IMG/VR virus record: IMGVR_UViG_2537562192_000020
Strand: one strand, 5' to 3'
Length of the DNA stretch: 38,194 bases
Source of the DNA: a virus
Taxonomy: Duplodnaviria; Heunggongvirae; Uroviricota; Caudoviricetes
Part shown: positions 1-38,194 of the stretch, piece after piece
Layout of the letters: each line of letters opens with the position of its first letter
How positions within the stretch are numbered: position 1 is the first letter of the stretch
Made by a program: the position numbers and the translations under genes
The notes under the pieces: model-generated
Database searches by the model: none
Told to the model about the DNA's origin: nothing
Seen by the model: only the letters and a program-made list of their open reading frames with translations

Positions 1-1682
<1,682 letters not shown>

Positions 1683-1690
1683 CCACTACA

Positions 1691-2961
1691 AACACACATC
1701 AATGGTGGCACGCAAACCGTTCAGAATTATGGTAAGGCAATCAATACCGATATCGTCTCTGGCCTACAACAAATTATGGCAAACGGGACAGCGGAAGGTT
1801 CCATTATTAATGGGTGTTCACAGGTAGTTAATGAGGGCGGTCTGGCTGAAAACTCGGTGCTTAATGACGGCGGCACACTCGATGTGCGGGAGAAAGGCAG
1901 CGCAACGGGGATACAGCAGAGTAGCCAGGACGCTTTGGTTGCAACCACCAGGGCGACGCGGGTCACAGGAACACGCGCGGATGGCGTCGCGTTCAGCATC
2001 GAGCAGGGTGCGGCGAACAATATCCTGCTGGCAAATGGCGGCGTGTTAACCATGGAGTCAGACACCTCTTCTGACAAAACACAGGTCAATACGGGCGGAC
2101 GGGAGATCGTCAAAACAAAAGCCACTGCGACAGGCACGACGCTCACCGGCGGCGAACAAATCGTCGAGGGGGTGGCGAATGAGACAACGATTAACGACGG
2201 CGGAATACAAACAGTTTCAGCTAACGGAGAGGCAATAAAAACAAAGATCAATGAAGGCGGTACGCTGACAGTTAACGATAATGGCAAAGCGACAGATATC
2301 GTCCAGAACAGCGGTGCCGCTCTCCAGACGAGCACGGCTAACGGTATTGAAATCAGCGGTACTCACCAGTACGGCACTTTTTCCATTTCCGGCAATTTAG
2401 CGACCAATATGTTGCTGGAAAATGGCGGTAATTTATTGGTATTAGCAGGTACCGAAGCTCGCGACTCCACGGTTGGCAGCGGTGGAGCCGCCAACGGCAG
2501 TTATCGCAGCAACGGGCTGGGCGGTCACATTGAAACCGGGATGCGATTTACCGATGGTAACTGGAACCTGACGCCGTATGCATCGTTAACGGGGGTTCAC
2601 CGCTGATAACCCTGAATATCATTTATCCAATGGCATGGAATCGAAATCAGTCGATACCCGCAGTTTATATCGTGAACTGGGTGCAACGCTGAGTTACAAC
2701 ATGCGTCTGGGGAACGGTATGGAAGTTGAGCCGTGGCTGAAGGCGGCTGTGCGCAAAGAATTTATCGATGATAACCGGGTGAAAGTGAATAGTGACGGTA
2801 ATTTCGTCAATGATTTGTCGGGCAGACGTGGAATATACCAGGCAGGTATTAAAGCCTCATTCAGCAGTACGTTAAGCGGGCATCTTGGGGTGGGGTATAG
2901 CCATGGTGCCGGTGTGGAATCCCCGTGGAACGGGGTAGCTGGTGTGAACTGGTCGTTCTGA
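1691..2961 (+). pseudogene. autotransporter adhesin, C-terminal fragment (passenger repeats plus partial beta-barrel), frameshifted
   Basis: Passenger-like repeats in frame 3 (1691-2606), then a frame switch to frame 1 within GGGGG run 2591-2595; frame 1 continues to a beta-barrel C-terminus ending ...GVNWSF (terminal aromatic). Confidence 0.65.
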
Positions 2962-2973
2962 CCATCAACGAAA

Positions 2974-2996
2974 AAGCCCACATCTGTGGGCTTTCA
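2974..2996 (+). terminator. rho-independent terminator-like hairpin after autotransporter gene
   Basis: AAGCCCAC-atct-GTGGGCTT stem-loop followed by a short T-run. Confidence 0.45.
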
Positions 2997-3121
2997 TGTC
3001 ACCAGGAGCCGCGGCTCCTTTGCGTATCCTTTTATGTCTCTTCACCGTCTGGTCGGTGTCCTGCTGAGACTGCTAACTTCCTGTTTTTATTGGTGTTGTC
3101 CTTATACCGTCCAATCATGAT

Positions 3122-3166
3122 TGGTGGAGCTGGCGGGAGTTGAACCCGCGTCCGAAATTCCTACAT
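3122..3166. repeat. prophage attachment-site direct repeat (left copy), identical to the 3' terminal 45 nt of ssrA
   Basis: 45/45 identity with 37135-37179 (TGGTGGAGCTGGCGGGAGTTGAACCCGCGTCCGAAATTCCTACAT); sequences diverge immediately outside. Confidence 0.85.
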
Positions 3167-3251
3167 AGCATTTCAATGTCTGTAAAAACAATGATTTGCT
3201 TTGATTTTCAGTTGGTTAGATTTATGCGGTGTCTGTCCGTTTTATGGGTTT

Positions 3252-3920
3252 TTAACTTTCTGCCGCCAAAGTGCCGCCACTGCATTTGTCGCCTAAACGC
3301 CTATTTGAAACGATTAATCTCTCGGCGATCTTAATCTTGGAGAGCTTATCTAGGCAGATAAAGCATATTGCTACTCCCGATACCACAAAATAGCTGCTTA
3401 AACCAAAGTATTGCCAAGTAGTTAGATGGTTTATCTTCTCCATCATCTTAGCACTTACTACAACAGAATAACTGAAAGGAAGTGCTACGATGAGACTGCC
3501 CATGAAGTAAATTAGAGTTGTTATAATTTTTATTAATTTTCTATATATGCTGTATTTATATCTTTTTTTATTCCATGCGAATATTTCTTTATGGGTGGTA
3601 ATGGAAATTAGACTTTGACATTTGGAATAATCATCTATATCGCTAACGGGGTTTGTTGTGTTGAGTAATATTAATCTTTGTTTTTTTGTCAATGTGTTAT
3701 CTTTGGTTAATGCAGCAATGCCGTAATCTTCCGCCAGTTTTTTGAAGGTCGGATCTTCACTGCTTTTATACATCTGATATGAAAATTCGCTAATGTTTTT
3801 ACGTGATGTGAATAGTTTGTCTTTTTTATAAGTCCACCCTGTTTTAAGCCCTAATAAGGATATAATGGCAGATAGGGAAGGGAATAATATTTTTATAAGT
3901 AACTCTAGTTCGCTATTCAT
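3252..3920 (-). CDS. hypothetical membrane protein (AT-rich moron between int and attL)
   Basis: 222-aa ORF with about 3 predicted hydrophobic helices; strongly AT-rich relative to the phage backbone; GAGGT RBS before ATG at 3920; immediately downstream of int on the same strand. Confidence 0.55.
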   Translation of the reverse strand: MNSELELLIKILFPSLSAIISLLGLKTGWTYKKDKLFTSRKNISEFSYQMYKSSEDPTFKKLAEDYGIAALTKDNTLTKKQRLILLNTTNPVSDIDDYSKCQSLISITTHKEIFAWNKKRYKYSIYRKLIKIITTLIYFMGSLIVALPFSYSVVVSAKMMEKINHLTTWQYFGLSSYFVVSGVAICFICLDKLSKIKIAERLIVSNRRLGDKCSGGTLAAES

Positions 3921-3930
3921 AAATTACTAC

Positions 3931-4947
3931 TTACCTCAAATTAAATAAAGGATTTTTAGTTACGGCATCTTCTAAATGGTCTGGGGCGAAGTGTGCATAG
4001 ACCATGGTCATTTTTATATCTGAATGTCCTAGGATATCCCGCAAAACCAATATGTTTCCACCATTCATCATAAAATGGCTAGCGAATGTATGACGCAGAA
4101 CGTGAGTACATTGACCCTCTGGCAGATCGATACCAGCCCGCTTTACTGCACGCTCAAAGGCTTTTCTGCATGGGGTGAATAACTTCCCCCTATTCTTAGG
4201 CAGTTCTTCATATAAATCCTTAGAAATAGGCACAGTTCGGTTTTTCTTGCCTTTGGTCTTGGTATAAGTGATACGGTATTTTGATACCTGATGACTCTGC
4301 AGGTTTTCGGCTTCGCTCCAGCGTGCGCCGGTGGCCAGGCATATTTTTGCAATCAAAAGCAGGCTGGAGCTTTGAGAATCGGCGCAGGCATCCAGCAGAC
4401 GTTTAATTTCTTCCGGGGTCAGGAACGCCAATTCACTCTCAGCAATTTTAAATGTTGGCAGCCCAGCAAGCGGGTTGGGGGCTGACCAGTGGCCCAGCTT
4501 TTTCAGTGTACCAAAAACAGATGATAGATTGCGCTGTTCAAGGTTTACCGTGCGGGGCTTAACGGGCGACATAAACGTGCCATCTTCATTTCGTACTTCA
4601 CCTTTTAACCGTGCTTCGCGGTATTTCGTAAAGTCACCGGCTGTCAGTTCTGAAGCGATGGGATCGCCTAGACCATTACAGATAATTCTAAGTTTCGCTA
4701 TGAGGCGCTTGGGGTCTGCGAGTGTTTGACCATACAGGGAATACCACTGCTCAATTAATTCTGATAGGTGTCGCCGATCTTCCTTTTCCCCCAGCCATGG
4801 TTTTTTGTTCACTTCTTCCATTGTGAAGCTTTCAAAAGCAATGGCTTCGCCTTTCGTAGCAAATTGCTTACGCACGCGCTTGCCATTGCGTCCATTGGGA
4901 TAGCACTCGCACAACCATTTACCGTTTGGCTGTTTTCTGACAGTCAT
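3931..4947 (-). CDS. int: tyrosine integrase (P2/186 Int family)
   Basis: 338 aa; C-terminal R...HxLRHT...Y catalytic signature (VLRHTFASHF...MVYAH); adjacent to att repeat. Confidence 0.9.
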   Translation of the reverse strand: MTVRKQPNGKWLCECYPNGRNGKRVRKQFATKGEAIAFESFTMEEVNKKPWLGEKEDRRHLSELIEQWYSLYGQTLADPKRLIAKLRIICNGLGDPIASELTAGDFTKYREARLKGEVRNEDGTFMSPVKPRTVNLEQRNLSSVFGTLKKLGHWSAPNPLAGLPTFKIAESELAFLTPEEIKRLLDACADSQSSSLLLIAKICLATGARWSEAENLQSHQVSKYRITYTKTKGKKNRTVPISKDLYEELPKNRGKLFTPCRKAFERAVKRAGIDLPEGQCTHVLRHTFASHFMMNGGNILVLRDILGHSDIKMTMVYAHFAPDHLEDAVTKNPLFNLR

Positions 4948-4949
4948 GT

Positions 4950-5582
4950 TTAGATACTCTTTATTACTTTGACTGCACGCCCAATAACTTCCACATCATC
5001 AGCAGAGCACTCGAAAGACGCTTCATCTTGATTTACTACAATCTTATTGCCGGGAATCCGCATGATTTTTGCAATAATAATCATTCCATCAATATTGATA
5101 AGCCAGAATCCATTGCTGACTTGTTTAACTGATTTATCGATGAGATAACAATCAGTAGGGGTTTCTAAGAACATCGATTCTTCATAATCTGCAGGTAATA
5201 TGCTGTGGTCTAGGAAAATCTCTTCATCAATACTGAGTTGTCCATTTTCCAAGGTTCCTTTAGGAATAGATGGAGTTATGAGTTTGGATAACGGTTTAAT
5301 TGCTTGTTTGTTCTCGTTATGAGATCTTTTCTCAGGCTCGTATCCTTCTTTCATGCTTCCCTGTCCAGTGGCTAACCAAAGTAACGAAACACCGGTTTCT
5401 AGTGCACACTGAATTATCCAGTCAGCAGGAAAACTGTCACGTAACACTCTGTTTGCCATAGTACTTTTTGAGACATTCAGGTGCTCGCTTAATGCCTGCT
5501 TAGTTGTGAATCCATAAGCCTCAAGCAGCCTCTCAATAGCTGCCTTACCTCCCGTATCGGAACCCATTCTGATGTTTAACAT
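4950..5582 (-). CDS. cI: CI-type immunity repressor (186 CI-like)
   Basis: 210 aa with N-terminal HTH (LSEHLNVSKSTMANRV); positioned between int and divergent early operon as in phage 186. Confidence 0.7.
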   Translation of the reverse strand: MLNIRMGSDTGGKAAIERLLEAYGFTTKQALSEHLNVSKSTMANRVLRDSFPADWIIQCALETGVSLLWLATGQGSMKEGYEPEKRSHNENKQAIKPLSKLITPSIPKGTLENGQLSIDEEIFLDHSILPADYEESMFLETPTDCYLIDKSVKQVSNGFWLINIDGMIIIAKIMRIPGNKIVVNQDEASFECSADDVEVIGRAVKVIKSI

Positions 5583-5595
5583 TGGTAATCTCCAT

Positions 5596-5624
5596 TTGAC
5601 AATCTTGAATCAAGATCGTAATGT
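5596..5624 (+). promoter_or_regulatory. candidate early lytic promoter pR with palindromic operator in spacer
   Basis: TTGACA (5596-5601), 17-bp spacer, TAATGT (5619-5624); spacer holds the perfect palindrome ATCTTGA-A-TCAAGAT (5602-5616). Confidence 0.45.
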
Positions 5625-5703
5625 CTTCGTGTCTCTTGATGTGAGAGTTAAAGAGACGAGCTAAAACGAACTAACACGCACACAAAGTAAGAGATACTGC
5701 ACT

Positions 5704-5946
5704 ATGAGTACTGATATTTCAATTCGTGTACCAAAAGAGATGGCTACGCCTGCAGAGTTCGCAGAGTGGGAGGGCATTTCCCGTGGCTCTGTTTACCAAA
5801 AAATTCACCATGGTCAACTTGCTAAGTACATGGTCAAGAAAGAAAAAAATAAAGGCCGCGTAAGCCTTCGTTATCTGATGTACAAAACTGATCAGGTCCG
5901 TGAATCCCTCGGTCATTCCAACTTCCGCGTCATTGTTGGTAAGTAA
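5704..5946 (+). CDS. apl: Apl/Cox-like excisionase-repressor (small HTH protein)
   Basis: 80-aa first gene of rightward early operon, divergent from cI; position matches 186 apl / P2 cox. Confidence 0.5.
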   Translation: MSTDISIRVPKEMATPAEFAEWEGISRGSVYQKIHHGQLAKYMVKKEKNKGRVSLRYLMYKTDQVRESLGHSNFRVIVGK

Positions 5947-5978
5947 GTTCAATTATGGGAACTTTCTAAGGGGGCACC

Positions 5979-6488
5979 ATGTTTGATTACAAGATTTCCA
6001 AACATCCGCATTTCGATGAAGCCTGTAGGGCTTTTGCACTGCGTCACAACCTGGTGCAACTGGCAGAACGTGCAGGCATGAATGTGCAGATTCTGCGGAA
6101 CAAGCTGAACCCAGCTCAGCCTCATTTATTAACCGCACCAGAAATCTGGCTGCTTACCGATCTGACTGAAGATTCAACGCTGGTAGATGGTTTTCTGGCA
6201 CAGATTCATTGTCTGCCATGTGTACCGATTAATGAGGTGGCAAAAGAGAAACTGCCGCATTACGTCATGAGCGCAACTGCAGAGATCGGGCGTGTTGCAG
6301 CAGGTGCGGTATCTGGTGATGTAAAAACTAGTGCCGGTCGTCGTGATGCTATCAGCAGCATTAACTCTGTAACACGACTGATGGCGCTGGCGGCTGTTTC
6401 ATTGCAGGCCCGTTTACAGGCTAATCCTGCGATGGTGAGTGCAGTTGATACCGTGACTGGCCTCGGTGCTTCATTCGGTTTGCTGTGA
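5979..6488 (+). CDS. cII: CII-like lysogeny establishment regulator (186 CII-like)
   Basis: 169 aa, HTH near N-terminus ([19 protein letters not shown]); size and position match 186 cII. Confidence 0.55.
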
Positions 6489-6495
6489 GGTGCTT

Positions 6496-6792
6496 ATGCT
6501 GACGAAAGAACCATCATTTGCATCGCTGCTGGTAAAACAAAGCCCGGCAATGCACTACGGTCACGGCTGGATCATGGGTGAGGATGGTAAACGCTGGCAT
6601 CCATGTCATTCACAAGATGAATTGCTGTCTGAATTGACCACGAGGAAACGGAGAAAGTCAAAATGTATGCAGCGGAAAGTGAAGTGGTTTATCAGTTTCG
6701 TTACAGAGGGGAGAGTTATTCAGTACCTGAAGATGATTTGCTCTGTTGTTATCCGTCGTTGTCGGGCGATGGCAGTTACTTTTTCACGCTAA
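6496..6792 (+). CDS. hypothetical early protein (possibly Fil-like); 3' part overlaps next ORF and may be spurious
   Basis: ATG at 6496 with GAGGTG RBS right after cII stop; overlaps 6663-6887 in a different frame. Confidence 0.3.
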   Translation: MLTKEPSFASLLVKQSPAMHYGHGWIMGEDGKRWHPCHSQDELLSELTTRKRRKSKCMQRKVKWFISFVTEGRVIQYLKMICSVVIRRCRAMAVTFSR

Positions 6793-6887
6793 GGGATGGG
6801 ACGTTTTTACGGGGAGAGCAGGTTAAAGAGACGATACGAAAAAATGTATCTCCTCTTGAACGTTACCGTAAGAACAAAGAACGATAG
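6663..6887 (+). CDS. hypothetical early protein
   Basis: 74-aa ORF with GGAGAAAG RBS. Confidence 0.45.
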   Translation: MYAAESEVVYQFRYRGESYSVPEDDLLCCYPSLSGDGSYFFTLRDGTFLRGEQVKETIRKNVSPLERYRKNKER

Positions 6888-6909
6888 TTGCGTTTTGGGG
6901 ATATGAATT

Positions 6910-7251
6910 ATGGCAATTAATGGCGCTGCGGCGACTGTTCCATTAAGCCCCGGTGAACGCCTGAATGGACTTAATCACATTGCGGAGTTAAGGGCGAAAG
7001 TATTTGGCCTGAATATTGAGTCAGAGCTTGAGCGGTTTATTAAAGATATGCGTGATCCACGGGATATCAATAACGAACAAAATAAACGAGCACTGGCTGC
7101 CATATTCTTTATGGCAAAAATTCCAGCTGAACGTCATAGCATCAGCATTAATGAGCTGACCACTGACGAAAAGCGGGAGTTGATTAAAGCAATGAATCAT
7201 TTTCGTGCAGTGGTGAGCTTATTTCCCAAACGGCTAACCATGCCGAATTAA
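6910..7251 (+). CDS. hypothetical early protein
   Basis: 113-aa ORF in early operon. Confidence 0.5.
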   Translation: MAINGAAATVPLSPGERLNGLNHIAELRAKVFGLNIESELERFIKDMRDPRDINNEQNKRALAAIFFMAKIPAERHSISINELTTDEKRELIKAMNHFRAVVSLFPKRLTMPN

Positions 7252-7318
7252 CCAACTAATGAAATTAATGGCGTAAACCCGCCGGGCATCCCTTTATCTA
7301 AATTCAGGAGAATTGATT

Positions 7319-7552
7319 ATGCGTAATATTGAAATCCTTACGACTAAAACCGGACCGGATGATGCAGGGCTTAATATTTTACTGACAGAGGCTCGTCTGG
7401 AAGAACGCCGGGCAAGGGCTGAAGCAATGGCAGCTCGCCTTGATAGCCTGGCGTGTCATATCTCATCCCGTCAGCTAAACCACGTGGAAGCGGCAGAACT
7501 GCTGCGTGTGACTGCTGAAGCAATCCAGAACGAAGCGCAGGAGATCCACTAA
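7319..7552 (+). CDS. hypothetical early protein
   Basis: ATG at 7319 with CAGGAG RBS 8 nt upstream; 77 aa. Confidence 0.5.
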   Translation: MRNIEILTTKTGPDDAGLNILLTEARLEERRARAEAMAARLDSLACHISSRQLNHVEAAELLRVTAEAIQNEAQEIH

Positions 7553-7779
7553 TGGCTGATGCAATGGATCTCGTACAGCAGCGCGTTGAAGAAGAACGCC
7601 AGAGCCATATCCGTGCTGCTCGTGCCAAAACACCGGGCGTGTCTCGCGTGCTTTGCATTGAGTGTGAAGCGCCAATTCCGCCAGCACGACGCCGCGCCAT
7701 TCCGGGTGTGCAGCTTTGCATTACTTGCCAGGAAATCGCAGAGCTGAAAGGCAAACATTACAACGGAGGTGCTGTATGA
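7552..7779 (+). CDS. TraR/DksA-family C4 zinc-finger protein
   Basis: CxxC...17 aa...CxxC (CIECE...CITCQ) in a 75-aa protein, as in P2-like phage early regions. Confidence 0.65.
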
Positions 7780-8078
7780 CAGGGGCTGTGCGTATCCATC
7801 AATTAAAAATTGCACCTAAGTATTTCAACGCTGTGGTTGCAGGTCAAAAGACGGCTGAACTTCGTAAAGACGATCGTGGCTATAAAGTTGGTGATGTTCT
7901 TTCTCTTTGCGAATGGAAGCATGGCGTATTTACGGGTAGGGAATGGGCCGCGGTTATCTCTCATGTGCTTCCGGTTAATGACGTCATGGCAGTTTCAGAA
8001 CAATGGGTGATGCTATCAATTCGCTCATTAACCCCATTAGAAGCTTTAGGATATGTTATTGCAGGAGGTGCTGTATGA
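7776..8078 (+). CDS. ASCH/DUF3850-like small protein
   Basis: ATGA overlap start; [36 protein letters not shown] resembles ASCH/DUF3850 (from memory, unverified). Confidence 0.5.
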
Positions 8079-8932
8079 GCACCATCCTGAAATGGGCGGG
8101 TAATAAAACCGCCATTATGTCCGAACTGAAAAAACACCTTCCTGCAGGCCCGCGACTGGTTGAACCTTTCGCGGGTTCTTGTGCTGTGATGATGGAGACG
8201 GATTACCCCAGCTATCTGGTTGCGGATATTAATCCTGATTTAATCAACCTCTATAAAAAGGTTGCCGCTGATTGTGAATCGTTTATATCTCGCGCCAGAG
8301 TTTTATTTGAGATCGCAAACAGGGAGGTGGCTTATTACAACATAAGGCAGGAGTTTAATTACTCCACTGAAATTACTGATTTCATGAAAGCGGTATATTT
8401 CCTGTATCTCAATCGTCACGGTTACCGTGGTTTATGTCGCTATAACAAGAGCGGGCATTTCAACATTCCCTACGGTAATTATAAAAATCCGTATTTCCCT
8501 GAAAAAGAACTTCGCACATTTGCAGAAAAAGCCCAGCGAGCAACGTTTATCTGCGCAAGCTTTGATGAAACGCTGGCGATGCTGCAGGTGGGGGATGTGG
8601 TGTATTGCGATCCGCCGTATGACGGTACGTTTTCCGGCTATCACACTGATGGTTTCACTGAAGATGACCAGTATCACCTGGCATCCGTTCTTGAACATCG
8701 GTCATCAGAAGGACATCCGGTCATTGTTTCTAACAGTGATACATCCCTGATCCGTTCGCTGTATCGCAATTTTACTCACCACTACATCAAGGCAAAACGC
8801 AGCATCGGTGTAGCAGCTGGTGAGAGTAAATCTGCAACAGAAATCATCGCTGTTTCCGGGCCGCGCTGCTGGGTGGGATTTGATCCTTCGCGTGGCGTGG
8901 ATAGTTCTGCCGTGTACGGAGTGCGTGCATGA
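8075..8932 (+). CDS. dam: DNA adenine methyltransferase (Dam-like, D12 class N6-MTase)
   Basis: N-terminal KWAGNK...EPFAGS AdoMet motif and DPPY catalytic motif ([10 protein letters not shown]). Confidence 0.8.
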
Positions 8933-11343
8933 GCCATGCTGATATGAACAACTGCAGCGGCTTTAACGAGGTCGCCGCAGCATTCTCATGGAACAGCCCG
9001 AAAAAGGCCATTAACCCTTATCTGGACCCGGCGGAAGTTGCGCCGGTTTCTGCGCTTTCAAACCTGATCACTCTGTACGCTACCGATAACGAGCAGGAAC
9101 AACTGCGCCGCGAGGCTCTGAGTGATCAGGTATGGGAGCGTTATTTCTTTAATGAATCACGTGATCCTGTCCAGCGCGAAATGGAGCAGGATAAGCTCAT
9201 TAGCCGGGCAAAGCTGGCGCATGAGCAGCAGCGTTTTAATCCGGGCATGGTCATTCTGGCGGACGTTAACGCCCAGCCTTCCCATATCAGCAAGCCGCTG
9301 ATGCAACGTATTGAATACTTCAGCAGCCTGGGCAGGCCAAAGGCTTATTCCCGCTATTTGCGTGAGACGATTAAGCCATGTCTGGAACGACTGGAGCATG
9401 TACGCGACAGTCAGCTATCCACTTCTTTTCGCTTTATGGCAAGCCATGAAGGGCTGGACGGTCTGCTGATCCTGCCTGAAATGAGTCAGGATCAGGTGAA
9501 ACGCCTGTCCACCCTGGTAGCTGCGCATATGAGCATGTGCCTTGATGCCGCTTGTGGCGATTTGTATGCCACCGATGACGTTAAGCCAGAAGAAATCCGC
9601 AAGACATGGGAAAAGGTGGCGGCGGAAACCCTGCGACTGGATGTCATACCGCCTGCGTTTGAGCAACTCCGCCGGAAAAGAAACCGCCGTAAACCCGTGC
9701 CCTATGAACTCATTCCGGGGTCGCTGGCGCGTATGCTGTGCGCCGACTGGTGGTATCGGAAATTGTGGAAGATGCGTTGCGAATGGCGGGAAGAGCAGTT
9801 GCGTGCTGTTTGCCTGGTCAGCAAAAAAGCATCTCCCTATGTCAGCTATGAAGCCGTGATGCATAAACGTGAGCAGCGCCGTAAGTCGCTGGAGTTTTTC
9901 CGTTCTCATGAACTGGTGAACGAAGACGGCGACACGCTGGACATGGAGGATGTGGTAAACGCCAGCAGCAGCAACCCTGCGCATCGCCGCAATGAGATGA
10001 TGGCCTGTGTTAAAGGTCTGGAGCTTATCGCGGAAATGCGCGGTGACTGCGCCGTTTTCTACACCATCACCTGTCCGTCACGTTTCCATTCCACGCTAAA
10101 TAACGGTAGGCCCAACCCGACCTGGACAAATGCGACGGTAAGACAAAGCAGTGATTATCTGGTCGGCATGTTTGCTGCATTTCGTAAGGCGATGCACAAA
10201 GCCGGGTTGCGCTGGTATGGCGTGCGGGTGGCTGAGCCGCATCATGACGGCACAGTTCACTGGCACCTGTTGTGTTTCATGCGCAAAAAAGACCGCCGCG
10301 CCATTACTGCATTGTTGCGTAAGTTTGCTATCCGTGAAGACCGCGAGGAGCTGGGTAATAACACGGGGCCACGCTTTAAGTCTGAGCTGATAAACCCGCG
10401 CAAAGGAACGCCGACTAGCTACATCGCGAAATACATCAGTAAGAACATTGACGGGCGTGGTCTGGCTGGCGAGATCAGCAAGGAAACGGGTAAATCTCTG
10501 CGTGATAACGCTGAATACGTTAATGCCTGGGCGTCTCTGCATCGTGTTCAGCAATTCCGCTTCTTTGGCATTCCGGGGCGTCAGGCTTACCGTGAACTGC
10601 GATTGCTGGCTGGTCAGGCGGCAAGGCAACAGGGTGACAAAAAAGCAGGTGCGCCGGTACTGGATAACCCGCGCCTTGATGCCATTCTGGCTGCAGCTGA
10701 TGCTGGTTGTTTTGCCACCTACATCATGAAGCAGGGCGGCGTACTGGTTCCCCGTAAATATCACCTCATCAGAACCGCTTATGAAATCAACGAAGAGCCG
10801 ACCGCCTATGGCGATCACGGCATTCGTATTTATGGCATCTGGTCACCCATTGCAGAGGGCAAAATCTGCACTCATGCCGTGAAGTGGAAAATGGTTCGTA
10901 AGGCCGTTGACGTTCAGGAGGCGGCAGCCGACCAGGGCGCTTGCGCCCCTTGGACTCGTGGCAATAACTGTCCCCTTGCTGAAAATTTGAACCAACAAGG
11001 GAAAGACAAATCAGCTGATGGGGATACCAGAACGGATATCACCCGCATGGATGACAAGGAGTTGCACGATTACCTGCACAGTATGAGCAAAAAAGAACGC
11101 CGGGAACTGGCAGCAAGGTTACACCTGGTTAAACCGAAACGGTGTAAAGACTACAAACAGCGAATTACAGACCATCAGCGACAGCAGCTCGTGTATGAGC
11201 TGAAGTCCAGAGGGTTTGATGGTAGCGAGAAAGAGGTCGATTTACTCCTTCGCGGCGGCAGTATTTCGTCAGGAGCAGGCCTGCGTATCTTCTATCGGAA
11301 CCAGCGTTTGCAGGAAGATGATAAGTGGCGAAACCTGTATTAA
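8929..11343 (+). CDS. A: replication initiation endonuclease gpA (rolling-circle initiator)
   Basis: 804 aa; HUH-type region (VHWHLL) and YIAKYISK tyrosine motif typical of P2/186 A. Confidence 0.85.
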
Positions 11344-11437
11344 TTACGATGGTTAACCATTCGTGCTCTTAATAATACCAGGCATATCAGGCTGATAAAC
11401 GTAAAAAAACGTTTTACATCAGTAAGATTATTATATA

Positions 11438-11453
11438 CTGTAATTATAAACAG
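11438..11453 (+). promoter_or_regulatory. LexA (SOS) box overlapping promoter of DinI/Tum-like operon
   Basis: CTGTAATTATAAACAG = exact CTGT-N8-ACAG; TTTACA -35-like hexamer at 11413-11418 upstream. Confidence 0.7.
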
Positions 11454-11496
11454 TGGTTATACATACAGTATTGCGTGTGGTGTCATAGGAGGAAAG

Positions 11497-11685
11497 ATGC
11501 AGGACTATTTTTTGGAGTCTTTGAAGCTCCAGCGCATTGATTTTTTTCTTAAGCTTGTAGCGGCCAGTGAGTGTAGTGATGAAGAGAAGGGACTGGCTCT
11601 GCAGTGGGTTTCTGAATTGACTGATGAACTCATGGCAAAAATCAGAAGCCACGAATACAACCGCTCAATGGATGTCATCAGCTGA
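11497..11685 (+). CDS. small SOS-controlled protein (first gene of Tum-like operon)
   Basis: 62 aa; GGAGGAAAG RBS; directly downstream of LexA box. Confidence 0.5.
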   Translation: MQDYFLESLKLQRIDFFLKLVAASECSDEEKGLALQWVSELTDELMAKIRSHEYNRSMDVIS

Positions 11686-11695
11686 GGTGACTTTT

Positions 11696-11929
11696 ATGCG
11701 CATTGAAATAATGATCGATAAAGAGCAGAAGATTAGCCAGTCTACCCTGGACGCCCTTGAATCCGAGCTTTACCGTAATCTGCGCCCCCTGTATCCCAAA
11801 ACGGTAATTCGTATCCGCAAAGGTAGCTCTAACGGTGTGGAACTGACCGGACTGCAACTGGACGAAGAAAGGAAGCAAGTGATGAAAATTATGCAGAAGG
11901 TGTGGGAAGACGACAGCTGGCTGCATTAA
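11696..11929 (+). CDS. DinI-family protein (186 Tum-like antirepressor module)
   Basis: MRIEIMIDK...KIMQKVWEDDSWLH resembles E. coli DinI; GAGGTGA RBS. Confidence 0.7.
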   Translation: MRIEIMIDKEQKISQSTLDALESELYRNLRPLYPKTVIRIRKGSSNGVELTGLQLDEERKQVMKIMQKVWEDDSWLH

Positions 11930-12064
11930 GAAACGTTGCTGGCGTCTGAACTTGTTTCTGGCGTCAGCAAGGTTGAACAACGAGCCCTTGCGAGGCGTTA
12001 GCTCTGTAGTGCATGTCTATGCCGCATGAGATCGCATGATCGTTTGAGGATCGTTTTTGCTAAG

Positions 12065-12088
12065 GCCCGCCAGAACTGGTGGGCTTTT
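12065..12088 (+). terminator. rho-independent terminator after Tum-like operon
   Basis: GCCCGCCAG-aact-CTGGTGGGC (one G-U pair) followed by TTTT. Confidence 0.55.
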
Positions 12089-12133
12089 GCGTAGATCATG
12101 CAGGTGCATGAAAACCACTACATAAAGCGGGCA

Positions 12134-12152
12134 GGCGTGGCGGGGATACGAG
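12134..12152. other. candidate cos site (cohesive-end sequence of P2/186 type)
   Basis: GGCGTGGCGGGGATACGAG; first 13 nt match my recollection of the 186/P2 19-nt cohesive end (GGCG[T/A]GGCGGGGAAAGCA). Confidence 0.45.
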
Positions 12153-12292
12153 CGCGCGCCGAAGCGATTACGTAAGAGTTTTGGCTATTGATGTCATAGT
12201 GAACTTAATGATGGAGAAAGTGTCAACCTATGTGTAAACTACAGTTAGTAAGATAAAGAGATATGAGATGAAACAATTTCAAGGAGGGCGGC

Positions 12293-13102
12293 ATGAGTAC
12301 TAACAGCGAACGTATGTCCAATGCGCCCGTTTACTATGCATTGGTACAGGTAAAGTTTACTCCAATAGCTGCAATGAGTAAGTATGTTCCAGACATACAA
12401 GATGCGCTAAGAGTTGAGGGATTTCCTTTATTTGAGGTTTCCAATACAACTCAGTTGAAATTTGAAATAAAAAACCCCAATGAGCCACCGGTACATTCAT
12501 TTGAGCCTGTGACAAGTTGGTTGATGATTGATGCAGATAGAAGATCTGGTTTTGTTTTAGGCAACGATTTCATTACGTTCCATACAACATATTATGATAA
12601 CCATGTATCTTTCATCTCGTCATTGATACTTGGTCTGAGCAAAGTTCTAGAATTTGCTAAGCCATCGCTGTTAAGTCGGATTGGGCTTCGATATTTGGAT
12701 GCTGTGTTTCCTGAGAAAAGCGAAACAATTGAGCAGTATCTTGTAAAGGAACTTCATGGTGTTGATTTCGGATGGACGCCAATACAGTCTATACAAGAGT
12801 CCGTATATCAGACATGTGTTGAGCCATTGATCCCTAATGGATTTATGGTTTCACGAATACATAAGATGAATGGTCAGCTAGGTTTTCCGCCAGATATGAT
12901 TCCTAATGGTTTACTGCCGTTGCCGAGATTTAGTAACACAGAGCATCGTATGCACGCAATAATTGATACAGATCATTATGTTGAAGGCAACATGTCAACT
13001 GATTTGCAGTTAATTGAAAAACAGATTCTTTCGTTGCATAGTAAAGTTAAAGAAGCATTTGAAGGCATGGTTTCAGATTTTGCCCGTACTAAATGGCACT
13101 GA
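12293..13102 (+). CDS. hypothetical protein, cargo gene 1 of cos-proximal cassette
   Basis: 269 aa; AGGAGGG RBS; AT-rich; contains RIGLRYLD segment; no similarity to P2/186 core proteins recognised. Confidence 0.7.
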   Translation: MSTNSERMSNAPVYYALVQVKFTPIAAMSKYVPDIQDALRVEGFPLFEVSNTTQLKFEIKNPNEPPVHSFEPVTSWLMIDADRRSGFVLGNDFITFHTTYYDNHVSFISSLILGLSKVLEFAKPSLLSRIGLRYLDAVFPEKSETIEQYLVKELHGVDFGWTPIQSIQESVYQTCVEPLIPNGFMVSRIHKMNGQLGFPPDMIPNGLLPLPRFSNTEHRMHAIIDTDHYVEGNMSTDLQLIEKQILSLHSKVKEAFEGMVSDFARTKWH

Positions 13103-13121
13103 AACAACGGAGGTGACTAAA

Positions 13122-13784
13122 ATGTATGCAATTCCCACCGGAAGCATAGGCTCTGTAGATCGATATTCTCCAAATTTGCAGTCAAGCTCATGTGTATCAG
13201 GTGTTGTTGCTGTCGCCGCATCTTTACTATTAGTTGGTACGGGGGCTTCATACCCTGTAAATGCTTATAAGCAATGGCGTCAGTATGTTCAGCCAAGGGT
13301 TCAGTTTGCATTTGATTCCATAGAATCAACGTACACGCCTGCAATTTCTCCTGAGGTTGATGTCAGGAATGTTGCCCAACATTTAGCTAATATTCGAGAA
13401 GTGCTGTCTCCATCAATGTCAGAACTGGCAAAGGATTTGGGGATAACTCGGCAGGCTCTCTATAAATGGTTGTCAGGGGAGAACCAGCCTGATGATGCTT
13501 CAAAAGTGCAATTCATTACCAACCTTAGTAATGTCGCTGACTCTTTTTCCAAAGCTGGACTCCATGATGCGAAGCTATTGGTGAAAATGAAAGCATTTAA
13601 TGGTAAGTCATTAATGGACGTAGTAAAAGAAGGTGAGGATTGGAATAGGGCAGTTCAGGTATTGATTGATGAAGCTAAAGCGATGAATGCTGCTGCTGAA
13701 TCGGCCAATTACTTAGCAAGCAAGGCGAAACCGACAGATGATTGGAAGTCATCTATTTCAATTCCTGGAACGGTAGAGGAATAA
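13122..13784 (+). CDS. hypothetical HTH (XRE-type) protein with N-terminal hydrophobic segment, cargo gene 2
   Basis: GGAGGTGA RBS 9 nt before ATG 13122; hydrophobic stretch VSGVVAVAASLLLVGTGA; HTH SMSELAKDLGITRQALYKWL. Confidence 0.6.
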   Translation: MYAIPTGSIGSVDRYSPNLQSSSCVSGVVAVAASLLLVGTGASYPVNAYKQWRQYVQPRVQFAFDSIESTYTPAISPEVDVRNVAQHLANIREVLSPSMSELAKDLGITRQALYKWLSGENQPDDASKVQFITNLSNVADSFSKAGLHDAKLLVKMKAFNGKSLMDVVKEGEDWNRAVQVLIDEAKAMNAAAESANYLASKAKPTDDWKSSISIPGTVEE

Positions 13785-13793
13785 ATCACATTT

Positions 13794-14642
13794 ATGTTGG
13801 TACGAGGAACATCATGGCGTCAGGGGCATGTACTTAAACATGATGATGCCGTTTCACTTGGAATTCTGCAGCCTGATGAAACGAACCATAAAGTTGTAGT
13901 TATAACGCATGATTGTGATTTACAGAGTAATTCAGAAAAAAACGTGGAACTGATGTTTGGCCCCTTGAAAAAGGGGTCAAGCAGGATGAAAAGAGCTAAG
14001 CATCCGAGAATACTCGATCTATGTTTTGAAAACCCAGAAAGTGCGAAGAAGAATGCAGTAGAGCTCCGGCATGAAAGGAAAGTCATCATTCCTAAAGAAG
14101 CTTTCTGTTGTGAGGAAAACGATCCAGCATTCTCCATTAGCACAGAAGAGAAACAAGCTCTTAAGCAATGGTTAGCTGCTAAGTATGGTCGTCCAGCGTT
14201 TCCTAACTCGTTTGAAGAGCGCTTGCGGGCTTACGACGAGGATAAAAAGTTTATTTTCGAAAAAGAAGTTGCGGATATTATCGCCACAAACGCAGAGCAT
14301 TTGATCGGAGTTTTTTTCGATTTGGGCGAAGAAAGATTTAACGATCTTGAGGAAGGCATACCATATGAGCTTTCTATCAATGTTGTTTATGATGCAACTG
14401 AAGGTGGCCCCGATGCCAGAAGAGCGGCTGAACAAACATGTTCTGATCTAAAGGCTTTGTTTTATAAGTTTTATGGTGATCCAACCTTGGGGCATTCAGA
14501 ACTTATAGAATTGAATACGTGCATAGCTGTTGCTGATACTCATTTCTCCCTGTATGCATTGAGGCGGATGGATCAATGGAGGGTAGAATACATCAGCCTT
14601 GAAGAAGATTCATATGGCGATTTCATTGGTGCCGGTGTTTAA
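13794..14642 (+). CDS. hypothetical acidic protein, cargo gene 3
   Basis: 282-aa ORF 9 bp after gene 2; no recognisable motif. Confidence 0.55.
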   Translation: MLVRGTSWRQGHVLKHDDAVSLGILQPDETNHKVVVITHDCDLQSNSEKNVELMFGPLKKGSSRMKRAKHPRILDLCFENPESAKKNAVELRHERKVIIPKEAFCCEENDPAFSISTEEKQALKQWLAAKYGRPAFPNSFEERLRAYDEDKKFIFEKEVADIIATNAEHLIGVFFDLGEERFNDLEEGIPYELSINVVYDATEGGPDARRAAEQTCSDLKALFYKFYGDPTLGHSELIELNTCIAVADTHFSLYALRRMDQWRVEYISLEEDSYGDFIGAGV

Positions 14643-14667
14643 ACTGGCTGTTCCGACAGCCAGTTTA
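14642..14667. terminator. bidirectional terminator-like hairpin between cargo cassette and portal gene
   Basis: AAACTGGCTG-ttccga-CAGCCAGTTT perfect 10-bp inverted repeat between convergent genes. Confidence 0.5.
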
Positions 14668-14679
14668 AACAGGCTTTAA

Positions 14680-15714
14680 TCAAGTATTGCCTAATTTATA
14701 TTCGTCAAAACGAATAATTTCGTCATTAAGCCATTCATTTAATTCAATTAGCCTTTTTTGTAATGGAATTAACTCGTTACGAACAAATACATGACTCGCC
14801 TTTTCGACATCCCCAAACCCCCCAACATTATTCGGCATAATCCCCATCATTTGCGGCGGCACGCGGTGCGCTGCCATCATGTCATCCCGACTCACGTTCT
14901 TGATGTTAAGAAATTCATCCTTCGCTGCGACTTCTGACAACGGGATAATCTGAAGTCCGTCCTTTTTGCCGTTAGGCGAGTACATAAACAGATTGCGGAA
15001 GTTGCCTGGACCTTTGGCGCTTTTCATCGCGTTGCGGAGGTTGTTCACATCCTCCTGATTCTGCGCGGCGTCGGTCATGTACATGATGAAGCCTGCATGA
15101 CTACCGTTGATGTAATACTTACGGCGGAACAGCGTGGCGGATTCGTTGAGCAGGGCGGATGGAATGGCAGAAAGATAGCCGGGCAGGCCGTAGATCTCCT
15201 GGTTGATGTCCGGTTCCATCAGATGAAAAATGCTGCCTTTCGTGAACTGATACGGCTGGGTTGTCATACCGTATTGCACAAACCAGTAGGTATCCAGGTC
15301 TAACCCGCGTCGGGTGTATTTTGCCAGCGCAGGCTCAAGGGCGATAACTTCACCGAATCGGTTCGTGCGTTTCTCCAGGTAGGCGTTACCAAATACCAGA
15401 TAGTCCTGCACAAAACGCGAAAAAGCCTGTTGGCTGAGCAGCGGATGAGGGATATAGGTACTGGTCAGAATGTTGCACTTTACTGCAATCGGGGAACTGT
15501 GATGCACGGCAGCGCGGAAGGTGCGCGCCAGTCCGTCAAAGCTGACGGGAGGCTCATACCAGCGATCTGTCTGAACACATTCCACATAGTCCAGCAGTTC
15601 GCGGCGGTCAAGTACTGGAACGGGATCACCGAAGCTGAATGCTTCGGCTGAAGTCTGGTTTTTATGCTGGATCTGATTCGTCGCCGCAGCGCGGTTTTTC
15701 TTACTCTTTCCCAT
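14680..15714 (-). CDS. Q: portal protein gpQ
   Basis: Strong similarity to recalled P2 Q (FGDPVPVLDRR..LDYVEC..WYEPPVSF..LFRRKYY). Confidence 0.9.
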   Translation of the reverse strand: MGKSKKNRAAATNQIQHKNQTSAEAFSFGDPVPVLDRRELLDYVECVQTDRWYEPPVSFDGLARTFRAAVHHSSPIAVKCNILTSTYIPHPLLSQQAFSRFVQDYLVFGNAYLEKRTNRFGEVIALEPALAKYTRRGLDLDTYWFVQYGMTTQPYQFTKGSIFHLMEPDINQEIYGLPGYLSAIPSALLNESATLFRRKYYINGSHAGFIMYMTDAAQNQEDVNNLRNAMKSAKGPGNFRNLFMYSPNGKKDGLQIIPLSEVAAKDEFLNIKNVSRDDMMAAHRVPPQMMGIMPNNVGGFGDVEKASHVFVRNELIPLQKRLIELNEWLNDEIIRFDEYKLGNT

Positions 15715-17480
15715 CAAAAAATCTCCACAATATTGCTGGTATTGGCGGACTCGCCCTGCAGCGGTTCGTTAAACAGTGCGTGCATTGTTGCCCAGGCCAG
15801 ATCGGCGTGGCTGGCTTCTTCGCTGCGGCTGGCTTCATAGGTCGGGCGGTTGCCACTGGCGGTGGTGGCACGACGGATTGCCATGAATGACTGCGCAATG
15901 TCGGTGTGCCCGGCGTCAAACTCCAGACGGCGGTGGCTGATAATGTCGTAGGCCTTGAGTACCAGGGCATTTTTAACGTTGGGGTTGTAGACAAACTCCC
16001 GGACGGCAGGAAAGAACGCTTTCACGTTCTCGTAAACTCCGTGACCGACACCTGTCGAGTCGATACCGATATAGGTCACGTTGTACTGTTCGGTCAGTTT
16101 TTTGATGGCGTCAGCCTGGGCGCGGAAGTCCATCCCGCGCCACTGGTGACGCTCAAGAATGCGAAACTTACCGCCTGGCACGGCTGGCGGTGCCACCACC
16201 ACGCATCCGGCGCTGTCGCCGTTCTGCGTACCTTTTGCCGGGTCATAACCGATCCACACTTCTCGCCAGCCAAACGGGCGCAGGGCCAGTGCATGAAAGT
16301 CGGTCCAGACTTCCCAACTGTCCACCATGCATGCCTGCAGCTCGCTGAGCGGAAATACGGACGCGAGATCGTCCACGAATTCACACATCAGCAGGTTCTG
16401 GTATTCGTCCGGGCTGTATTCCATGCGCAACTGGTCAAGGTCGAACAGGTTACAGCCGCCGCGCACCGCATCTTCCACGGTGACTATCTGGCGGTATTGC
16501 CCGTCTGCACACAGCAGGCCTGGAGCCAGATTGCTGTGGGACAGGTCGATGTCCACCTTGTCGGCTTTATTGCGCCCACGGTTGAATAGCGCACCGGACC
16601 AGAACGGATAAGCACTGTGTGTCAGGCTGGATGGCGTGGAAAAATAGGTTTGTCGCCATTTTTTGTGAATAGCCATACCGGAAGCCACTTTGCGCAGCTC
16701 CTGGAATTTCGGTATCCAGAAATATTCATCCAGATACAGGTTGCCGTGGTAACTCTGGGCCGTGCGGGCATTGGTGCCGAGGAAATACAGTGTGGCCCCG
16801 TTGGGAAGCACCATCGGATCGCCTTTCAGCTCCACTTCCACTTCTTTGGCGAAGTCGATGATGTACTGCTTAAAGACGTGGGCCTGTGCCTTGCTGGCGG
16901 AAAGGAAAATCTGGTTACGTCCGGTAAGCAGAGCGTCAATCAGGGCTTCACGGGCAAAGTAAAAGGTCGCGCCGATCTGGCGTGACTTCAGCAGGTTGCG
17001 GATGCGGTTGGTTTTTCCGGCTTCCCACCAGTGGCGCTGGTAGTTGAACATGGAGGAATGGAAGATTTCTTCCAGCTTCTCAATCTGCTCATCGGTGAAA
17101 ACATTCTTTTCCGGCTGACGGCGCGGGCCTTTGTTGCGGTTGGCGACGTTAGGGTTTAAGTCGGCTTCGTTGCCGCCATTGTTAAACTTGCCGATCCGCG
17201 CGTGGCGTTCCGACTGGCGCGCCAGCAGGTCAATCTCTTTGAAATCTTTCCCTTCTTTGTGCTCCTTCATAATGAGCTGGCAGTAGCGTGCGGCGGTGGT
17301 GAGCTGCATCTGATCCAGCGGCCCATAGTCACCCCACTTGTCGCGTTTCTTCCAGCTGTGAACGGTTGCAACTTTCTCGCCCAGCATTTCAGCAATGCGG
17401 GCTACACGGTATCCCTGAAAGTACAGCAGCATGGCCTGCCGACGGGGATCGAGATCTGCGGGTGTCAGTGTGGTGTTCAT
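15714..17480 (-). CDS. P: terminase large (ATPase) subunit gpP
   Basis: 588 aa; position and size as P2 P, upstream of Q on same strand. Confidence 0.85.
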   Translation of the reverse strand: MNTTLTPADLDPRRQAMLLYFQGYRVARIAEMLGEKVATVHSWKKRDKWGDYGPLDQMQLTTAARYCQLIMKEHKEGKDFKEIDLLARQSERHARIGKFNNGGNEADLNPNVANRNKGPRRQPEKNVFTDEQIEKLEEIFHSSMFNYQRHWWEAGKTNRIRNLLKSRQIGATFYFAREALIDALLTGRNQIFLSASKAQAHVFKQYIIDFAKEVEVELKGDPMVLPNGATLYFLGTNARTAQSYHGNLYLDEYFWIPKFQELRKVASGMAIHKKWRQTYFSTPSSLTHSAYPFWSGALFNRGRNKADKVDIDLSHSNLAPGLLCADGQYRQIVTVEDAVRGGCNLFDLDQLRMEYSPDEYQNLLMCEFVDDLASVFPLSELQACMVDSWEVWTDFHALALRPFGWREVWIGYDPAKGTQNGDSAGCVVVAPPAVPGGKFRILERHQWRGMDFRAQADAIKKLTEQYNVTYIGIDSTGVGHGVYENVKAFFPAVREFVYNPNVKNALVLKAYDIISHRRLEFDAGHTDIAQSFMAIRRATTASGNRPTYEASRSEEASHADLAWATMHALFNEPLQGESANTSNIVEIF

Positions 17481-17526
17481 GGCACAAACCTACAGCCTTG
17501 AATGAAGGCTTTCCCCGCCTGCGGTT

Positions 17527-17544
17527 TGTGTGGTAGTCGGTACA
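17527..17544. promoter_or_regulatory. Ogr/B-type late activator site (TGT-N12-ACA) in divergent P/O promoter region
   Basis: TGTGTGGTAGTCGGTACA, about 80 bp upstream of O start. Confidence 0.5.
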
Positions 17545-17622
17545 AATACCGCGCATTGTTTCACTGCCCCCATCACCGCAACCATAAGGCTCCAGTAAGT
17601 TTTTTCTAACGGAGCACGGCTC

Positions 17623-18456
17623 ATGACAGTGAAAGCAAAGCGTTTTCGCATCGGGGTGGAAGGTGCCACCACCGACGGACGCGAAATCCAGCGTGAATGG
17701 CTGGAACAGATGGCAGCCAGCTACAACCCGGCGGTGTACACCGCGCTGATTAACCTTGAGCACATCAAGTCTTATCTGCCGGACAGCACCTTTAACCGCT
17801 ACGGCAAGGTGACGGCGCTGTTTGCTGAAGAAATCACGGAAGGCCCGCTGGCGGGCAAGATGGCACTGTATGCCGACGTTGAGCCAACGGAGTCCCTGGT
17901 GGAACTGGTGAAAAAAGGCCAGAAATTATTCACCTCTATGGAAGTCAGCCCGAAGTTCGCTGATACGGGCAAAGCCTACCTGGTTGGCCTGGCCGCCACT
18001 GATGATCCAGCCAGTCTGGGTACGGAAATGCTGACATTCAGCGCCAGTGCAGCCCATAACCCGCTGGCAAACCGCAAGCAGAATCCCGCCAATCTCTTTA
18101 CCGCCGCAGAGGAAACGGTGATCGAACTGGAAGAAATCCAGGAGGACAAGCCGTCCCTGTTTGCCCGCGTCACGGCGCTGTTCACCAAAAAAGAGCAGTC
18201 CGACGATGCCCGGTTCTCTGATGTGCATAAGGCCGTGGAGCTGGTCGCCACTGAGCAGCAAAACCTGAGCGCACGCACCGAAAAATCCCTGTCTGAGCAG
18301 GAAGAACGCCTGTCTAAGTTGGAGACTGCCCTGCAGGCACAACAGGCCGCCTTTAACGAACTGGTGGACAAGCTGAGCCATGAGGACTGCCGCCAGGACT
18401 ACCGCCAGCGTGCAACAGGCGGTAACGCCCCTGCTGACACTCTGACCAATTGCTGA
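17623..18456 (+). CDS. O: capsid scaffold protein gpO
   Basis: FRIGVEGATTDGR...INLEH...YLVGLAATDDPASLGTE matches recalled P2 O. Confidence 0.85.
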   Translation: MTVKAKRFRIGVEGATTDGREIQREWLEQMAASYNPAVYTALINLEHIKSYLPDSTFNRYGKVTALFAEEITEGPLAGKMALYADVEPTESLVELVKKGQKLFTSMEVSPKFADTGKAYLVGLAATDDPASLGTEMLTFSASAAHNPLANRKQNPANLFTAAEETVIELEEIQEDKPSLFARVTALFTKKEQSDDARFSDVHKAVELVATEQQNLSARTEKSLSEQEERLSKLETALQAQQAAFNELVDKLSHEDCRQDYRQRATGGNAPADTLTNC

Positions 18457-18472
18457 TGGAGCATAAAACCCG

Positions 18473-19531
18473 ATGAAGAAGAATACCCGCTTTGCTTTTA
18501 ACGCTTACCTGCAGCAGCTGGCGCGTCTGAACGGTGTGGCAGTTGAAGAACTGTCCAGCAAGTTCACTGTGGAGCCGTCTGTGCAGCAGACGCTGGAAGA
18601 CCAGATCCAGCAGTCCGCCGCTTTCCTGACGCTGATTAACGTCACGCCAGTGACTGAGCAGTCCGGTCAGCTGCTGGGGCTGGGTGTTGGCAGCACCATT
18701 GCCGGAACCACTGACACCACCGCGAAAGAGCGTGAACCTGTCGATCCGACGCTGATGGTCGATGTGGAATACAAATGCGAACAGACCAACTTTGACACGG
18801 TGCTGACCTACGCGAAGCTGGACCTGTGGGCGAAGTTTCAGGATTTCCAGGTGCGTATCCGTAACGCCATCGTGAAACGTCAGGCACTGGACCGCATCAT
18901 GATCGGCTTTAACGGCGTGAAGCGTGCGAAAACCTCTAACCGTAGCGAAAACCCGCTACTGCAGGATGTGAATAAAGGCTGGCTGCAGAAAATCCGTGAG
19001 GATGCACCGGATCACGTCATGGGCAGCACCACCACGGGCGGTGAAACCACACCGGGCGCAGTGAAAGTCGGGAAAGGTGGCGAATATGCCAACCTGGACG
19101 CCGTGGTGATGGATGCCGTCAATGAGCTTATCGACGTGGTCTACCAGGACGATGACGATCTGGTGGTGATTTGCGGTCGTGAACTGCTGTCTGACAAGTA
19201 TTTCCCGCTGGTCAACAAAGAGCAGGAAAACAGTGAAAAACTGGCTGCCGATATGATCATCAGTCAGAAACGCATGGGTGGCCTGCAGGCCGTGCGTGCG
19301 CCGTTCTTCCCGCCGAATGCGCTGCTGATCACCCGTCTGGATAACCTGTCCATCTACTGGCAGGAAGACACCCGCCGCCGTTCAGTTATCGACAACCCGA
19401 AACGTGACCGGATTGAAAACTTTGAATCCGTTAACGAAGCCTATGTGGTTGAGGACTACCGCTGTGCCGCACTGGTGGAAAACATCCAGATTGGTGATTT
19501 CAGCGCCGCCGCAGCCGAAACCGGAGCGTAA
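18473..19531 (+). CDS. N: major capsid protein gpN
   Basis: 352 aa following scaffold gene, P2 order. Confidence 0.85.
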   Translation: MKKNTRFAFNAYLQQLARLNGVAVEELSSKFTVEPSVQQTLEDQIQQSAAFLTLINVTPVTEQSGQLLGLGVGSTIAGTTDTTAKEREPVDPTLMVDVEYKCEQTNFDTVLTYAKLDLWAKFQDFQVRIRNAIVKRQALDRIMIGFNGVKRAKTSNRSENPLLQDVNKGWLQKIREDAPDHVMGSTTTGGETTPGAVKVGKGGEYANLDAVVMDAVNELIDVVYQDDDDLVVICGRELLSDKYFPLVNKEQENSEKLAADMIISQKRMGGLQAVRAPFFPPNALLITRLDNLSIYWQEDTRRRSVIDNPKRDRIENFESVNEAYVVEDYRCAALVENIQIGDFSAAAAETGA

Positions 19532-19534
19532 TCC

Positions 19535-20185
19535 ATGAGCCTGAGTCCCGCACGGCAGCATCGCCTGCGCGTTCAGGCTGAACAGGCCGCCCGCGAGGGC
19601 GGCAGTGTTCGCCACGCATCGGGCTATGACCTGATGCTGCTGCAACTGGCGGAAGACCGCCGCCGTCTCAAGGGCGTTCAGTCCACGGTGAAAAAAGCGG
19701 AAATCAAGGTGGAGCTACTGCCGAAATATGCCGCCTGGGCGGAGGGCGTCCTGGCTGCCGGAGGCGCTCAACAGGATGACGTGCTGATGTACGTGATGCT
19801 GTGGCGCATTGATGCCGGAGATTATGCCGGGGCGCTGGAGATCGGGCGTCATGCTCTGCGTCATGGCTGGGTGATGCCGCTGGGTAACCGCAACGTGCAG
19901 ACCGTGCTGGCAGAGGAAATGTCAGACGCGGCGCAGAGCGCAATGCTTGCCGCCACCGGCTTTGATGCGGATCTATTACTGCAGACGCTGGAACTGACAG
20001 ACGGTCTGGATATGCCGGACCAGTCACGGGCGCGTCTGCATAAAGCGATTGGCGCTGTCCTGAGTGAAAGCAATCCGGCGTCCGCCCTTAATCATCTCAA
20101 CCATGCGTTACAGCTCGATCCCCGCTGTGGCGTGAAAAAAGACAAACAGCAGCTGGAGCGCAGACTGCGCAATGACAGCCGCTGA
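19535..20185 (+). CDS. M: terminase small (endonuclease) subunit gpM
   Basis: 216 aa; similarity to recalled P2 M (MLWRIDAGDYAGALEI). Confidence 0.8.
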   Translation: MSLSPARQHRLRVQAEQAAREGGSVRHASGYDLMLLQLAEDRRRLKGVQSTVKKAEIKVELLPKYAAWAEGVLAAGGAQQDDVLMYVMLWRIDAGDYAGALEIGRHALRHGWVMPLGNRNVQTVLAEEMSDAAQSAMLAATGFDADLLLQTLELTDGLDMPDQSRARLHKAIGAVLSESNPASALNHLNHALQLDPRCGVKKDKQQLERRLRNDSR

Positions 20186-20280
20186 CAGAACGTGCCCCCG
20201 CGCACGGGCGGCACGGGGTGGCGAAAGGCACTGCCACATCAAAACCCCGTCCACCGCCCTCTATTTCAGGAGAAAGCAGC

Positions 20281-20745
20281 ATGAAGTTTGTTGCGCCAGA
20301 ACAGGCACCGGAACAGGCGGAAATCATCAGGAATACGCCGTTCTGGCCTGATGTGGACCTGTCGGAGTTTCGCAGCGTGATGCGCACTGACGGCACGGTG
20401 ACGCAGCCGCGTTTAAAGCAGGTTGCGCTATCGGCAATTTCGGAGGTCAACGCAGAGCTGTATGAGTTTCGCAGACGCCAGCAGATGCTGGGGTATGCCT
20501 CGCTGGCAGAGGTTCCGGCGGAACAGCTGGACGGCAAAAGTGAGCGCATTCAGCACTATTTCAACGCGGTTTACTGCTGGGCACGCGCCATGCTCAACGA
20601 ACGTTACCAGGACTATGACGCCACGGCGTCCGGTGTGAAGCGGGGCGAGGAACTGGCGGAAGCAAGCGGTGATTTGTGGCGTGACGCCCGCTGGGCCATC
20701 AGCCGGGTGCAGGATGCGCCGCACTGCACAGTGGAGCTTATCTGA
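20281..20745 (+). CDS. L: head completion/stabilisation protein gpL
   Basis: ATG 20281 with AGGAG RBS; P2 order. Confidence 0.75.
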   Translation: MKFVAPEQAPEQAEIIRNTPFWPDVDLSEFRSVMRTDGTVTQPRLKQVALSAISEVNAELYEFRRRQQMLGYASLAEVPAEQLDGKSERIQHYFNAVYCWARAMLNERYQDYDATASGVKRGEELAEASGDLWRDARWAISRVQDAPHCTVELI

Positions 20746-20948
20746 TGAAAGTGCGTGCGCATCAGTATGACACGGTGGACGCGCTTTGCTGGCGTCATTA
20801 CGGGCGCACGCAGGGTGTCACGGAGCAGGTACTGAAGGCAAATCCGGGGCTTGCCGAATACGGCCCCTTTTTACCTCACGGGCTGCAGGTGGAGCTGCCG
20901 GACATTCCGACCACCACCACCGTGCAGACCGTCCAGCTATGGGACTGA
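20745..20948 (+). CDS. X: tail protein gpX
   Basis: 67 aa; YGRTQGVTEQVLKANPGLAEYGPFLPHG resembles P2 X. Confidence 0.8.
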   Translation: MKVRAHQYDTVDALCWRHYGRTQGVTEQVLKANPGLAEYGPFLPHGLQVELPDIPTTTTVQTVQLWD

Positions 20949-20951
20949 ATT

Positions 20952-21167
20952 ATGACGCTTGAGCGAATCAGCGCCTTTATCACGTATTGCATCGCCGTCG
21001 TGCTGGCCTGGCTGGGCGATTTGTCCATCAAGGATGCCTCAACGCTGGGCGGCCTGATGATTGGTGTGCTGATGCTGGCTATCAACTGGTACTACAAACA
21101 CAAAGCCTACCAGCTTCTGCGCGACGGGCAGATCTCGCGGGAGGACTATGAATCCATCAATCGTTAA
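20952..21167 (+). CDS. putative holin (class II, possible pinholin)
   Basis: 71 aa with two hydrophobic helices and charged C-terminus, directly upstream of endolysin. Confidence 0.6.
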   Translation: MTLERISAFITYCIAVVLAWLGDLSIKDASTLGGLMIGVLMLAINWYYKHKAYQLLRDGQISREDYESINR

Positions 21168-21660
21168 ACGCTGCCTTGTCGGGGCCGTGCTGGCTATTGC
21201 TGCCACGCTGCCGGGTTTTCAGCAGCTTCACACCTCCGTGGAGGGGCTGAAACTGATTGCCGATTACGAAGGCTGTCGTCTGCAGCCGTATCAGTGCAGC
21301 GCGGGTGTCTGGACCGACGGCATTGGTAATACATCGGGCGTCATTCCCGGCAAAACAATCACGGAACGACAGGCAGCAGAAGGGCTGATCTCCAACGTGC
21401 TGCGTGTGGAGCGGGCACTGGAAAGGTGTGTGAAGCAACAGCCACCACAGAAGGTGTATGACGCTACGGTGTCGTTTGCCTTCAACGTGGGGACGGGCAA
21501 TGCCTGCAGCTCCACGCTGGTGAAATTGCTCAATCAGCGGCGCTGGGCGGATGCGTGCCGACAGTTGCCGCGCTGGGTTTATGTAAAAGGTGTGTTTAAT
21601 CAGGGGCTGGATAACCGCCGTGCGCGGGAGATGGCCTGGTGTTTACAGGGAGCAAACTGA
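21148..21660 (+). CDS. SAR-type endolysin (T4-lysozyme-like, phage 21 R-like)
   Basis: N-terminal hydrophobic anchor CLVGAVLAIAATL; EG...D...T catalytic region; C-terminal FNVGTGN...LPRWVYVKG resembles recalled R21. Confidence 0.7.
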   Translation: MNPSIVKRCLVGAVLAIAATLPGFQQLHTSVEGLKLIADYEGCRLQPYQCSAGVWTDGIGNTSGVIPGKTITERQAAEGLISNVLRVERALERCVKQQPPQKVYDATVSFAFNVGTGNACSSTLVKLLNQRRWADACRQLPRWVYVKGVFNQGLDNRRAREMAWCLQGAN

Positions 21661-21661
21661 A

Positions 21662-22039
21662 ATGAAAAAGAAATTAATCAGCGGACTGTTTCTGATGTTA
21701 TGGATGGCGCTGTTAATCGCAGCAATGGTGTATCCGCAGGGGATTTTTCCGGTACTGGCAGCGTCCGGCGTTTGGGTAGCCTGTTTGCTGACATGGGCGG
21801 TAATTCCGGTAGCACTGGTTGCGTTAATTAAGAATGGCCCGCTCTGGCAGGAGTTGAGGGCATCTTTGCTGAAGACAATTACCCGAAAAGAAAACGTATT
21901 TACCAGTTGGGTGATGCGATTGCTGATTGTTGTAAGTCTCGCCTGGACGGGGTGGGCTATTACCCTGGTCTTTTATCTACTGACCGTTATTGCCTTCTGG
22001 ATCACCCGTAATCAGATGGCGCAACAGGTAGCAGCATGA
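21662..22039 (+). CDS. lysA: LysA-like lysis-accessory membrane protein
   Basis: About 125 aa with about 4 hydrophobic helices, position of P2 lysA. Confidence 0.55.
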   Translation: MKKKLISGLFLMLWMALLIAAMVYPQGIFPVLAASGVWVACLLTWAVIPVALVALIKNGPLWQELRASLLKTITRKENVFTSWVMRLLIVVSLAWTGWAITLVFYLLTVIAFWITRNQMAQQVAA

Positions 22040-22464
22040 ACCGGTTACTGCTGGTTGTGCTGGCGTTATTACTGGCGGCGCTGGGCTGGCAGACGTGGCG
22101 GCTGGCTGATGCCAGCCAGACCATCAGCACGCAGGCAGACGAGCTGCAGAGCAAAAGCCAGGCACTGGCAAAGAGCAACAGCCAGCTTATCAGCCTGTCT
22201 ATTCTGACTGAAACCAATAACCGGGAGCAGGCGCGGCTCTATGCCGAAGCAGAACAGACCAGCGCGCTGCTGAGACAACGACAACACCGGATCGAGGAAC
22301 TGAAACGTGAGAACGAGGATTTACGCCGCTGGGCTGATACTCCTTTGCCTGCTGACATTATCCGGCTGCGGGAACGCCCCACACTCACCGGAGGTGCAGC
22401 TTACCGTCAGTGGTTGTCCGCGAGTGACGCCGTGTCGGCTGGATCAGGCAGCGCCGCGCACTAA
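22036..22464 (+). CDS. lysB: LysB / Rz-like inner-membrane spanin
   Basis: N-terminal transmembrane helix then coiled-coil-like region. Confidence 0.65.
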   Translation: MNRLLLVVLALLLAALGWQTWRLADASQTISTQADELQSKSQALAKSNSQLISLSILTETNNREQARLYAEAEQTSALLRQRQHRIEELKRENEDLRRWADTPLPADIIRLRERPTLTGGAAYRQWLSASDAVSAGSGSAAH

Positions 22465-22597
22465 CGGTGATCTGAATGCGTTGCTGGATGAAACGGAGGC
22501 CGCCTGGGCGGTCTGTGCAGACAAAGTGGATATGATTATTGCGTGTCAGGAGCGAAACAGTGAACAAACCACAATCCCTGCGCCACGCCCTCAATAA
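22307..22597 (+). CDS. lysC: LysC / Rz1-like outer-membrane lipoprotein spanin (embedded in +1 frame)
   Basis: Lipobox LTLSGC after signal-like N-terminus; overlaps lysB out of frame as in P2 lysC. Confidence 0.55.
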   Translation: MRTRIYAAGLILLCLLTLSGCGNAPHSPEVQLTVSGCPRVTPCRLDQAAPRTNGDLNALLDETEAAWAVCADKVDMIIACQERNSEQTTIPAPRPQ

Positions 22598-22991
22598 AGC
22601 GGTGCCTTATGTCCGCAATAACCCGGACAAACTGCATCTGTTTGTGGATAACGGTTCGCTGGTTGCCACGGGGGCCAGCTCCATGTCGTGGGAGTACCGT
22701 TACACCCTGAACGCGGTGATTGAGGATTTCAGCGGCGACCAGAATCTGCTGATGGCCCCGGTTTTGCTGTGGCTGAGGGATAACCAGCCCGATGCCATCA
22801 ATAACCCGGCGTTACGGGAAAAACTATTCACCTTTGAGGTGGATATTCTGCGCAACGATGTCTGTGATATCAGCCTGAACCTGCAACTGACGGAGCGTGT
22901 GCTGGTCAGCACTGACGGTAGTGTGTCGAGCGTTGAAGCTATAGCGGAACCTGATGAACCTGAAGAAATGTGGACGGTGAAACGTGGCTGA
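22560..22991 (+). CDS. R: tail completion protein gpR
   Basis: GTG 22560 with AGGAG RBS; FVDNGS..PVLLWLRDNQPD resembles P2 R. Confidence 0.7.
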   Translation: MNKPQSLRHALNKAVPYVRNNPDKLHLFVDNGSLVATGASSMSWEYRYTLNAVIEDFSGDQNLLMAPVLLWLRDNQPDAINNPALREKLFTFEVDILRNDVCDISLNLQLTERVLVSTDGSVSSVEAIAEPDEPEEMWTVKRG

Positions 22992-23430
22992 ACTGCAGAA
23001 AGTGGACGACTGGCTGAGTGCCTTGCTGGCGAATCTGGAACCAGCCGCCAGAAGCCGCATGATGCGCCAGCTGGCGCAGGAACTGCGCCGGACACAGCAG
23101 CAGAACATCAGGATGCAACGCAATCCTGATGGCAGCAGCTATGAACCGAGGCGAGTAACAGCACGCAGTAAAAAAGGCCGTATCAAACGGCAGATGTTTA
23201 CAAAACTTCGCACCACAAAATACCTGAAAACCGCCGCCAGCGAGGATTCTGCCAGCGTGCAGTTTGAAGGTAAGGTGCAGCGCATTGCCCGCGTTCACCA
23301 TTATGGCCTGCGTGATCGCGTCAGCCGCAAAGGACCGGAGGTCCGTTACGCAGAGCGTCGCCTTCTGGGCGTAAATGATGATGTTGAGGCAATGACCCGC
23401 GACATGATTCTGCAATGGTTGGCGGGGTGA
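22984..23430 (+). CDS. S: tail completion protein gpS
   Basis: GTG start overlapping R stop; P2 order. Confidence 0.7.
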   Translation: MAELQKVDDWLSALLANLEPAARSRMMRQLAQELRRTQQQNIRMQRNPDGSSYEPRRVTARSKKGRIKRQMFTKLRTTKYLKTAASEDSASVQFEGKVQRIARVHHYGLRDRVSRKGPEVRYAERRLLGVNDDVEAMTRDMILQWLAG

Positions 23431-23434
23431 TTTT

Positions 23435-23452
23435 TGTATCAGCAGTGATACA
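23435..23452. promoter_or_regulatory. Ogr/B-type site (TGT-N12-ACA) upstream of V
   Basis: TGTATCAGCAGTGATACA; unusually close (47 bp) to the annotated V start. Confidence 0.4.
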
Positions 23453-23498
23453 AGTTGCAGCACTGCCGCCTTTCTTCCCCTGATGGCAACCTTTCCCT

Positions 23499-24077
23499 AT
23501 GAACGCACAATTAACCGAAATCATGCGCCTTATCACCAATCTGATCCGCACTGGTGTAGTCACCGAAGTGGACCGGGAACACTGGCTTTGTCGGGTGAAA
23601 ACGGGCGACCTTGAAACCAACTGGATTAACTGGCTGACGCTGCGCGCGGGTAATGCCCGCACATGGTGGAAACCATCGGAAGGTGAGCAGGTGGTGCTAC
23701 TGAGTTTGGGCGGCAATCTGGAAACTGCCTTTGCGCTGCCCGCTGTCTATTCGAATCAGTTCGCACCACCGTCGACGTCGGCAGACGCCTGCGTGACAGA
23801 ACATCCTGACGGTGGCTGGTTTGAATACGAACCCGCCACCGGGCGCTGGTATGTCAGGGGCATCAAATCAATGGTCATTGAGGCCGCTGACAACATCACC
23901 ATGAAAACCAGTGAGTTTGTACTGGAGGCTGACCGCACGCGCATTAACAGCGAAGTGGTGATCAATGGTGGTGTTACCCAGGGCGGCGGAGCGATGAGTT
24001 CTAACGGGATCGTGGTTGATGCGCATCAGCATACTGGCGTCCTGAAAGGCGGCGATACAACCGGAGGACCGGTATGA
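23499..24077 (+). CDS. V: baseplate spike/assembly protein gpV
   Basis: 192 aa; RTGVVTE..W..W..RAG..RTWW.PS.GEQV...GG resembles P2 V. Confidence 0.8.
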   Translation: MNAQLTEIMRLITNLIRTGVVTEVDREHWLCRVKTGDLETNWINWLTLRAGNARTWWKPSEGEQVVLLSLGGNLETAFALPAVYSNQFAPPSTSADACVTEHPDGGWFEYEPATGRWYVRGIKSMVIEAADNITMKTSEFVLEADRTRINSEVVINGGVTQGGGAMSSNGIVVDAHQHTGVLKGGDTTGGPV

Positions 24078-24433
24078 CGCTTTATAGCGGGATGAACAAT
24101 ACCAGCGGCAAAGTCATTACTGATATTGACCATCTGCGCCAGTCGGTGCGGGACATTCTGCTGACGCCGCAGGGTAGCCGCATTGCTCGTCGTGAATATG
24201 GTTCCCTGCTGTCGGCACTGATAGACCAGCCACAAAATCCGGCGTTACGCCTGCAGGTCATGTCGGCAGTGTATGTGGCGCTGAGTCGCTGGGAGCCACG
24301 GCTGACGCTGGATTCCATCACCATCAACAGCAACTTTGACGGTTCTATGGTGGTGGAGCTGACCGGGCGGCGGAATAACGGTGTGCCTGTGTCCCTTTCC
24401 GTATCAACAGGAGCAGAGAATGGCAGTGATTGA
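24074..24433 (+). CDS. W: baseplate protein gpW (gp25/GPW family)
   Basis: 119 aa, ATGA overlap with V. Confidence 0.8.
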   Translation: MTLYSGMNNTSGKVITDIDHLRQSVRDILLTPQGSRIARREYGSLLSALIDQPQNPALRLQVMSAVYVALSRWEPRLTLDSITINSNFDGSMVVELTGRRNNGVPVSLSVSTGAENGSD

Positions 24434-25328
24434 CCTTTCGCAGTTGCCTGCGCCGCAGATTGTCGATGTGCCGGACTTTGAGGCGCTGCTTGCCGAACGC
24501 AAGGCCGAATTTGTTGCGCTTCATCCGAAAGATGAGCAGGAAGCCGTGATCCGCACGCTGGAACTGGAATCTGAACCCGTCACCAAATTGCTTCAGGAGA
24601 ACGCTTACCGTGAGTTGCTTCTGCGCCAGCGCATTAACGAAGCCGCGCAGGCTGTGATGGTGGCTTACGCGATGGGCGGCGATCTTGACCAGCTCGCTGC
24701 CAACTACAACGTGAAACGCCTGACGGTGACGCCTGCTGATAATGACGCTGTGCCGCCCGTTGCAGCTGTGATGGAAAGCGATGAAGCGTTACGCCTGCGT
24801 GTGCCTGCAGCCTTTGAGGGGCTTTCTGTTGCGGGGCCAACTGCCGCTTATGAGTTTCATGCACGAAGCGCCGACGGTCGGGTGGCGGATGCCAGTGCAA
24901 CCAGTCCGGCACCTGCAGAGGTGGTGCTGACTGTCCTTAGCCGCGAAGGCGACGGAACAGCAGAAAAAGACTTGCTGGATGTGGTGGAGAACGCCCTGAA
25001 CAGTGAGAACGTCCGCCCGGTGGCTGACCGTCTGACGGTTCGCAGCGCAGAAATCATCCCGTATCGCGTGGAAGCCACCATTTTTCTTTATCCGGGACCG
25101 GAAGCAGAGCCGGTAATGGCCGCGGCAAAAGCCAGCCTGCAGAAGTACATCGCCAGTCAGACGCGGCTTGGTCGGGATATTCGCCGTAGCGCCATCTTTG
25201 CCGCCCTGCATGTTGAGGGGGTGCAGCGTGTGGAGCTGGCTTCGCCGCTGGCGGATGTGGTCCTGAACAAAACACAGGCGGCATCATGTACGCAGTGGAG
25301 CGTAACCAACGGAGGAACGGATGAATAG
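24420..25328 (+). CDS. J: baseplate assembly protein gpJ
   Basis: ATG 24420; MAVIDLSQLPAP...RLGRDIR.SAI.AALHVEGVQRVELA.PLAD matches recalled P2 J. Confidence 0.85.
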   Translation: MAVIDLSQLPAPQIVDVPDFEALLAERKAEFVALHPKDEQEAVIRTLELESEPVTKLLQENAYRELLLRQRINEAAQAVMVAYAMGGDLDQLAANYNVKRLTVTPADNDAVPPVAAVMESDEALRLRVPAAFEGLSVAGPTAAYEFHARSADGRVADASATSPAPAEVVLTVLSREGDGTAEKDLLDVVENALNSENVRPVADRLTVRSAEIIPYRVEATIFLYPGPEAEPVMAAAKASLQKYIASQTRLGRDIRRSAIFAALHVEGVQRVELASPLADVVLNKTQAASCTQWSVTNGGTDE

Positions 25329-25926
25329 TCTGCTGCCACCGGGTTCAACACCACTGGAGCGCCGACTGGCGCGAACCTGCAGCGGGATTTCTGATCTGCA
25401 GGTGCCACTGCGTGACTTGTGGAATCCTGCGACCTGTCCGGTCAGTTTCCTGCCTTATCTCGCCTGGGCGTTCTCTGTGGAACGCTGGGACGAGAGCTGG
25501 ACAGAAAGCGTCAAACGCCAGGTGGTGAAGGATGCTTTTTATATTCATCAGCACAAAGGAACCACCAGTGCCGTGCGGCGGGTGGTGGAGCCGTTCGGCT
25601 TCCTGATCCGCATTATTGAGTGGTGGCAGACCGGAGAAACACCAGGCACGTTTCGCCTGGATATCGGCGTGCAGGATCAGGGCATCACTGAAGATACCTA
25701 TCTGGAACTTGAGCGGCTGATAAGCGATGCCAAACCATGTAGCCGTCACATGATCGGCATGTCCATCAATCTGCAGACCAGTGGCCCGCACTGGGTAGGG
25801 GCCGCCAGCTATCTTGGTGAAGAAATCACGATCTATCCGTATATCAACGAAACAATTATTTCTGGCGGCACCGCGCATGAAGGCGGGGCGGTCCATGTTA
25901 TTGACACAATGAGAGTGAATCCATGA
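25321..25926 (+). CDS. I: baseplate/tail protein gpI
   Basis: 201 aa, P2 order. Confidence 0.8.
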   Translation: MNSLLPPGSTPLERRLARTCSGISDLQVPLRDLWNPATCPVSFLPYLAWAFSVERWDESWTESVKRQVVKDAFYIHQHKGTTSAVRRVVEPFGFLIRIIEWWQTGETPGTFRLDIGVQDQGITEDTYLELERLISDAKPCSRHMIGMSINLQTSGPHWVGAASYLGEEITIYPYINETIISGGTAHEGGAVHVIDTMRVNP

Positions 25927-27467
25927 GCACAAAATTTTATACCCTGCTGACGGATATTGGCGCGGCGAAACTTGCCAGCGCCGCCGCGCTCGGTGTGCCG
26001 CTAAAAATTACCCATATGGCGGTCGGCGATGGCGGCGGAGTATTACCGACGCCGGACGCAAAGCAGACGGCACTGGTAAATGAGAAACGCCGGGCTGCGT
26101 TGAATATGCTTTATATCGACCCGCAGAACAGTAGCTAGATTATTGCTGAACAGGTGATCCCTGAAAACGAGGGCGGTTGGTGGATACGTGAAGTGGGCCT
26201 GTTTGATGAGTCCGGGGCATTGATTGCCGTGGGAAACTGCCCGGAAAGCTATAAGCCGCAACTGGCTGAAGGCAGCGGGCGTACCCAGACCGTGCGCATG
26301 GTGCTGATTACCAGCAGCACGGACAATATCATCCTGAAAATCGACCCTGCTGTAGTGCTGGCAACCCGTAAATACGTGGATGATAAAGTCCTGGAATTAA
26401 AGCTGTATGTGGATGACCAGATGAGAAACCACATTGCCGCACAAGATCCTCATACCCAGTATGCGCAGAAACATAATCCGACATTTACCGGAGAACCAAA
26501 AGCGCCGACGCCTGCAGCAGGAAATAACACCACTCGGATTGCGACCACAGAGTTTGTTCAGGCCGCTATTACTGCTCTGATTAACGGTGCGCCAGGCACG
26601 CTGGACACACTGAAAGAAATTGCCGCAGCCATTAACAATGACCCGAAATTCAGTACCACTATTAATAATGCGCTGGCACTGAAAGCGCCGCTGTCGAGTC
26701 CGGCACTTACCGGAACGCCAACAGCACCTACTGCGGCGCAGTCGGTCAACAATACACAGATTGCCACTACGGCTTTTGTGAAATCGGCGATTGCAGGAAT
26801 GGTGGGTTCTGCACCTGCGGCACTGGATACATTGAACGAACTGGCGGCGGCGCTGGGGAATGACCCGAACTTTGCCACGACAATGCTTAATGCGCTAGCA
26901 GGTAAACAACCGCTGGACAATACGCTGACTAATTTGAGTGGAAAGGATGTAGCTGGTCTTCTCGCATACCTTGGTTTGGGAGAAGGCTCTGCATTACCGG
27001 TTGGGGTGCCTGTTCCGTGGCCTTCAGCCACACCGCCGACAGGCTGGCTGAAATGCAACGGTGCAGCTTTTTCTGCTGAAGAATACCCGGAACTGGCAAA
27101 GGCTTATCCGACAAATAAATTGCCTGATTTACGTGGTGAGTTTATTCGTGGCTGGGATGATGAACGTGGTGTGGATAGTGGGCGAACTCTGCTTTCAGCG
27201 CAAGGAGATGCTATTCGAAACATTACTGGCGGTTTTGGTCAGTTGCGCGTAAACAGCGAAATAAATGCAATTGTTGATGTTCAAAGTGTGAGTGGTGCTT
27301 TTTACGGAGGTACCTCAGTCCGGAATAACATCAACGTATCTATGACATACGCTAATGACCGAAAAATCCGACAAGATGTTCACTTCTCGGCGGCAAATGT
27401 TGTTCCAACAGCAAATGAAAATCGTCCACGTAACATCGCCTTTAATTATATTGTGAGGGCCGCATGA
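25923..27467 (+). pseudogene. H: tail fibre protein gpH interrupted by in-frame TAG at 26136-26138
   Basis: 25923-26135 and 26139-27467 are in the same frame, separated by a single amber codon; flanking residues align with recalled P2 H N-terminus (…NSNY-IIAE…), the stop replacing the Tyr. Confidence 0.6.
26959..26984. repeat. gix/hix-like 26-bp invertase crossover site (left) inside H
   Basis: TTCTCGCATACC-TT-GGTTTGGGAGAA, imperfect palindrome resembling Gin/Hin sites. Confidence 0.65.
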
Positions 27468-28069
27468 TGAATAAAGCTGTATTAAATAGCGAACTCATCA
27501 CCACAAAGGCGGGAGACATTACCGTTTACAATTATGATGGTGAGACACGAGAATATATTTCCACATCAACTGAATATCTTGCTGTGGGTGTCGGTATCCC
27601 GGCATGTTCCTGTTTAGATGCTCCTGGAACACATAAGGCTGGTTATGCAATCTGCCGTTCGGCAGATTTAAACTCATGGGAATATGTGCCAGACCATCGC
27701 GGTGAAGTTGTCTATAACACCGAAACGGGAGAATCAAAAGAAATCACAGCTCCGGGTAATTACCCTGAAAATACAACCACTATCGTCCCGTTAACGCCAT
27801 ACGATAAATGGGATGGTGAGAAATGGGTGACGGATACCGAGGCACAGCATAGCGCCGCAGTAGAAGCGGCAGAAGCACAGCGCCAGTCGCTGATTGATGC
27901 TGCAATGGCTTCCATCAGTCTGATTCAACTGAAATTACAGGCCGGGCGGAAGCTGACGCAGGCAGAAACCACCCGACTTAACGCCGTGCTGGATTACATT
28001 GACGCGGTGACGGCAACAGATACCAGCACTGCGCCGGATGTCATCTGGCCTGAACTGCCGGAGGCGTAG
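27464..28069 (+). CDS. G: tail fibre assembly chaperone gpG (Tfa)
   Basis: 201 aa following H; Tfa-like C-terminus. Confidence 0.75.
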   Translation: MMNKAVLNSELITTKAGDITVYNYDGETREYISTSTEYLAVGVGIPACSCLDAPGTHKAGYAICRSADLNSWEYVPDHRGEVVYNTETGESKEITAPGNYPENTTTIVPLTPYDKWDGEKWVTDTEAQHSAAVEAAEAQRQSLIDAAMASISLIQLKLQAGRKLTQAETTRLNAVLDYIDAVTATDTSTAPDVIWPELPEA

Positions 28070-28460
28070 GCCATTCAATATCTGGAGCACTGGAGGTATC
28101 AACCAGTTCCAGTGCGTCCAGATAATCCAGCCACAAATTATATTGCGCCAGTTCCTCACCTTTCAGACGACCAATAGCGGCTTTACCAGGCCATTGCTTA
28201 CTGTTCATGTATTCGTTGGCCTGTTCAATAAGTATACTTTTCATTCCCTCCGCTTCAGCTATTTCCTGTTCCTGTGTCTTCGCTGGATATTCAGTAAGTA
28301 CAGGGTAGTTATCCGGGTTATTGATAATAATTTTCCCCGTACTCTGACCATTCATAAGTTCATAATAAAGAGCATCTTCAATATCGAAAGCATCATCGGG
28401 AATATCGCTGTTATTTTCAGAGAAAAATCCCTGAACAGATGGGGACCATTTCATTTTCAT
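28041..28460 (-). CDS. alternative tail fibre assembly chaperone (Tfa') in inverted orientation
   Basis: 139-aa convergent ORF; C-terminus ...[12 protein letters not shown] parallels gpG C-terminus ...[12 protein letters not shown]. Confidence 0.65.
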
Positions 28461-28870
28461 AATTTCCCAATTCCTAAAATGTGGACATCATCAGCCTTAC
28501 GGGCATTCCAGGTGACAATTACATCGGTAGAGTGACGATTAACTGAGATTGCATATGCTTCGTTAGTCGAGCCAGAAACTTTTGTAGCAAACACAGCAAA
28601 CAGGACACCAAATGACTGGGGCCATTTATAGCCTGACAGCTGATAATTACCATTATTCAGTGTTACAGCTTTGGCTGCTGCACTTGATGGAATCGTCAGC
28701 CACTGAAGTATCAACCCTCCTGGCAAAAGTTGTTTTCCGTAATAATCCCTCACCCCACTAAATGAAGCCATGTCCGGTATCTGATTTTCCCCTGTTCCCA
28801 CACCCCGTTTTGCCGCTTCTCCCAAACCAACGTTTATGAAAATGCAGAGATAACGGCTAACTGGCATCAT
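28457..28870 (-). CDS. alternative tail fibre C-terminal variable domain (promoterless; expressed only after inversion)
   Basis: Minus-strand ORF; shares GLGE junction codons with H at the crossover site, then diverges. Confidence 0.6.
28817..28842. repeat. gix/hix-like 26-bp invertase crossover site (right)
   Basis: TTCTCCCAAACC-AA-CGTTTATGAAAA; left half is the exact reverse complement of the right half of site 26959-26984; about 55 bp upstream of invertase gene. Confidence 0.65.
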
Positions 28871-28897
28871 CTCCGGTTTTTATTCAGGGGGATGATC

Positions 28898-29479
28898 ATG
28901 CTTATTGGCTATGTACGCGTGTCAACAAATGACCAGAACACCGATTTGCAACGCAATGCACTGAACTGTGCGGGATGTGAGCGGATTTTTGAGGATAAAA
29001 TCAGTGGCACCAAGTCCGACAGACCGGGGCTGAAAAAGCTGCTCAGGACACTATCGGCAGGAGACACGCTGGTTGTCTGGAAGCTGGACAGACTGGGGCG
29101 CAGTATGCGGCATCTTGTTACGCTGATAGAAGAGCTGCGCCAGCGTGGCGTGAATTTCCGAAGCCTGACTGACAGTATTGATACCAGCACCCCAATGGGC
29201 CGTTTCTTTTTTCATGTCATGGGTGCCCTGGCTGAAATGGAACGCGAACTGATAGTTGAACGTACCAGGGCGGGGCTGGCTGCAGCTCGTGCTAAAGGCA
29301 GAGTAGGTGGACGCCGTCCTAAGTTGACCAGCGAACAGTGGGCACAGATTGGGCGTTTACTCGAGGACGGAGAATCAAGACAGCGTATTGCACTGATTTT
29401 TGATGTAGGCGTTTCTACCATTTATCGAAAATTTCGGCAAATAAGAACAATAAATCTCCCTGAATCAGCTTTATTTTGA
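28898..29479 (+). CDS. serine DNA invertase (Gin/Pin/Hin/Cin family)
   Basis: MLIGYVRVSTNDQNTDLQRNAL... near-identical in pattern to recalled Gin; catalytic Ser in YVRVST. Confidence 0.9.
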   Translation: MLIGYVRVSTNDQNTDLQRNALNCAGCERIFEDKISGTKSDRPGLKKLLRTLSAGDTLVVWKLDRLGRSMRHLVTLIEELRQRGVNFRSLTDSIDTSTPMGRFFFHVMGALAEMERELIVERTRAGLAAARAKGRVGGRRPKLTSEQWAQIGRLLEDGESRQRIALIFDVGVSTIYRKFRQIRTINLPESALF

Positions 29480-29511
29480 TTATCCCTGAAAGCAGACAAA
29501 TACCGTCATTT

Positions 29512-29529
29512 TGTGTGAATAACGGTACA
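29512..29529. promoter_or_regulatory. Ogr/B-type site (TGT-N12-ACA) upstream of FI
   Basis: TGTGTGAATAACGGTACA, about 80 bp upstream of sheath start. Confidence 0.5.
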
Positions 29530-29605
29530 ACTGCGCTTGGCTGTTTGTCAGGCACAATCACTTCAACATAGGGCGAAGCCTAATCCAATCAGGAGGTTCG
29601 CCACT

Positions 29606-30778
29606 ATGGCTCAGGATTACCACCACGGGGTGCGCGTTGTTGAAGTCAACGAAGGCACCCGATCCATTACCACGGTGAGCACCGCCATCGTGGGTATGGT
29701 CTGCACGGGCGATGATGCCGATGCAAAAATGTTTCCTCTTAATAAACCCGTGCTGATCACTGATGTGCTGACTGCCAGCGGTAAAGCGGGTGAGTCAGGC
29801 ACGCTGGCTCGTTCGCTGGATGCCATCGCTGACCAGGCAAAACCCGTGACCGTTGTTGTGCGTGTGCCGCAGGGTGAAACGGAAGAAGAAACCACGACCA
29901 ATATCATCGGCGCAGTGACCGCTGAAGGTAAAAAAACAGGCATGAAAGCCCTGTTATCTGCCCAGTCACAGCTCGGCGTTAAACCGCGCATTCTCGGCGT
30001 GCCAGGTCACGACACGAAGGCGGTAGCTACTGAGTTGCTGAGTGTGGCGCAAAGCCTGCGTGGATTTGCTTACCTGTCAGCGTATGGTTGCAAGACGGTG
30101 CAGGAAGCAATCACTTACCGTGAAAACTTCAGTCAGCGTGAAGGAATGCTGATCTGGCCCGACTTTACTGGCTGGGACACGGTGCTGAATGCCGAAGCAA
30201 CGGCTTATGCCACCGCCCGTGCGCTTGGTCTGCGCGCCAAAATTGACGAGCAGACCGGATGGCACAAAAGCCTGTCCAACGTGGGCGTTAACGGTGTCAC
30301 CGGAATTTCTGCTGATGTGTTCTGGGATCTGCAGGACCCGGCAACCGATGCGGGACTGCTGAACCAGAACGACGTCACCACCCTTATCCGCAAAGACGGT
30401 TTTCGCTTCTGGGGTTCCCGCTGCCTGAGTGATGACCCGCTCTTTGCCTTCGAAAACTACACCCGCACGGCGCAGGTGCTGACGGACACGATGGCAGAAG
30501 CGCACATGTGGGCGGTGGATAAACCGCTGAATCCGTCGCTGGCCCGCGACATTATCGAGGGTATCCGCGCCAAAATGCGCAGCCTGGTCAGTCAGGGCTA
30601 TCTCATTGGTGGTGATTGCTGGCTGGATGAGTCGGTGAACGACAAAGACACGCTGAAAGCCGGAAAACTCACCATCGACTACGACTACACGCCAGTGCCG
30701 CCACTTGAAAACCTGATGCTGCGTCAGCGCATCACCGATCAGTACCTGGTTAATTTCTCCAGCCAGGTCAGCGCGTAA
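29606..30778 (+). CDS. FI: tail sheath protein FI
   Basis: ATG 29606 with AGGAGG RBS; extensive match to recalled P2 FI (DYHHGV.V.E.NEGTR...[19 protein letters not shown]). Confidence 0.9.
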
Positions 30779-30787
30779 GGGGACAAC

Positions 30788-31303
30788 ATGGCTTTACCAC
30801 GCAAATTAAAACACCTGAACCTGTTTAATGACGGGAACAACTGGCAGGGGATCGTTGAGTCGCTGACGCTGCCGAAATTTACCCGCAAATATGAGAAGTA
30901 TCGCGGCGGCGGAATGCCGGGTGCAGTGGATGTGGATCTGGGGCTGGATGACGGCGCACTGGATACGGAATTTTCCATTGGTGGTACTGAACTGCTGCTG
31001 TTTAAGCAGATGGGCAAAGCCACGGTGGATGGTATCCAGTTGCGCTTTACCGGCTCTATCCAGCGTGACGATACCGGGGAAGTGCAGGCCGTGGAGCTTG
31101 TGGTGCGTGGACGTCACAAAGAAGTGGATTCCGGCGAGTGGAAGACGGGCGAAAGCAACACCACCAAAGTGACCAGTACCAACAGCTACGCGAAGCTGAC
31201 TATAAATGGTGAGGTGCTCTATGAAGTGGACCTTATCAACATGGTGGAAATTGTGGACGGTGTGGACCTGATGGAAGCGCACCGCAACGCCCTCGGCCTC
31301 TGA
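30788..31303 (+). CDS. FII: tail tube protein FII
   Basis: 171 aa after sheath gene. Confidence 0.85.
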   Translation: MALPRKLKHLNLFNDGNNWQGIVESLTLPKFTRKYEKYRGGGMPGAVDVDLGLDDGALDTEFSIGGTELLLFKQMGKATVDGIQLRFTGSIQRDDTGEVQAVELVVRGRHKEVDSGEWKTGESNTTKVTSTNSYAKLTINGEVLYEVDLINMVEIVDGVDLMEAHRNALGL

Positions 31304-31357
31304 TGTATCTGAACGGCGCGGGATACCGCGCCAGAACCCAATTTACAGGACAGCAAA

Positions 31358-31660
31358 ATGAGCGATAAGCAGACTGAAAAGACTATTCAACTGGATACCC
31401 CCATCAAGCGCGGTAAAACAGAAATCACCGAAATTGTGCTGCGTAAACCGCAGTCCGGTGCGCTGCGCGGTACACGCCTGCAGGCCATTATGGATATGGA
31501 TGTGAACGCGATGATGACCGTGATCCCCCGCATCTCCAGTCCGGCACTGACTGCACAGGAAATTGCAGAGATGGACCCGGCAGATCTCACTGCCATGTCG
31601 GTTGAGGTTGTCACTTTTTTGTTGAAGAAGTCGGTGCTTGCCGGTTTACCGACAGCCTGA
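31358..31660 (+). CDS. E: tail assembly chaperone gpE
   Basis: 100 aa between tube and tape-measure genes. Confidence 0.75.
   Translation: MSDKQTEKTIQLDTPIKRGKTEITEIVLRKPQSGALRGTRLQAIMDMDVNAMMTVIPRISSPALTAQEIAEMDPADLTAMSVEVVTFLLKKSVLAGLPTA
31615..31621 (+). other. T_TTT_TTG -1 frameshift site producing the E+E' extended chaperone (E' frame ends 31794)
   Basis: TTTTTTG in E zero frame; the -1 frame is open from here to TGA at 31792-31794. Confidence 0.65.
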
Positions 31661-31786
31661 CGGTTGACGATCTGGTGGCTGATATCGCCACCATCTTTCA
31701 CTGGCCGCCATCCGTTACTGACGTTATGCCGCTGACCGAAGTGCTGGAATGGCGGTATAAAGCGATTCAGAGAAGCGGGGCCAACG

Positions 31787-34636
31787 ATGAGTGATAATAA
31801 CCTGCGCCTGCAGGTCATTCTTAATGCGGTTGACAAACTCACCCGCCCATTCCGTGCTGCACAGGCCAGTTCGAAAGAGCTGGCTGGCGCAATTCAGAAT
31901 ACCCGAAACAGCCTCAAAGAACTGAATAAGCAGGCTGGCAGAATTGATGAATTTCGCAAGACGCGCTCGCAACTAGCCATAACAGCCAACAACCTGAACG
32001 CAGCCCGCGAAGAGGCGGCAAAACTCGCCACACAATTTGCTGCCACTAACAGGCCAACCGCCGCGCAGGCAAAGTTATTCAGTCAGGCCAAAACACGAGT
32101 ACAGGAACTTCAGCAGACCTATAACGGCTTGTTGGGGGCGGTCCAGAGACAACGTCAGGCACTTAAAGAATCAGGGATTGATACCAGACAACTCAGTAGT
32201 GCCCAGCGAGAACTTAAGAAAAATGCCGAAGAAACTCGTCAGGCACTGGAGGGCCAGAAAAAAGCACTTAAACGTCTGGGTGAACAACAGGCACGGATGA
32301 ACGCTGCCAGAGAACAATACTCAAGACGGCTTGAAGTGCGCGATCGCATCGCAGGAGCCGGAGCCACCACCACGGCTGCAGGGCTGGCAATGGGCGCGCC
32401 AGTGATGGCGGCGGTAAAAAGCTATACCAGCATGGAAGATGCCATGAAAGGTGTGGCAAAGCAGGTCAATGGTCTGCGTGACGATAATGGCAACCGCACT
32501 GCGCGTTTTTACGAAATGCAGGATGCCATCAAAGCTGCCAGTGAACAGCTGCCAATGGAAAACGGTGCTGTGGACTTCGCCGCACTGGTTGAAGGTGGTG
32601 CGCGCATGAATGTGGCAAACCCTGACGACAGCTGGGAGGACCAGAAACGTGACCTGCTGGCCTTCGCCAGTACGGCAGCAAAGGCGGCAACAGCCTTTGA
32701 GCTGCCAGCTGATGAACTGTCAGAAAGTCTGGGGAAAATCGCCCAGCTCTACAAAATACCAACCCGCAATATTGAACAGCTCGGTGATGCGCTGAACTAT
32801 CTGGATGATAACGCTATGTCGAAAGGGGCAGACATCATTGATGTCATGCAACGCCTGGGCGGTGTGGCTGATCGTCTGGATTATCGTAAAGCGGCGGCGC
32901 TGGGTTCCACCTTCCTGACACTGGGTGCTGCGCCGGAGGTCGCTGCCAGTGCTGCCAACGCGATGGTGCGTGAATTGTCCATTGCGACCATGCAAAGCAA
33001 GAGTTTCTTTGAAGGAATGAATCTGCTGAAACTCAATCCTGAAGTGATTGAAAAGCAGATGACGAAGGATGCGATGGGAACTATCCAGCGCGTACTGGAG
33101 AAGGTGAACGCACTGCCGCAGGATAAGCGCCTGTCTGCCATGACCATGTTGTTTGGTAAAGAGTTTGGCGATGATGCGGCGAAACTGGCAAACAACCTGC
33201 CGGAACTGCAGCGCCAGCTAAAACTGACAGCGGGCAATGATGCGCTCGGTTCGATGCAGAAAGAATCCGACATTAACAAGGACTCACTTTCTGCGCAGTG
33301 GTTGTTGGTCAAAACCGGAGCGCAGAACACCTTCAGCAGCCTGGGCGAAACGCTGCGCCAGCCGCTGATGGATATTCTGTACACGGTGAAAAGCATCACG
33401 GGGGCGTTGCGTCGCTGGGTGGAAGCTAACCCTGAACTGACGGGCACACTGATGAAAGTAGCCGCGGTTGTGGCTGCTGTTACTGTGGGCCTCGGCACCC
33501 TGGCTGTGGTGTTGGCTGCTGTGCTGGGGCCGCTGGCAGTCATCCGTCTGGGATTCTCTGTGCTGGGTATCAAAACGTTACCTTCCGTTACGGCAGCAGT
33601 AACGCGAACCAGCAGCGCGTTGTCCTGGTTGGCTGGCGCACCACTTGCACTGCTGCGACGCGGGCTTGCTTCATCGGGCAACGCCGCAGGTTTACTTACT
33701 GCGCCGTTGTCGTCTTTGCGCCGCACGGCATCACTGACGGGAAATGTCCTGAAAACTGTAGCAGGTGCGCCGGTTGCACTTTTGCGGTCTGGATTATCCG
33801 GTTTACGTGCTGTTGCTGTGATGTTTATGAATCCTCTGGCGGTACTGCGCGGTGGACTGGCCTCCGCAGGCACGGTGCTGCGAGTACTGGCATCTGGTCC
33901 ACTGGCGATGCTGCGCGTTGCCCTGTATGCCGTATCTGGTCTGTTAGGTGCTCTGCTCAGTCCGATAGGTCTTGTGGTTACTGCACTGGCGGGCGTGGCG
34001 CTGGTTGTCTGGAAATACTGGCAACCCATCACCGCATTTCTTGGTGGCGTGGTGGAAGGATTCAAAGCGGCGGCAGGTCCCGTCAGTGCAGCATTCGAAC
34101 CGCTTAAGCCCGTGTTCCAGTGGATTGGCGACAAAGTACAGGCGCTGTGGGGCTGGTTTACTGATCTGCTGACGCCCGTTAAGTCGACCTCTGCCGAACT
34201 GCAGAGTGCAGCGGCAATGGGGCGGCGATTCGGGGAGGCACTGGCGGAAGGGCTGAATATGGTCATGCATCCGCTGGACTCCCTGAAATCCGGCGTTTCC
34301 TGGTTGCTGGAGAAACTCGGCATTGTCAGTAAAGAGGCTGCACTGGCTGCCGTTGTTGCCGGAATGATGGGCGTTGCTGCCGCGCCTGCAGAGCTTCCAC
34401 CGTTGCATCCTTTGGCACTTCCCGCGAAAGGCGGCGAAGCGATGGTGAGTCGTGCAGCCACTGTGCCGCCCGTTCACCGGATTGAGGCACCGACGCAGAT
34501 CATCATTCAGACGCAGCCAGGACAAAGTGCGCAGGATATTGCGCGGGAGGTGGCACGCCAGCTTGATGAACGTGAACGCAGGCTGAAGGCAAAAGCCAGG
34601 AGTAACTACAGCGATCAGGGGGGATACGACGCATGA
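31787..34636 (+). CDS. T: tail tape measure protein gpT
   Basis: 949 aa, coiled-coil N-terminal half and hydrophobic Ala/Gly/Leu-rich segments. Confidence 0.85.
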   Translation: MSDNNLRLQVILNAVDKLTRPFRAAQASSKELAGAIQNTRNSLKELNKQAGRIDEFRKTRSQLAITANNLNAAREEAAKLATQFAATNRPTAAQAKLFSQAKTRVQELQQTYNGLLGAVQRQRQALKESGIDTRQLSSAQRELKKNAEETRQALEGQKKALKRLGEQQARMNAAREQYSRRLEVRDRIAGAGATTTAAGLAMGAPVMAAVKSYTSMEDAMKGVAKQVNGLRDDNGNRTARFYEMQDAIKAASEQLPMENGAVDFAALVEGGARMNVANPDDSWEDQKRDLLAFASTAAKAATAFELPADELSESLGKIAQLYKIPTRNIEQLGDALNYLDDNAMSKGADIIDVMQRLGGVADRLDYRKAAALGSTFLTLGAAPEVAASAANAMVRELSIATMQSKSFFEGMNLLKLNPEVIEKQMTKDAMGTIQRVLEKVNALPQDKRLSAMTMLFGKEFGDDAAKLANNLPELQRQLKLTAGNDALGSMQKESDINKDSLSAQWLLVKTGAQNTFSSLGETLRQPLMDILYTVKSITGALRRWVEANPELTGTLMKVAAVVAAVTVGLGTLAVVLAAVLGPLAVIRLGFSVLGIKTLPSVTAAVTRTSSALSWLAGAPLALLRRGLASSGNAAGLLTAPLSSLRRTASLTGNVLKTVAGAPVALLRSGLSGLRAVAVMFMNPLAVLRGGLASAGTVLRVLASGPLAMLRVALYAVSGLLGALLSPIGLVVTALAGVALVVWKYWQPITAFLGGVVEGFKAAAGPVSAAFEPLKPVFQWIGDKVQALWGWFTDLLTPVKSTSAELQSAAAMGRRFGEALAEGLNMVMHPLDSLKSGVSWLLEKLGIVSKEAALAAVVAGMMGVAAAPAELPPLHPLALPAKGGEAMVSRAATVPPVHRIEAPTQIIIQTQPGQSAQDIAREVARQLDERERRLKAKARSNYSDQGGYDA

Positions 34637-35118
34637 TGATGGTGCTGGGATTGTACGTGTTTATGCTGCGCACCGTTCCGTATCAGGAACTGCAGTATCA
34701 ACGCAGCTGGCGACATGCGGCAAACAGCCGGGTAAACCGTCGTCCGTCCACGCAGTTTCTGGGACCGGACAACGACATGCTGACGCTTTCTGGTGTTCTT
34801 ATGCCGGAGATAACGGGCGGCAGGCTGTCGTTGCTGGCTCTGGAGCAGATGGCAGAACAGGGAAAAGCATGGCCCCTGATTGAAGGCAGCGGCACGATTT
34901 ACGGCATGTATGTGATTGAGGGACTGAATCAGACTAAAACGGAGTTTTTCCGCGATGGTATGCCGCGCCGGATTGAGTTTACCCTGTCGCTCAAACGGGT
35001 GGATGAATCCCTGTCCGATATGTTCGGTGATCTCAGTGCGCAGCTGAATAATTTGCAGGATACGGCAACGTCTGCCTTAAGCGATATCAGTAAAACGGTG
35101 GGAGGGCTGCTGTCGTGA
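34633..35118 (+). CDS. U: tail protein gpU
   Basis: 161 aa, P2 order. Confidence 0.8.
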   Translation: MMMVLGLYVFMLRTVPYQELQYQRSWRHAANSRVNRRPSTQFLGPDNDMLTLSGVLMPEITGGRLSLLALEQMAEQGKAWPLIEGSGTIYGMYVIEGLNQTKTEFFRDGMPRRIEFTLSLKRVDESLSDMFGDLSAQLNNLQDTATSALSDISKTVGGLLS

Positions 35119-36215
35119 ATTTCAGCTCTGAACTGCTTAACAAAGGCAACAAAACTCCCGCATTCAGCATCAGTATTGAGGGGAAGGATATCACCACTGT
35201 GCTGGACAAACGCCTGATGGGGCTTACGCTGACGGATAACCGGGGCTTTGAAGCGGACCAGCTTGATCTGGAGCTGGACGACGCCGACGGAAAAATCGTG
35301 CTGCCGCGCCGTGGTGCGGTCATTACGCTGGCGCTGGGCTGGAAGGGGCAGCCGCTTTTCCCGAAAGGGGCATTCACGGTGGACGAGATTGAACACACTG
35401 GCGCACCGGACCGCCTGACTATCCGGGCGCGAAGTGCTGATTTTCGGGAAACGCTGAATACCCGCCGTGAAAAATCGTGGCATAACACCACCATCGGGGA
35501 AGTGGTGAAGGAAATAGCCGCGCGGCACAAGCTGAAGATGGCACTGGGTAAAGACCTGTCGGATAAGCCTGTGGAGCATATAGACCAGACTAATGAGAGT
35601 GACGGCAGTTTTTTGATGCGGCTGGCGCGCCAGTACGGTGCCATTGCATCGGTGAAAAATGGCAATCTGTTATTCATCCGGCAGGGACAGGGCAAAAGCG
35701 CCAGCGGTAAACCACTGCCGGTGATTACTATCACACGTAAGGACGGCGACAGTCACCGCTTTACCCTGGCAGATCGCGGAGCTTACACGGGGGTAATTGC
35801 CAGCTGGTTGCATACCCGCGAACCCGCGAAGAAAGAAAGCACTACGGTGAAGCGTAAGCGCAGGACTAAGAAGCAGAAGAAAGAGCCGGAAGCGAAGCAG
35901 GGCGATTACCTGGTGGGGACGGATGAAAACGTGCTGGTACTTAATCGCACTTATGCCAACCGGAGCAACGCTGAACGGGCAGCGAAAATGCAGTGGGAAC
36001 GCCTGCAACGTGGCGTTGCGTCATTCTCGCTACAACTGGCGGAAGGGCGGGCAGATCTCTACACGGAAATGCCTGTGAAGGTCAGTGGTTTTAAACAGCC
36101 GATAGATGATGCGGAATGGACCATTACGACTCTGACACATACCGTCAGCCCGGATAACGGTTTTACAACCAGTATTGAACTCGAAGTGAAGATTGATGAT
36201 CTTGAAATGGAATAA
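35115..36215 (+). CDS. D: tail late-control protein gpD
   Basis: 366 aa; GTG start overlapping U stop. Confidence 0.8.
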   Translation: MNFSSELLNKGNKTPAFSISIEGKDITTVLDKRLMGLTLTDNRGFEADQLDLELDDADGKIVLPRRGAVITLALGWKGQPLFPKGAFTVDEIEHTGAPDRLTIRARSADFRETLNTRREKSWHNTTIGEVVKEIAARHKLKMALGKDLSDKPVEHIDQTNESDGSFLMRLARQYGAIASVKNGNLLFIRQGQGKSASGKPLPVITITRKDGDSHRFTLADRGAYTGVIASWLHTREPAKKESTTVKRKRRTKKQKKEPEAKQGDYLVGTDENVLVLNRTYANRSNAERAAKMQWERLQRGVASFSLQLAEGRADLYTEMPVKVSGFKQPIDDAEWTITTLTHTVSPDNGFTTSIELEVKIDDLEME

Positions 36216-36283
36216 AGTGTTCTCAATATTGATATTTTGTGTATCATTACAATGATTCTGATAGCAAAGGTAGGGATCTGGAT

Positions 36284-36502
36284 ATGATGAATTGTCCAAA
36301 GTGTGGTCATGCGGCACACACAAGGAGCAGTTTTCAAGTAACTGAAAGCACCAAAGAGCGTTACTGCCAGTGCCAAAATATTAACTGCGGGAGCACTTTT
36401 GTTACCCATGAAACAGTGGTCCGGTTTATTGTGACACCCGCACTGATTGCTACTGCTCCTCCACATCCATTGCCAGGTGGTCAGGGGCATATGAATTTTT
36501 GA
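36284..36502 (+). CDS. ogr: Ogr/Delta-family zinc-finger late transcription activator
   Basis: MMNCPKCGHAAHTRSS...KERYCQCQNINCGSTF...PHPLPGGQ closely parallels recalled P2 Ogr. Confidence 0.9.
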   Translation: MMNCPKCGHAAHTRSSFQVTESTKERYCQCQNINCGSTFVTHETVVRFIVTPALIATAPPHPLPGGQGHMNF

Positions 36503-36509
36503 GAAAGAG

Positions 36510-36530
36510 AACCTGCTACGGCAGGTTTTT
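36510..36530. terminator. bidirectional terminator-like hairpin between ogr and convergent cargo gene
   Basis: AACCTGC-tacg-GCAGGTT followed by TTTTT. Confidence 0.5.
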
Positions 36531-37011
36531 ATTCATCTGGGATCTCACCCGTTTCAAGAAAATGTATAAAGCCAGGCTCATCTATGATGATTGTGCCTTT
36601 CATCCGGGCTGCCGATACTTTTGATGGGCCTGCATTGTAACCGCAACAGAGCATCTGAAGGCTTTGGGTTACAGAGGTTCTTACCGTTAATCCTTGTTCA
36701 TTCGCCTTATCAACCAATCTTTCTTTATCTGCTTTCTTAAATCCGGTGAAACATACATCGAATGTATTTTTTTTCGGACCAGACTGCTTGGTGAGATGTG
36801 AGTAGTTTTCGGGGAGGAATGACGCGCACTCCTGAATGGCTTGTTCTGGTGAATCGTACTGTTTAAGAATGCGGTCTTTTCGGAAGGTTTTTATTCGATC
36901 GGTGTTCTTACAAATGCCCTGTATATGATTTTCGCTATAACTGATGCTCTGTATAGAGTGAACACCGATACGACCATTTGCATTGATGTAAACAAAGTGA
37001 AGTTCTTCCAT
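36529..37011 (-). CDS. hypothetical protein with WYL-like N-terminal and BRCT-like C-terminal domains (cargo next to attR)
   Basis: N-terminus ...HIQGICKNTDRIKTFRKDRI resembles the WYL core; C-terminus FDVCFTGF...GLTVRTSVTQSLQMLCCGYNAGPSKVSAARMKGTIIIDEPGF resembles LigA-type BRCT; AGAGG RBS. Confidence 0.6.
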   Translation of the reverse strand: MEELHFVYINANGRIGVHSIQSISYSENHIQGICKNTDRIKTFRKDRILKQYDSPEQAIQECASFLPENYSHLTKQSGPKKNTFDVCFTGFKKADKERLVDKANEQGLTVRTSVTQSLQMLCCGYNAGPSKVSAARMKGTIIIDEPGFIHFLETGEIPDE

Positions 37012-37092
37012 GTGAAACCTCTTTGCATGATTTCAAGATGGCGACAGGCAAGATGGACGCAAAAGTCTGTCGCCATTTTGCCGCCACTACCA

Positions 37093-37124
37093 AAGAAAAA
37101 GGGGCTACGCTTTCACGTAACCCC
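37093..37124 (-). terminator. rho-independent terminator immediately downstream of ssrA 3' end (phage-borne)
   Basis: On minus strand: GGGGUUACG-ugaaag-CGUAGCCCC followed by UUUUUCUUU. Confidence 0.6.
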
Positions 37125-37134
37125 TTGATTTATT

Positions 37135-37179
37135 TGGTGGAGCTGGCGGGAGTTGAACCCGCGTCCGAAATTCCTACAT
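37135..37179. repeat. prophage attachment-site direct repeat (right copy) = 3' end of intact ssrA
   Basis: Identical to 3122-3166. Confidence 0.85.
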
Positions 37180-37497
37180 CCTCGGTACTACATGCTTAGT
37201 CAGTCTTTACATTCGCTTGCCAGCTGCGGACGGACACGCCACTAACAAACTAGCCTGATTAAGTTTTAACGCTTCAACCCCAGGCAGGGCTTCCACGCGA
37301 TCTCTTTTGGGTTTGACCTCTCTTGATCCCCGTCCTAAGAGCGGAGGCTAGGGAGAGAGGGCTCTAAGCAGGTTATTAAGCTGCTAAAGCGTAGTTTTCG
37401 TCGTTTGCGACTATTTTTTGCGGCTTTTTACGAGGCCAACCGCCCCTCGGCATGCACCTTGGGTTTCGCAAATCCCGTCGAATCCAGAATCAGCCCC
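37135..37497 (-). ncRNA. ssrA: tmRNA (SsrA), 363 nt
   Basis: Reverse complement begins GGGGCUGAUUCUGGAUUCGAC and ends ...GUUCAACUCCCGCCAGCUCCACCA, matching my memory of E. coli tmRNA. Confidence 0.95.
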
Positions 37498-37711
37498 AAT
37501 GTGTAAAGGTAAGTATACCAGATTTATGAGCGCCATGACCAGCCTCAATGGCGTTATCGTTAAAGATTTAGCACCCATGTAGCCTGATTTTTATTCGATT
37601 AAGCAATGGGATGGCAACATTTGTGTCGGATGTGATAGCCAATAAGATGTTCATTCGCGCCGCCGGAGAGGGAGGCGCGGTGAGGAACTGGTCAATAATT
37701 GGAGTGCAGGT

Positions 37712-38194
37712 TTAACGGTGGGCGTTTTTCATGATACGTGCTTTATCCACCTGCCATTCGCGTTCTTTGATATCTGAACGTTTATCGTGCTGTTTTTTAC
37801 CTTTGGCGACGCCGATTTTCACTTTGCACCAGGCATTTTTCCAGTACAGGGAGAGCGCCACTACGGTATAGCCTTCTCGATTGACGCGACCGTACAATGA
37901 GTCCAGTTCGCGCTGGTTGAGAAGTAACTTGCGGGTACGGGTAGGATCGCACACCACATGCGTGGAGGCCACGGCCATTGGCGTGATGTTAGCGCCAAAC
38001 AGAAATGCCTCTCCGTCACGCAGAAGGACGTAGCTGTCGCTGATATTGGCTTTTCCTGCGCGCAGGGATTTAACCTCCCAGCCTTGCAGGGCAAGTCCCG
38101 CTTCGAACTCTTCTTCGATAAAGTATTCGTGACGGGCGCGCTTGTTAAGCGCGATGGTCGCTGAACCAGGTTTATGTGCTTTTTTCTTCGTCAT
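37712..38194 (-). CDS. smpB: SsrA-binding protein SmpB
   Basis: 160-aa translation [28 protein letters not shown]... matches enterobacterial SmpB; upstream of ssrA on same strand. Confidence 0.95.

What the first reader, a model, noticed from the sequence alone, without database searches (positions are those of the whole stretch)
3252..3920. AT-rich membrane-protein moron between int and the attachment site
Seen in sequence: a 222-aa ORF immediately downstream of int on the same strand, with a GAGGT RBS and about three hydrophobic helices, lying in a ~600 bp block that is far more AT-rich than the surrounding prophage. P2 and 186 have no gene between int and att, to my knowledge. Inference: horizontally acquired cargo, candidate superinfection-exclusion or abortive-infection membrane protein, possibly co-transcribed with int in the lysogen.
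Basis: partly seen in the sequence, partly recalled or inferred. Interest (0 to 1): 0.5.

Follow-up and report, generated by a model that had tools for sequence, protein, structure and literature searches.

The report
Uncharacterised membrane cargo gene beside prophage integrase
A real, conserved gene for a small three-helix inner-membrane protein of unknown function sits in a swappable slot between the integrase gene and the attachment site of a 186/Fels-2-like prophage; sibling phages carry proven anti-phage genes in that slot, so it is a good but untested candidate for a new phage-defence protein.

Summary
Window 3252-3920 (minus strand) is a 222-aa ORF that starts 10 bp after int. It has GAGGT 12 nt upstream, three hydrophobic helices and 32-35% GC, against about 52% for the prophage.

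The prophage is 186/Fels-2-like and sits in ssrA, with 46-bp att repeats at 3121-3166 and 37134-37179.

The gene is real: relatives show saturated synonymous change but only 0.20-0.36 non-synonymous change.

It has no Pfam, NCBIfam or PADLOC match; its only hit is PHROG 21256 (unknown function). A confident AlphaFold model (pLDDT 92) matches no solved or viral structure.

It fills a sharply bounded cassette (about 3281-3937). Near-identical sibling prophages carry unrelated genes there, including GapS1 and an anti-phage dCTP deaminase. A 2026 paper already lists int-att as a minor defence hotspot of P2-like phages.

Relatives always lie downstream of cI on the same strand. Orphan copies persist in Klebsiella chromosomes.

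Best reading, at about 0.5: a lysogen-expressed membrane defence protein that senses infection on the cytoplasmic side.

Verdict: a new member of a known kind, of moderate interest.

The parts
3252..3920 (-). 222-aa ORF (RefSeq WP_001083624.1, 'hypothetical protein'). Predicted topology: N-terminus out; TM1 7-27; basic cytoplasmic domain 28-128; TM2 129-152; short periplasmic loop; TM3 172-191; cytoplasmic C-terminal helix and tail.
3281..3937 (.). Variable cargo cassette. DNA on both sides is shared with Fels-2-like phages that carry other cargo; DNA inside is not.
   Evidence: blastn breakpoints at 3279-3288 and 3937-3950
3933..3937 (-). GAGGT Shine-Dalgarno-like motif overlapping the int stop codon, 12 nt before the ATG
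   Evidence: read directly
3261..3294 (+). Three direct TGYCGCCW repeats (starting at 3261, 3272 and 3287). They are likely Int arm-type sites and lie inside the last ~15 codons of the ORF. A matching trio lies at 37039-37086 near the other att.
   Evidence: compare the 186 arm-site consensus YAYCGCCAYTY
3121..3166 (.). att core copy: a 46-bp duplicate of the ssrA 3' end, marking the int-side end of the prophage
37134..37179 (.). Second att core copy, inside the intact tmRNA gene (37135-37497, minus strand)
3931..4947 (-). Tyrosine integrase (Int_N + Phage_integrase), 92-95% identical to the Int of Fels-2, RE2010 and Cartapus
4950..5582 (-). 186-type CI repressor, first gene of the presumed lysogenic operon cI-int-ORF
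2970..2995 (-). Hairpin followed by a U-run on the minus strand, in host DNA just beyond att. It is the likely terminator of the leftward transcript.
   Evidence: -16.7 kcal/mol, z -4.8; not flagged by the scan

Best explanation
The ORF is an accessory ('moron') gene carried in the int-att cargo slot of a 186/Fels-2-like prophage.

Shown:
- It encodes a conserved three-helix inner-membrane protein.
- Its best-conserved part is a basic, roughly 100-residue domain predicted to face the cytoplasm.
- It occupies a cassette that sibling phages fill with other genes, some of them proven anti-phage genes.

Inferred:
- It is transcribed in the lysogen as the last gene of the cI-int operon.
- It protects the lysogen against other phages.

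Most likely mechanism, which is the weakest step: the cytoplasmic domain detects a sign of infection, and the three-helix bundle, probably as an oligomer, then compromises the membrane. That would abort the infection, as a one-protein counterpart of lambda RexA/RexB.

My split: defence of any kind about 0.5-0.55. Within that, abortive infection about 0.3-0.35 and block of DNA entry about 0.2.
For: Real gene under constraint:
- Relatives show pS 0.75-0.86 and pN 0.20-0.36.
- The exhaustive profile search found 72 family representatives, nearly all 200-240 aa.

Structure:
- AF2 with 42 sequences gave pLDDT 92.1 and pTM 0.79.
- The model has three long helices plus a small alpha/beta domain at 57-122.

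Topology and conservation:
- The positive-inside rule puts 28-128 (20 K+R against 11 D+E; family median net charge +7) and the C-tail in the cytoplasm.
- The domain at 57-122 is the best conserved part (0.48); the periplasmic loop is the worst of the folded segments (0.21).

Slot is swappable:
- The cassette has sharp edges.
- S88, with Int 98% and CI 99.5% identical, carries a different 407-aa gene.
- Other occupants are proteins of 309, 343, 352, 401, 408 and 510 aa.

Slot holds validated defence genes:
- GapS1 in E. coli E308 (phenotype).
- An anti-phage dCTP deaminase alone in VG888.
- The same dCTP deaminase next to the 67%-identical homolog in Siccibacter.
- A retron II-A next to a 34%-identical homolog.
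- Literature: int-att holds 3% of the defence systems of P2-like phages.

Lysogeny-operon linkage:
- Wherever a cI gene was detected, in about 40 prophage or viral loci, the homolog is downstream of it on the same strand.

Retention without a phage:
- An orphan copy sits in the Klebsiella quasipneumoniae chromosome, with GC raised to 0.45, and is seen on at least 1000 contigs.

Distant homologs in defence contexts:
- One follows a divergent BrxR regulator.
- One lies beside a methylase/PD-(D/E)xK/Vsr island.
Against: - No homology to any known defence, exclusion or abortive-infection protein (PADLOC, PHROGs, Pfam, NCBIfam).
- No structural match.
- No conserved catalytic-looking motif.
- No expression or phenotype data.
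- Hotspot residence is only a prior. The 2026 paper reports that 15-32% of unknown P2 proteins were predicted antiviral by machine learning.
- One distant homolog lies among housekeeping genes.
- The GAGGT-to-ATG spacing of 12 nt is not ideal.
Confidence: 0.5

Rival explanations
1. Superinfection exclusion proper. The protein sits in the inner membrane and blocks genome entry of incoming phages, for example by occupying or altering the membrane component they use, without killing the cell.
For: - It has the same position and presumed expression as classical prophage exclusion genes.
- It is a membrane protein made from a single gene with no partner.
- It is the only gene in its slot.
Against: - Periplasmic exposure is tiny (6 + ~19 residues), and that loop is the least conserved folded part, whereas the cytoplasmic domain is the most conserved.
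- No similarity to any annotated exclusion family in PHROGs or PADLOC.
Confidence: 0.2
2. A lysogenic-conversion factor unrelated to phages. On this reading it is a membrane protein that changes host physiology, such as envelope stress, transport, or tolerance to colicins or antibiotics, and benefits the lysogen in that way.
For: - Orphan copies are fixed in Klebsiella chromosomes among metabolic genes.
- One distant homolog lies between fatty-acid oxidation genes and ogt.
- Nothing ties it directly to phages beyond its context.
Against: - The slot and neighbouring slots are enriched in defence genes.
- The gene evolves about six times faster at non-synonymous sites than the adjacent int (dN 0.23 against 0.04). 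It is also swapped between near-identical phages. Both are typical of conflict genes.
Confidence: 0.2
3. A phage life-cycle function: a membrane-anchored modulator of integration, excision, induction or lysis timing that works with Int or CI.
For: - It is tightly coupled to int (10-bp gap).
- It lies in the cI operon in every phage context.
- The ORF's 3' end overlaps the Int arm-type repeats.
- The N-out, C-in three-helix topology is that of class I holins (from my own knowledge).
Against: - It is dispensable. Fels-2 has only 156 bp after int, and siblings have unrelated genes.
- It is kept without any phage in Klebsiella.
- The overlap with arm sites comes only from a 14-residue C-terminal extension, modelled with low confidence, that 207-209-aa homologs lack.
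Confidence: 0.07
4. A non-functional or decaying ORF in AT-rich junk DNA.
For: AT-rich DNA throws up long ORFs, and the gene carries no annotation.
Against: - A full-length family with 58 invariant positions down to 45% identity.
- Strong purifying selection.
- A confident coevolution-driven fold.
- The exact protein is seen on more than 900 contigs.
Confidence: 0.02

Closest known systems
Defence cargo of the int-att hotspot of P2-like prophages (GapS1, anti-phage dCTP deaminase; hotspot described in NAR 2026, PMC13586616)
   Same: - The same physical slot with the same boundaries, in prophages with 84-98% identical int.
- Single genes, low GC, freely swapped.
- In Siccibacter the homolog shares the slot with a dCTP deaminase.
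   Different: - No sequence or fold relation to them.
- They are soluble enzymes (a PD-(D/E)xK nuclease, a deaminase), whereas this is a membrane protein with no catalytic motif.
- Its phenotype is untested.
Lambda RexA/RexB (abortive infection genes co-transcribed with cI)
   Same: - Expressed with the repressor in the lysogen (inferred here).
- A polytopic inner-membrane component.
- The proposed logic: a cytoplasmic trigger leading to membrane failure.
   Different: - One gene instead of two; three helices rather than four.
- No homology: PHROGs returned only phrog_21256.
- The comparison with Rex rests on my own knowledge, not on a direct alignment.
Prophage exclusion genes of the lysogeny module (lactococcal Sie2009, S. 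thermophilus Ltp, P22 SieA, HK97 gp15)
   Same: Small membrane-associated proteins encoded next to int or the repressor and made in lysogens.
   Different: - Those with known topology act through extracytoplasmic parts; here almost nothing is exposed outside the cytoplasm.
- No homology.
- Recalled from knowledge, not aligned.
Phage 186 Orf69
   Same: The same position: last gene of the cI-int lysogenic operon, between int and attP.
   Different: 83 aa, and no similarity (hhalign probability 0.04%).
ExbB/TolQ/MotA stator proteins
   Same: The same three-helix topology with a large cytoplasmic domain between TM1 and TM2, and a similar size.
   Different: - Foldseek probability is at most 0.18 and TM-score 0.17-0.30.
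- There is no ExbD/TolR-like partner gene.

Membership tests
PHROG 21256 (unknown function) | Full-length match to the family profile | tested here: met
   E 9.9e-154 over residues 1-222 of 222. The family carries no function.
Cargo of the int-att hotspot of P2-like prophages | Lies between the int stop and the att core, inside the prophage | tested here: met
   ORF 3252-3920; int stop at 3931; att core 3121-3166.
Cargo of the int-att hotspot of P2-like prophages | Sibling elements carry unrelated genes between the same conserved flanks | tested here: met
   - Breakpoints at about 3280 and about 3937-3950.
- At least nine other occupants seen.
- In E. coli complete genomes, 29 carry this gene, 11 the LF82 type and 3 the S88 type, out of 199 with a related int.
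Cargo of the int-att hotspot of P2-like prophages | Anti-phage phenotype | not testable with these tools
   Needs plaque, efficiency-of-plating and survival assays.
Known anti-phage defence families (PADLOC-DB 2.0.0) | Significant match to a defence-protein model | tested here: not met
   Only 1TM-TIR at E 0.0073, with no stretch passing on its own, in 1 of 42 family members.
Superinfection-exclusion membrane proteins | Membrane localisation | tested here: inconclusive
   Three strong hydrophobic helices and a confident model. This is a prediction only.
Superinfection-exclusion membrane proteins | A functional surface facing the periplasm or the entry route | tested here: not met
   Predicted periplasmic parts are residues 1-6 and 153-171; that loop has the lowest conservation of the folded segments (0.21).
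Two-component abortive-infection systems of the RexAB type | A separate sensor gene next to the membrane component | tested here: not met
   It is the only gene in the cassette. The 160-aa ORF across attP is not consistently linked.
ExbB/TolQ/MotA | Fold similarity and an ExbD-like partner | tested here: not met
   no partner ORF.
Winged-helix DNA-binding proteins | Helix-turn-helix plus beta-hairpin with a basic recognition helix and a significant fold match | tested here: inconclusive
   - The secondary-structure order H57-72, H79-86, H91-100, hairpin 105-116 fits.
- Helix 91-100 is acidic (PVSDIDDYSK).
Class I holins | Three helices N-out/C-in, 70-150 aa, encoded in the lysis cassette | tested here: not met
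   The topology fits, but there is a 100-residue cytoplasmic insert and the gene lies in the lysogeny operon. The holin criteria are from my own knowledge.

The most novel reading that the evidence does not exclude
The family is a new single-protein anti-phage system with a fold not seen in solved or viral structure libraries. It would be a three-helix membrane bundle carrying a cytoplasmic winged-helix-like sensor. It would be made from the prophage repressor operon, with distant relatives recruited as the first gene of a BrxR-controlled four-gene operon of wholly unknown proteins (L038).
Probability: 0.4. Interest if true: 0.55.

Novelty: new member of a known kind. Interest (0 to 1): 0.4.

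Why it matters
- The gene is a cheap, well-defined test case: 669 bp, one protein, with a native lysogen and close phages that carry other cargo in its place.
- A defence phenotype would add a membrane-acting family with no known relatives to the prophage defence repertoire.
- It would also give experimental weight to the little-studied int-att hotspot of P2/186-like phages.
- The slot has sharp, conserved flanks, so it can be mined systematically. About 200 of 5426 complete E. coli genomes carry a related int, mostly followed by unannotated genes.
- If there is no phage phenotype, the orphan copy fixed in Klebsiella quasipneumoniae still points to some host benefit worth finding.

Tried and rejected
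Negative or uninformative searches:
- Pfam, NCBIfam and PADLOC on the protein and on 42 family members gave nothing usable.
- tblastn against 50,697 deposited phage genomes gave no match, although IMG/VR prophage contigs hold the gene.
- The first AF2 run with 11 close sequences failed (pLDDT 50). Only the 42-sequence alignment worked.
- The afdb50 fold library was unavailable.
- A PDB sequence-profile search returned only designed helical repeats.
- Pattern scans: alignment A3 was too diverse, genome contigs gave one decayed Buttiauxella copy, and the metagenome scan with the distant subgroup found nothing.
- Word-based profile searches were swamped by the candidate cap.
- No supplementary tables were held for the 2026 hotspot paper, and the RefSeq accession appears in no paper.

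Ideas dropped:
- ExbB/TolQ relationship: the scores are far too weak.
- DNA-binding winged helix: the putative recognition helix is acidic and there is no significant fold hit.
- A two-gene system split by attP with the 160-aa ORF at 36529-37011. That ORF also accompanies other cargo and is adjacent to a homolog in only 2 of 12 distant loci.
- N-terminal 'fusions' in P0050 and P0051: these look like miscalled starts.
- Homology with 186 Orf69: none.

Full report
**1. What is in the sequence**

The window holds a 34-kb 186/Fels-2-like (P2-family) prophage inserted in the tmRNA gene.
- ARAGORN and Rfam find ssrA at 37135-37497 on the minus strand.
- A 46-bp copy of its 3' end recurs at 3121-3166; the two copies (the other at 37134-37179) mark the prophage ends.

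Reading leftwards on the minus strand from the immunity region:
- cI at 4950-5582 (Phage_CI_repr + Phage_CI_C).
- int at 3931-4947 (Int_N + Phage_integrase).
- The reported ORF at 3252-3920, 222 aa.

Local details of the ORF:
- The int stop codon and the ORF's ATG are 10 bp apart.
- GAGGT overlaps the int stop, 12 nt before the ATG.
- No promoter-like site lies on that strand between cI and the ORF.
- The ORF stop is 86 bp from the att core.
- GC is 0.32-0.34 across 3301-3900, the lowest in the window; the prophage late genes run at 0.52-0.59.

**2. It is a real gene**

RefSeq annotates it as hypothetical protein WP_001083624.1. The exact protein occurs on more than 900 contigs, all labelled hypothetical.

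Close relatives (45-83% identity) occur in E. coli, Siccibacter, Klebsiella and unassigned assemblies. They share 58 invariant positions.

Selection, measured against relatives 46-69% identical at the protein level:
- Synonymous sites are saturated (pS 0.75-0.86), while pN is 0.20-0.36.
- In the same phage pairs, int has dN about 0.04 against 0.23 for this gene.
- The gene is therefore constrained but evolves about six times faster than its neighbour.

An exhaustive profile search of 1.84 billion representatives found 72 family members. Nearly all are 200-240 aa and match over their full length.

**3. What the protein looks like**

It has no Pfam, NCBIfam or PADLOC family. The only hit is PHROG 21256, of unknown function.

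Hydropathy gives three helices, at 7-27, 129-152 and 172-191. The positive-inside rule places the following segments:

| Segment | Predicted side |
|---|---|
| Acidic N-terminus, 1-6 | Periplasm |
| 28-128 (20 K+R, 11 D+E) | Cytoplasm |
| Loop 153-171 | Periplasm |
| Basic C-terminus | Cytoplasm |

AlphaFold failed with 11 sequences (pLDDT 50). With 42 diverse family members it gave pLDDT 92.1 and pTM 0.79.
- The three membrane helices extend far into the cytoplasm (2-54, 124-154, 168-214).
- They carry a compact domain: helices 57-72, 79-86 and 91-100, plus a beta-hairpin at 105-116.
- That order is the one seen in winged-helix domains, but helix 91-100 is acidic.

Conservation:
- It is highest in the 57-122 domain (0.48) and lowest in the periplasmic loop (0.21).
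- The most conserved positions family-wide are L77, R82, W116, Y138, P148 and A199.

No catalytic-looking motif is conserved.

**4. The slot**

blastn against other Fels-2-like phages shows shared DNA on both sides and nothing shared between:
- On the att side, from the att core to about 3280.
- On the int side, from about 3937-3950 inwards.

The cassette is therefore about 3281-3937.

The last ~10 codons of the ORF lie in the conserved attP arm, which carries three TGYCGCCW repeats at 3261-3294. A matching trio lies near the other att at 37039-37086. They resemble the arm-site consensus annotated in phage 186. This explains why the E. coli protein is 14 residues longer than its 207-209-aa relatives, and why that tail is modelled poorly.

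Frequency in 5426 complete E. coli genomes:

| Feature | Genomes |
|---|---|
| int at least 80% identical in DNA | 199 |
| This ORF | 29 |
| LF82/Cartapus-type 401-aa gene | 11 |
| S88-type 407-aa gene | 3 |

Sampling more genomes gave further unrelated occupants of 309, 343, 352, 408 and 510 aa.

Recombination patterns:
- S88 has Int 98% and CI 99.5% identical to this window but different cargo.
- Some prophages share this int and ORF at 99% but have a CI only 58% identical.
- So recombination occurs at both ends of the int-cargo unit.

Deposited phages show the same layout:

| Phage | Between int and att |
|---|---|
| SopEPhi | orfY |
| RE2010 | gp01 |
| Cartapus | gp33 |
| Fels-2 | only 156 bp after int |
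| 186 | Orf69 (83 aa, unrelated) |
| P2 | nothing |

**5. What else lives in the slot**

Several occupants are recognised anti-phage genes:
- E. coli E308 carries a GapS1 family gene there. GAPS1 and E. coli homologs were shown experimentally to protect against coliphages.
- E. coli VG888-46E9 carries an 'anti-phage dCTP deaminase' between int and att.
- In Siccibacter and a related assembly, the 67%-identical homolog of our ORF shares the slot with that deaminase. The deaminase is 89% identical to the E. coli protein and matches PADLOC dCTPase at 2.3e-144.
- In an IMG/VR contig, a 34%-identical homolog lies next to a complete retron II-A (RT 2e-123, NDT effector 1e-66).

[quoted passage not shown] The same paper reports that 6 of 8 unknown-gene loci tested from P4 hotspots were protective. 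It also reports that 15-32% of unknown P2 proteins were predicted antiviral by machine learning.

**6. Conserved context of the family**

- In about 28 distinct prophage or viral loci, relatives at 46-100% identity sit directly after an int that is 87-100% identical.
- In a more distant group (29-39% identity), the gene follows cI directly or after one short ORF, with int elsewhere or further downstream.
- The constant feature is therefore not int or att. It is a position downstream of cI on the same strand, inside the operon that 186 transcribes from pL in lysogens (annotation).
- On the minus strand, a hairpin with a U-run at 2970-2995 (-16.7 kcal/mol, z -4.8) lies just beyond att and could end that transcript.

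Copies outside live prophages:
- Beyond the att core of a different resident prophage (L029, L037).
- Next to an int fragment in a Buttiauxella genome.
- As a lone gene between metabolic genes in Klebsiella quasipneumoniae, with GC risen to 0.45, seen on at least 1000 contigs.

Retention without the phage argues for a benefit to the host rather than a phage life-cycle role.

Of three very distant homologs whose context could be read:
- One follows a divergent BrxR-type regulator and heads a four-gene operon of unknown proteins.
- One lies beside a methylase/PD-(D/E)xK/Vsr island in Burkholderia.
- One lies among housekeeping genes.

**7. Interpretation**

Shown:
- A conserved, horizontally swapped cargo gene.
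- It encodes a predicted three-helix inner-membrane protein with a cytoplasmic domain.
- It sits in a slot where siblings carry validated defence genes.

Inferred:
- Expression in the lysogen as part of the cI-int transcript.
- A protective role against other phages.

The most conserved surface faces the cytoplasm and almost nothing faces the periplasm. I therefore favour an abortive-infection design (cytoplasmic sensing, membrane effector; about 0.3-0.35) over a block of DNA entry (about 0.2). Non-defence lysogenic conversion stays open (about 0.2). A phage life-cycle role (about 0.07) and a spurious ORF (about 0.02) are unlikely.

**8. Novelty and verdict**

The slot and the idea of prophage defence cargo are known. 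The protein family is uncharacterised and has no detectable sequence or structural relatives.

That makes it a new member of a known kind. It is of moderate interest (0.4), mainly as a well-bounded, easily tested candidate and as an entry point to a cargo slot that is mostly filled with unannotated genes.

Noticed in passing
window 3261-3294 and 37039-37086: Two trios of TGYCGCCW repeats flank the att cores. They are probable Int arm-type sites. The int-side trio lies inside the coding 3' end of the ORF.
   Followed up: partly
window ~11400-14650: This is the classical P2 gpA-portal hotspot. GC is 0.42 and it holds ORFs 12293-13102, 13014-13784 (weak HTH_3) and 13794-14642. None has a PADLOC or convincing Pfam match, so this is a second block of unknown cargo.
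   Followed up: partly
window 36529-37011 (-): A 160-aa ORF lies between ogr and the other att. It has a weak PADLOC PDC-S48 match at its C-terminus (1.8e-7). It is on the same strand as the target ORF across attP in the circular phage. A 50%-identical copy sits between cI and the family homolog in L043 and L047, but it also accompanies other cargo (L013, L042), so the linkage looks incidental.
   Followed up: yes
window 1-2961: The host autotransporter gene ypjA/ehaD is split by an IS3-family element (orfA 469-816, orfB 936-1682). Rfam places the isrC sRNA model at 501-623, inside the IS.
   Followed up: no
L038 7021-16193: A divergent BrxR-type regulator is followed by a tight four-gene operon: a 202-aa distant homolog of the target, then proteins of 519, 275 and 1723 aa. 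None of these four has any Pfam or PADLOC match, so this may be an undescribed multi-gene defence system.
   Followed up: partly
L001 8001-8624 (Klebsiella quasipneumoniae): An orphan single-gene copy of the family lies between a FAD monooxygenase and a LysR regulator. There is no int remnant, GC is 0.45, and it is widespread in the species, which suggests domestication.
   Followed up: partly
L043 7652-10530: A complete retron II-A (RT plus NDT effector) and a 170-aa ORF with a hydrophobic N-terminus sit in the cI-int interval of a P2-like viral contig, next to the family homolog.
   Followed up: partly
L029 5419-6603 and L037: Family homologs lie just outside the att core of a different resident prophage. 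In L029 this is beside a fragment of a P4-type integrase N-terminus. This points to leftovers of earlier occupants of the ssrA site.
   Followed up: no

Follow-up and report, generated by a model that had tools for sequence, protein, structure and literature searches.

Phage 186 carries the operon p95-tum-orf97 downstream of gene A, at the right end of its genome, with a LexA site lying over the TACTGT −10 hexamer of p95. The 186 Tum protein counteracts CI by sequestration (PMC7708051; PMC3121763). It is a single protein of 146 aa, with additional internal starts, in which an N-terminal part is fused to a DinI-like part. Fels-2 and PSP3, by contrast, have two genes in place of tum, namely tumA and a dinI-like gene, under a LexA-controlled promoter (PMC3121763). 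The PSP3 record annotates the split genes as tumA and tumB, and STM2726.1 is the dinI-like gene of Fels-2. The primary source for the split of tum in Fels-2 is reportedly Bunny et al. 2002. For DuoHS, a prophage of E. coli HS, either an in-frame deletion of tum or lexA(Ind-) abolishes mitomycin-C-induced lysis (PMC12055606). LexA-repressed small antirepressors directed against non-cleavable prophage repressors are also found in Gifsy-1/2/3 (gfoA/gftA/gfhA) and in N15 (AntC), and in the Gifsy operons a dinI homologue shares the operon with the antirepressor (PMC3121763). These systems differ from the locus described here in that dinI comes first, reversing the gene order, and in that the antirepressors, the repressor family and the phage type (lambdoid) are unrelated.

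We analyzed a stretch of DNA of 38,194 nucleotides, hereafter the window, which is a P2/186-like prophage of the Fels-2/186-like kind (Peduoviridae). Its landmarks are as follows.

3931-4947, minus strand: int
4950..5582, minus strand: CI immunity repressor, 210 aa, the presumed target of TumA
8929-11343: replication endonuclease gene A (Pfam Phage_GPA, 1.4e-127)
37135-37497: tmRNA gene, marking the far side of the prophage

Genes resembling apl/cox and cII, together with further early genes, run rightward after int-cI, and the module of interest is placed after gene A and before cos, a layout that is the same in 186. We consider it very probable that this region is the SOS-induction module of the prophage, with a promoter kept shut by LexA and with the product of the first gene, TumA, acting against CI. 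A mechanism of this kind is already known from 186, Fels-2, PSP3 and DuoHS, and for an identical protein. What the present locus adds is of modest interest: a double operator, a −10 hexamer within LexA box 1, a relationship to 186 Tum at the profile level only, the dispensability of DinI, an operon boundary at cos, and the mixing and matching of TumA with CI. The module, 781 bp in length, is present in 1143 of 5426 complete E. coli genomes, and also in many Klebsiella and Salmonella phages. For comparison, we assembled 35 loci, comprising 33 that were fetched (one per bacterial species, each encoding a relative of the 62-aa protein), the window, and Fels-2. An Rfam search over the whole window gave no match in 11300-12300, and PADLOC gave no convincing match for the neighbouring cargo genes.

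A LexA-type promoter and its predicted double operator

The predicted control elements upstream of the first gene are listed below.

11413..11418, plus strand: −35 hexamer TTTACA, read from the sequence 17 nt upstream of TACTGT; equivalent of that of 186 p95
11436..11441, plus strand: −10 hexamer TACTGT, the left arm of LexA box 1, assigned by its likeness to annotated 186 p95
11436..11455, unstranded: LexA box 1, TACTGTAATTATAAACAGTG, with its core 16-mer at 11438-11453
11451..11470, unstranded: predicted LexA box 2, CAGTGGTTATACATACAGTA, with its core 16-mer at 11453-11468; 15/20 to the consensus
11487..11492, plus strand: Shine-Dalgarno sequence AGGAGG of tumA, read from the sequence and kept in the compared loci

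The initial annotation had reported an exact CTGT-N8-ACAG match at 11438-11453 and, upstream of it, a promoter-like TTTACA at 11413-11418. Both observations were borne out: the core 16-mer, CTGTAATTATAAACAG, is the sole CTGT-N8-ACAG in the window, and TTTACA is a −35 hexamer at a conserved spacing. The bare pattern is not significant alone, with a mean of 0.6 occurrences per shuffled window and at least one occurrence in 43 of 100 shuffles. The significance of box 1 comes instead from its consensus score, from a phylogenetic footprint, from the near-identical promoter of the HS prophage, and from an architecture like that of p95. When every 20-mer of the 38 kb was compared with the LexA consensus of 20 nt, TACTGTATATATATACAGTA, no more than two scored at least 15/20, and these overlap each other: 11436-11455 (16/20) and 11451-11470 (15/20). 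The numbers expected from shuffles are 0.115 at a threshold of at least 15/20, and 0.005 at a threshold of at least 16/20.

Box 1, searched for as CTG-N10-CAG no more than 130 nt upstream, occurs in 33 of the 35 loci, and all but one of these 33 have a −35-like hexamer at an offset of −24 to −26 (mostly −25) from it. The string TATACTGT, which includes the −10 region, is invariant in nearly all compared loci. Across the 35-locus comparison, information content per position is 1.57 bits in box 1 and 1.52 bits in the −35 hexamer, as against 0.57 bits in the spacer and 0.32 bits downstream of the boxes; the spacer and the 5′UTR vary among loci while the −35 hexamer keeps its 17-nt spacing. The outcome is a clean phylogenetic footprint. 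The same arrangement is annotated in the 186 GenBank record, where p95 has the −35 hexamer TTCACA, an 18-nt spacer and the −10 hexamer TACTGT, which also serves as the left half of the LexA site TACTGTATGTTTATACAGTA. A promoter was not called here by a generic sigma-70 scan; the reason is that the −10 hexamer is the weak TACTGT arm of a LexA box, a design that 186 p95 shares. Between the window and the E. coli HS prophage, promoter and operator differ by one base, which falls in the spacer of box 1.

The initial annotation had described one LexA box over the promoter. The overlap with the promoter stands, with the −10 hexamer TACTGT lying inside box 1, but the single box gives way to two overlapping ones. 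The core 16-mer of box 2 is GTGGTTATACATACAG; G11453 is common to both boxes, and box 2 has GTG where the canonical CTG is expected. Together, the boxes form an overlapping double operator for LexA at 11436-11470 whose geometry is that of colicin promoters; box 2 of the window is a predicted site. In a BLAST search against plasmids, the 56-nt operator region matched ~700 small Col-type plasmids at 80-90% identity, and in the two that we inspected, a klebicin/cloacin-type gene and a colicin E1-type gene follow the match at a distance of 40-50 nt. Within the operator, the alignment is free of gaps, with ~83% identity over 42 nt (TATACTGTAATTATAAACAGTGGTTATACATACAGTAT in comparison with TATACTGTATATAAAACCAGTGGTTATATGTACAGTAT). 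In the colicin and klebicin promoters, as in the window, the two 16-mers share one base, their centres are 15 bp apart, and the second begins with GTG; the downstream genes, however, are unrelated. The likeness may be convergent, since LexA recognition dictates most of the positions that match. Colicin double operators are bound by two LexA dimers (PMC2994835). By analogy with the colicin genes, the double operator of the window is expected to keep the promoter very tightly repressed and to set a high threshold of damage.

The double form was found in 24 of the 35 loci, in Escherichia, Salmonella, Citrobacter, Klebsiella, Enterobacter, Serratia and others. Eight loci, from Pantoea, Erwinia and Tatumella, have box 1 only, and 186 and PSP3 also have a single LexA box. 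The distance from the box to the start codon is 36-39 nt in single-box loci and 52-67 nt in double-box loci. A MAFFT alignment placed the single box of 186 and PSP3 over box 2 of the window; we rejected this placement, an artefact that arises because the alignment is anchored at the start codon. Based on the −35/−10 geometry and the box-to-start distances, the 186 box corresponds to box 1 of the window. A literature search with the operator sequence string returned irrelevant matches only, and a search for overlapping LexA sites together with prophage or antirepressor returned no description of a double operator at tum. A paper on the Salmonella SOS regulon (PMC8072944) used a strain that lacks Fels-2, and contains nothing for the tum locus.

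The 62-aa protein and its probable remote link to phage 186 Tum

Two genes follow the promoter.

11497..11685, plus strand: tumA, a 62-aa antirepressor gene of the Fels-2 STM2728 / DuoHS tum type
11696..11929, plus strand: dinI-like gene, 77 aa, the equivalent of PSP3 tumB and of the C-terminal half of 186 Tum

These are the two small ORFs in different frames to which the initial annotation had drawn attention, and our coordinates agree with it. It had presented the separation of a putative antirepressor from a DinI-like protein as a departure from 186; separate genes are the documented state of Fels-2 and PSP3 (PMC3121763) and are not peculiar to the window. TumA is 100% identical to ECHS_RS04495, the 'Tum' of DuoHS, and 97% identical to Fels-2 STM2728. 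The primers used to construct the delta-tum strain, given in a preprint (PMC11195241), match the window exactly at 11477-11499 plus TGA, and at 11683-11705, indicating that the gene deleted in HS is this 62-aa ORF. Induction by mitomycin C and dependence on lexA(Ind-), both of which follow from the SOS route that had been proposed for the window, have been published for the identical protein in the form of an induction phenotype, measured as lysis and virion formation (PMC12055606). The published HS genetics establish a need for the gene in induction rather than its target. Delta-tum cells still turn on an SOS reporter (PMC12055606); they still mount an SOS response, and TumA therefore does not act at the level of RecA or LexA.

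The DuoHS module as a whole is very close to that of the window, with both TumA and the DinI-like protein 100% identical and with the same position between gene A and cos. DuoHS differs in its CI, in its attachment site and in its cargo genes. Fels-2 has the same double operator and a DinI-like protein that is 100% identical. PSP3 is less similar, with a TumA only ~22% identical to that of the window.

The initial annotation had pointed to 186 tum as the relative to align with. The alignment holds for the DinI part, which covers residues 71-145 of 186 Tum at 41% identity, but not for the 62-aa part: BLASTP of TumA against 186 Tum gave no alignment, and we rejected direct sequence similarity between the two, leaving links at the profile level only. 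TumA matches phrog_698 (6e-38), phrog_8554 (1e-8) and phrog_1993 (2e-3), and the N-terminal 61 residues of 186 Tum match the same three profiles in the same register (phrog_1993, 1e-22; phrog_8554, 1e-11; phrog_698, 2.4e-5). Using hhalign, a 17-species TumA alignment matched residues 1-64 of 186 Tum end to end with E=5e-4, at a probability of only 30%; the corresponding match to PSP3 TumA (E=0.082) is too weak for use. Two sequence features are also common to TumA and the N-terminal half of 186 Tum, namely the motif (I/L)A(I/L)xx(I/V)(S/A)E and a Cys that is conserved. TumA is likely to be a remote homologue of the N-terminal half of 186 Tum.

Searches of Pfam, NCBIfam and PDB sequences with TumA returned no match. 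The AlphaFold model of the protein is a two-helix hairpin (pLDDT 91.5), and its length is 62 aa in 30 of the 35 loci. A search of 5.8 billion proteins yielded 483 relatives of TumA. Nearly all of the 120 that were listed are unnamed or 'hypothetical', with one named 'Levan regulatory protein' in UniRef, and none of these 120 is fused to DinI.

The DinI-like gene, the operon end and cos

The dinI-like ORF begins 10 nt after the TGA stop codon of tumA, in another frame, and its ribosome-binding site, GAGG at 11684-11687, shares bases with the tumA stop codon. Its assignment to the DinI family, which the initial annotation had made from the sequence, is upheld by Pfam DinI (PF06183), with E=6.6e-23 and 81.3 bits against a gathering threshold of 24.2, over profile positions 1-63 of 63. 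The protein also matches the structure of E. coli DinI (1GHH, E=2.7e-6). Against the NCBIfam equivalog for chromosomal DinI, its score of 42.7 bits falls short of the cut-off of 111 bits, and the protein is therefore a paralogue and not dinI itself. A dinI-like gene lies 8-12 nt after tumA in 22 of the 35 loci, in all three relative frames, indicating that the split is old and stable and not a recent frameshift of a fused gene.

In the remaining 13 loci, tumA is intact and a dinI-like gene is absent. The retention of TumA without any DinI gene is the first of several observations that bear on whether the DinI-like protein, alone or together with TumA, could be the real inducer, with the 62-aa ORF serving mainly to couple dinI expression. 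The overlap between the dinI ribosome-binding site and the tumA stop codon means that translation could be coupled, and 186 Tum has a DinI part in the same polypeptide. We nonetheless find this explanation hardly credible. The upstream gene of PSP3 has been reported to have antirepressor activity, and the induction of Gifsy prophages is unaffected when dinI is removed by non-polar deletion (PMC3121763). The HS tum deletion removes the region just upstream of dinI and leaves the dinI ribosome-binding site and start codon intact; an effect of the deletion on dinI translation is formally conceivable. Based on its absence from 13 of 35 loci and on the Gifsy deletions, the DinI-like protein is probably an accessory modulator of RecA filaments and not the trigger.

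Three features mark the end of the operon.

11932..11974, plus strand: stem-loop immediately following the dinI stop codon and lacking a U-tract, seen in a fold of 11920-12110
12062..12088, plus strand: terminator-like GC-rich hairpin followed by TTTT, seen in the fold and the sequence
12134..12152, unstranded: phage cos, GGCGTGGCGGGGATACGAG, 15/19 identical to annotated 186 cos, with homologous flanks

The RNA fold of 11920-12110 has a z-score of −3.2 relative to shuffles. The stretch that forms the first stem-loop is not conserved in E. coli HS, where a third gene is found instead, and this structure is possibly an RNA-stabilising hairpin or a partial terminator. By contrast, the second hairpin is kept in E. 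coli HS, with two differences in the stem that retain pairing (G-U in the window, G-C in HS), and it has a T-run on the plus strand only. A terminator scan that needs 5 T did not call this hairpin. It is likely to form the 3′ end of the SOS transcript, judging from its predicted fold and its conservation. The hairpin lies ~45 nt before cos, which is the right end of the mature genome and the boundary of the operon.

Members of this family use the slot between dinI and cos for cargo. DuoHS, Fels-2 and Klebsiella phages carry an extra, variable gene of 225-243 aa between dinI and the conserved hairpin-cos block; in DuoHS it is lipoprotein-like, and in Fels-2 it encodes 243 aa. Orf97 follows tum in 186, and we considered whether the third genes of Fels-2 and HS are its homologues; they are unrelated to 186 orf97, and this possibility was rejected. 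The extra gene is absent from the window, for which a two-gene operon, as initially described, is correct, while its relatives have the additional gene.

This missing gene could be taken to mean that the module is a silent remnant in which the motifs are intact but have no functional consequence. We regard that as very unlikely, for several reasons. None of the parts is disrupted, from the promoter, the operator and the two ORFs to the terminator, cos and CI, and these parts are nearly identical to the functional versions in DuoHS, with the exception of CI itself (41%). The layout of ORFs from int to the tail genes appears complete. In the one clearly decayed locus of the 35, from Siccibacter, tumA and the LexA box have both gone, unlike in the window.

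CI, its pairing with TumA and the proposed route to induction

The CI of the window lies next to int, in the int-cI / apl-cII layout typical of 186, and is 60% identical to Fels-2 CI, 41% identical to E. coli HS CI, and 32% identical to 186 CI (E=4e-36). The proposal in the initial annotation that the prophage is induced by a LexA-controlled antirepressor, as in 186, is supported both by the need for the identical HS protein in mitomycin C lysis (PMC12055606) and by the membership of this CI in the 186 family.

We surveyed the pairing of TumA with CI in 80 viral contigs and E. coli HS. TumA proteins 97-100% identical to that of the window were found with all three classes of CI, and, conversely, the same CI was found with TumA variants of 84-100% identity. 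Identical TumA proteins pair with CI repressors that are only 41-60% identical. Across the partner classes, the N-terminal domain of CI is 64-78% identical, and the C-terminal domain 31-63%. The pattern of conservation suggests that TumA recognises the conserved N-terminal domain of CI, and that it could act across immunity types.

The same pairing data can be read differently. TumA might induce the prophage through a target other than DNA binding by CI, such as degradation of CI, the CII or Apl proteins, or a host factor. The finding of identical TumA with CI proteins 41-60% identical is unexpected for a highly specific protein-protein interaction, the similarity of TumA to 186 Tum is remote, and the identical HS protein has been described only as one that 'inhibits pro-lysogenic regulators' (PMC12055606). 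However, the position, regulation and profile homology of TumA are held in common with 186 Tum, whose anti-CI action is established biochemically, and the N-terminal domain of CI, at 64-78% identity, provides a conserved docking surface. We consider a target of this other kind unlikely, and prefer inactivation of CI by TumA.

We propose the following route to induction. In an undamaged cell, LexA would occupy the two overlapping boxes at 11436-11470, covering the −10 hexamer and the start of the transcribed region, and would keep the promoter shut. Upon DNA damage, activated RecA would promote self-cleavage of LexA, and the sigma-70 promoter would fire. The resulting short transcript, which we infer to run from ~11448 to ~12090, would encode TumA and the DinI-like protein. 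TumA would then inactivate the 186-type CI encoded at 4950-5582, by analogy with 186 Tum most likely through reversible, stoichiometric binding that prevents CI from binding its operators. Inactivation of CI would de-repress the early lytic promoter, leading to excision and lytic growth. The DinI-like protein would probably modulate RecA filaments, and in this way the strength or duration of the SOS signal.

A further possibility, which we put forward tentatively and hold to be somewhat less probable than its opposite, is that TumA of the Fels-2/DuoHS type is a broad-specificity antirepressor acting on the N-terminal DNA-binding domain of CI, and that the double operator sets a higher damage threshold than the single box of 186, PSP3 and Pantoea. 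In our literature searches, we did not find a broad specificity of TumA or a threshold set by the double operator stated. If this possibility is true, heteroimmune P2-like prophages that reside together in one cell could be induced by a single TumA.

The analysis identifies how the prophage in the window senses DNA damage, which helps in annotation and in the prediction of induction by antibiotics. It also exposes an annotation gap: roughly one in five complete E. coli genomes encodes TumA, RefSeq calls it 'hypothetical protein', and it is without a family name in Pfam, NCBIfam and RefSeq, a gap that is worth closing. The occurrence of double and single LexA operators is a natural series for the study of induction thresholds, and the association of identical TumA with divergent CI is a natural series for the study of cross-induction between prophages.

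Prophage flanks and cargo genes

Several features lie at the two ends of the prophage:

1-462, resuming at 1776-2606 and 2635-2961, interrupted ORF for an autotransporter-like repeat protein (region 1-2961)
469-816 and 936-1682, ORFs of an IS3-type element that splits the autotransporter-like ORF
3252-3920, minus strand, 222-aa membrane-like ORF between the prophage end and int
37135-37497, minus strand, tmRNA gene ssrA, full length (295.8 bits in Rfam)

The tmRNA gene adjoins the late-gene end of the prophage, and we take it to be the likely attachment site, as for Fels-2. At the other end, the 222-aa ORF is a predicted moron adjoining the integrase gene, for which PADLOC gave only a faint 1TM-TIR match (E = 0.007). 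The IS3-type element contains a full-length match to the Rfam family 'isrC' (501-623).

A cargo cassette was found between cos and the portal gene:

12293-14642, cassette of three genes
within 12293-14642, gene for a 269-aa protein (RefSeq 'TIGR04255 family protein')
within 12293-14642, gene for an HTH regulator
within 12293-14642, gene for a 282-aa protein, its only match a weak one in PHROG

Of 5426 complete E. coli genomes, only 18 carry the cassette at full length, and no PADLOC defence model matched it. It lies at a known P2 variable locus and may be a defence or moron cassette.

The region between dinI and cos

Sequence comparison with the cos site of coliphage 186 located the cos site of the prophage, and a stem-loop was found between it and dinI:

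11932-11974, stable stem-loop lacking a U-tract, directly 3' of the dinI stop codon
12134-12152, phage cos site, GGCGTGGCGGGGATACGAG

The window and 186 cos sites are identical at 15 of 19 positions, with homologous flanks. A non-coding block of ~150 nt 3' of dinI is conserved among relatives because the cos site is located there. The 3' region of the SOS operon as a whole folds better than shuffled sequences (z = -3.2).

We compared window positions 11930-12010 with the equivalent regions of the E. coli HS prophage DuoHS (L042:25053-25900), Fels-2 (L003:2993-3724) and a Klebsiella phage (L123:2205-2882). In DuoHS, Fels-2 and Klebsiella phages, dinI and cos are separated by a third gene, which is variable and encodes 225–243 aa; that of DuoHS is lipoprotein-like in appearance. 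By contrast, the window has no third gene between dinI and cos. The third genes have no homology to 186 orf97, ruling them out as its homologues. Overall, the dinI-cos slot looks like a cargo site within the SOS-controlled transcription unit.

Decay of the SOS module and pairing of TumA with CI

The sole decayed copy of the SOS module was in Siccibacter turicensis (L039:1400-1560), where a truncated tumA of 20 codons is accompanied, at the same locus, by a degenerate LexA box. This joint decay is consistent with tumA and the LexA box being maintained together.

Among 80 viral contigs (L043-L122) and DuoHS, TumA identical or near-identical to that of the window (11497-11685) was found with CI from each of three classes, whose identity to the CI of the window (4950-5582) is about 100%, 60% or 41%, and the N-terminal domain of CI was conserved far better than the C-terminal domain. 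Together, the pairing of TumA with three CI classes and the pattern of CI domain conservation hint that cross-induction might occur between heteroimmune P2-like prophages.

Follow-up and report, generated by a model that had tools for sequence, protein, structure and literature searches.

What do the three adjacent genes between cos and the portal gene of this P2/186-like prophage (integration site ssrA) do, and do they act as one unit? The window, i.e., the whole stretch of DNA that was analysed, comprises 38,194 nucleotides. Table S5B of Rousset et al. (2022) already catalogues the cassette, under #59 and with 69 occurrences; it was not cloned there, and its function is uncharacterised. An earlier note on this DNA had called it uncharacterised, which still holds, although the cassette has been seen before. 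We tentatively favour the reading that the cassette is a mobile, autoregulated anti-phage abortive-infection module with a three-part toxin-antitoxin (TA)-like build.

Layout and genomic setting

The cassette consists of three open reading frames, g1, g2 and g3, all on the plus strand and separated by 19 bp (g1-g2) and 9 bp (g2-g3). The coordinates confirm the co-directional arrangement and gaps described in the earlier note; its lengths of 269 and 282 aa are correct, but the approximately 221 aa proposed for g2 becomes 220 aa when read from the ATG at 13122. Direct reading of the sequence bears out a plausible ribosome-binding site before each gene, i.e., AGGAGG for g1 (12282-12287), GGAGG for g2 (13109-13113) and a weaker GAGGA approximately 11 nt upstream of g3. 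The AT-richness seen previously was also reproduced, with a GC content of 0.411 in the cassette versus 0.549 in the prophage core (15000-36000). The cassette is the most AT-rich stretch of the window and contains its GC minimum, and just 2% of windows of the same length have so low a value.

Both flanking hairpins, previously described as an upstream terminator and a bidirectional hairpin downstream, are stable by RNA folding. For the upstream hairpin (~12062-12087) the folding energy is -21.5 kcal/mol (z = -4.3), a stability that none of 200 shuffles reached, and only TTTTG follows it. The downstream hairpin overlaps the g3 stop codon and is equally stable on either strand, at -23.6 kcal/mol (z = -6.7) and -22.9 kcal/mol (z = -6.9). 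A simple consensus terminator scan reported neither hairpin because their T-runs are short. The cos-like 19-mer noticed earlier is present, and from established knowledge of P2/186 we take it to be cos; 60-72 nt around it are kept in 1,257 of 5,426 complete E. coli genomes, as well as in Fels-2 and Klebsiella P2-like phages. This identification also leans on cos-adjacent sequences printed in Table S2 of Rousset et al. (2022). Annotations of NZ_CP027586, which is not base-for-base colinear with the window over its full length, were used solely where the cassette region matches that record at 100% identity.

Table 1. Features of the cassette and its flanks, numbered along the window.
Feature	Position	Strand	Description
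gpA	8929-11343		Flanking gene
62-aa ORF			Among the flanking genes, listed between gpA and the DinI-family gene
DinI-family gene	11696-11929		Flanking gene; Pfam E = 7e-23
Hairpin, terminator-like	12062-12092	+	Closes the gpA/DinI unit; left hotspot boundary
cos-like 19-mer GGCGTGGCGGGGATACGAG	12134-12152	no strand	P2/186-type packaging site
Putative promoter/operator region	12201-12240	+	Position-specific conservation across 42 non-redundant loci
GAACTT box	12201-12206	+	Within the conserved upstream region
-35-like TGGAGA	12212-12217	+	Putative; 17-nt spacer to the -10-like element
Direct repeats GTGTCAAC and GTGTAAAC	12220-12227 and 12232-12239	+	12-bp period; candidate g2 operator
-10-like TAAACT	12235-12240	+	Putative
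g1	12293-13102	+	269 aa; TIGR04255 family
g2	13122-13784	+	220 aa from the ATG at 13122; XRE/Cro-type HTH
g3	13794-14642	+	282 aa; two-domain protein of an unnamed family
16-bp hairpin, bidirectional terminator-like	14636-14671	both	Common to g3 and the convergent portal Q
Portal Q	14680-15717	-	Flanking gene, convergent with g3

Occurrence of the triad and its upstream element

The earlier proposal of a horizontally acquired operon is strongly supported, as is its acting as a single unit. The same three genes occur in the same order at this hotspot in many P2-like prophages, and also in unrelated islands, plasmids and chromosomes. In 63 of 66 related loci all three genes are present and colinear; contig ends cut the remaining three. 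The triad persists to 27-31% identity and, with plasmids of Meiothermus and Gloeocapsa (Deinococcota and Cyanobacteria) included, down to approximately 22-30%. Genes within triads are tightly packed or overlapping. The identities of the three proteins to those of the window co-vary across 64 loci (r = 0.97-0.99), so that the synteny check proposed in the earlier note shows the genes varying as a unit. This unbroken triad across 63 of 66 loci, together with the conserved upstream repeat element described below, is what is new here.

Mobility of the cassette is as solidly grounded as its unity. At least five divergent triad alleles occur at the gpA-cos-Q interval, a described P2 defence hotspot (PMC9122126), and one of them, an allele of 57-61% identity, is bordered by DNA matching the window at 95-100% identity (locus L033 versus L012). 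Elsewhere, the triad neighbours genes for BrxR, an SNF2 helicase, NYN and DUF1156 in one setting, genes for Abi_2, HTH-M78 and a serine recombinase in another, and integrases, a SLATT gene or TA pairs in others. The alleles at the hotspot and these neighbours count for a defence context. At least 1,000 public contigs, pathogen lineages among them, carry the exact E. coli proteins; they come from E. coli, Salmonella, Klebsiella, Citrobacter and Cronobacter.

The region upstream of g1 contains two direct copies of GTGTMAAC with a 12-bp period that overlap the -10 region. Their core pattern, GTCAAY-N6-GTAAA, occurs once in the window against 0.03 expected, and 63 of 67 loci carry exactly one copy, on the cassette strand and upstream of g1. 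The remaining four loci lack that upstream DNA; the element is thus present in all 63 loci that cover the region, which places this cis element on solid ground. The Meiothermus, Gloeocapsa, Vibrio and Acinetobacter triads are preceded by related repeats of 12-bp period. The repeats are a candidate operator for the HTH protein g2. Direct repeats are unusual for XRE dimers, which counts against the reading that we favour. From conservation we infer a promoter at this position; a consensus sigma-70 scan upstream of g1 reported none, the proposed one matching 8 of 12 positions where 9 of 12 are required. Being conserved, this candidate operator can readily be used to study regulation and to locate the system in genomes.

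Does this spread speak for a role in immunity? Some triads (Duganella, Shewanella) occupy ordinary chromosomal neighbourhoods, between housekeeping genes, which counts against the abortive-infection reading and would suit a non-immune accessory, be it a module that regulates the prophage or the host, a small operon for metabolism or stress, or cargo that counters defence. Such a role would also fit database records that label g2 'repressor protein from prophage' and the non-defence cargo of the same hotspot, e.g., partition systems and cytolethal distending toxin (Rousset et al., 2022), which is a point against defence. No known defence profile matches either: in PADLOC-DB v2.0.0, g1 and g3 have no match and g2 has weak HTH-level matches only (RmrA and mad1, E-values of at least 6e-4). 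We nevertheless consider a non-immune role very improbable. The triad is not tied to P2 biology because it is present outside prophages, in unrelated elements and phyla, with a candidate operator of its own; moreover, its AT-richness, its links to integrases and its exchange of alleles are traits typical of selfish or immune cargo.

Defence or superinfection exclusion, as the earlier note had suggested, is a candidate role by association, given the hotspot position, the BrxR, Abi_2 and SLATT neighbours, and a machine-learning hint: in DefensePredictor Table S3, TIGR04255 as a neighbour has a mean SHAP value of +1.62, on a par with that of AAA ATPases or DEAD helicases. While the overall observation of that note on this interval is confirmed, its interpretation is partly supported. 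No TIGR04255 gene is among the units screened by DefensePredictor (Table S6), and no published phage test of the cassette was found in Tables S2A and S2B of Rousset et al. (2022). No paper mentioning TIGR04255, CHP04255, IPR026349 or any of the three WP accessions came up in full-text searches of the literature, and nothing on the cassette was present in the P2/P4 swapping preprint, in iLund4u or in the metagenomic-selection supplements.

The three proteins and their proposed roles

Family and fold assignments, along with patterns of conserved residues, provide firm starting points for each protein. As the earlier note had tentatively proposed, g1 belongs to TIGR04255: it matches the TIGR04255.1 HMM with 180.7 bits (E = 4.3e-53; curated cutoff 30 bits) over its full length, residues 7-269 aligning to profile positions 1-252 of 252, and RefSeq gives the identical protein the same annotation. 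TIGR04255 is an uncharacterised, 'sporadically distributed' NCBIfam family. The fold of g1 is a TBP-like double beta-alpha-beta4-alpha sheet, and its sharply conserved polar residues include an invariant Arg/Asp/Glu surface cluster.

The N-terminal domain of g3 has an SH3-like barrel toxin fold (MazF/PemK), resembling MazF, CcdB and ToxN, and bears an HDCD motif. Next come a hyper-conserved linker helix and a three-stranded alpha/beta domain that resembles minimal nucleotidyltransferases; this domain is without the GS...DxD nucleotidyltransferase motif, which counts against the reading that we favour. Sharply conserved polar residues include an invariant Cys-Asp/Arg/Gln cluster. The earlier statement that no catalytic motif is recognisable is amended because both g1 and g3 carry such clusters. 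By sequence reading, a basic residue also precedes a hydrophobic strand in g3, as does MazF Arg29, and this counts for an effector.

g3 belongs to a protein family of approximately 2,000 clusters without a Pfam model. It has no family match in Pfam, NCBIfam or PADLOC, and neither g3 nor 55 homologues match PF02452 (PemK_toxin) or any other Pfam family. An hhalign comparison with a small MazF alignment (four rows, three of them entered by hand) gave a probability of 0.1%. PDB sequence-profile searches found nothing for g1 or g3. Across the single proteins and 52 (g1), 55 (g3) and 24 (g2) family members, Pfam matched only the HTH of g2.

The same defence role could be wired differently, with g1 as the effector or signal generator, g3 as sensor or adaptor, and g2 as a transcription factor only. 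Under this wiring g1 would be a phosphotransfer or ligase-type enzyme built on a kinase-like or TBP-like sheet. We regard this as unlikely. None of the 52 g1 family members matches the ATP-guanido kinase, GS or other Pfam families, g1 is, at the sequence level, outside the phosphagen and protein-arginine kinases as defined by ATP-gua_Ptrans (PF00217) with ATP-binding arginines and a catalytic Glu/Cys, and Foldseek did not recover kinases. In addition, a fold of the toxin type and an invariant cluster that looks catalytic are found in g3 as well.

The suggestion of the earlier note that the HTH protein is a regulator gains support from a family match and the conserved candidate operator, both of which point to g2 as a probable regulator. 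g2 matches Pfam HTH_3 (PF01381) marginally (23.6 bits, E = 5.5e-5; gathering 23), as do 23 of 24 family members; it also matches phrog_8 (E = 4.5e-15), and its PDB profile matches are to HTH only (CylR2, HTH part only). An N-terminal hydrophobic segment with a GTG motif precedes the HTH (~85-125) and a C-terminal helical domain, the protein ending in a conserved tail, SKAKPxxxWxSxxSIPG. The recognition-helix motif RQxxYxW is invariant, which counts for regulation of its own operon. Table S5B of Rousset et al. (2022) lists '1 TM in protein 2' for this cassette; membrane anchoring of g2 was dropped, since its N-terminal segment is of borderline hydrophobicity for a TM helix (median KD19 1.6), is lost in loci L034 and L045, and is absent from the Meiothermus and Gloeocapsa versions.

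These features would also suit a plain addiction or stabilisation module, i.e., a tripartite TA system maintained on mobile elements through post-segregational killing, without meaningful anti-phage activity. The putative HTH autoregulator g2 weakly matches the antitoxin families dnstrm_HI1420, MqsA and spr1629, the fold of g3 is toxin-like, the g2-g3 order is that of antitoxin then toxin, and triads reside on plasmids and in integrase islands, in the company of other TA pairs. We judge this explanation improbable, given that exchange of divergent alleles between near-identical P2 flanks and the presence of defence-gene neighbours are more typical of immune cargo, and that many hotspot TA systems, e.g., CmdTAC, do defend.

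In the abortive-infection reading that we favour, the cassette would carry its own promoter/operator as autonomous cargo of the P2/186-like hotspot. g2 would bind the two repeats over the -10 region through its XRE HTH and repress the operon, and may additionally restrain g3. As the effector, g3 would hit a host or phage target, most plausibly RNA, through its MazF/CcdB/ToxN-like domain and Cys-Asp/Arg/Gln cluster. g1 may be a sensor or controlling enzyme, with its TBP-like saddle and Arg/Asp/Glu surface binding a phosphate-bearing ligand or phage product and thereby coupling infection to g3 release. Defence, toxicity, binding partners and trigger are what we infer in this scheme. A broader proposal, which we hold to be doubtful, is that TIGR04255 marks an unnamed cross-phylum three-gene immune system of Pseudomonadota, Deinococcota and Cyanobacteria, with a mechanism absent from described defence systems: a TBP-like saddle protein acting as enzyme or sensor would join an HTH protein that recognises tandem 12-bp-spaced direct repeats and a Cys-Asp MazF-fold effector.

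If protective, the cassette would provide both the orphan TIGR04255 family and the g3 family with a function, and would be a widespread addition to the defence catalogue missed by current PADLOC models. Because the exact proteins occur in pathogen lineages, it may also influence how susceptible strains of interest for phage therapy are to phages. Were it to prove an addiction module and nothing more, or to show no activity in assays, it would be one more unexplained hotspot cargo among many.

Comparison with known systems

Individual proteins of the cassette depart from their structural relatives. g1 has no sequence relation to the TBP-domain superfamily or McsB-type kinases, and its conserved face bears Asp and Glu besides Arg, unlike the DNA-binding TBP saddle. 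Relative to MazF/Kid/CcdB and ToxN/AbiQ/CptN, g3 has as extra features the linker helix, a second domain and an invariant Cys-Asp motif that is not known from MazF, and the cassette encodes no MazE-type or RNA antitoxin. The likeness of g3 to ToxN and CptN had made a type III TA-like RNA antitoxin worth considering; this was rejected because the 12-nt repeats number only two to four and are located upstream of g1. Type III antitoxin repeats are also far longer. HEPN-MNT systems and minimal nucleotidyltransferases differ likewise: on inspection, the C-terminal domain of g3 is without the hG[GS] after beta1 and [DE]x[DE] on beta2 of MNT/NTP_transf_2, g3 has no NTP_transf_2 Pfam match, and the cassette has no HEPN partner.

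As whole systems, two residents of the same hotspot come closest. Rst_3HP ('hp + hp + hp'), validated against P1 (Rousset et al., 2022), likewise comprises three proteins lacking predicted domains, but these are of 335, 345 and 225 aa compared with 269, 220 and 282 aa here. Its Hp1, Hp2 and Hp3 from E. coli E1114 (sequences from Table S2A of Rousset et al., 2022) are unrelated to those of the cassette, the best BLASTP match having E = 0.044 over 28 residues. CmdTAC (PD-T4-9) is also a set of three small co-transcribed genes carried at the cos-proximal P2 hotspot. Chaperone-dependent antitoxins have a conserved C-terminal tail, and that of g2 recalls them. The logic proposed for the cassette would be similar to that of CmdTAC, with a restrained effector and a third protein that couples infection to its release.

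Prophage setting of the cassette

The window carries a P2/186-like prophage integrated beside ssrA, with the tmRNA gene in the attachment region at one end of the window and isrC at the opposite end. The three cassette genes (g1, g2, and g3) are co-directional and separated by 19 bp (g1-g2) and 9 bp (g2-g3). Replication gene A is followed by a 62-aa ORF and a DinI-family gene (Pfam E 7e-23), both small. RNA folding predicted a stable hairpin upstream of cos and a 16-bp hairpin that overlaps the g3 stop codon and folds equally well on both strands. The GC content of the cassette is 0.411 vs 0.549 in the phage core, and no 2.35-kb stretch in the window has a lower GC content than one inside the cassette. 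Every element described in the earlier note, from the ORFs, hairpins, and cos-like site to the low GC content, was found where it had been placed.

Features of the prophage and its cassette
Feature	Position	Strand	Remarks
isrC Hfq-binding sRNA	501-623	+	Rfam, 150.4 bits
222-aa ORF	3252-3920	-	
Integrase	3931-4947	-	
309-aa ORF	8003-8932	+	
Replication gene A (gpA)	8929-11343		Upstream flank of cassette
cos-like 19-mer	12134-12152		Between small genes and g1
First direct repeat, GTGTCAAC	12220-12227		12-bp period; about 55 nt before g1 start codon
First repeat, reverse complement, GGTTGACAC	12222-12227	-	
Second direct repeat, GTGTAAAC	12232-12239		
g1	12293-13102		269 aa
g2	13122-13784		220 aa
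g3	13794-14642		282 aa
Portal gene Q	14680-15717	-	Convergent with cassette
tmRNA (ssrA)	37135-37497	-	Rfam, full, 295.8 bits

Two ORFs outside the cassette were also observed. The 309-aa ORF immediately upstream of gpA, which it overlaps, has a near-identical RefSeq prophage counterpart annotated as DNA adenine methylase and possibly plays a phage-borne anti-restriction or epigenetic role. Between the integrase and the prophage end, an interval described as a minor cargo site of P2, is the 222-aa ORF (RefSeq hypothetical protein WP_001083624.1), whose GC content is very low (about 0.31); it had no Pfam match and just a weak PADLOC match to '1TM-TIR' (E 0.007).

The triad as a mobile unit with its own control region

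Homologues of g1 and g3 number in the hundreds each, and an exhaustive profile search placed g3 relatives in 1,959 clusters at 50% identity, all of about 260-290 aa. Colinear neighboring ORFs matching HMMs of all three proteins were present at 63 of 66 loci, the remaining three ending at a contig edge. Since retrieval of the loci relied on homology to proteins of the triad itself (g3 or g1), the sample may lack rare orphan genes or genes with other partners. Gene order is kept at 27-31% identity (locus L056 and Ralstonia, Aeromonas, and Duganella loci). Triads also occur on an Acinetobacter phage-labeled contig and on plasmids of Meiothermus (Deinococcota), Gloeocapsa (Cyanobacteria), and Vibrio, with the first gene annotated as TIGR04255 in RefSeq on all three plasmids. 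The three genes form an obligate, mobile unit: this colinearity, both at the P2 hotspot and in unrelated elements, and the co-variation across loci of g1, g2, and g3 identity to the window (r = 0.97-0.99) bear out the earlier proposal of one horizontally acquired operon. Genomic contexts are diverse.

At least five divergent triad alleles occupy the P2 hotspot. Two IMG/VR prophage loci, L033 and L012, share flanks that match the window at 95-100% identity (gpA 98%, terminase 100%, portal 95%), and a 57-61% triad allele sits between such flanks; the cassette lies at 4500-6846 in both, yet the two alleles differ by about 40% at the protein level. This looks like replacement of the same system's allele at the same hotspot. 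Elsewhere, the triad accompanies a BrxR-type WYL regulator, a SNF2/DEAD helicase, an NYN protein, and a DUF1156 protein in an Arenimonas island, and Abi_2 and an HTH-peptidase M78 gene in a recombinase-flanked island. Further contexts are integrase islands, a satellite-like element, a SLATT neighbor, a TA-rich region, and a few ordinary chromosomal sites. In one metagenomic lineage (L058 6188-11106; L059 18-3121), where PIN/MazE, RelB, and PemK genes are densely packed, the triad lies between two epimerase-family ORFs (374 and 343 aa) and may have inserted into or beside a sugar-nucleotide epimerase gene.

Alignment of the DNA upstream of g1 across loci revealed the direct repeats; the 38-kb window has a single copy of their core, GTCAAY-N6-GTAAA, vs 0.03 expected. 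Of 67 loci, 63 have exactly one copy of the core, upstream of g1 and on the same strand as the cassette; the other four are without that DNA. Beta- and alpha-proteobacterial versions have a second repeat pair, and related repeats of 12-bp period precede the Meiothermus, Gloeocapsa, Vibrio, and Acinetobacter triads (e.g., GTGTAAAGTGAA GTGTAAAGTGAG). A conserved TGG(A/T) box precedes the TAAACT of the second repeat by 17 nt, and farther upstream a GAACTT box is conserved too; we read the region as a putative weak sigma-70 promoter with an overlapping operator. The cis element is better conserved than the cassette proteins, indicating that the cassette brings its own control region along when it moves. 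The first repeat's reverse complement includes a perfect -35 hexamer, TTGACA, directed away from the cassette, towards cos.

Protein families, predicted folds, and possible roles

The g2 product is an XRE/Cro-type HTH protein (HTH_3 23.6 bits; phrog_8 E 4.5e-15), and 24 homologues scanned one by one against Pfam yielded nothing other than HTH. It comprises a moderately hydrophobic N-terminal segment (missing from the Meiothermus and Gloeocapsa versions), an invariant GTG, the HTH, a helical C-domain, and, at the C-terminus, a conserved tail. Public annotations differ in its start, most giving 220 aa and some 122 aa from an internal Met; conservation of the N-terminal region among proteobacterial homologues supports the long form. 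Its recognition helix, RQxxYxW, is invariant, making g2 the obvious candidate to bind the repeats. The cassette is a self-contained, horizontally mobile three-gene operon, capable of autoregulation, of an unnamed family. There is a weak HTH-level likeness between g2 and several antitoxin families.

The g1 product belongs to TIGR04255, which it matches over its full length (180.7 bits, cutoff 30; E 4.3e-53), as correctly suggested in the earlier note from the RIGLRYLD segment. It had no match in Pfam, PHROG, or PADLOC, and neither did any of 52 homologues scanned one by one against Pfam. A confident AlphaFold2 model from a 52-sequence alignment (pLDDT 91, pTM 0.88) contains two tandem strand-helix-four strands-helix repeats, i.e., the TBP repeat topology. 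Because Foldseek preferred AdoMetDC and TBP at low TM-scores, we limit our description to a predicted TBP-like double-repeat antiparallel sheet, which is robust; a kinase likeness is only a lead. Residues kept even among the most divergent triads of the sample (R40, R129-x-G-L-R-Y/F-x-D/N, E169, R188, and D225-x-D227) occupy alternating strand positions, as a single sheet face would require, a pattern characteristic of phosphate/metal sites and not of DNA saddles.

For g3, the sole match among the families searched, including Pfam, PADLOC, and PHROG, was an unannotated PHROG (E 2e-6); 55 homologues scanned one by one had no match in Pfam. PDB sequence-profile searches on the cassette proteins returned HTH and nothing further. 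The structural fold matches are of moderate strength. The AlphaFold2 model of g3 is moderate (pLDDT 80, pTM 0.56) and has two domains. Its universally conserved residues are Q10-G11, C41-D42 (HDCD in the window protein), R72, and, in the linker, W126, Y131, and R133. No sequence relation to MazF was detected by hhalign, and nucleotidyltransferase signature motifs were absent on inspection. We tentatively propose that the cassette is an abortive-infection or TA-like module, in which g2 would repress the operon and perhaps restrain g3, g3 would be the effector through a putative MazF-fold Cys-Asp domain, and g1 would serve as sensor or controlling enzyme. A different wiring, in which g1 would be an enzyme effector, and a pure addiction module are both unlikely, and a non-immune role is improbable.

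Relation to known defense systems

The identical cassette is present in 18 of 5,426 complete E. coli genomes, with the portal gene adjoining every time, and is annotated there as 'TIGR04255 family protein / transcriptional regulator / hypothetical protein'. Proteins identical to these were found on at least about 1,000 public contigs of E. coli, Salmonella, Klebsiella, Citrobacter, Cronobacter, and Enterobacter, without a functional name on any; a full-text search of the searchable literature library for TIGR04255 and the three protein accessions found no mention. In the DefensePredictor supplement, no TIGR04255 gene is among the screened units, but a TIGR04255 neighbor raises the model's defense score, with a mean SHAP at position 1 of 1.62 (n = 9), compared with 1.43 for AAA ATPases and 1.49 for DEAD/DEAH helicases, a hint of defense.

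The cassette is cargo in a recognized defense hotspot, the gpA-cos-Q interval defined as such by Rousset et al., 2022 (PMC9122126). It corresponds to their system #59 ('HTH_31', 69 occurrences, '1 TM in protein 2'; Table S5B), which lies outside the set that they cloned (Tables S2A, S2B). It is distinct from Rst_3HP, the 'hp + hp + hp' system that they validated at the same hotspot: we rejected this identification since the proteins of the two systems are unrelated in sequence.

Follow-up and report, generated by a model that had tools for sequence, protein, structure and literature searches.

An antitoxin-like HTH regulator whose hydrophobic N-terminal module may couple it to a TIGR04255-family protein in a three-gene cassette of a P2-like prophage

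DNA-binding or helix-turn-helix (HTH) proteins that carry a hydrophobic segment include the membrane-tethered one-component regulators ToxR, CadC, and BcrR, along with the bitopic XRE-HTH protein RodZ. In these proteins the HTH is N-terminal and is followed by a robust transmembrane (TM) segment and then by a periplasmic or membrane sensor domain. Antitoxins of the MbcA/NatR/ParS type combine an XRE HTH with a C-terminal toxin-binding domain, and their partners are NAD-targeting toxins of the RES or ART fold. In HigA2 of Vibrio cholerae, a disordered N-terminal segment that binds the partner precedes the XRE HTH and folds on binding (PMC5416850, PMC11006873). Finally, in toxin-antitoxin-chaperone (TAC) systems, an extension of the antitoxin is bound by a third protein, and a role in phage defence has been described (PMC5105189, PMC11618068, bioRxiv 10.1101/2024.02.24.581848).

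Our analysis concerns a cassette that shares features with each of these groups. It lies in a window of 38,194 nucleotides, by which we mean the whole stretch of viral DNA that was analysed, and it occupies the gpA-gpQ hotspot of P2 as cargo beside cos in a P2-like prophage. The operon encodes, in order, a TIGR04255-family protein, an HTH protein, and a MazF-fold protein (genes 1 to 3; Table 1). We propose that the gene 2 protein is a cytoplasmic, DNA-binding, antitoxin-like autoregulator in the middle of a tripartite module, coupled to the TIGR04255 protein through its N-terminal module, an explanation with about an even chance of being right.

Table 1. Positions of the cassette genes and of the features within and upstream of gene 2 (numbering of the whole window)
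Feature	Position	Strand	Basis or remark
Heptamer repeats TGTCAAC-N5-TGTAAAC, operator-like	12221..12240	+	~55 nt ahead of the first start codon in the operon
Gene 1: TIGR04255-family protein, 269 aa, soluble	12293..13102	+	NCBIfam TIGR04255
Shine-Dalgarno of gene 2, GGAGGTGA	13109..13116	+	Direct reading of the sequence
Gene 2: XRE-HTH antitoxin-like regulator, 220 aa	13122..13784	+	Sequence, Pfam, RefSeq, homologues, AlphaFold2, Foldseek
Residues 1-23: variable polar N-tail (1 K/R, 1 D/E)	13122..13190	+	Alignment, sequence
Residues 24-42: hydrophobic stretch CVSGVVAVAASLLLVGTGA	13191..13247	+	Kyte-Doolittle, Hessa, window controls, family profile
Residues 39-44: G-T-G-A-S-Y, near-invariant G-T-G-[S/A]-x-[Y/F] motif	13236..13253	+	Anchored and unanchored alignments
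Residues 46-59: amphipathic helix, invariant W52, conserved R/K59	13257..13298	+	AlphaFold2, anchored alignment
Residues 77-125: XRE/Cro-C1 HTH domain	13350..13496	+	Pfam HTH_3; pLDDT 87-89
Residues 126-200: helical C-domain	13497..13721	+	Foldseek against PDB (with the HTH): MbcA, NatR
Residues 201-220 and stop: conserved tail K-P-T-D-D-W-K-S-S-I-S-I-P-G, low-confidence	13722..13784	+	Alignment; pLDDT 47-57
Gene 3: 282 aa, MazF/Kid/CcdB-like N-domain (~1-110, 13794-14123), alpha/beta C-part	13794..14642	+	Fold matches

The architecture of the gene 2 protein depends on where translation begins. The ATG at 13122-13124 stands 8 nt from the GGAGG core of GGAGGTGA and follows the TGA stop of gene 1 (13100-13102) after a gap of 19 nt, and RefSeq/PGAP gives identical coordinates (WP_001368407.1, 'transcriptional regulator'). 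Most of the 77 homologues found are 207-229 aa long, a length kept by about 70 of them down to 40% identity, and in alignments of the homologues L37, T40, G41, and W52 are near-invariant. Apart from this ATG, the frame offers only three starts: codon 19, from which the hydrophobic run would still be translated, and codons 94 (GTG) and 99 (M99), both situated within the HTH domain and without a Shine-Dalgarno. Because the RefSeq start is identical, the N-terminal positions are conserved, and there is no usable internal start, we take the 220-aa long form as the true product on the reading of the sequence. The initial annotation had chosen the same ATG, and that choice holds; its fallback, an internal Met yielding a small soluble HTH protein, does not. 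Some public records give gene 2 as a 122-aa form starting at M99, and for one short-form homologue (P0364) the surrounding sequence amounts to only 994 bp, too little to reveal its context.

A shorter or exported product, made either from an internal start or by cleavage of a Sec signal peptide after G-T-G-A, is thus very improbable. Signal peptidase I follows a -3/-1 rule, which T-G-[A/S] fits, and the 122-aa records would agree with an internal start. Yet, beyond the poor placement of codons 94 and 99, the frame has no start in the interval from codon 19 to codon 94, and the protein sequence of the N-terminal module is maintained across phyla. Export in particular would have to proceed from a 23-residue n-region without net positive charge, and removal of a DNA-binding domain from the cell conflicts with the conserved operator described below.

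Our results indicate that the first ~60 residues of the gene 2 protein form a conserved module, which on alignment evidence consists of a hydrophobic run of ~11 residues, a G-T-G-S/A-x-Y/F motif, and a Trp-bearing helix. The profile was built from 108 nonredundant segments, all of which were anchored on the Thr-Gly of the motif. Relative to the conserved Thr, the family is hydrophobic at positions -12 to -2 only. Gly precedes the anchor in 96 of the segments and S/A follows it in 86; Y/F at +4 is found in 98, W at +12 in 103, and R/K at +19 in 87%, while small residues recur at -6, -2, and +2. T40 and G41 are near-invariant in unanchored alignments as well. AlphaFold2 modelled residues 1-41 as coil (pLDDT ~30) with a helix at 46-59, although its alignment was shallow (75 sequences) and the low N-terminal confidence may reflect only that.

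Within this module, the hydrophobic N-terminal stretch reported for the gene 2 protein (VSGVVAVAASLLLVGTGA, residues 25-42) is borne out. Specifically, over the best 19-residue segment (24-42) the Kyte-Doolittle mean is 2.03, and the Hessa free energies add up to +1.5 kcal/mol. Only five of the 37 window proteins scored come down to a Hessa sum at or below +2.1: the gene 2 protein, a LysA-like protein, an Rz-like protein whose anchor scores +2.1, the tape measure protein, and the product of ORF 3252-3920. Since the remaining 32 all lie at +5.4 or higher, the stretch is well beyond what chance would give in a soluble protein. It is possible, then, that residues ~24-42 are a true membrane anchor, that is, an N-out/C-in TM helix by which, in the enterobacterial clade at least, the regulator would be tethered to the inner membrane, but we consider this doubtful. 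The values fall in the range of genuine membrane segments from this window, Phobius reports '1 TM in protein 2' of this cassette (Rousset 2022, Table S5B), K/R residues are biased to the C-terminal flank of the stretch (3 versus 1) as fits this topology, and most relatives carry a hydrophobic run. Its finer points are equally tentative: dimerisation might occur via small-xxx-small, given that the small residues at -6, -2, and +2 could be a helix-packing motif, and regulation of the cassette might answer membrane events, or the complex might be sited at the membrane. As a membrane anchor, the run would make the protein an antitoxin and repressor tethered at its N-terminus, an unusual arrangement.

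Several observations across the family stand against an anchor. Among 104 nonredundant relatives, the hydrophobic run is short (median 12 residues) and its Hessa sum marginal (median +4.0); it is +2.1 or lower in 12 relatives, in the soluble range in 30, and at or below 0 in none. In intact cassettes of Klebsiella (L059/P0318) and Acidithiobacillus (L064, L076) the run is polar, as it also is in Atlantibacter P0056. Furthermore, the predicted structure is coil rather than helix, the near-invariant G-T-G-S-x-Y at the end of the run is atypical of a generic anchor, the conserved operator implies action on DNA, and an extracytoplasmic sensor domain is absent from the gene 2 protein, which has a tail of only ~23 residues. 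Judged by these sequence profiles, a hydrophobic anchor is not conserved across the family. The run of the enterobacterial variant is unusually hydrophobic, so that this variant may associate transiently with the membrane. The initial annotation had proposed a membrane-anchored DNA-binding protein; what stands of this is the TM-range hydropathy of the E. coli variant together with the Phobius call, while the marginal or polar runs, the coil, and the loss of the run in fusion proteins speak against an anchor. The accompanying idea of membrane-signal coupling is speculative because there is no extracytoplasmic sensor domain.

The fusion proteins offer a different view of the N-module. Single proteins of 402-448 aa (L087, L093, L096, P0336, P0381, P0387) join TIGR04255 to the HTH protein, and they come from two or three divergent lineages at the least. 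In all six, a polar linker takes the place of the hydrophobic run, the GTGSxY motif, and the Trp helix, and the proteins are predicted to be soluble; in L087, L093, and L096, protein 3 is still encoded downstream. When TIGR04255 is a separate gene, the strict motif is present in 75 nonredundant loci and missing from 5, of which three have G-S-G-S, one has G-T-G-R-G-Y, and one is a frameshifted copy. By comparison, the motif occurs in none of the three loci where TIGR04255 is fused and in neither of the two where it is absent. Across the loci compared, then, loss of the N-module goes with fusion or absence of TIGR04255. The fusions show a functional link, and that the N-module is dispensable once the two proteins are joined, rather than define a binding surface; they suggest that the partner of the N-module is TIGR04255 and not the downstream protein. 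Because the module is lost exactly where TIGR04255 is fused or absent, coupling to this partner, which we hold to be about as probable as not, is preferred over a true membrane anchor.

Loss of the extension upon fusion would also be expected if the hydrophobic N-terminus were a degron or aggregation-prone segment that keeps the regulator short-lived unless shielded. In this improbable case, the cassette would be an instability or addiction element in which TIGR04255 acts as stabiliser in a ChAD-like manner, a special case of coupling with proteolysis as the switch. Such a mechanism operates in published toxin-antitoxin-chaperone systems, which take part in phage defence (PMC5105189, PMC6377645, PMC11618068), and the cassette is likewise a three-gene module with an extension on an antitoxin-like protein, disordered in AlphaFold2 over residues 1-41. 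However, the extension is N-terminal here and C-terminal in ChAD, and neither Pfam nor PDB sequence searches detected similarity of the gene 1 protein to SecB or any other chaperone. The gene 1 protein matches NCBIfam TIGR04255 over its full length (E 4e-53); it had no Pfam, PADLOC, or PDB sequence match, and a Pfam scan of 24 TIGR04255 relatives returned only noise. Its many invariant polar residues suggest catalysis or ligand binding, so that by sequence the family resembles an enzyme or a ligand-binding protein more than it does a chaperone.

The remainder of the gene 2 protein has the appearance of a DNA-binding antitoxin. AlphaFold2 gave a pLDDT of 85-91 over residues 77-200. SMSELAKDLGITRQALYKWL corresponds to HTH residues 98-117, and the XRE-type HTH named in the initial annotation is confirmed by a match to Pfam HTH_3 (PF01381) at residues 98-124 (23.6 bits against a cut-off of 23, E 5.5e-5) that recurs in 73 of 75 family members. 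In Foldseek searches of the PDB, the folded part matched MbcA (6fkg_C; E 4e-3, probability 1.00, TM-score by target 0.73 over 110 columns) and NatR (8qnl; E 1e-2), with HigA2 (5jaa and 5j9i) also among the fold matches. Residues 77-200 thus resemble the XRE HTH and helical domain of the MbcA/NatR antitoxin fold, at modest E-values. At the sequence level, NCBIfam and Pfam gave weak 'addiction module antidote' matches, PDB searches with single proteins and profiles of all three cassette proteins gave nothing useful (best MbcA, E 0.25), and no DUF2384 signature was matched in Pfam at E up to 0.1, either by the gene 2 protein or among the families most matched by its 75 relatives. The antitoxin-like character suggested at the outset is upheld by the likeness to MbcA/NatR and by the MazF-fold protein encoded downstream. 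Beyond the helical domain, W208 and S213 of the tail are invariant and K201, I214, and P215 near-invariant, and the tail is kept in the TIGR04255::HTH fusions; it may be an effector-binding peptide.

The candidate effector, or toxin, is the product of gene 3. The best folds for its N-domain are MazF, Kid, and CcdB (SH3-like barrel), its alpha/beta C-part has a weak likeness to minimal nucleotidyltransferases, and an invariant H-D-C-D motif is present. Pfam scans of the query and 44 relatives gave no PemK_toxin/CcdB or other match above noise, and likewise no RES or ART match.

Control of the neighbouring genes by the gene 2 protein, which had been put forward earlier, is probable because a conserved repeat lies upstream of 12293. 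This element consists of direct heptamer repeats (consensus tGTCAACCaaggTGTAAACTGACAAC-N5-TGTCAACC), and palindromes upstream of gene 1 are weak. The pattern GTCAAC-N3-7-GTAAAC has a single copy in the window (12222-12239) against 0.03 expected, and it recurs as one copy in each of 70 fetched loci, always upstream of gene 1 and on the same strand. A further match, the 71st, is far from the orphan gene of L007 and probably due to chance. With a simple consensus scan, no convincing sigma-70 promoter was found upstream of gene 1, where there were fewer sites than in shuffled controls. The heptamer repeat is likely the operator of the operon.

A genome scan placed the cassette at 272 species-level loci in taxa that include Proteobacteria, Chlamydiales, Nitrospirae, Chloroflexota, and Acidothermus. 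In essentially all of 80 fetched loci, the genes for TIGR04255, the HTH protein, and protein 3 stand side by side on one strand; the trio travels together across phyla. Defence genes are often its neighbours: elsewhere the cassette adjoins BrxR and an SNF2 helicase, Abi_2, or Mrr with AbiEi/AbiEii. It has been catalogued before: P2-hotspot system no. 59 ('HTH_31'), with 69 occurrences (Rousset et al. 2022, Table S5B), is the same cassette, its proteins each differing from those of the window by at most one or two residues. As far as Table S2 of that paper goes, no. 59 is absent from the tested systems and is catalogued only. The validated three-gene 'hp + hp + hp' P2 system (Rst_3HP) was considered as a possible identity and rejected, its proteins being unrelated by inspection. 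A literature search with TIGR04255 and the three RefSeq accessions returned no papers, and a term search of a 2026 preprint on P2/P4 hotspots found no mention of the cassette. PADLOC-DB v2.0.0 gave no match for genes 1 and 3, weak HTH-region matches for gene 2, and no system match, while PHROGs matches were confined to a generic family of regulators and a single family of unknown function. The cassette sits in a validated phage-defence hotspot of P2-like prophages, and in defence islands, across at least 272 species, with no match to a defence-system model.

How might the three proteins work together? In the coupling explanation that we prefer, the HTH would bind the heptamer repeats and autoregulate the operon, and the conserved C-terminal tail or the C-domain would restrain the MazF-fold protein. 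The N-module would mainly serve to couple the regulator non-covalently to TIGR04255; it would likely be a hydrophobic strand, a tight turn, and a helix that are disordered alone and fold on the partner as in HigA2. TIGR04255 could then be the sensor or stabiliser that decides if the regulator keeps the effector in check, with a logic like that of toxin-antitoxin-chaperone defence. If correct, this would be a new tripartite toxin-antitoxin-like architecture and would offer a first lead on the function of the widespread TIGR04255 family. A more elaborate scenario, to which we assign only a slim chance, would make the run a reversible anchor. Being weakly hydrophobic and signal-anchor-release-like, it would hold the regulator at the energised inner membrane in the resting lysogen until phage injection or holin-type depolarisation frees it; the regulator would then switch to or from TIGR04255 and unleash the MazF-fold effector. 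Under that scenario, the cassette would be a tripartite abortive-infection module that senses membrane state via its own DNA-binding antitoxin.

Each of the described systems captures part of this arrangement. ToxR, CadC, BcrR, and RodZ provide precedent for the idea of a membrane-anchored DNA-binding protein, yet in the gene 2 protein the run lies ahead of the HTH, is marginal across the family, and would leave only ~23 residues extracytoplasmic if anchored. Antitoxins of the MbcA/NatR/ParS type are the best structural matches for residues ~77-200 and are likewise encoded directly upstream of a putative toxin. Unlike them, the gene 2 protein lacks the Pfam DUF2384 signature, has a MazF-like rather than a RES/ART downstream partner, carries an extra N-module of ~60 residues, and is accompanied by an obligatory third gene, TIGR04255. 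With HigA2, the gene 2 protein shares the order of elements, an N-terminal segment of low confidence ahead of an XRE HTH; however, the segment of HigA2 neutralises a RelE-type toxin, whereas the partner indicated by the fusions is TIGR04255, and the gene 2 protein has an additional C-domain and conserved tail. Finally, compared with TAC systems, the third protein is TIGR04255 rather than SecB-like, the extension is at the opposite end of the antitoxin-like protein, and the gene order differs. What the cassette has in common with TAC systems, including CmdTAC, is the tripartite logic, a hydrophobic extension on an antitoxin-like protein, and residence in defence islands and prophage hotspots.

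Gene 2 encodes the regulator of a widespread, catalogued, and uncharacterised three-gene cassette of toxin-antitoxin-like type, which consists of a TIGR04255-family protein (gene 1), an XRE-type HTH protein (gene 2), and a MazF-fold protein (protein 3, gene 3). The HTH protein carries a conserved, previously undescribed N-module (residues ~1-60, comprising a hydrophobic run, the motif G-T-G-[S/A]-x-[Y/F], and a Trp helix), whose likeliest role is coupling to TIGR04255. The initial annotation had described the gene product as a membrane-anchored HTH protein or, if translated from an internal Met, a small soluble antitoxin-like protein. Its observation was confirmed, while its interpretation was supported in part.

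The long 220-aa form is the real product of gene 2. Its ATG lies 19 nt past the gene 1 stop, behind a strong Shine-Dalgarno sequence. The only other in-frame starts among the first 105 codons, TTG19, GTG94, and ATG99, have no ribosome-binding site, and the latter two fall within the HTH domain. Furthermore, most of the 77 homologues that we found are 207 to 229 aa long, with L37, T40, G41, and W52 nearly invariant. Together, these features uphold the start at 13122 and lead us to reject the internal Met; a short or exported product is highly improbable. Public records are inconsistent here. On more than 130 contigs the annotated product has 122 aa, begins at M99, and would be missing the first helix of the HTH domain; for the commoner E. 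coli variant, lengths of 175 and 186 aa are also on record.

Pfam HTH_3 matches residues 98-124, and the AlphaFold2 model, built with 75 relatives, folds residues 77-200 (pLDDT 85-91) into an XRE HTH with a helical domain C-terminal to it, in agreement with the original HTH assignment. In the same model, residues 46-59 form a helix of moderate confidence and residues 1-41 are coil (pLDDT ~30). The top Foldseek match in the PDB was the antitoxin MbcA (6fkg_C; E 4e-3; TM-score 0.73 by target), followed by NatR (8qnl) and HigA2 (5jaa). Because Pfam detected no DUF2384 signature in the query or its relatives, the likeness to MbcA and NatR is confined to fold and architecture. In function, the protein would be comparable to XRE-type type II antitoxins that repress their own operon and have the MbcA/NatR architecture.

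A role on DNA is also suggested by an element upstream of the operon. GTCAAC-N3-7-GTAAAC occurs as a single copy in the window, where 0.03 are expected, and once in 71 of 97 loci. In 70 of these it is found a short way upstream of gene 1 and in its orientation; the remaining one, in the orphan locus L007, is distant from the gene and probably a chance match. Across 41 non-redundant loci the consensus is tGTCAACCaaggTGTAAACTGACAAC-N5-TGTCAACC, and direct heptamer repeats (TGTCAAC / TGTAAAC / TGACAAC / TGTCAAC) are conserved at this place across phyla. The repeats are probably an operator overlapping the promoter. Since the element is conserved and moves with a mobile operon across phyla, it is most simply the operator of the operon's own HTH protein, which would bind the heptamers, and this argues that the gene 2 protein works on DNA. 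In Serratia sp. L9 (L017), a tandem repeat, GAGATAGT, is present about five times between the element and gene 1, and the window holds one degenerate copy (GATAAAGAGATATGAGATG).

The N-module itself is highly patterned. When 108 non-redundant relatives were anchored on the conserved Thr-Gly, which is nearly invariant in unanchored alignments too, hydrophobicity was confined to positions -12 to -2 and dipped at -6, where Ser, Gly, or Thr is found. The anchor is preceded by Gly at -1 (96 of 108) and followed by Ser/Ala at +2, Tyr/Phe at +4, an amphipathic stretch with Trp at +12 (103 of 108), Arg/Lys at +19 (87%), and an alternating V-x-F-x-hydrophobic strand at +20 to +24. By this profile, the N-module is structured and sequence-specific, not a generic anchor plus linker.

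Natural fusions point to what the N-module may do. In three Arenicellales genomes (L087, L093, and L096) and in the database homologues P0336, P0381, and P0387, TIGR04255 and the HTH/C-domain form one polypeptide of 402-448 aa. Within the HTH family, the fusions are spread over at least two or three divergent lineages, and all have a polar linker in place of the N-tail, hydrophobic run, GTGSxY motif, and Trp helix. Among non-redundant loci, the strict motif was present in 75 and absent from 5 where TIGR04255 is a separate gene, absent from all 3 where it is fused to the HTH protein, and absent from both loci without TIGR04255, which encode orphan short forms of the HTH protein. The five exceptions comprise three G-S-G-S variants, one G-T-G-R-G-Y variant, and one frameshifted copy. 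Read most simply, the loss in fusions would mean that the N-module serves to link the regulator with TIGR04255 in trans, a model to which we give about an even chance, and is no longer needed when both are part of one chain. Neutralisation of protein 3 is an unlikely task for the N-module, since protein 3 persists downstream of the three genomic fusions. The conserved C-terminal tail (K201, W208, S213-I214-P215), which has low pLDDT and is kept in fusions, is a better candidate for that function.

The partner proteins have conserved features of their own. In the TIGR04255 protein, the polar residues R129, R133, D136, E144, H155, E169, D201, H221, D225, D227, and H228 are invariant, a sequence pattern more suggestive of catalysis or ligand binding than of a passive chaperone. 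Protein 3 has an invariant H-D-C-D (residues 39-42) after the second strand of its MazF-like barrel, possibly an active site.

Locations of the features discussed, in the window or in the fetched locus named
Feature	Location	Strand	Remark
ORF of 222 aa	Window 3252-3920	-	Strongly hydrophobic segments
cos-like sequence	Window ~12118-12150		GGCAGGCGTGGCGGGGATACGAGCGCGCGC
Heptamer repeats	Window 12221-12240		Putative operator
GTCAAC-N3-7-GTAAAC	Window 12222-12239		Single copy
Gene 1, TIGR04255 protein	Window 12293-13102		
Shine-Dalgarno of gene 2	Window 13109-13116		GGAGGTGA
Gene 2, HTH protein	Window 13122-13784		Start ATG 13122
M99 of gene 2	Window 13416		Start of 122-aa form
Gene 3, protein 3	Window 13794-14642		
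H-D-C-D of protein 3	Window 13908-13919		Possible active site
Endolysin-like protein	Window 21148-21660	+	N-terminus MNPSIVKRCLVGAVLAIAATLPGFQQL
Repeats	L012 3458-3475		
Repeats	L013 3460-3477		
Tandem repeat	L017 ~3086-3130		GAGATAGT
Fusion	L087 3088-4432		
Fusion	L093 and L096 3103-4423		

The hydrophobic stretch seen initially is genuine. Residues 24-42 have a mean Kyte-Doolittle value of 2.03 and a Hessa free-energy sum of +1.5 kcal/mol. Among the 37 window proteins scored, this falls between an Rz-like anchor (+2.1) and the 222-aa ORF (+0.2), with the tape measure protein (-1.0) and a LysA-like protein (-3.2) lower still and the other 32 at +5.4 or higher. Such hydropathy, which puts the E. 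coli variant within the transmembrane range, is consistent with a true membrane anchor, at least in enterobacteria, as are the Phobius call of one transmembrane segment in protein 2 (Rousset 2022, Table S5B), the greater number of K/R residues after the run than before it, and small residues spaced four apart. Nevertheless, we consider an anchor doubtful, and several features argue against it as the mechanism of the family. The run is short and marginal in most relatives: across 104 non-redundant sequences the median Hessa sum is +4.0 (0 at or below 0, 12 at or below +2.1, 30 at or above +5.4), and the stretch before Thr that is free of charged or strongly polar residues has a median of 12 residues. 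Intact cassettes of Klebsiella (L059/P0318) and Acidithiobacillus (L064, L076) carry a polar version that retains G-[T/S]-G and then Tyr, and the run of an Atlantibacter homologue (P0056) is polar too. In addition, the soluble fusions lack the run, AlphaFold2 predicts coil rather than helix there, an invariant turn motif ends it, the protein has no extracytoplasmic domain, and the operator-like element is conserved. A degron or addiction-type instability element is less probable again, and coupling to TIGR04255 remains our preferred reading.

Elsewhere in the window, the 222-aa ORF (Kyte-Doolittle 2.15) is probably a membrane protein, and the weakly hydrophobic, Ala/Gly-rich N-terminus of an endolysin-like protein (Hessa +5.5) resembles a signal-anchor-release domain.

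The window is a P2-like E. coli prophage, and its cassette is 100% identical to that of several complete genomes. In NZ_CP027586, the annotated order is replication endonuclease (gpA), a small hypothetical protein, a DinI-like protein, a TIGR04255 family protein, a "transcriptional regulator" (gene 2), and a hypothetical protein, followed on the opposite strand by portal and terminase. The three cargo genes sit in the gpA-gpQ hotspot, a reservoir of anti-phage systems (Rousset et al. 2022). The same cassette appears there in Table S5B as system 59 ("HTH_31"), counted 69 times and annotated "1 TM in protein 2"; in the portions of that study available to us, system 59 was not found among the systems tested. 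Identity with the validated three-gene "hp + hp + hp" P2 system was ruled out, its proteins being unrelated. The cos-like sequence corresponds in reverse complement to the cos region of the Rousset clone pFR109. This places the window cassette between cos and gpQ; the validated cargo, by contrast, is found between cos and DinI/gpA, a layout that suggests two insertion points, one on each side of cos.

The cassette is present in full in 18 of 5,426 complete E. coli genomes, and a 54%-identical variant at the same locus is much commoner. Scanning one genome per species revealed 272 loci, of which 80 were fetched; in essentially all of these, the genes for TIGR04255, the HTH protein, and protein 3 follow one another in this order, closely spaced on a single strand. 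The hosts include Gamma-, Beta-, and Alphaproteobacteria, Chlamydiales, Nitrospirae, Chloroflexota, Gemmatimonas, Bryobacteraceae, and Acidothermus. Outside prophages, the neighbours (BrxR with an SNF2 helicase; Abi_2; Mrr with AbiEi/AbiEii) fit a candidate defence or addiction role. On one metagenome contig (L008), an orphan short HTH homologue (P0077) lies within a defence island with a PARIS-like AAA_21/DUF4435 protein, GmrSD, and AAA_15. Transposases and part of a protein-3 homologue are adjacent to it, which makes the locus look like a decayed cassette.

ToxR, CadC, BcrR, and RodZ are membrane-tethered regulators with robust transmembrane helices and sensor domains, and the gene 2 protein differs from them in both respects as well as in domain order. 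Unlike the MbcA/NatR family, it has neither the DUF2384 signature nor a RES/ART partner. With HigA2 it would share a disordered N-terminal segment ahead of the XRE HTH (PMC5416850, PMC11006873). The cassette also resembles toxin-antitoxin-chaperone systems, which act in phage defence, in its tripartite layout and in an extension that would depend on a third protein (PMC5105189, PMC6377645, PMC11618068), but here TIGR04255 takes the place of a SecB-like protein, and the extension is at the N-terminus.

Follow-up and report, generated by a model that had tools for sequence, protein, structure and literature searches.

Interruption of the tail-fibre gene H

The tail-fibre gene H of a P2-like prophage very probably carries a real, recent and strain-private C>T change, by which the glutamine codon 72 (CAG) has become an amber codon. 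The window analysed here is the whole 38,194-nucleotide stretch of IMG/VR record IMGVR_UViG_2537562192_000020. On its forward strand, the H frame opens with the ATG at position 25923 (MSTKFYTLLTDIGAAKLA...YIDPQNSS) and meets a TAG at 26136–26138, which is codon 72. Beyond the TAG the same frame runs on (IIAEQVIPENEGGWW...) until the TGA at 27465–27467, a codon shared with the beginning of the following gene. The complete frame (25923–27467) thus has 514 sense-codon positions, as counted in the present orientation of an invertible segment described below, with a single internal stop. A preliminary description of this DNA had reported the interruption and quoted the residues around it; its coordinates proved exact on re-reading, and the residues agree exactly with the sequence.

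The upstream piece (25923–26135, forward strand, 71 codons) is called as a gene of its own, 71 aa long, in both the NCBI and the Logan record, and matches Pfam domain PF12571, the N-terminal domain of phage tail-collar fibre proteins. The downstream remainder (26154–27467, forward strand) comprises 437 codons counted from a GTG at 26154, while the NCBI call begins at the GTG at 26193 and gives 424 aa. Since the pieces of 71 and 437 codons align end to end with the uninterrupted H of relatives, they do not represent a chance pair of open reading frames. The amber codon falls within PF12571, the N-terminal domain of H, and splits it: profile positions 78–150 are kept in the downstream piece, which lacks the first half of the domain, and positions 1–150 are present in an intact orthologue. 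The in-frame TAG lies one base from the sense codon of the orthologues, and it is flanked on both sides by homologous and identical sequence. Among the 48 coding sequences of the prophage that were checked, H was the only one with an internal stop. The other 47 are open, which bears out the view that the gene set is otherwise intact.

Identity of H and the ancestral codon

The assignment of the gene as H of a P2-like prophage, made in the preliminary description, is supported by the domain content, the gene order and the alignment with P2 gpH. The window H is identical, except at codon 72, to the H of a sister prophage (L021, GCA_039905665.2). This repaired orthologue matched PF12571 at residues 1–150 (150/150, E = 1.4e-63) and PF07484 (Collar) at residues 361–408. 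The gene order is V-W-J-I-H-G, since the annotation of sister prophages gives baseplate V, W/gp25, J and I, followed by H and the tail fibre assembly gene. In a MAFFT alignment with H of P2 (NC_001895), the N-terminal ~150 residues align with no large gaps, and the residue of P2 at the amber position is Tyr (…NSNYIIAELVI…). A PDB sequence search gave no match covering the H N-terminal domain.

The N-terminal sequence of P2 H given in the preliminary description (…NSNYIIAELVIPP…) is accurate for P2 itself, as the alignment indicates. The further claim that the stop replaces a conserved Tyr did not hold. Codon 72 is CAG in four relatives of 88–97% DNA identity (three E. coli prophages and phage 500465-1). 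Four complete STEC genomes (STEC2018-553, 2018-166, 2012EL-2448, and 2015C-3121) carry this prophage at an identical chromosomal location; their copies also have C at 26136 and are 99.97–99.99% identical to the window over its first 27 kb. With Gln in the lineage of the window and Tyr in P2, the position is not conserved across lineages. As CAG was found in all relatives examined, these comparisons indicate that the ancestral codon 72 is CAG (Gln) and the lesion CAG>TAG, arising by C>T transition of the first base of the codon (26136), rather than a change from TAT or TAC. The comparison with orthologues in related prophages that had been suggested as a check thus yielded a sense codon, as anticipated, but a Gln codon instead of a Tyr codon. 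Likewise, the single-base nonsense change that had been proposed stands, with a different source codon. A 5-methylcytosine hotspot at a Dcm site (CCWGG) was considered as the cause of the mutation and rejected, because the local sequence GCCAGA contains no such site.

Distribution of the change among sister prophages

The amber allele appears to be private to the strain. In a search of 5,426 complete E. coli genomes, none was 100% identical to the window throughout the constant region of H; the four closest reached 99.8% over this region, corresponding to two mismatches including 26136. The 34-mer spanning the TAG had no matches in IMG/VR, the GTDB species representatives or the JGI metagenome contigs, while its CAG version had 21 matches in IMG/VR. 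An apparently wide distribution of the 71-aa fragment in an exact look-up (24 contigs) was discarded, since, apart from the NCBI record and SRR066813, all the contigs break off within codon 72 after a wild-type C or CA and are therefore truncation artefacts.

Near the fibre genes, the window differs from the four complete genomes at 26136, at 26596 (C>G, A225G), at 29435 (1-bp deletion) and at 29539 (A>G), and by the inversion of 26971–28833; its tape-measure gene is also shorter by an in-frame deletion of 228 bp. We considered that this apparent cluster of private changes might be a patch of error or recombination. However, all of them except 26136 belong to an allele set common to many assemblies, and the cluster hence reflects lineage history, not error. 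Specifically, 26596G, the invertase allele, 29539G and the 949-aa tape measure are common to the window, L021 and a further sister prophage, L019 (GCA_016403745.1), and 297 index blocks of the assembly collection contain the 193-aa invertase allele. H is intact in both sisters: L021, with the invertible segment oriented as in the window, has an H of 514 aa, and L019, with the segment in the other orientation, has an H of 473 aa. Over 8.6 kb, L019 and L021 each differ from the window at 26136 and at one other base. By this comparison, 26136 C>T is the sole change absent from all related prophages compared; the one further base that differs from each of L019 and L021 may have changed on either side. 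The change is considered recent because no secondary damage has accumulated.

Two of the shared differences affect protein sequences. At 26596, residue 225 of H is Gly (GGC) in the window, L019 and L021, Ala (GCC) in relatives including the four complete genomes, and Val (GTC) in one relative; the difference falls within the conserved motif 'GAPxTLDTLKEIAAA' and gives rise to a Dcm site, CCAGG. The 228-bp (76-codon) in-frame difference in the tape-measure gene (31787–34636) lies at approximately 34337–34342, and the protein has 949 aa in the window, L019 and L021 versus 1025 aa in the four complete genomes. Tandem-repeat analysis at the tape-measure indel detected no repeat. This length difference might alter the length of the tail.

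Evidence against a sequencing error

The preliminary description had offered a sequencing error as the alternative to a mutation. In that case the true codon would be CAG and H would be intact. The window is 100% identical to contig AEZR02000053.1 of GCA_000194435.2 (positions ~222479–260672 by the reported ranges), and the explanation draws some support from the facts that the source is a draft assembly (AEZR02) and that a one-base change is found in one strain only. Nevertheless, exact look-up of both H fragments found the amber-split gene in the Logan assemblies of two separate SRA runs, SRR066813 and SRR387476, where the sequence reads …AACAGTAGCTAGATT…. Over 8.0 kb and 4.3 kb, the Logan contigs of the two runs match the window at 100%, and they cross the TAG site unbranched. 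Logan assembles raw reads with no recourse to the deposited genome, and the support here consists of assembled contigs. Their independence from the deposit and the lack of a branch at the site exclude a consensus or polishing artefact and make a random read error very unlikely. In addition, the difference is a substitution and not a homopolymer indel, and the other odd-looking differences nearby are genuine alleles common to many assemblies. We thus regard an error of sequencing or assembly as very improbable. If both SRA runs derive from one DNA preparation, the mutation could date from laboratory passage and not from nature.

Invertible tail-fibre segment

Codons 1 to ~349 of H form its constant part. 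The variable C-terminus, which is the receptor-binding end, lies within a 1.86-kb invertible segment that carries two alternative fibre ends and two chaperone genes of family PF02413. The flip breakpoints relative to sister genomes are 26971 and 28833. The left inverted repeat (26959–26985, 27 nt, 81% complementary) is the crossover site and marks the boundary between the constant and variable parts within H. The tail-fibre assembly (chaperone) gene of the fibre end now expressed is located at 27464–28069 on the forward strand (PF02413, E = 4e-32). In the silent orientation, on the reverse strand, are the alternative tail-fibre assembly gene (28041–28460; PF02413, E = 5.5e-24) and the alternative C-terminal segment of H (28457–28842), which runs into the right inverted repeat (28816–28842). 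In sister genomes, the alternative C-terminal segment is fused to the H constant part and forms the 473-aa H. A serine DNA invertase adjoins the segment (28898–29479, forward strand; PF00239 and PF02796) and is encoded by a 193-aa allele with an altered C-terminal tail.

The segment of the window is flipped relative to L005, L016, L017, L018 and L019 (including the four complete genomes) and agrees in orientation with that of L021. A serine recombinase, inverted repeats in the fibre gene and both orientations among strains together identify a Gin/Hin-type inversion system, and the opposite orientations among sister strains indicate that the switch has recently been active in this lineage. The Mu G segment, the P1 C segment and the e14 P segment (systems of the Gin/Cin/Hin/Pin type) resemble the segment of the window, with its length of ~1.86 kb, 27-bp inverted repeats and adjoining invertase. 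The difference is that the amber codon of the window lies upstream in the constant part, so that inversion offers no bypass.

Two observations on the switch itself are added here. Compared with the four complete genomes, the 1-bp deletion (CC>C) at 29435 in the invertase gene swaps the last 9 residues for 14 others, just past HTH_7. The 193-aa allele is widespread and its carriers are found in both orientations, which suggests that the invertase is functional; inversion in the carriers may instead come from another invertase acting in trans. In L016 (NZ_CP027586.1, strain 2012EL-2448), the region matching window positions 26968–28612 has ~25 single-base deletions, none of them outside the invertible segment, and the annotation lists the fibre genes there as pseudogenes with frameshifts. 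This pattern looks like a degraded consensus of mixed-orientation reads rather than true decay.

Prophage context

The whole prophage extends from 3121 to 37179, bounded by 46-bp direct repeats (3121–3166 and 37134–37179) at the 3′ end of ssrA, and its gene order is that of P2/186. TAG terminates two other genes of the prophage (24420–25328 and 27464–28069) and is thus an ordinary terminator here. An alternative genetic code or pyrrolysine insertion was rejected on this ground, the host being E. coli.

By its domains, PF07022 and PF16452, the prophage repressor belongs to the 186 CI type. The sole perfect LexA-box-like site in the window (CTGTAATTATAAACAG, 11438–11453) is within chance expectation, as 43 of 100 shuffled sequences have one, and shortly downstream of it, at 11497–11929, are a small ORF and a DinI-like gene (PF06183). 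The region 11438–11929 resembles the arrangement of the LexA-controlled Tum antirepressor in phage 186, and from this sequence likeness the prophage may be SOS-inducible.

Putative cargo genes were noted at three places. Between the replication and portal genes, 12293–14642 encodes a TIGR04255-family protein, an HTH regulator and a 282-aa hypothetical protein; 3252–3920 encodes a 222-aa protein adjoining the integrase, and 36529–37011 a 160-aa protein adjoining attR. P2-like phages often bear accessory or defence genes at these positions. PADLOC gave weak matches only for these genes (PDC-S48, E = 1.8e-7; 1TM-TIR, E = 0.007). In the flanking host DNA (window 1–2961), an adhesin-like autotransporter gene (ypjA/ehaD) is interrupted by an IS3-family element (~505–1682) and frameshifted, according to the annotation of identical sister genomes.

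Predicted consequences and alternative explanations

In a non-suppressing host, only a 71-residue fragment would be made from the normal start of H. The amber codon sits approximately 830 bases upstream of the left repeat and the invertible segment, in the constant N-terminal region; neither orientation would therefore yield a full-length fibre, and both alternatives would be lost. The N-terminus of P2 gpH is its baseplate-attachment end, and by analogy the H N-terminal domain of this prophage probably anchors the fibre to the baseplate. With a P2 lysogen deleted for H and G, infectious particles need the fibre genes in trans (PMC9942202). In chimeric fibres the N-terminal part is still that of P2 (PMC9942202), as would be expected if this end attaches to the baseplate. 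On induction of the present prophage, replication, packaging and lysis would be expected, with the release of fibreless particles unable to adsorb. Infectivity would thereby be lost, and the outcome would be a newly defective prophage at the first step of prophage decay.

The change could be real and yet silent or leaky, if UAG were decoded by a Gln-inserting supE-like suppressor or by basal read-through by tRNA-Gln, or if another P2-like prophage supplied the fibre in trans. Low-level decoding of UAG, or such a supply, could then leave some particles infectious. The lost residue is Gln, so that a supE-type suppressor would regenerate the exact wild-type protein, and the stop stands in a TAG-A context, which favours suppression according to the older literature. 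ARAGORN, however, detected no tRNA gene in the window besides tmRNA, and natural isolates rarely carry suppressors. As for supply in trans, only one place matches the H constant region in the sister complete genomes, with no obvious helper copy, which makes complementation unlikely. The absence of accumulated secondary decay would suit a functional fibre, but a recent mutation explains it equally well. Taken together, a silent or leaky lesion is improbable.

Internal re-initiation at GTG 26154 or GTG 26193 might alternatively produce an N-terminally shortened but working fibre. Although the 437-codon frame is open from GTG 26154 and gene callers annotate the downstream piece, the product would be without positions 1–77 of the 150 of the PF12571 profile, a domain that is invariant among the aligned relatives. 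Moreover, inspection of the sequence revealed no convincing ribosome-binding site ahead of GTG 26154, and no relative uses such a start. We give this reading only a slender chance. A programmed or regulatory stop, acting by read-through, recoding or a split gene, has virtually no probability: nothing speaks for it except the presence of the stop, which is absent in every relative, including prophages that differ at 1–2 other bases over 8.6 kb, and TAG serves as the ordinary terminator of two other genes of this prophage.

Comparison with known systems and implications

Inactivation of H by the amber codon is an ordinary point-mutation inactivation of a prophage, and its mechanism is not new. 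Classical conditional-lethal amber mutants in gene H of P2 are laboratory mutants. P2 H amber mutants and P2 ΔHG lysogens (PMC9942202) resemble the prophage of the window in that the H fibre is lost by a nonsense or null lesion while the other virion genes are intact; in those systems, infectivity is rescued by suppression or by H in trans. In contrast to the P2 H mutants, the lesion of the window arose spontaneously, not by mutagenesis, and affects a prophage resident in an E. coli of wild-type lineage. The N-terminal domains are also only ~50–60% alike, with Tyr in P2 versus Gln in the window lineage.

Laboratory lambda PaPa carries a frameshift in stf, and the cryptic prophages of E. coli K-12 show decay by structural-gene lesions. 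The stf frameshift is similar to the present case, being one small tail-fibre lesion in an otherwise complete temperate phage genome. Lambda can do without its side tail fibres; P2-type phages, by contrast, adsorb primarily through the H fibre. The cryptic prophages of K-12 have many lesions, compared with one in the prophage described here.

It is conceivable, at a very low probability, that the amber codon is suppressed in the natural host by a Gln-inserting tRNA or efficient read-through, which would make the prophage a natural conditional-lethal tied to the translational fidelity of its host, or that loss of the fibre was selected, leaving a prophage competent in lysis and cargo functions yet non-transmissible. 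Under the preferred reading, a recent amber mutation of Gln72 that disables H, both H fragments should be annotated as a single pseudogene (Q72amber), and the prophage should not be counted as intact in the prophage census of the strain. It would then offer a clean case of the first step of prophage decay, with a single lesion, no further damage and numerous intact siblings that are identical elsewhere. As it is a Gln that was lost, the allele would also provide a ready-made supE-suppressible H mutant for studies of tail-fibre switching.

Follow-up and report, generated by a model that had tools for sequence, protein, structure and literature searches.

A probable two-state, Gin/Cin-type invertible tail-fibre segment in a P2-like prophage of Escherichia coli

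Invertible tail-fibre segments are best known from phage Mu, whose G segment is accompanied by the invertase Gin, and from phage P1, whose C segment is accompanied by Cin. In Mu, the constant part of the fibre gene is followed by a recombination site, the convergent cassettes Sv-U and U′-Sv′, a second site and the invertase gene, and the sites are 26 bp long with an AAACC-NN-GGTTT core. The P1 arrangement differs, because cin lies on the other side of the segment and cixL overlaps its 3′ end. The e14 P segment (Pin) and the Salmonella H segment (Hin) share the invertase subfamily and the site design, but Hin flips a promoter rather than a coding C-terminus, and e14 is a defective lambdoid element. 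Multi-state, shufflon-like systems occur in p15B and in one EPEC prophage, the latter with three repeats and four variants. Invertible loci are also present in P2-like phages and prophages, namely Fels-2 (with the invertase Fin), the EPEC E2348/69 prophages, and phages Cartapus, 500465-1 and KP12. A passage in PMC4122451 places the fin gene in Fels-2, and the P2-like prophages of EPEC E2348/69 carry invertible loci with populations of mixed orientation (Goldberg et al., 2014; PMC4272514). Furthermore, an invertase gene, together with inverted neighbouring genes, is frequent in the Z/fun hotspot of P2-like phages (bioRxiv 10.1101/2024.10.15.618418).

We analyzed a locus of this kind in a stretch of viral DNA of 38,194 nucleotides (the window). 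With a probability of roughly 0.9, a P2-like (Fels-2-like) prophage at ssrA in E. coli here carries an invertible tail-fibre segment of the Gin/Cin type that has two states. Its features, from left to right, are:

25923-26970, plus strand: constant N-terminal part of the fibre gene H (P2 gpH-like), with Pfam Phage_tail_fib on either side of an in-frame stop
26959-26984: left recombination site, inside the H coding sequence, crossover TT at 26971-26972
26973-27467, plus strand: variable C-terminus A of H (Pfam Collar, 2.4e-15), fused in frame in the present orientation
27464-28069, plus strand: tfa-A, assembly gene and chaperone partner of C-terminus A (Pfam Caudo_TAP, 4.1e-32)
28041-28460, minus strand: tfa-B, assembly gene (Pfam Caudo_TAP, 5.7e-24), downstream of H in flipped relatives
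28457-28828, minus strand: variable C-terminus B, gp53-like (weak gp53-like_C match), without a start of its own
28817-28842: right recombination site, crossover AA at 28829-28830, outer half-site degenerate
28898-29479, plus strand: serine DNA invertase of the Gin/Cin/Hin/Pin subfamily, 193-aa allele (Pfam Resolvase, 2.9e-53; HTH_7, 4.4e-15)
28916-28987: putative recombinational enhancer, Fis-dependent, within the first part of the invertase gene; its counterpart in P1 is annotated as the Cin enhancer

The order of these elements is that of the Mu G segment, the sites have the same length and the same type of core, and degenerate matches to the Fis core occupy corresponding places in the two invertase genes. 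The segment differs from that of Mu in its size (1.86 kb versus approximately 3 kb), in its central dinucleotides (TT/AA versus TC/GA) and in its fibre modules, those of Mu being unrelated to the Collar and gp53-like modules found here; in addition, a 29-bp overlap of the convergent tfa-A and tfa-B genes is a feature of the window, and the phage is P2-like rather than Mu-like. The central TT/AA is shared with cixL and cixR of P1, and the half-sites are very similar, although the invertase gene is placed as in Mu and hin, beyond the right site. The distance of approximately 100 bp between site and enhancer matches that of hin (PMC3798978), the dependence on Fis and on an enhancer being putative here. 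An earlier reading of the same DNA, made from its letters alone (the sequence-only reading), had proposed an architecture of the Mu G, P1 C and e14 P type, and every element of it is present and correctly placed. The P2-like invertible loci are of the same phage type and occupy the same position, in the Z/fun hotspot between tfa (G) and the sheath gene FI, and annotated P2-like phage records have the gene order of the window. No difference in kind separates them from the window, which departs from them in its particular pair of cassettes, in its 193-aa allele of the invertase and in the amber codon of its H gene; such an architecture has been described before in P2-like prophages, and this is an ordinary Gin/Cin-type switch.

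The host element is a P2-like (Fels-2-like) E. coli prophage integrated at ssrA. The gene order, which was read from the open reading frames and from the annotation of a 99.97%-identical prophage in E. coli 2015C-3121, is V-W-J-I-H-G ... FI-FII-E-T-U-D with an insertion between G and FI, as in the P2-like (Peduoviridae) cluster. The prophage of 2015C-3121 adjoins ssrA, and the window carries a tmRNA gene at 37135-37497. The assignment of the region to the second variable hotspot of P2-like phages, made in the sequence-only reading, agrees with published work (bioRxiv 10.1101/2024.10.15.618418). Elsewhere, from the integrase to ogr/D, the prophage appears complete; its tape-measure gene carries an in-frame deletion of 222 bp relative to 2015C-3121. 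No known defence system was detected with PADLOC and Pfam among the cargo genes at 12293-14642.

Read directly from the letters of the window, the left site is the 26-bp sequence TTCTCGCATACC-TT-GGTTTGGGAGAA (26959-26984), and the right site, of the TTCCCCAAACC-type, is the 26-bp sequence TTCTCCCAAACC-AA-CGTTTATGAAAA (28817-28842). Two inverted sites of 26 bp are present, each with imperfect half-sites of 12 bp and a 2-bp core that matches that of the other after inversion. The two inner half-sites agree in all of their 12 bp, or in 13 when the flanking G/C is counted, and the letters, coordinates and identity of the two imperfect palindromes are as first quoted. The central dinucleotides, TT on the left and AA on the right, are reverse complements of each other, which is what inversion requires. 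The pair is the longest inverted repeat between 26000 and 30000 (27 nt, 81% complementary, 1830 nt apart). When the 38-kb window was searched with the pattern TTCTCNNAAACCNNGGTTTNNGAGAA, allowing up to 3 mismatches, the only two matches were the two sites, and 100 shuffles of the window gave none. Comparison with known invertase sites, which had been proposed as a check, yielded an alignment of both sites with gixL/R and cixL/R as read from the Mu and P1 records. Additional crossover sites, as expected of a multi-state system, were considered and rejected, since only weak matches with 4 mismatches were found (11441 and 26774) and these were judged to be due to chance; the window thus has two sites only, where the EPEC prophage mentioned above has three.

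Two C-termini, each with its own tfa gene, can be read in frame with the fibre gene, within which the left site is situated; the two cassettes are convergent. On the plus strand H, with its Phage_tail_fib and Collar domains, ends at 27467. The central TT provides codon positions 2-3, giving CTT (Leu) on the plus strand and GTT (Val) on the minus strand, and when the segment was flipped in silico H and C-terminus B formed an open frame through to the stop, joined at ...YLGLGE. The compatible codon phase and the GLGE shared by both junctions, as noticed in the sequence-only reading, are therefore borne out. The two C-terminal domains are unrelated, one matching Collar and the other, weakly, gp53-like_C. 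Both fusions exist in other records: H with C-terminus A is an intact 514-aa protein in L009, and H with C-terminus B is annotated as an intact protein of 473 aa in 2015C-3121, ATCC 8739 (NC_010468), phage Cartapus, L004, L007 and L010. Cartapus is a sequenced phage, and its gp53-like C-terminus is likewise joined at GLGE. For the C-terminus cassette on the minus strand the scan detected no sigma-70 promoter, the only minus-strand match lying inside tfa-B, and this fits a promoterless distal cassette; tfa-B would be expressed only after inversion. Open reading frames, Pfam domains and promoter scan all agree with the earlier description of a plus-strand H C-terminus and tfa gene facing a promoterless C-terminus and tfa gene on the minus strand.

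Inversion has occurred naturally at exactly these sites in near-identical prophages. When the window was flipped in silico, it matched E. coli 2015C-3121, 2018-166 and STEC2018-553 at 99.9% identity over 100% of its length in a single piece, whereas a megablast search of E. coli genomes and phages with the unflipped window gave no full-length near-identical match, as the close relatives are in the flipped state. The breakpoints of this natural inversion fall at 26971-26985 and 28816-28833, i.e., within the sites. Among the contigs that encode the identical 193-aa invertase, most of them draft short-read assemblies, 22 are flipped and 2 unflipped. This skew is toward the gp53-like orientation, and it is equally well explained by the clonal relatedness of the sampled strains. 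One flipped and one unflipped carrier of the 193-aa allele each differ from the window at 2 positions in 8582 bp, so that inversion took place later than the origin of the allele. A further case is given by two assemblies of ATCC 8739 (NZ_CP033020 and NC_010468): once the segment is flipped exactly in one of them, they agree in all of 6699 bp, the inversion being their sole difference at the homologous locus; here each half-site has a marker base at its inner end that moves with the segment. In complete E. coli genomes, at a coverage of at least 80%, 22 records match the query as it stands and 19 match the flipped query. These comparisons are between strains and assemblies, and they provide the strongest support for the site-specific inversion that had been predicted, with both orientations in near-identical prophages and the breakpoints at the predicted sites.

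The invertase gene begins with the ATG at 28898, 55 nt past the right site, and its product has the Resolvase and HTH_7 domains anticipated for a Gin-like enzyme at approximately this place. No sigma-70-like promoter was detected by the scan in the 55-bp spacer. The protein aligns end-to-end with Mu Gin (3UJ3) over residues 1-180 (E = 3e-91) and is 79% identical to P1 Cin. Its organization is that of a small serine recombinase: the catalytic domain, at the N-terminus, contains the catalytic residues Ser9 (in YVRVSTNDQ) and Arg42, and an HTH domain lies at the C-terminus; H106 is wild-type. In Hin, residues K47, K/R48 and K/R51 of helix B and Q151, R154 and L155 of helix 1 of the DNA-binding domain are reported to be conserved only in Fis-dependent invertases (PMC3798978). 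All six positions, as read from the sequence, are conserved here as K46, K47, R50, Q150, R153 and L154, the numbering being that of Hin minus 1.

The region 28916-28987 is a candidate enhancer by position, and it corresponds to nt 19-90 of cin, annotated as the enhancer in P1, with 76% identity. Two matches to the Fis core, at 28920-28934 and 28968-28982 (nt 23-37 and 71-85 of the gene), have their centres 48 bp apart, the proximal one being approximately 97 bp from the right crossover point; the consensus used is so degenerate that it matches approximately 8 times per kb in the window. Both cin and gin have such degenerate matches in the corresponding places. This region is coding, so that its conservation is not independent evidence, and identity at third codon positions in the enhancer region versus the rest of the gene (0.46 versus 0.39 with cin, 0.42 versus 0.42 with gin) revealed no clear extra constraint and by itself lends the enhancer no support. 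The region may act as a Fis-dependent enhancer.

In the proposed mechanism, dimers of the invertase would bind both 26-bp sites, with host Fis bound to the putative enhancer, which lies within the 5′ part of the enzyme's own gene. Staggered cuts of 2 bp at the central TT/AA, followed by strand rotation, would invert the 1.86 kb that lie between 26971 and 28830. The late operon would drive the expression of H, with transcription and translation reaching the segment from its left side. As the window stands, this would yield the constant part of H with the Collar-domain C-terminus, followed by tfa-A, and in the other orientation the constant part joined in frame at ...YLGLGE to the gp53-like C-terminus, followed by tfa-B. 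The phage released by a population of lysogens would accordingly be of two kinds, with alternative receptor-binding tips, and these tips may confer different host ranges, so that inversion would act as a host-range switch.

The resident invertase probably does the inverting. It could also be done mainly in trans by another resident enzyme (Pin of e14, Qin or Rac, or that of another P2-like or Mu-like prophage), an explanation to which we give a small but real chance. PinQ of Qin inverts the P segment of e14 (PMC12529663), a passage in PMC4122451 has Fin of Fels-2 able to invert the Salmonella H segment, and a query made of conserved H, the cassettes and the invertase finds a median of 2 and a maximum of 10 matching places per E. 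coli genome. However, the adjacent invertase retains all catalytic and Fis-contact residues, the canonical position and an enhancer-like 5′ region, and its linkage to the segment is conserved across phages.

The same invertase could have been killed by a frameshift, so that the locus would be the frozen relic of a past inversion, decaying along with H; this is somewhat less probable still. It takes its support from the 1-bp deletion at 29435, which in comparison with the 188-aa allele of 2015C-3121, ATCC 8739, and phages Cartapus and 500465-1 replaces the last 9 residues, and from the H amber codon and the tape-measure deletion. That the frameshift is a private lesion of this copy was ruled out, because the exact 193-aa allele occurs in 297 blocks of the collection, and carriers two substitutions away are found, as described, in both orientations. 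Furthermore, the altered tail starts past the last conserved residue, F179, neither the length nor the sequence of this tail is constant across Gin, Cin and the 188-aa allele, and the corresponding segment of Hin is dispensable for Fis-activated inversion (PMC3798978). An active, two-state switch is preferred over a relic. It is improbable, although conceivable, that the 193-aa tail changes the inversion frequency or the orientation bias, or, in a related idea, that a copy with the H amber codon is kept as its inversion products serve the host, for instance by blocking of the StfE2 type; the skewed count of carriers is the one observation that points toward such ideas.

The amber codon, which the sequence-only reading missed, is an in-frame TAG at 26136-26138 that replaces CAG at codon 72 of H; the relatives compared have CAG, whereas GCA_000194435.2, SRR387476 and SRR066813 share the amber allele. 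As it lies upstream of the switch, neither full-length form of the fibre is expected without suppression. The segment can still flip, but in this copy the switch may be phenotypically silent.

The two weakest explanations can be dealt with briefly. Orientation differences that are assembly artefacts, as the many draft short-read assemblies might suggest, or products of RecA-dependent recombination between short inverted repeats, are very unlikely, given that both states occur in complete genomes, the breakpoints coincide with invertase-type sites beside an invertase gene, the shared repeat of 13-27 bp is too short for efficient RecA recombination, and mixed orientations are reported for the EPEC E2348/69 P2-like prophages (PMC4272514). 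Equally remote is a co-option by the host, in which a chimeric fibre fragment would block adsorption of other phages, as does StfE2, a product of e14 P segment inversion (PMC12529663): the H amber codon suggests that this copy may no longer yield infectious phage, but the prophage looks complete and is 99.97% identical to copies with H annotated as intact, and the amber codon would truncate any H-derived chimera as well.

For a two-state switch of the kind preferred here, the finding matters little beyond correct annotation. It explains why opposite-strand 'hypothetical' or truncated 'tail protein' fragments are annotated beside a 'recombinase family protein', and why assemblies of one strain may differ by a 1.9-kb inversion. 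Those who use this prophage or its fibres have the exact crossover point and should note the H amber codon in this copy. For host-range engineering and tailocin work, the segment would offer two receptor-binding modules ready for use, each paired with its chaperone, if the modules have the receptor-binding role that we infer.

The sequence-only reading had placed an invertible segment between two 26-bp sequences at 26959-26984 (left site) and 28817-28842 (right site), and both coordinates and letters agreed when read from the window. The two sites form the longest inverted repeat in 26000-30000 (27 nt and 81% complementary, with 1830 nt between the arms), and the pattern TTCTCNNAAACCNNGGTTTNNGAGAA, with up to 3 mismatches, matched only at these two places in the whole 38-kb window and nowhere in 100 dinucleotide-preserving shuffles. 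The two inner half-sites have one sequence (GGTTTGGGAGAA and its complement), and their outer half-sites are degenerate, the right more than the left. The central dinucleotide of the left site, TT (26971-26972), is the reverse complement of AA (28829-28830) in the right site. As proposed, the sites aligned with known invertase sites, i.e., gixL/R and cixL/R taken from the Mu and P1 records, and they have the central dinucleotide in common with P1 cix. The segment lies in the following gene context.

3931-4947, minus strand, integrase, left prophage end
4950-5582, minus strand, CI-type repressor, left prophage end (genes within 3252-5582)
25923-27467, plus strand, fibre gene H, with a Phage_tail_fib N-terminal domain and a C-terminal Collar domain (2.4e-15)
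27464-28069, plus strand, tail-fibre assembly gene tfa-A (Caudo_TAP, 4e-32)
28041-28460, minus strand, tail-fibre assembly gene tfa-B (Caudo_TAP, 6e-24)
28457-28828, minus strand, alternative fibre C-terminus (weak gp53-like_C match)
28898-29479, plus strand, serine recombinase (Resolvase, 2.9e-53; HTH_7, 4.4e-15)
37135-37497, tmRNA gene (ssrA), adjoining the right prophage end

The neighbouring genes are those of the P2 tail cluster (V, W, J, I, H, G ... FI, FII, E, T), and the prophage is integrated at ssrA, like Fels-2/SopE-phi. The recombinase gene begins 55 nt past the right site, as claimed for a Gin-like serine invertase. The minus-strand ORF delimited by a mechanical ORF finder reaches 28870 and crosses the right site; its first 13 codons are outside the cassette. 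On both strands the crossover TT forms the second and third bases of a codon: CTT (Leu) in H, GTT (Val) in the frame of the minus strand. Flipping 26971-28830 in silico gave an open frame to ...GIGKL-stop, directly followed by tfa-B, which bore out the noted compatibility of codon phase. The GLGE junction was found in phage Cartapus, where the gp53-like C-terminus is joined to H at GLGE. The convergent tfa-A and tfa-B share 29 bp at their 3′ ends (28041-28069), an overlap that ATCC 8739 and the phages 500465-1 and Cartapus also have, unlike the genes U and U′ of Mu, which do not overlap.

Comparison with other genomes provided strong evidence that the segment inverts. With the window orientation as query, no full-length near-identical match was found in 5,426 complete E. 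coli genomes; with 26971-28830 inverted (the flipped query), 100% of the 3,701 bp matched in one piece, at 99.9% identity, in E. coli 2015C-3121, 2018-166 and STEC2018-553. At a coverage of at least 80%, 22 records of complete genomes matched the as-is query and 19 the flipped one. The 2015C-3121 prophage is the same prophage (99.95-100% identity over the stretch compared, 5900-38194), and its alignment was collinear to 26985 and again from 28816, with 26971-28833 inverted; therefore, the breakpoints lie inside the two sites. Both orientations also exist among contigs that encode an identical 193-aa invertase: the L007 type (22 of the 24 contigs read) shows 2 differences from the flipped window over 8,582 bp, L009 is oriented as the window is and also shows 2 differences, and L008 (GCA_000194435.2, contig AEZR02000053.1) matches the window without a difference. 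In a related prophage, the complete ATCC 8739 assemblies NZ_CP033020 and NC_010468 showed, at the homologous locus, 0 differences in 6,699 bp after a flip between the central dinucleotides, and the base that is polymorphic at each half-site's inner edge travels with the segment. E. coli 2020N21-246 (NZ_CM125675) and 2020N21-246-1 (NZ_CM125665), of near-identical strain names, carry a related locus that contains an IS1203 insertion; one was a best match of the as-is query, the other a best match of the flipped query, each at ~80% coverage, and they may be a further pair of records that show one strain in both orientations.

The locus is built like Mu G/Gin, P1 C/Cin and e14 P/Pin, and the sites, cassettes and adjoining Gin/Cin-like invertase anticipated from these systems were all found. 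Such switches have already been described at exactly this position of P2-like prophages, in the literature and in annotated records. Two P2-like prophages of EPEC E2348/69 are reported to have invertible, phase-variable loci (Goldberg et al., 2014; PMC4272514), and the Fels-2 prophage contains the fin invertase gene (PMC4122451). The placement in a variable hotspot of P2-like phages agrees with a 2024 preprint, according to which the Z/fun hotspot often encodes a DNA invertase and adjacent genes are inverted (bioRxiv 10.1101/2024.10.15.618418). The annotated gene order of phages 500465-1 and Cartapus is the same as in the window. Hence, the interpretation as a Gin/Pin-type invertible tail-fibre segment is supported, and the feature is one already known. 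The two unrelated C-terminal domains suggest that it would serve host-range switching.

Residues 1-180 of the invertase aligned with Mu Gin (3UJ3; E = 3e-91), P1 Cin is 79% identical to it, and the catalytic Ser9 and Arg42 are present. His106 is wild-type; Hin H107Y is a Fis-independent mutant. It also carries K46, K47 and R50 in helix B and Q150, R153 and L154 in helix 1 of the DNA-binding domain, whose equivalents are reported as uniquely conserved in Fis/enhancer-dependent invertases (McLean et al.; PMC3798978). The Cin enhancer in the P1 record covers nt 19-90 of cin, and the equivalent region, 28916-28987, is 76% identical. A degenerate Fis core, KNNYRNNWNNYRNNM, occurs at nt 23-37 and 71-85 of the window invertase gene, cin and gin (centres 48 bp apart), a consensus weak enough to occur ~8 times per kb, in a region that is coding. 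Between the proximal core centre and the right crossover point there are ~97 bp, and the corresponding distance in the native hin arrangement is ~100 bp (PMC3798978). These features are consistent with a putative Fis enhancer at 28916-28987, although third-codon-position identity was not clearly elevated in this region.

Relative to 2015C-3121 and the 188-aa allele, a 1-bp deletion at 29435 (codon ~180; TTTCCGGC to TTTCGGC) changes the tail of the invertase from PANKINESP to RQIRTINLPESALF, giving 193 aa. The exact 193-aa protein was found in 297 blocks of the collection, with the 949-aa tape measure alongside; the invertase and tape-measure variants are lineage alleles and not private damage. 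The 193-aa enzyme is probably active, since the allele is widespread, its near-identical carriers show both orientations, Gin, Cin and the 188-aa allele have tails of different sequence and length past F179, and deletion of the corresponding Hin segment had no effect on Fis-activated inversion (PMC3798978). Alternatively, another resident invertase may act in trans, as PinQ does on e14 (PMC12529663) and Fin on the H segment (PMC4122451).

The tape-measure gene (31787-34636) has a 222-bp in-frame deletion at ~34337-34342 relative to 2015C-3121, flanked by two short GCTGCA repeats; the 949-aa product is common to L007-L009 and is therefore a lineage allele, with a shorter tail predicted. The P2 old/tin hotspot, located between the portal gene and replication gene A, here carries three cargo ORFs at 12293-14642 (269, ~220 and 282 aa), one a TIGR04255 family protein by a relative's annotation and one with an HTH domain. 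For this cargo, the sole PADLOC match was weak (RmrA, E = 6e-4), and Pfam gave no informative match; it could be an uncharacterised defence cassette.

Finally, a C-to-T change at 26136 relative to 2015C-3121 converts CAG (Gln) to TAG at 26136-26138, codon 72 of H, inside the Phage_tail_fib domain and upstream of the switch, and divides H into a fragment of 71 aa and an ORF of 437 aa with a GTG start. L007, L009 and all other relatives have CAG here. GCA_000194435.2 has the amber allele too, and an assembly error is unlikely because the allele recurs in the Logan assemblies of SRR387476 and SRR066813, runs that may come from the same strain. The Logan contigs L014-L016, from unrelated short-read assemblies, end at one point within H near codon 71 (~26135); these ends probably mark a branch of the assembly graph, at which several P2-like prophages diverge after a shared 5′ end of H, and have nothing to do with the amber codon. 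Only this amber codon and the invertase tail allele are specific to this copy. Without suppression, neither full-length fibre can be made from it; a supE-type suppressor would return the original Gln at codon 72.

Follow-up and report, generated by a model that had tools for sequence, protein, structure and literature searches.

A prophage gene pairing a WYL domain with a BRCT domain and its linkage to phage repressors

WYL domains are currently viewed as ssDNA-sensing switches on HTH transcription factors. What role might be played by a small protein in which a WYL domain is joined to a BRCT domain, and whose gene lies at one end of a prophage? This question is raised by a 160-aa ORF in IMG/VR record IMGVR_UViG_2537562192_000020 (Caudoviricetes), a stretch of 38,194 nucleotides that is hereafter called the window. 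The original prediction, made from the sequence of the window, described the protein as WYL-like in its N-terminal half and BRCT-like in its C-terminal half, and suggested that it may be a stand-alone sensor, an effector component, or an anti-defence factor. The combination of the two domains was already included among the WYL architectures listed in 2014 (PMC4012209), and we found no experimental study of WYL-BRCT proteins in the literature.

The gene and its place in the prophage

The gene is located on the minus strand near the right end of the window and is surrounded by the following features, which are given together with the partner attachment site near the left end.

3121-3166: attL, partner of attR; 46-bp exact direct repeat of the 3′ end of ssrA
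36284/36239-36502, plus strand: ogr, convergent with the WYL-BRCT gene
36510-36527, no strand assigned: bidirectional terminator hairpin between ogr and the WYL-BRCT gene (terminator scan; T-runs on both strands)
36529-37011, minus strand: WYL-BRCT gene, 160 aa plus stop codon (ORF list; ATG start)
37018-37023, minus strand: ribosome-binding site AAGAGG, 6 nt 5′ of the ATG of the WYL-BRCT gene (read directly from the sequence)
37068-37086, minus strand: two TGGCGGCA/TGGCGACA repeats between the ssrA terminator and the WYL-BRCT gene (conserved with the attP of phage MLG42)
37099-37126, minus strand: phage-supplied ssrA terminator, directly upstream of the WYL-BRCT gene (terminator scan; 12-bp stem)
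37134-37179, no strand assigned: attR core, the 3′ end of ssrA (46-bp exact direct repeat; tmRNA prediction)
37135-37497, same strand as the WYL-BRCT gene: ssrA (tmRNA; ARAGORN), with smpB beyond

As originally described, the minus-strand ORF has its own ribosome-binding site and converges with ogr across a terminator hairpin, which is abutted by the TAA stop codon. The ORF is a genuine gene, far beyond what chance would produce. Its product matches PHROG 2561 over its full length (E = 2e-77), and a word-indexed search with the protein returned 122 homologs with E-values down to 1e-102. An exhaustive profile search found 2720 related representative clusters, 896 of them at E <= 1e-10; the resulting family size of ~2,700 is a count of clusters at 50% identity. 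Comparison with the 73%-identical ortholog from Yersinia phage MLG42 yields a pS of 0.90, where synonymous sites are saturated, and a pN of 0.18, which indicates that the gene is under strong purifying selection. Intact copies are present in 171-177 of 5426 complete E. coli genomes. The GC content of the gene is 41.8%, versus 51.3% across the window.

Because the att repeat encloses the gene, it resides inside a P2/186/Fels-2-like prophage, where 123 bp separate it from the attR core. Identical E. coli loci are annotated in RefSeq in a manner consistent with this placement. In the integrated state, the gene is directly downstream of ssrA and of the terminator that the phage supplies, a strong terminator that is conserved in the attP of Yersinia phage MLG42. 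The TGGCGGCA/TGGCGACA motif found beyond this terminator also occurs twice at 3261-3279 (minus strand), beside attL, and these repeats probably represent integrase arm-type sites of attP. A promoter search of the minus strand between the ssrA terminator and the ATG revealed no sigma-70-like promoter, and the last ~50 bp before the ATG differ from those of phage MLG42. Since no sigma-70 promoter is recognisable there, expression of the gene in the integrated prophage is uncertain. Outside the prophage, to the left of attL (1-3120), are adhesin-like autotransporter remnants (ypjA/ehaD, AIDA-repeat) with an IS3-family element inside, as annotated by RefSeq for the identical locus of E. coli 2012EL-2448.

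Domain composition of the WYL-BRCT protein

The structural reading of the protein as a WYL domain followed by a LigA-like BRCT domain, with no HTH, is right. The two domains are encoded as follows.

36784-37011, minus strand: WYL domain, residues 1-76, a five-stranded Sm-like barrel (strands 3-52) plus two helices
36532-36762, minus strand: single BRCT domain of the RFC1/LigA class, residues 84-160, with pocket residues T89, G90, K96, and K131

In the AF2 model of the protein (mean pLDDT 92.3), the N-terminal domain adopts the Sm/SH3-like five-stranded beta-barrel fold of WYL (Pfam PF13280), and its key residues are Y8, T42, F43, R44, D46, and R47. The query itself has no match to the Pfam WYL model at E <= 10, whereas the corresponding regions of the full-length homologs P0097 (25.4 bits) and P0100 (23.1 bits) exceed the gathering score of 21.8, as do several longer, fused relatives. 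The N-terminal profile of the family matches the WYL domain of PafC at E = 1.2e-6 and PafBC at 2.4e-5. Thus, the N-terminal half is WYL-like as first proposed, with a membership that rests on transitive and profile evidence because the query is not matched directly.

Residues R44 and R47, within the segment KTFRKDRI, fall on R201 and R204 of PafC in the profile alignment, and the equivalent pair in PafB is R211/R214. Both arginines are invariant in one family alignment (A6), and R44 is kept in at least 90% of a second (A2). Mutation of the R201/R204 pair of PafC abolishes ssDNA binding by PafBC (PMC11804915). Canonical WYL regulators differ in carrying the W-Y-L tripeptide, in place of which the query has N28-H29-I30 and many relatives have x-Y-[IL]. 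This motif is only loosely conserved among WYL domains. The arginines that flank the CapW motif RWHVR (PMC11662680) also are absent from the WYL-BRCT protein. In the enterobacterial clade, H18 replaces the Arg of most distant relatives and H29 the Tyr of the motif, such that a reduced affinity for ssDNA or a different ligand is possible. As judged from the residues that are retained, the ligand of this WYL domain is probably nucleic acid.

A flexible linker leads to the C-terminal domain, which has the alpha/beta fold of BRCT. The query scores 19.5 bits against Pfam BRCT (PF00533; E = 1.1e-3), where the gathering score is 21.3, whereas 41 of 47 diverse family members match this model at E <= 0.1 (best 2e-6) and many relatives lie above the threshold. 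Searches with the Pfam WYL and BRCT models, which had been proposed as a check on the two assignments, therefore stay below the curated thresholds for the query (with no WYL match at all) and exceed them for several (WYL) or many (BRCT) of its relatives. The family profile matches RFC1 (yeast and human) and LigA at their BRCT domains, with E-values of 3e-5 to 4e-4, in agreement with the earlier view that the C-terminal half follows the BRCT pattern of NAD-dependent ligase. A fold search of BFVD returned matches to ligase BRCTs and to similarly mis-named small proteins alone.

A cryo-EM study of yeast RFC found that Rfc1 residues Thr166, Gly167, Arg174, and Lys209 bind the 5′-phosphate of DNA (PMC9359705). 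In HMM alignments, these residues correspond to T89, G90, K96, and K131 of the WYL-BRCT protein. T89, G90, and K131 are invariant in a 47-sequence family alignment, and K96 is at least 90% conserved. As in Rfc1, this Thr-Gly/Lys/Lys pocket would bind a DNA 5′-phosphate at single-strand/double-strand junctions. The protein carries 20 Lys and Arg residues against 20 Asp and Glu residues, and hence no net positive charge. BRCT domains had been introduced in the original prediction as binders of phosphopeptides or DNA ends; the domain at hand belongs to the DNA 5′-phosphate subclass of RFC1 and LigA, not to the tandem type that binds phosphopeptides. The BRCTs of RFC1 and LigA, which share this subclass with PARP1, are its best sequence and profile relatives and have in common with it a single BRCT, the TG pair, and two basic residues. 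They differ in being parts of a clamp-loader or ligase core, whereas the BRCT examined here is paired with a WYL domain and its DNA binding is putative.

The resemblance to LigA explains how the protein could be taken for a truncated NAD-dependent DNA ligase, as it is annotated in PHROG 2561, in several phage records, and by some metagenome pipelines. This idea draws on annotations that read "DNA ligase" or "NAD-dependent DNA ligase" and on weak matches to LigA models, and it is almost certainly wrong. The matches cover only positions 549-652 of the 652 in the LigA model, and TIGR00575, matched at positions 549-650, gives a score of 19.6 bits where the cutoff is 444. At 160 residues, the protein lacks the adenylation (KxDG), OB, Zn finger, and HhH domains, and a WYL barrel makes up its N-terminal half. 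The "DNA ligase" label of PHROG 2561 is incorrect, because the match, confined to the final ~100 positions of the LigA models, comes from the BRCT domain alone and the catalytic domains are absent.

Searches with Pfam and NCBIfam models found no HTH in the protein, and neither a winged HTH nor a WCX domain is present. With the WYL barrel starting at residue 3, and two helices and the BRCT domain after it, the protein bears out the predicted lack of an HTH. Without HTH and WCX domains, the protein cannot be a transcription factor of the wHTH-WYL-WCX type. In this respect it is distinct from PafBC, DriD, CapW, and BrxR, which carry both, whereas its output domain is a BRCT. It also differs from these regulators in being phage-encoded within a lysogeny operon rather than located beside a defence system.

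The protein has no match to any validated defence system in PADLOC-DB v2.0.0, and no PADLOC defence match was obtained for neighboring genes. A PADLOC candidate, PDC-S48, is matched at the level of the BRCT domain (E = 1.8e-7 over 72 residues), and a weak match to an SspE fragment also was observed (1.3e-3). PDC-S48 resembles the WYL-BRCT protein in its C-terminal BRCT, and the same match is seen among relatives fused to transmembrane (TM) segments. The likeness is limited to this domain, however, as PDC-S48 has 411 aa, a different N-terminal part, and the status of a candidate only.

Architectures vary within the family. Among 138 representatives with a complete WYL-BRCT module, 76 are stand-alone and 39 (~28%) have an N-terminal extension with predicted TM helices; N-terminal extensions lacking TM helices (5), C-terminal extensions (16), and extensions at both ends (2) make up the others. 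The stand-alone form lacks an effector domain, a catalytic domain, and a membrane component, and some relatives carry extra BRCT repeats. A further domain of ~220 aa with WTQGH and SQVEFV motifs, here called domain X, is fused at the C terminus in P0158, P0176, P0178, and P0187 and at the N terminus in P0122. Sequence searches of Pfam, PADLOC, and PDB gave no match to domain X, and no gene for it occurs in the window or in the loci examined.

Linkage to phage repressor genes

At the left end of the prophage, the attL site is followed by three genes.

3252-3920, minus strand: orf222 (222 aa), between attL and int; 34.5% GC, about three predicted TM segments
3931-4947, minus strand: integrase (ORF list; annotation)
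4950-5582, minus strand: 186-type CI repressor (Pfam Phage_CI_repr plus Phage_CI_C; annotation)

In the circular phage, the order on the minus strand is CI, int, orf222, attP, the WYL-BRCT gene, and the terminator. The circular Yersinia phage MLG42 has cI, int, a 287-bp attP gap, and a WYL-BRCT homolog, all on one strand. As this arrangement shows, the WYL-BRCT gene is the distal member of a leftward CI-int unit that extends across attP in the circular phage. The gene comes to lie at a prophage end because integration opens this unit, which puts 32 kb between it and CI. The end position that the original prediction noted is not special in itself: it is a product of integration, as is evident from circular MLG42, and in other phages a homolog directly follows the repressor.

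In 11 of 12 contexts, the homolog is within or directly downstream of the repressor unit. The following gene orders were observed, each on the same strand.

Mannheimia PHL101: CI, WYL-BRCT homolog
Vibrio PV94: CI, WYL-BRCT homolog, 123-aa ORF, int
Xenorhabdus: CI, WYL-BRCT homolog, int
Serratia: HTH, Flk_N-like, WYL-BRCT homolog, int
Burkholderia: XRE, 250-aa ORF, WYL-BRCT homolog
L012 (lambdoid-like): HTH_3+S24 CI (divergent from cro), TM-fused WYL-BRCT homolog
L014: Mu-type HTH+S24 repressor, TM-fused WYL-BRCT homolog
L016: short HTH_3, TM-fused WYL-BRCT homolog
L017: S24 repressor, double-BRCT form
L013: HTH, 268-aa ORF, domain-X-fused form, int

The gap between repressor and homolog is just 4-35 bp in PHL101, Xenorhabdus, and L016, and TM-fused forms occupy the same post-repressor slot (L012, L014, and L016). 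The sole context of the 12 that lacks an adjacent repressor is a Pseudothioglobus integrative island, in which the homolog is convergent with an Mrr-type nuclease gene. The repressor partners of the family include 186-type CI, HTH_3+S24, Mu-type HTH+S24, and short HTH_3/XRE proteins. That these amount to at least four unrelated architectures speaks for co-expression and against a specific repressor partner of the WYL-BRCT protein. The gene was found in 177 of 5426 E. coli genomes, compared with ~1900 that match the adjacent P2-type D-gene end, which marks it as accessory within the phage lysogeny module.

Other genes share this region. In the lambdoid-like contig, a Gp49/HI1420 (HigBA-like) toxin-antitoxin pair follows the TM-fused gene as further lysogen-expressed cargo of this slot (L012:4493-5151). 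In three P2-like prophages, a protein of 212-268 aa is encoded between the repressor and the WYL-BRCT gene (L003:2715-3464, L010:5317-5955, and L013:5169-5975). These proteins, from Burkholderia, Serratia, and L013, have an N-terminal [IV]AGxD[VF] motif, a C-terminal TM segment, and 20-22% identity, and two of the three have a CEYxG...WQP tail in common. On the basis of similarity that is confined to such motifs, they may be a membrane partner of WYL-BRCT proteins. We also considered orf222 as an obligate partner and rejected it, as complete E. coli genomes with orf222 number only 29, versus 177 with the WYL-BRCT gene, and Yersinia phage MLG42 lacks it. orf222 belongs to no significant Pfam or PADLOC family (a 1TM-TIR match at E = 0.007 is non-significant) and looks like a separate lysogeny-side cargo gene.

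Possible functions of WYL-BRCT proteins

Both domains keep the residues with which their relatives bind DNA, and the protein would on this basis be a two-headed reader of nucleic acids that has no catalytic domain. Our main reading, which we hold at a probability of roughly 40%, is that it is made in the lysogen, reads ssDNA plus 5′-phosphate structures (ends, nicks, and gaps), and serves superinfection exclusion or defence. In the circular phage, the repressor/int transcript would yield the protein, and in the integrated prophage it might come from ssrA read-through or from a weak promoter of the gene itself. On foreign DNA that is entering the cell or being replicated, it would recognise ssDNA and 5′-phosphates at ends (cohesive or resected), at nicks, and at gaps. 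The stand-alone form might act by occupying the DNA structure, for example by blocking end sealing or processing, and the TM-fused relatives might act at, or through, the membrane. In favor of this reading are, besides the retained residues and the repressor linkage, the purifying selection on the gene, its accessory distribution and low GC content, the membrane-tethered relatives, the BRCT-level match to PDC-S48, and the Mrr-type neighbor in the Pseudothioglobus island. Counting against it are the missing match to a validated defence system, the lack of an effector domain in the stand-alone form, the absence of a recognisable promoter, the lack of net positive charge, and the two His positions of the WYL ligand site.

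Co-transcription with the repressor favors a function in the lysogen, be it exclusion, defence, or the tuning of lysogeny. In this placement, the gene resembles lambda rexAB and BstA, which are located with or just downstream of the immunity repressor; genes in this position are transcribed with the repressor and thus are expressed in the lysogen. The relatives that pair DNA-directed and membrane parts recall, by analogy, the RexA sensor and the RexB membrane protein. However, neither rexAB nor BstA has sequence or fold kinship with WYL-BRCT proteins, and phage protection by the latter is putative. A broader form of the exclusion proposal, which we consider doubtful, holds that WYL-BRCT proteins represent a widespread, unrecognised class of repressor-linked prophage immunity, in which a two-headed reader would capture the ends, nicks, and gaps of foreign DNA. 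Stand-alone forms would then block the sealing or processing of ends, which would leave the resident prophage unharmed because it excises as a circle, and membrane-anchored forms would work where DNA enters the cell or set off membrane-based abortive infection.

A regulatory role would fit the location behind the repressor just as well. The protein could be a DNA-damage sensor that tunes the choice between lysis and lysogeny, wherein the WYL domain senses ssDNA that arises from damage and the BRCT domain relays this signal to the repressor or to host factors, with effects on induction or on how lysogeny is established. The characterised ssDNA-binding WYL proteins (PafBC, DriD, and CapW) are all DNA-damage sensors, and the repressor linkage is tight in those contexts where only 4-35 bp intervene. 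Cassettes of cI and BRCT genes were likewise assumed to be damage-sensing regulatory modules in a 2026 preprint on Roseobacter prophages, from genomics alone (PMC13345283). The prophage in the window already has the canonical 186/Fels-2 device, however, which consists of a LexA box, a DinI/Tum-like ORF, and the 186-type CI. A search for LexA boxes found a perfect one (CTGTAATTATAAACAG) at 11438-11453 (plus strand), upstream of a small ORF and of a DinI-family ORF (gene region 11624-11929, plus strand; Pfam DinI E = 1.2e-22), and none near the WYL-BRCT ORF. An S24 autocleavage domain is present in many of the partner repressors, and these need no extra sensor. This device, the diversity of repressor architectures, the accessory distribution of the gene among close P2-like relatives, and the common membrane-tethered variants weaken the case for a damage sensor, as does the 32-kb separation from CI upon integration, and we judge it unlikely.

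The arrangement of the LexA box and the DinI-family ORF resembles the LexA-controlled Tum antirepressor of phage 186. Between the DinI/Tum-like gene and the late genes lie three cargo ORFs (12293-14642, plus strand) of 269 aa (no Pfam match), 256 aa (HTH_3), and 282 aa (no Pfam match). As these ORFs occupy the P2 tin/old-type variable hotspot, they may represent a candidate module for defence or addiction.

Another proposal begins with the kinship of the C-terminal domain to the BRCTs of LigA and RFC1, its closest sequence relatives, and with the conserved phosphate pocket. The protein might mimic the LigA BRCT and recruit, or compete with, host ligase or repair factors at 5′-phosphate ends of phage or host DNA, as an accessory that helps genome circularisation, the establishment of lysogeny, or the damage tolerance of the host. 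The cohesive ends of P2-like and lambdoid phages do need to be sealed by host LigA. Nevertheless, incoming phage DNA has already become circular by the time the first phage gene is expressed, most P2-like prophages lack the WYL-BRCT gene, and a soluble repair cofactor is difficult to square with the TM-fused variants, which makes this role quite improbable. Still less credible is an anti-defence factor that masks the DNA ends or ssDNA of the phage from RecBCD or from ssDNA-sensing regulators such as CapW and BrxR, although the potential to bind DNA ends and ssDNA could serve this end and the soaking up of ssDNA could blunt host defences under WYL control. Among the functions suggested originally (sensor, effector component, and anti-defence), this last is the least likely, because such factors are normally expressed early in lytic growth, whereas all phage contexts examined place the WYL-BRCT gene with repressor and integrase transcription rather than with an early lytic promoter. 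The existence of membrane-tethered forms also speaks against it.

WYL-BRCT proteins constitute a large and coherent family that public databases label "DNA ligase" or "hypothetical", although the analysis yet shows no surprising mechanism. As read from their sequences, they would place a WYL sensor on a BRCT of the DNA-end-binding class, with no domain that reads DNA sequence. Their genes reside in the immunity operons of many unrelated temperate phages, including P2-like, lambdoid, and Mu-like phages, and targets for mutation are already defined in R44, R47, T89, K96, and K131. As a damage sensor, should it prove to be one, the protein would feed into lysogeny independently of SOS. If it instead serves exclusion or defence, the known mechanisms would be joined by a non-enzymatic one that relies on the recognition of DNA structure, and a recurrent slot in the immunity regions of prophages would be explained.
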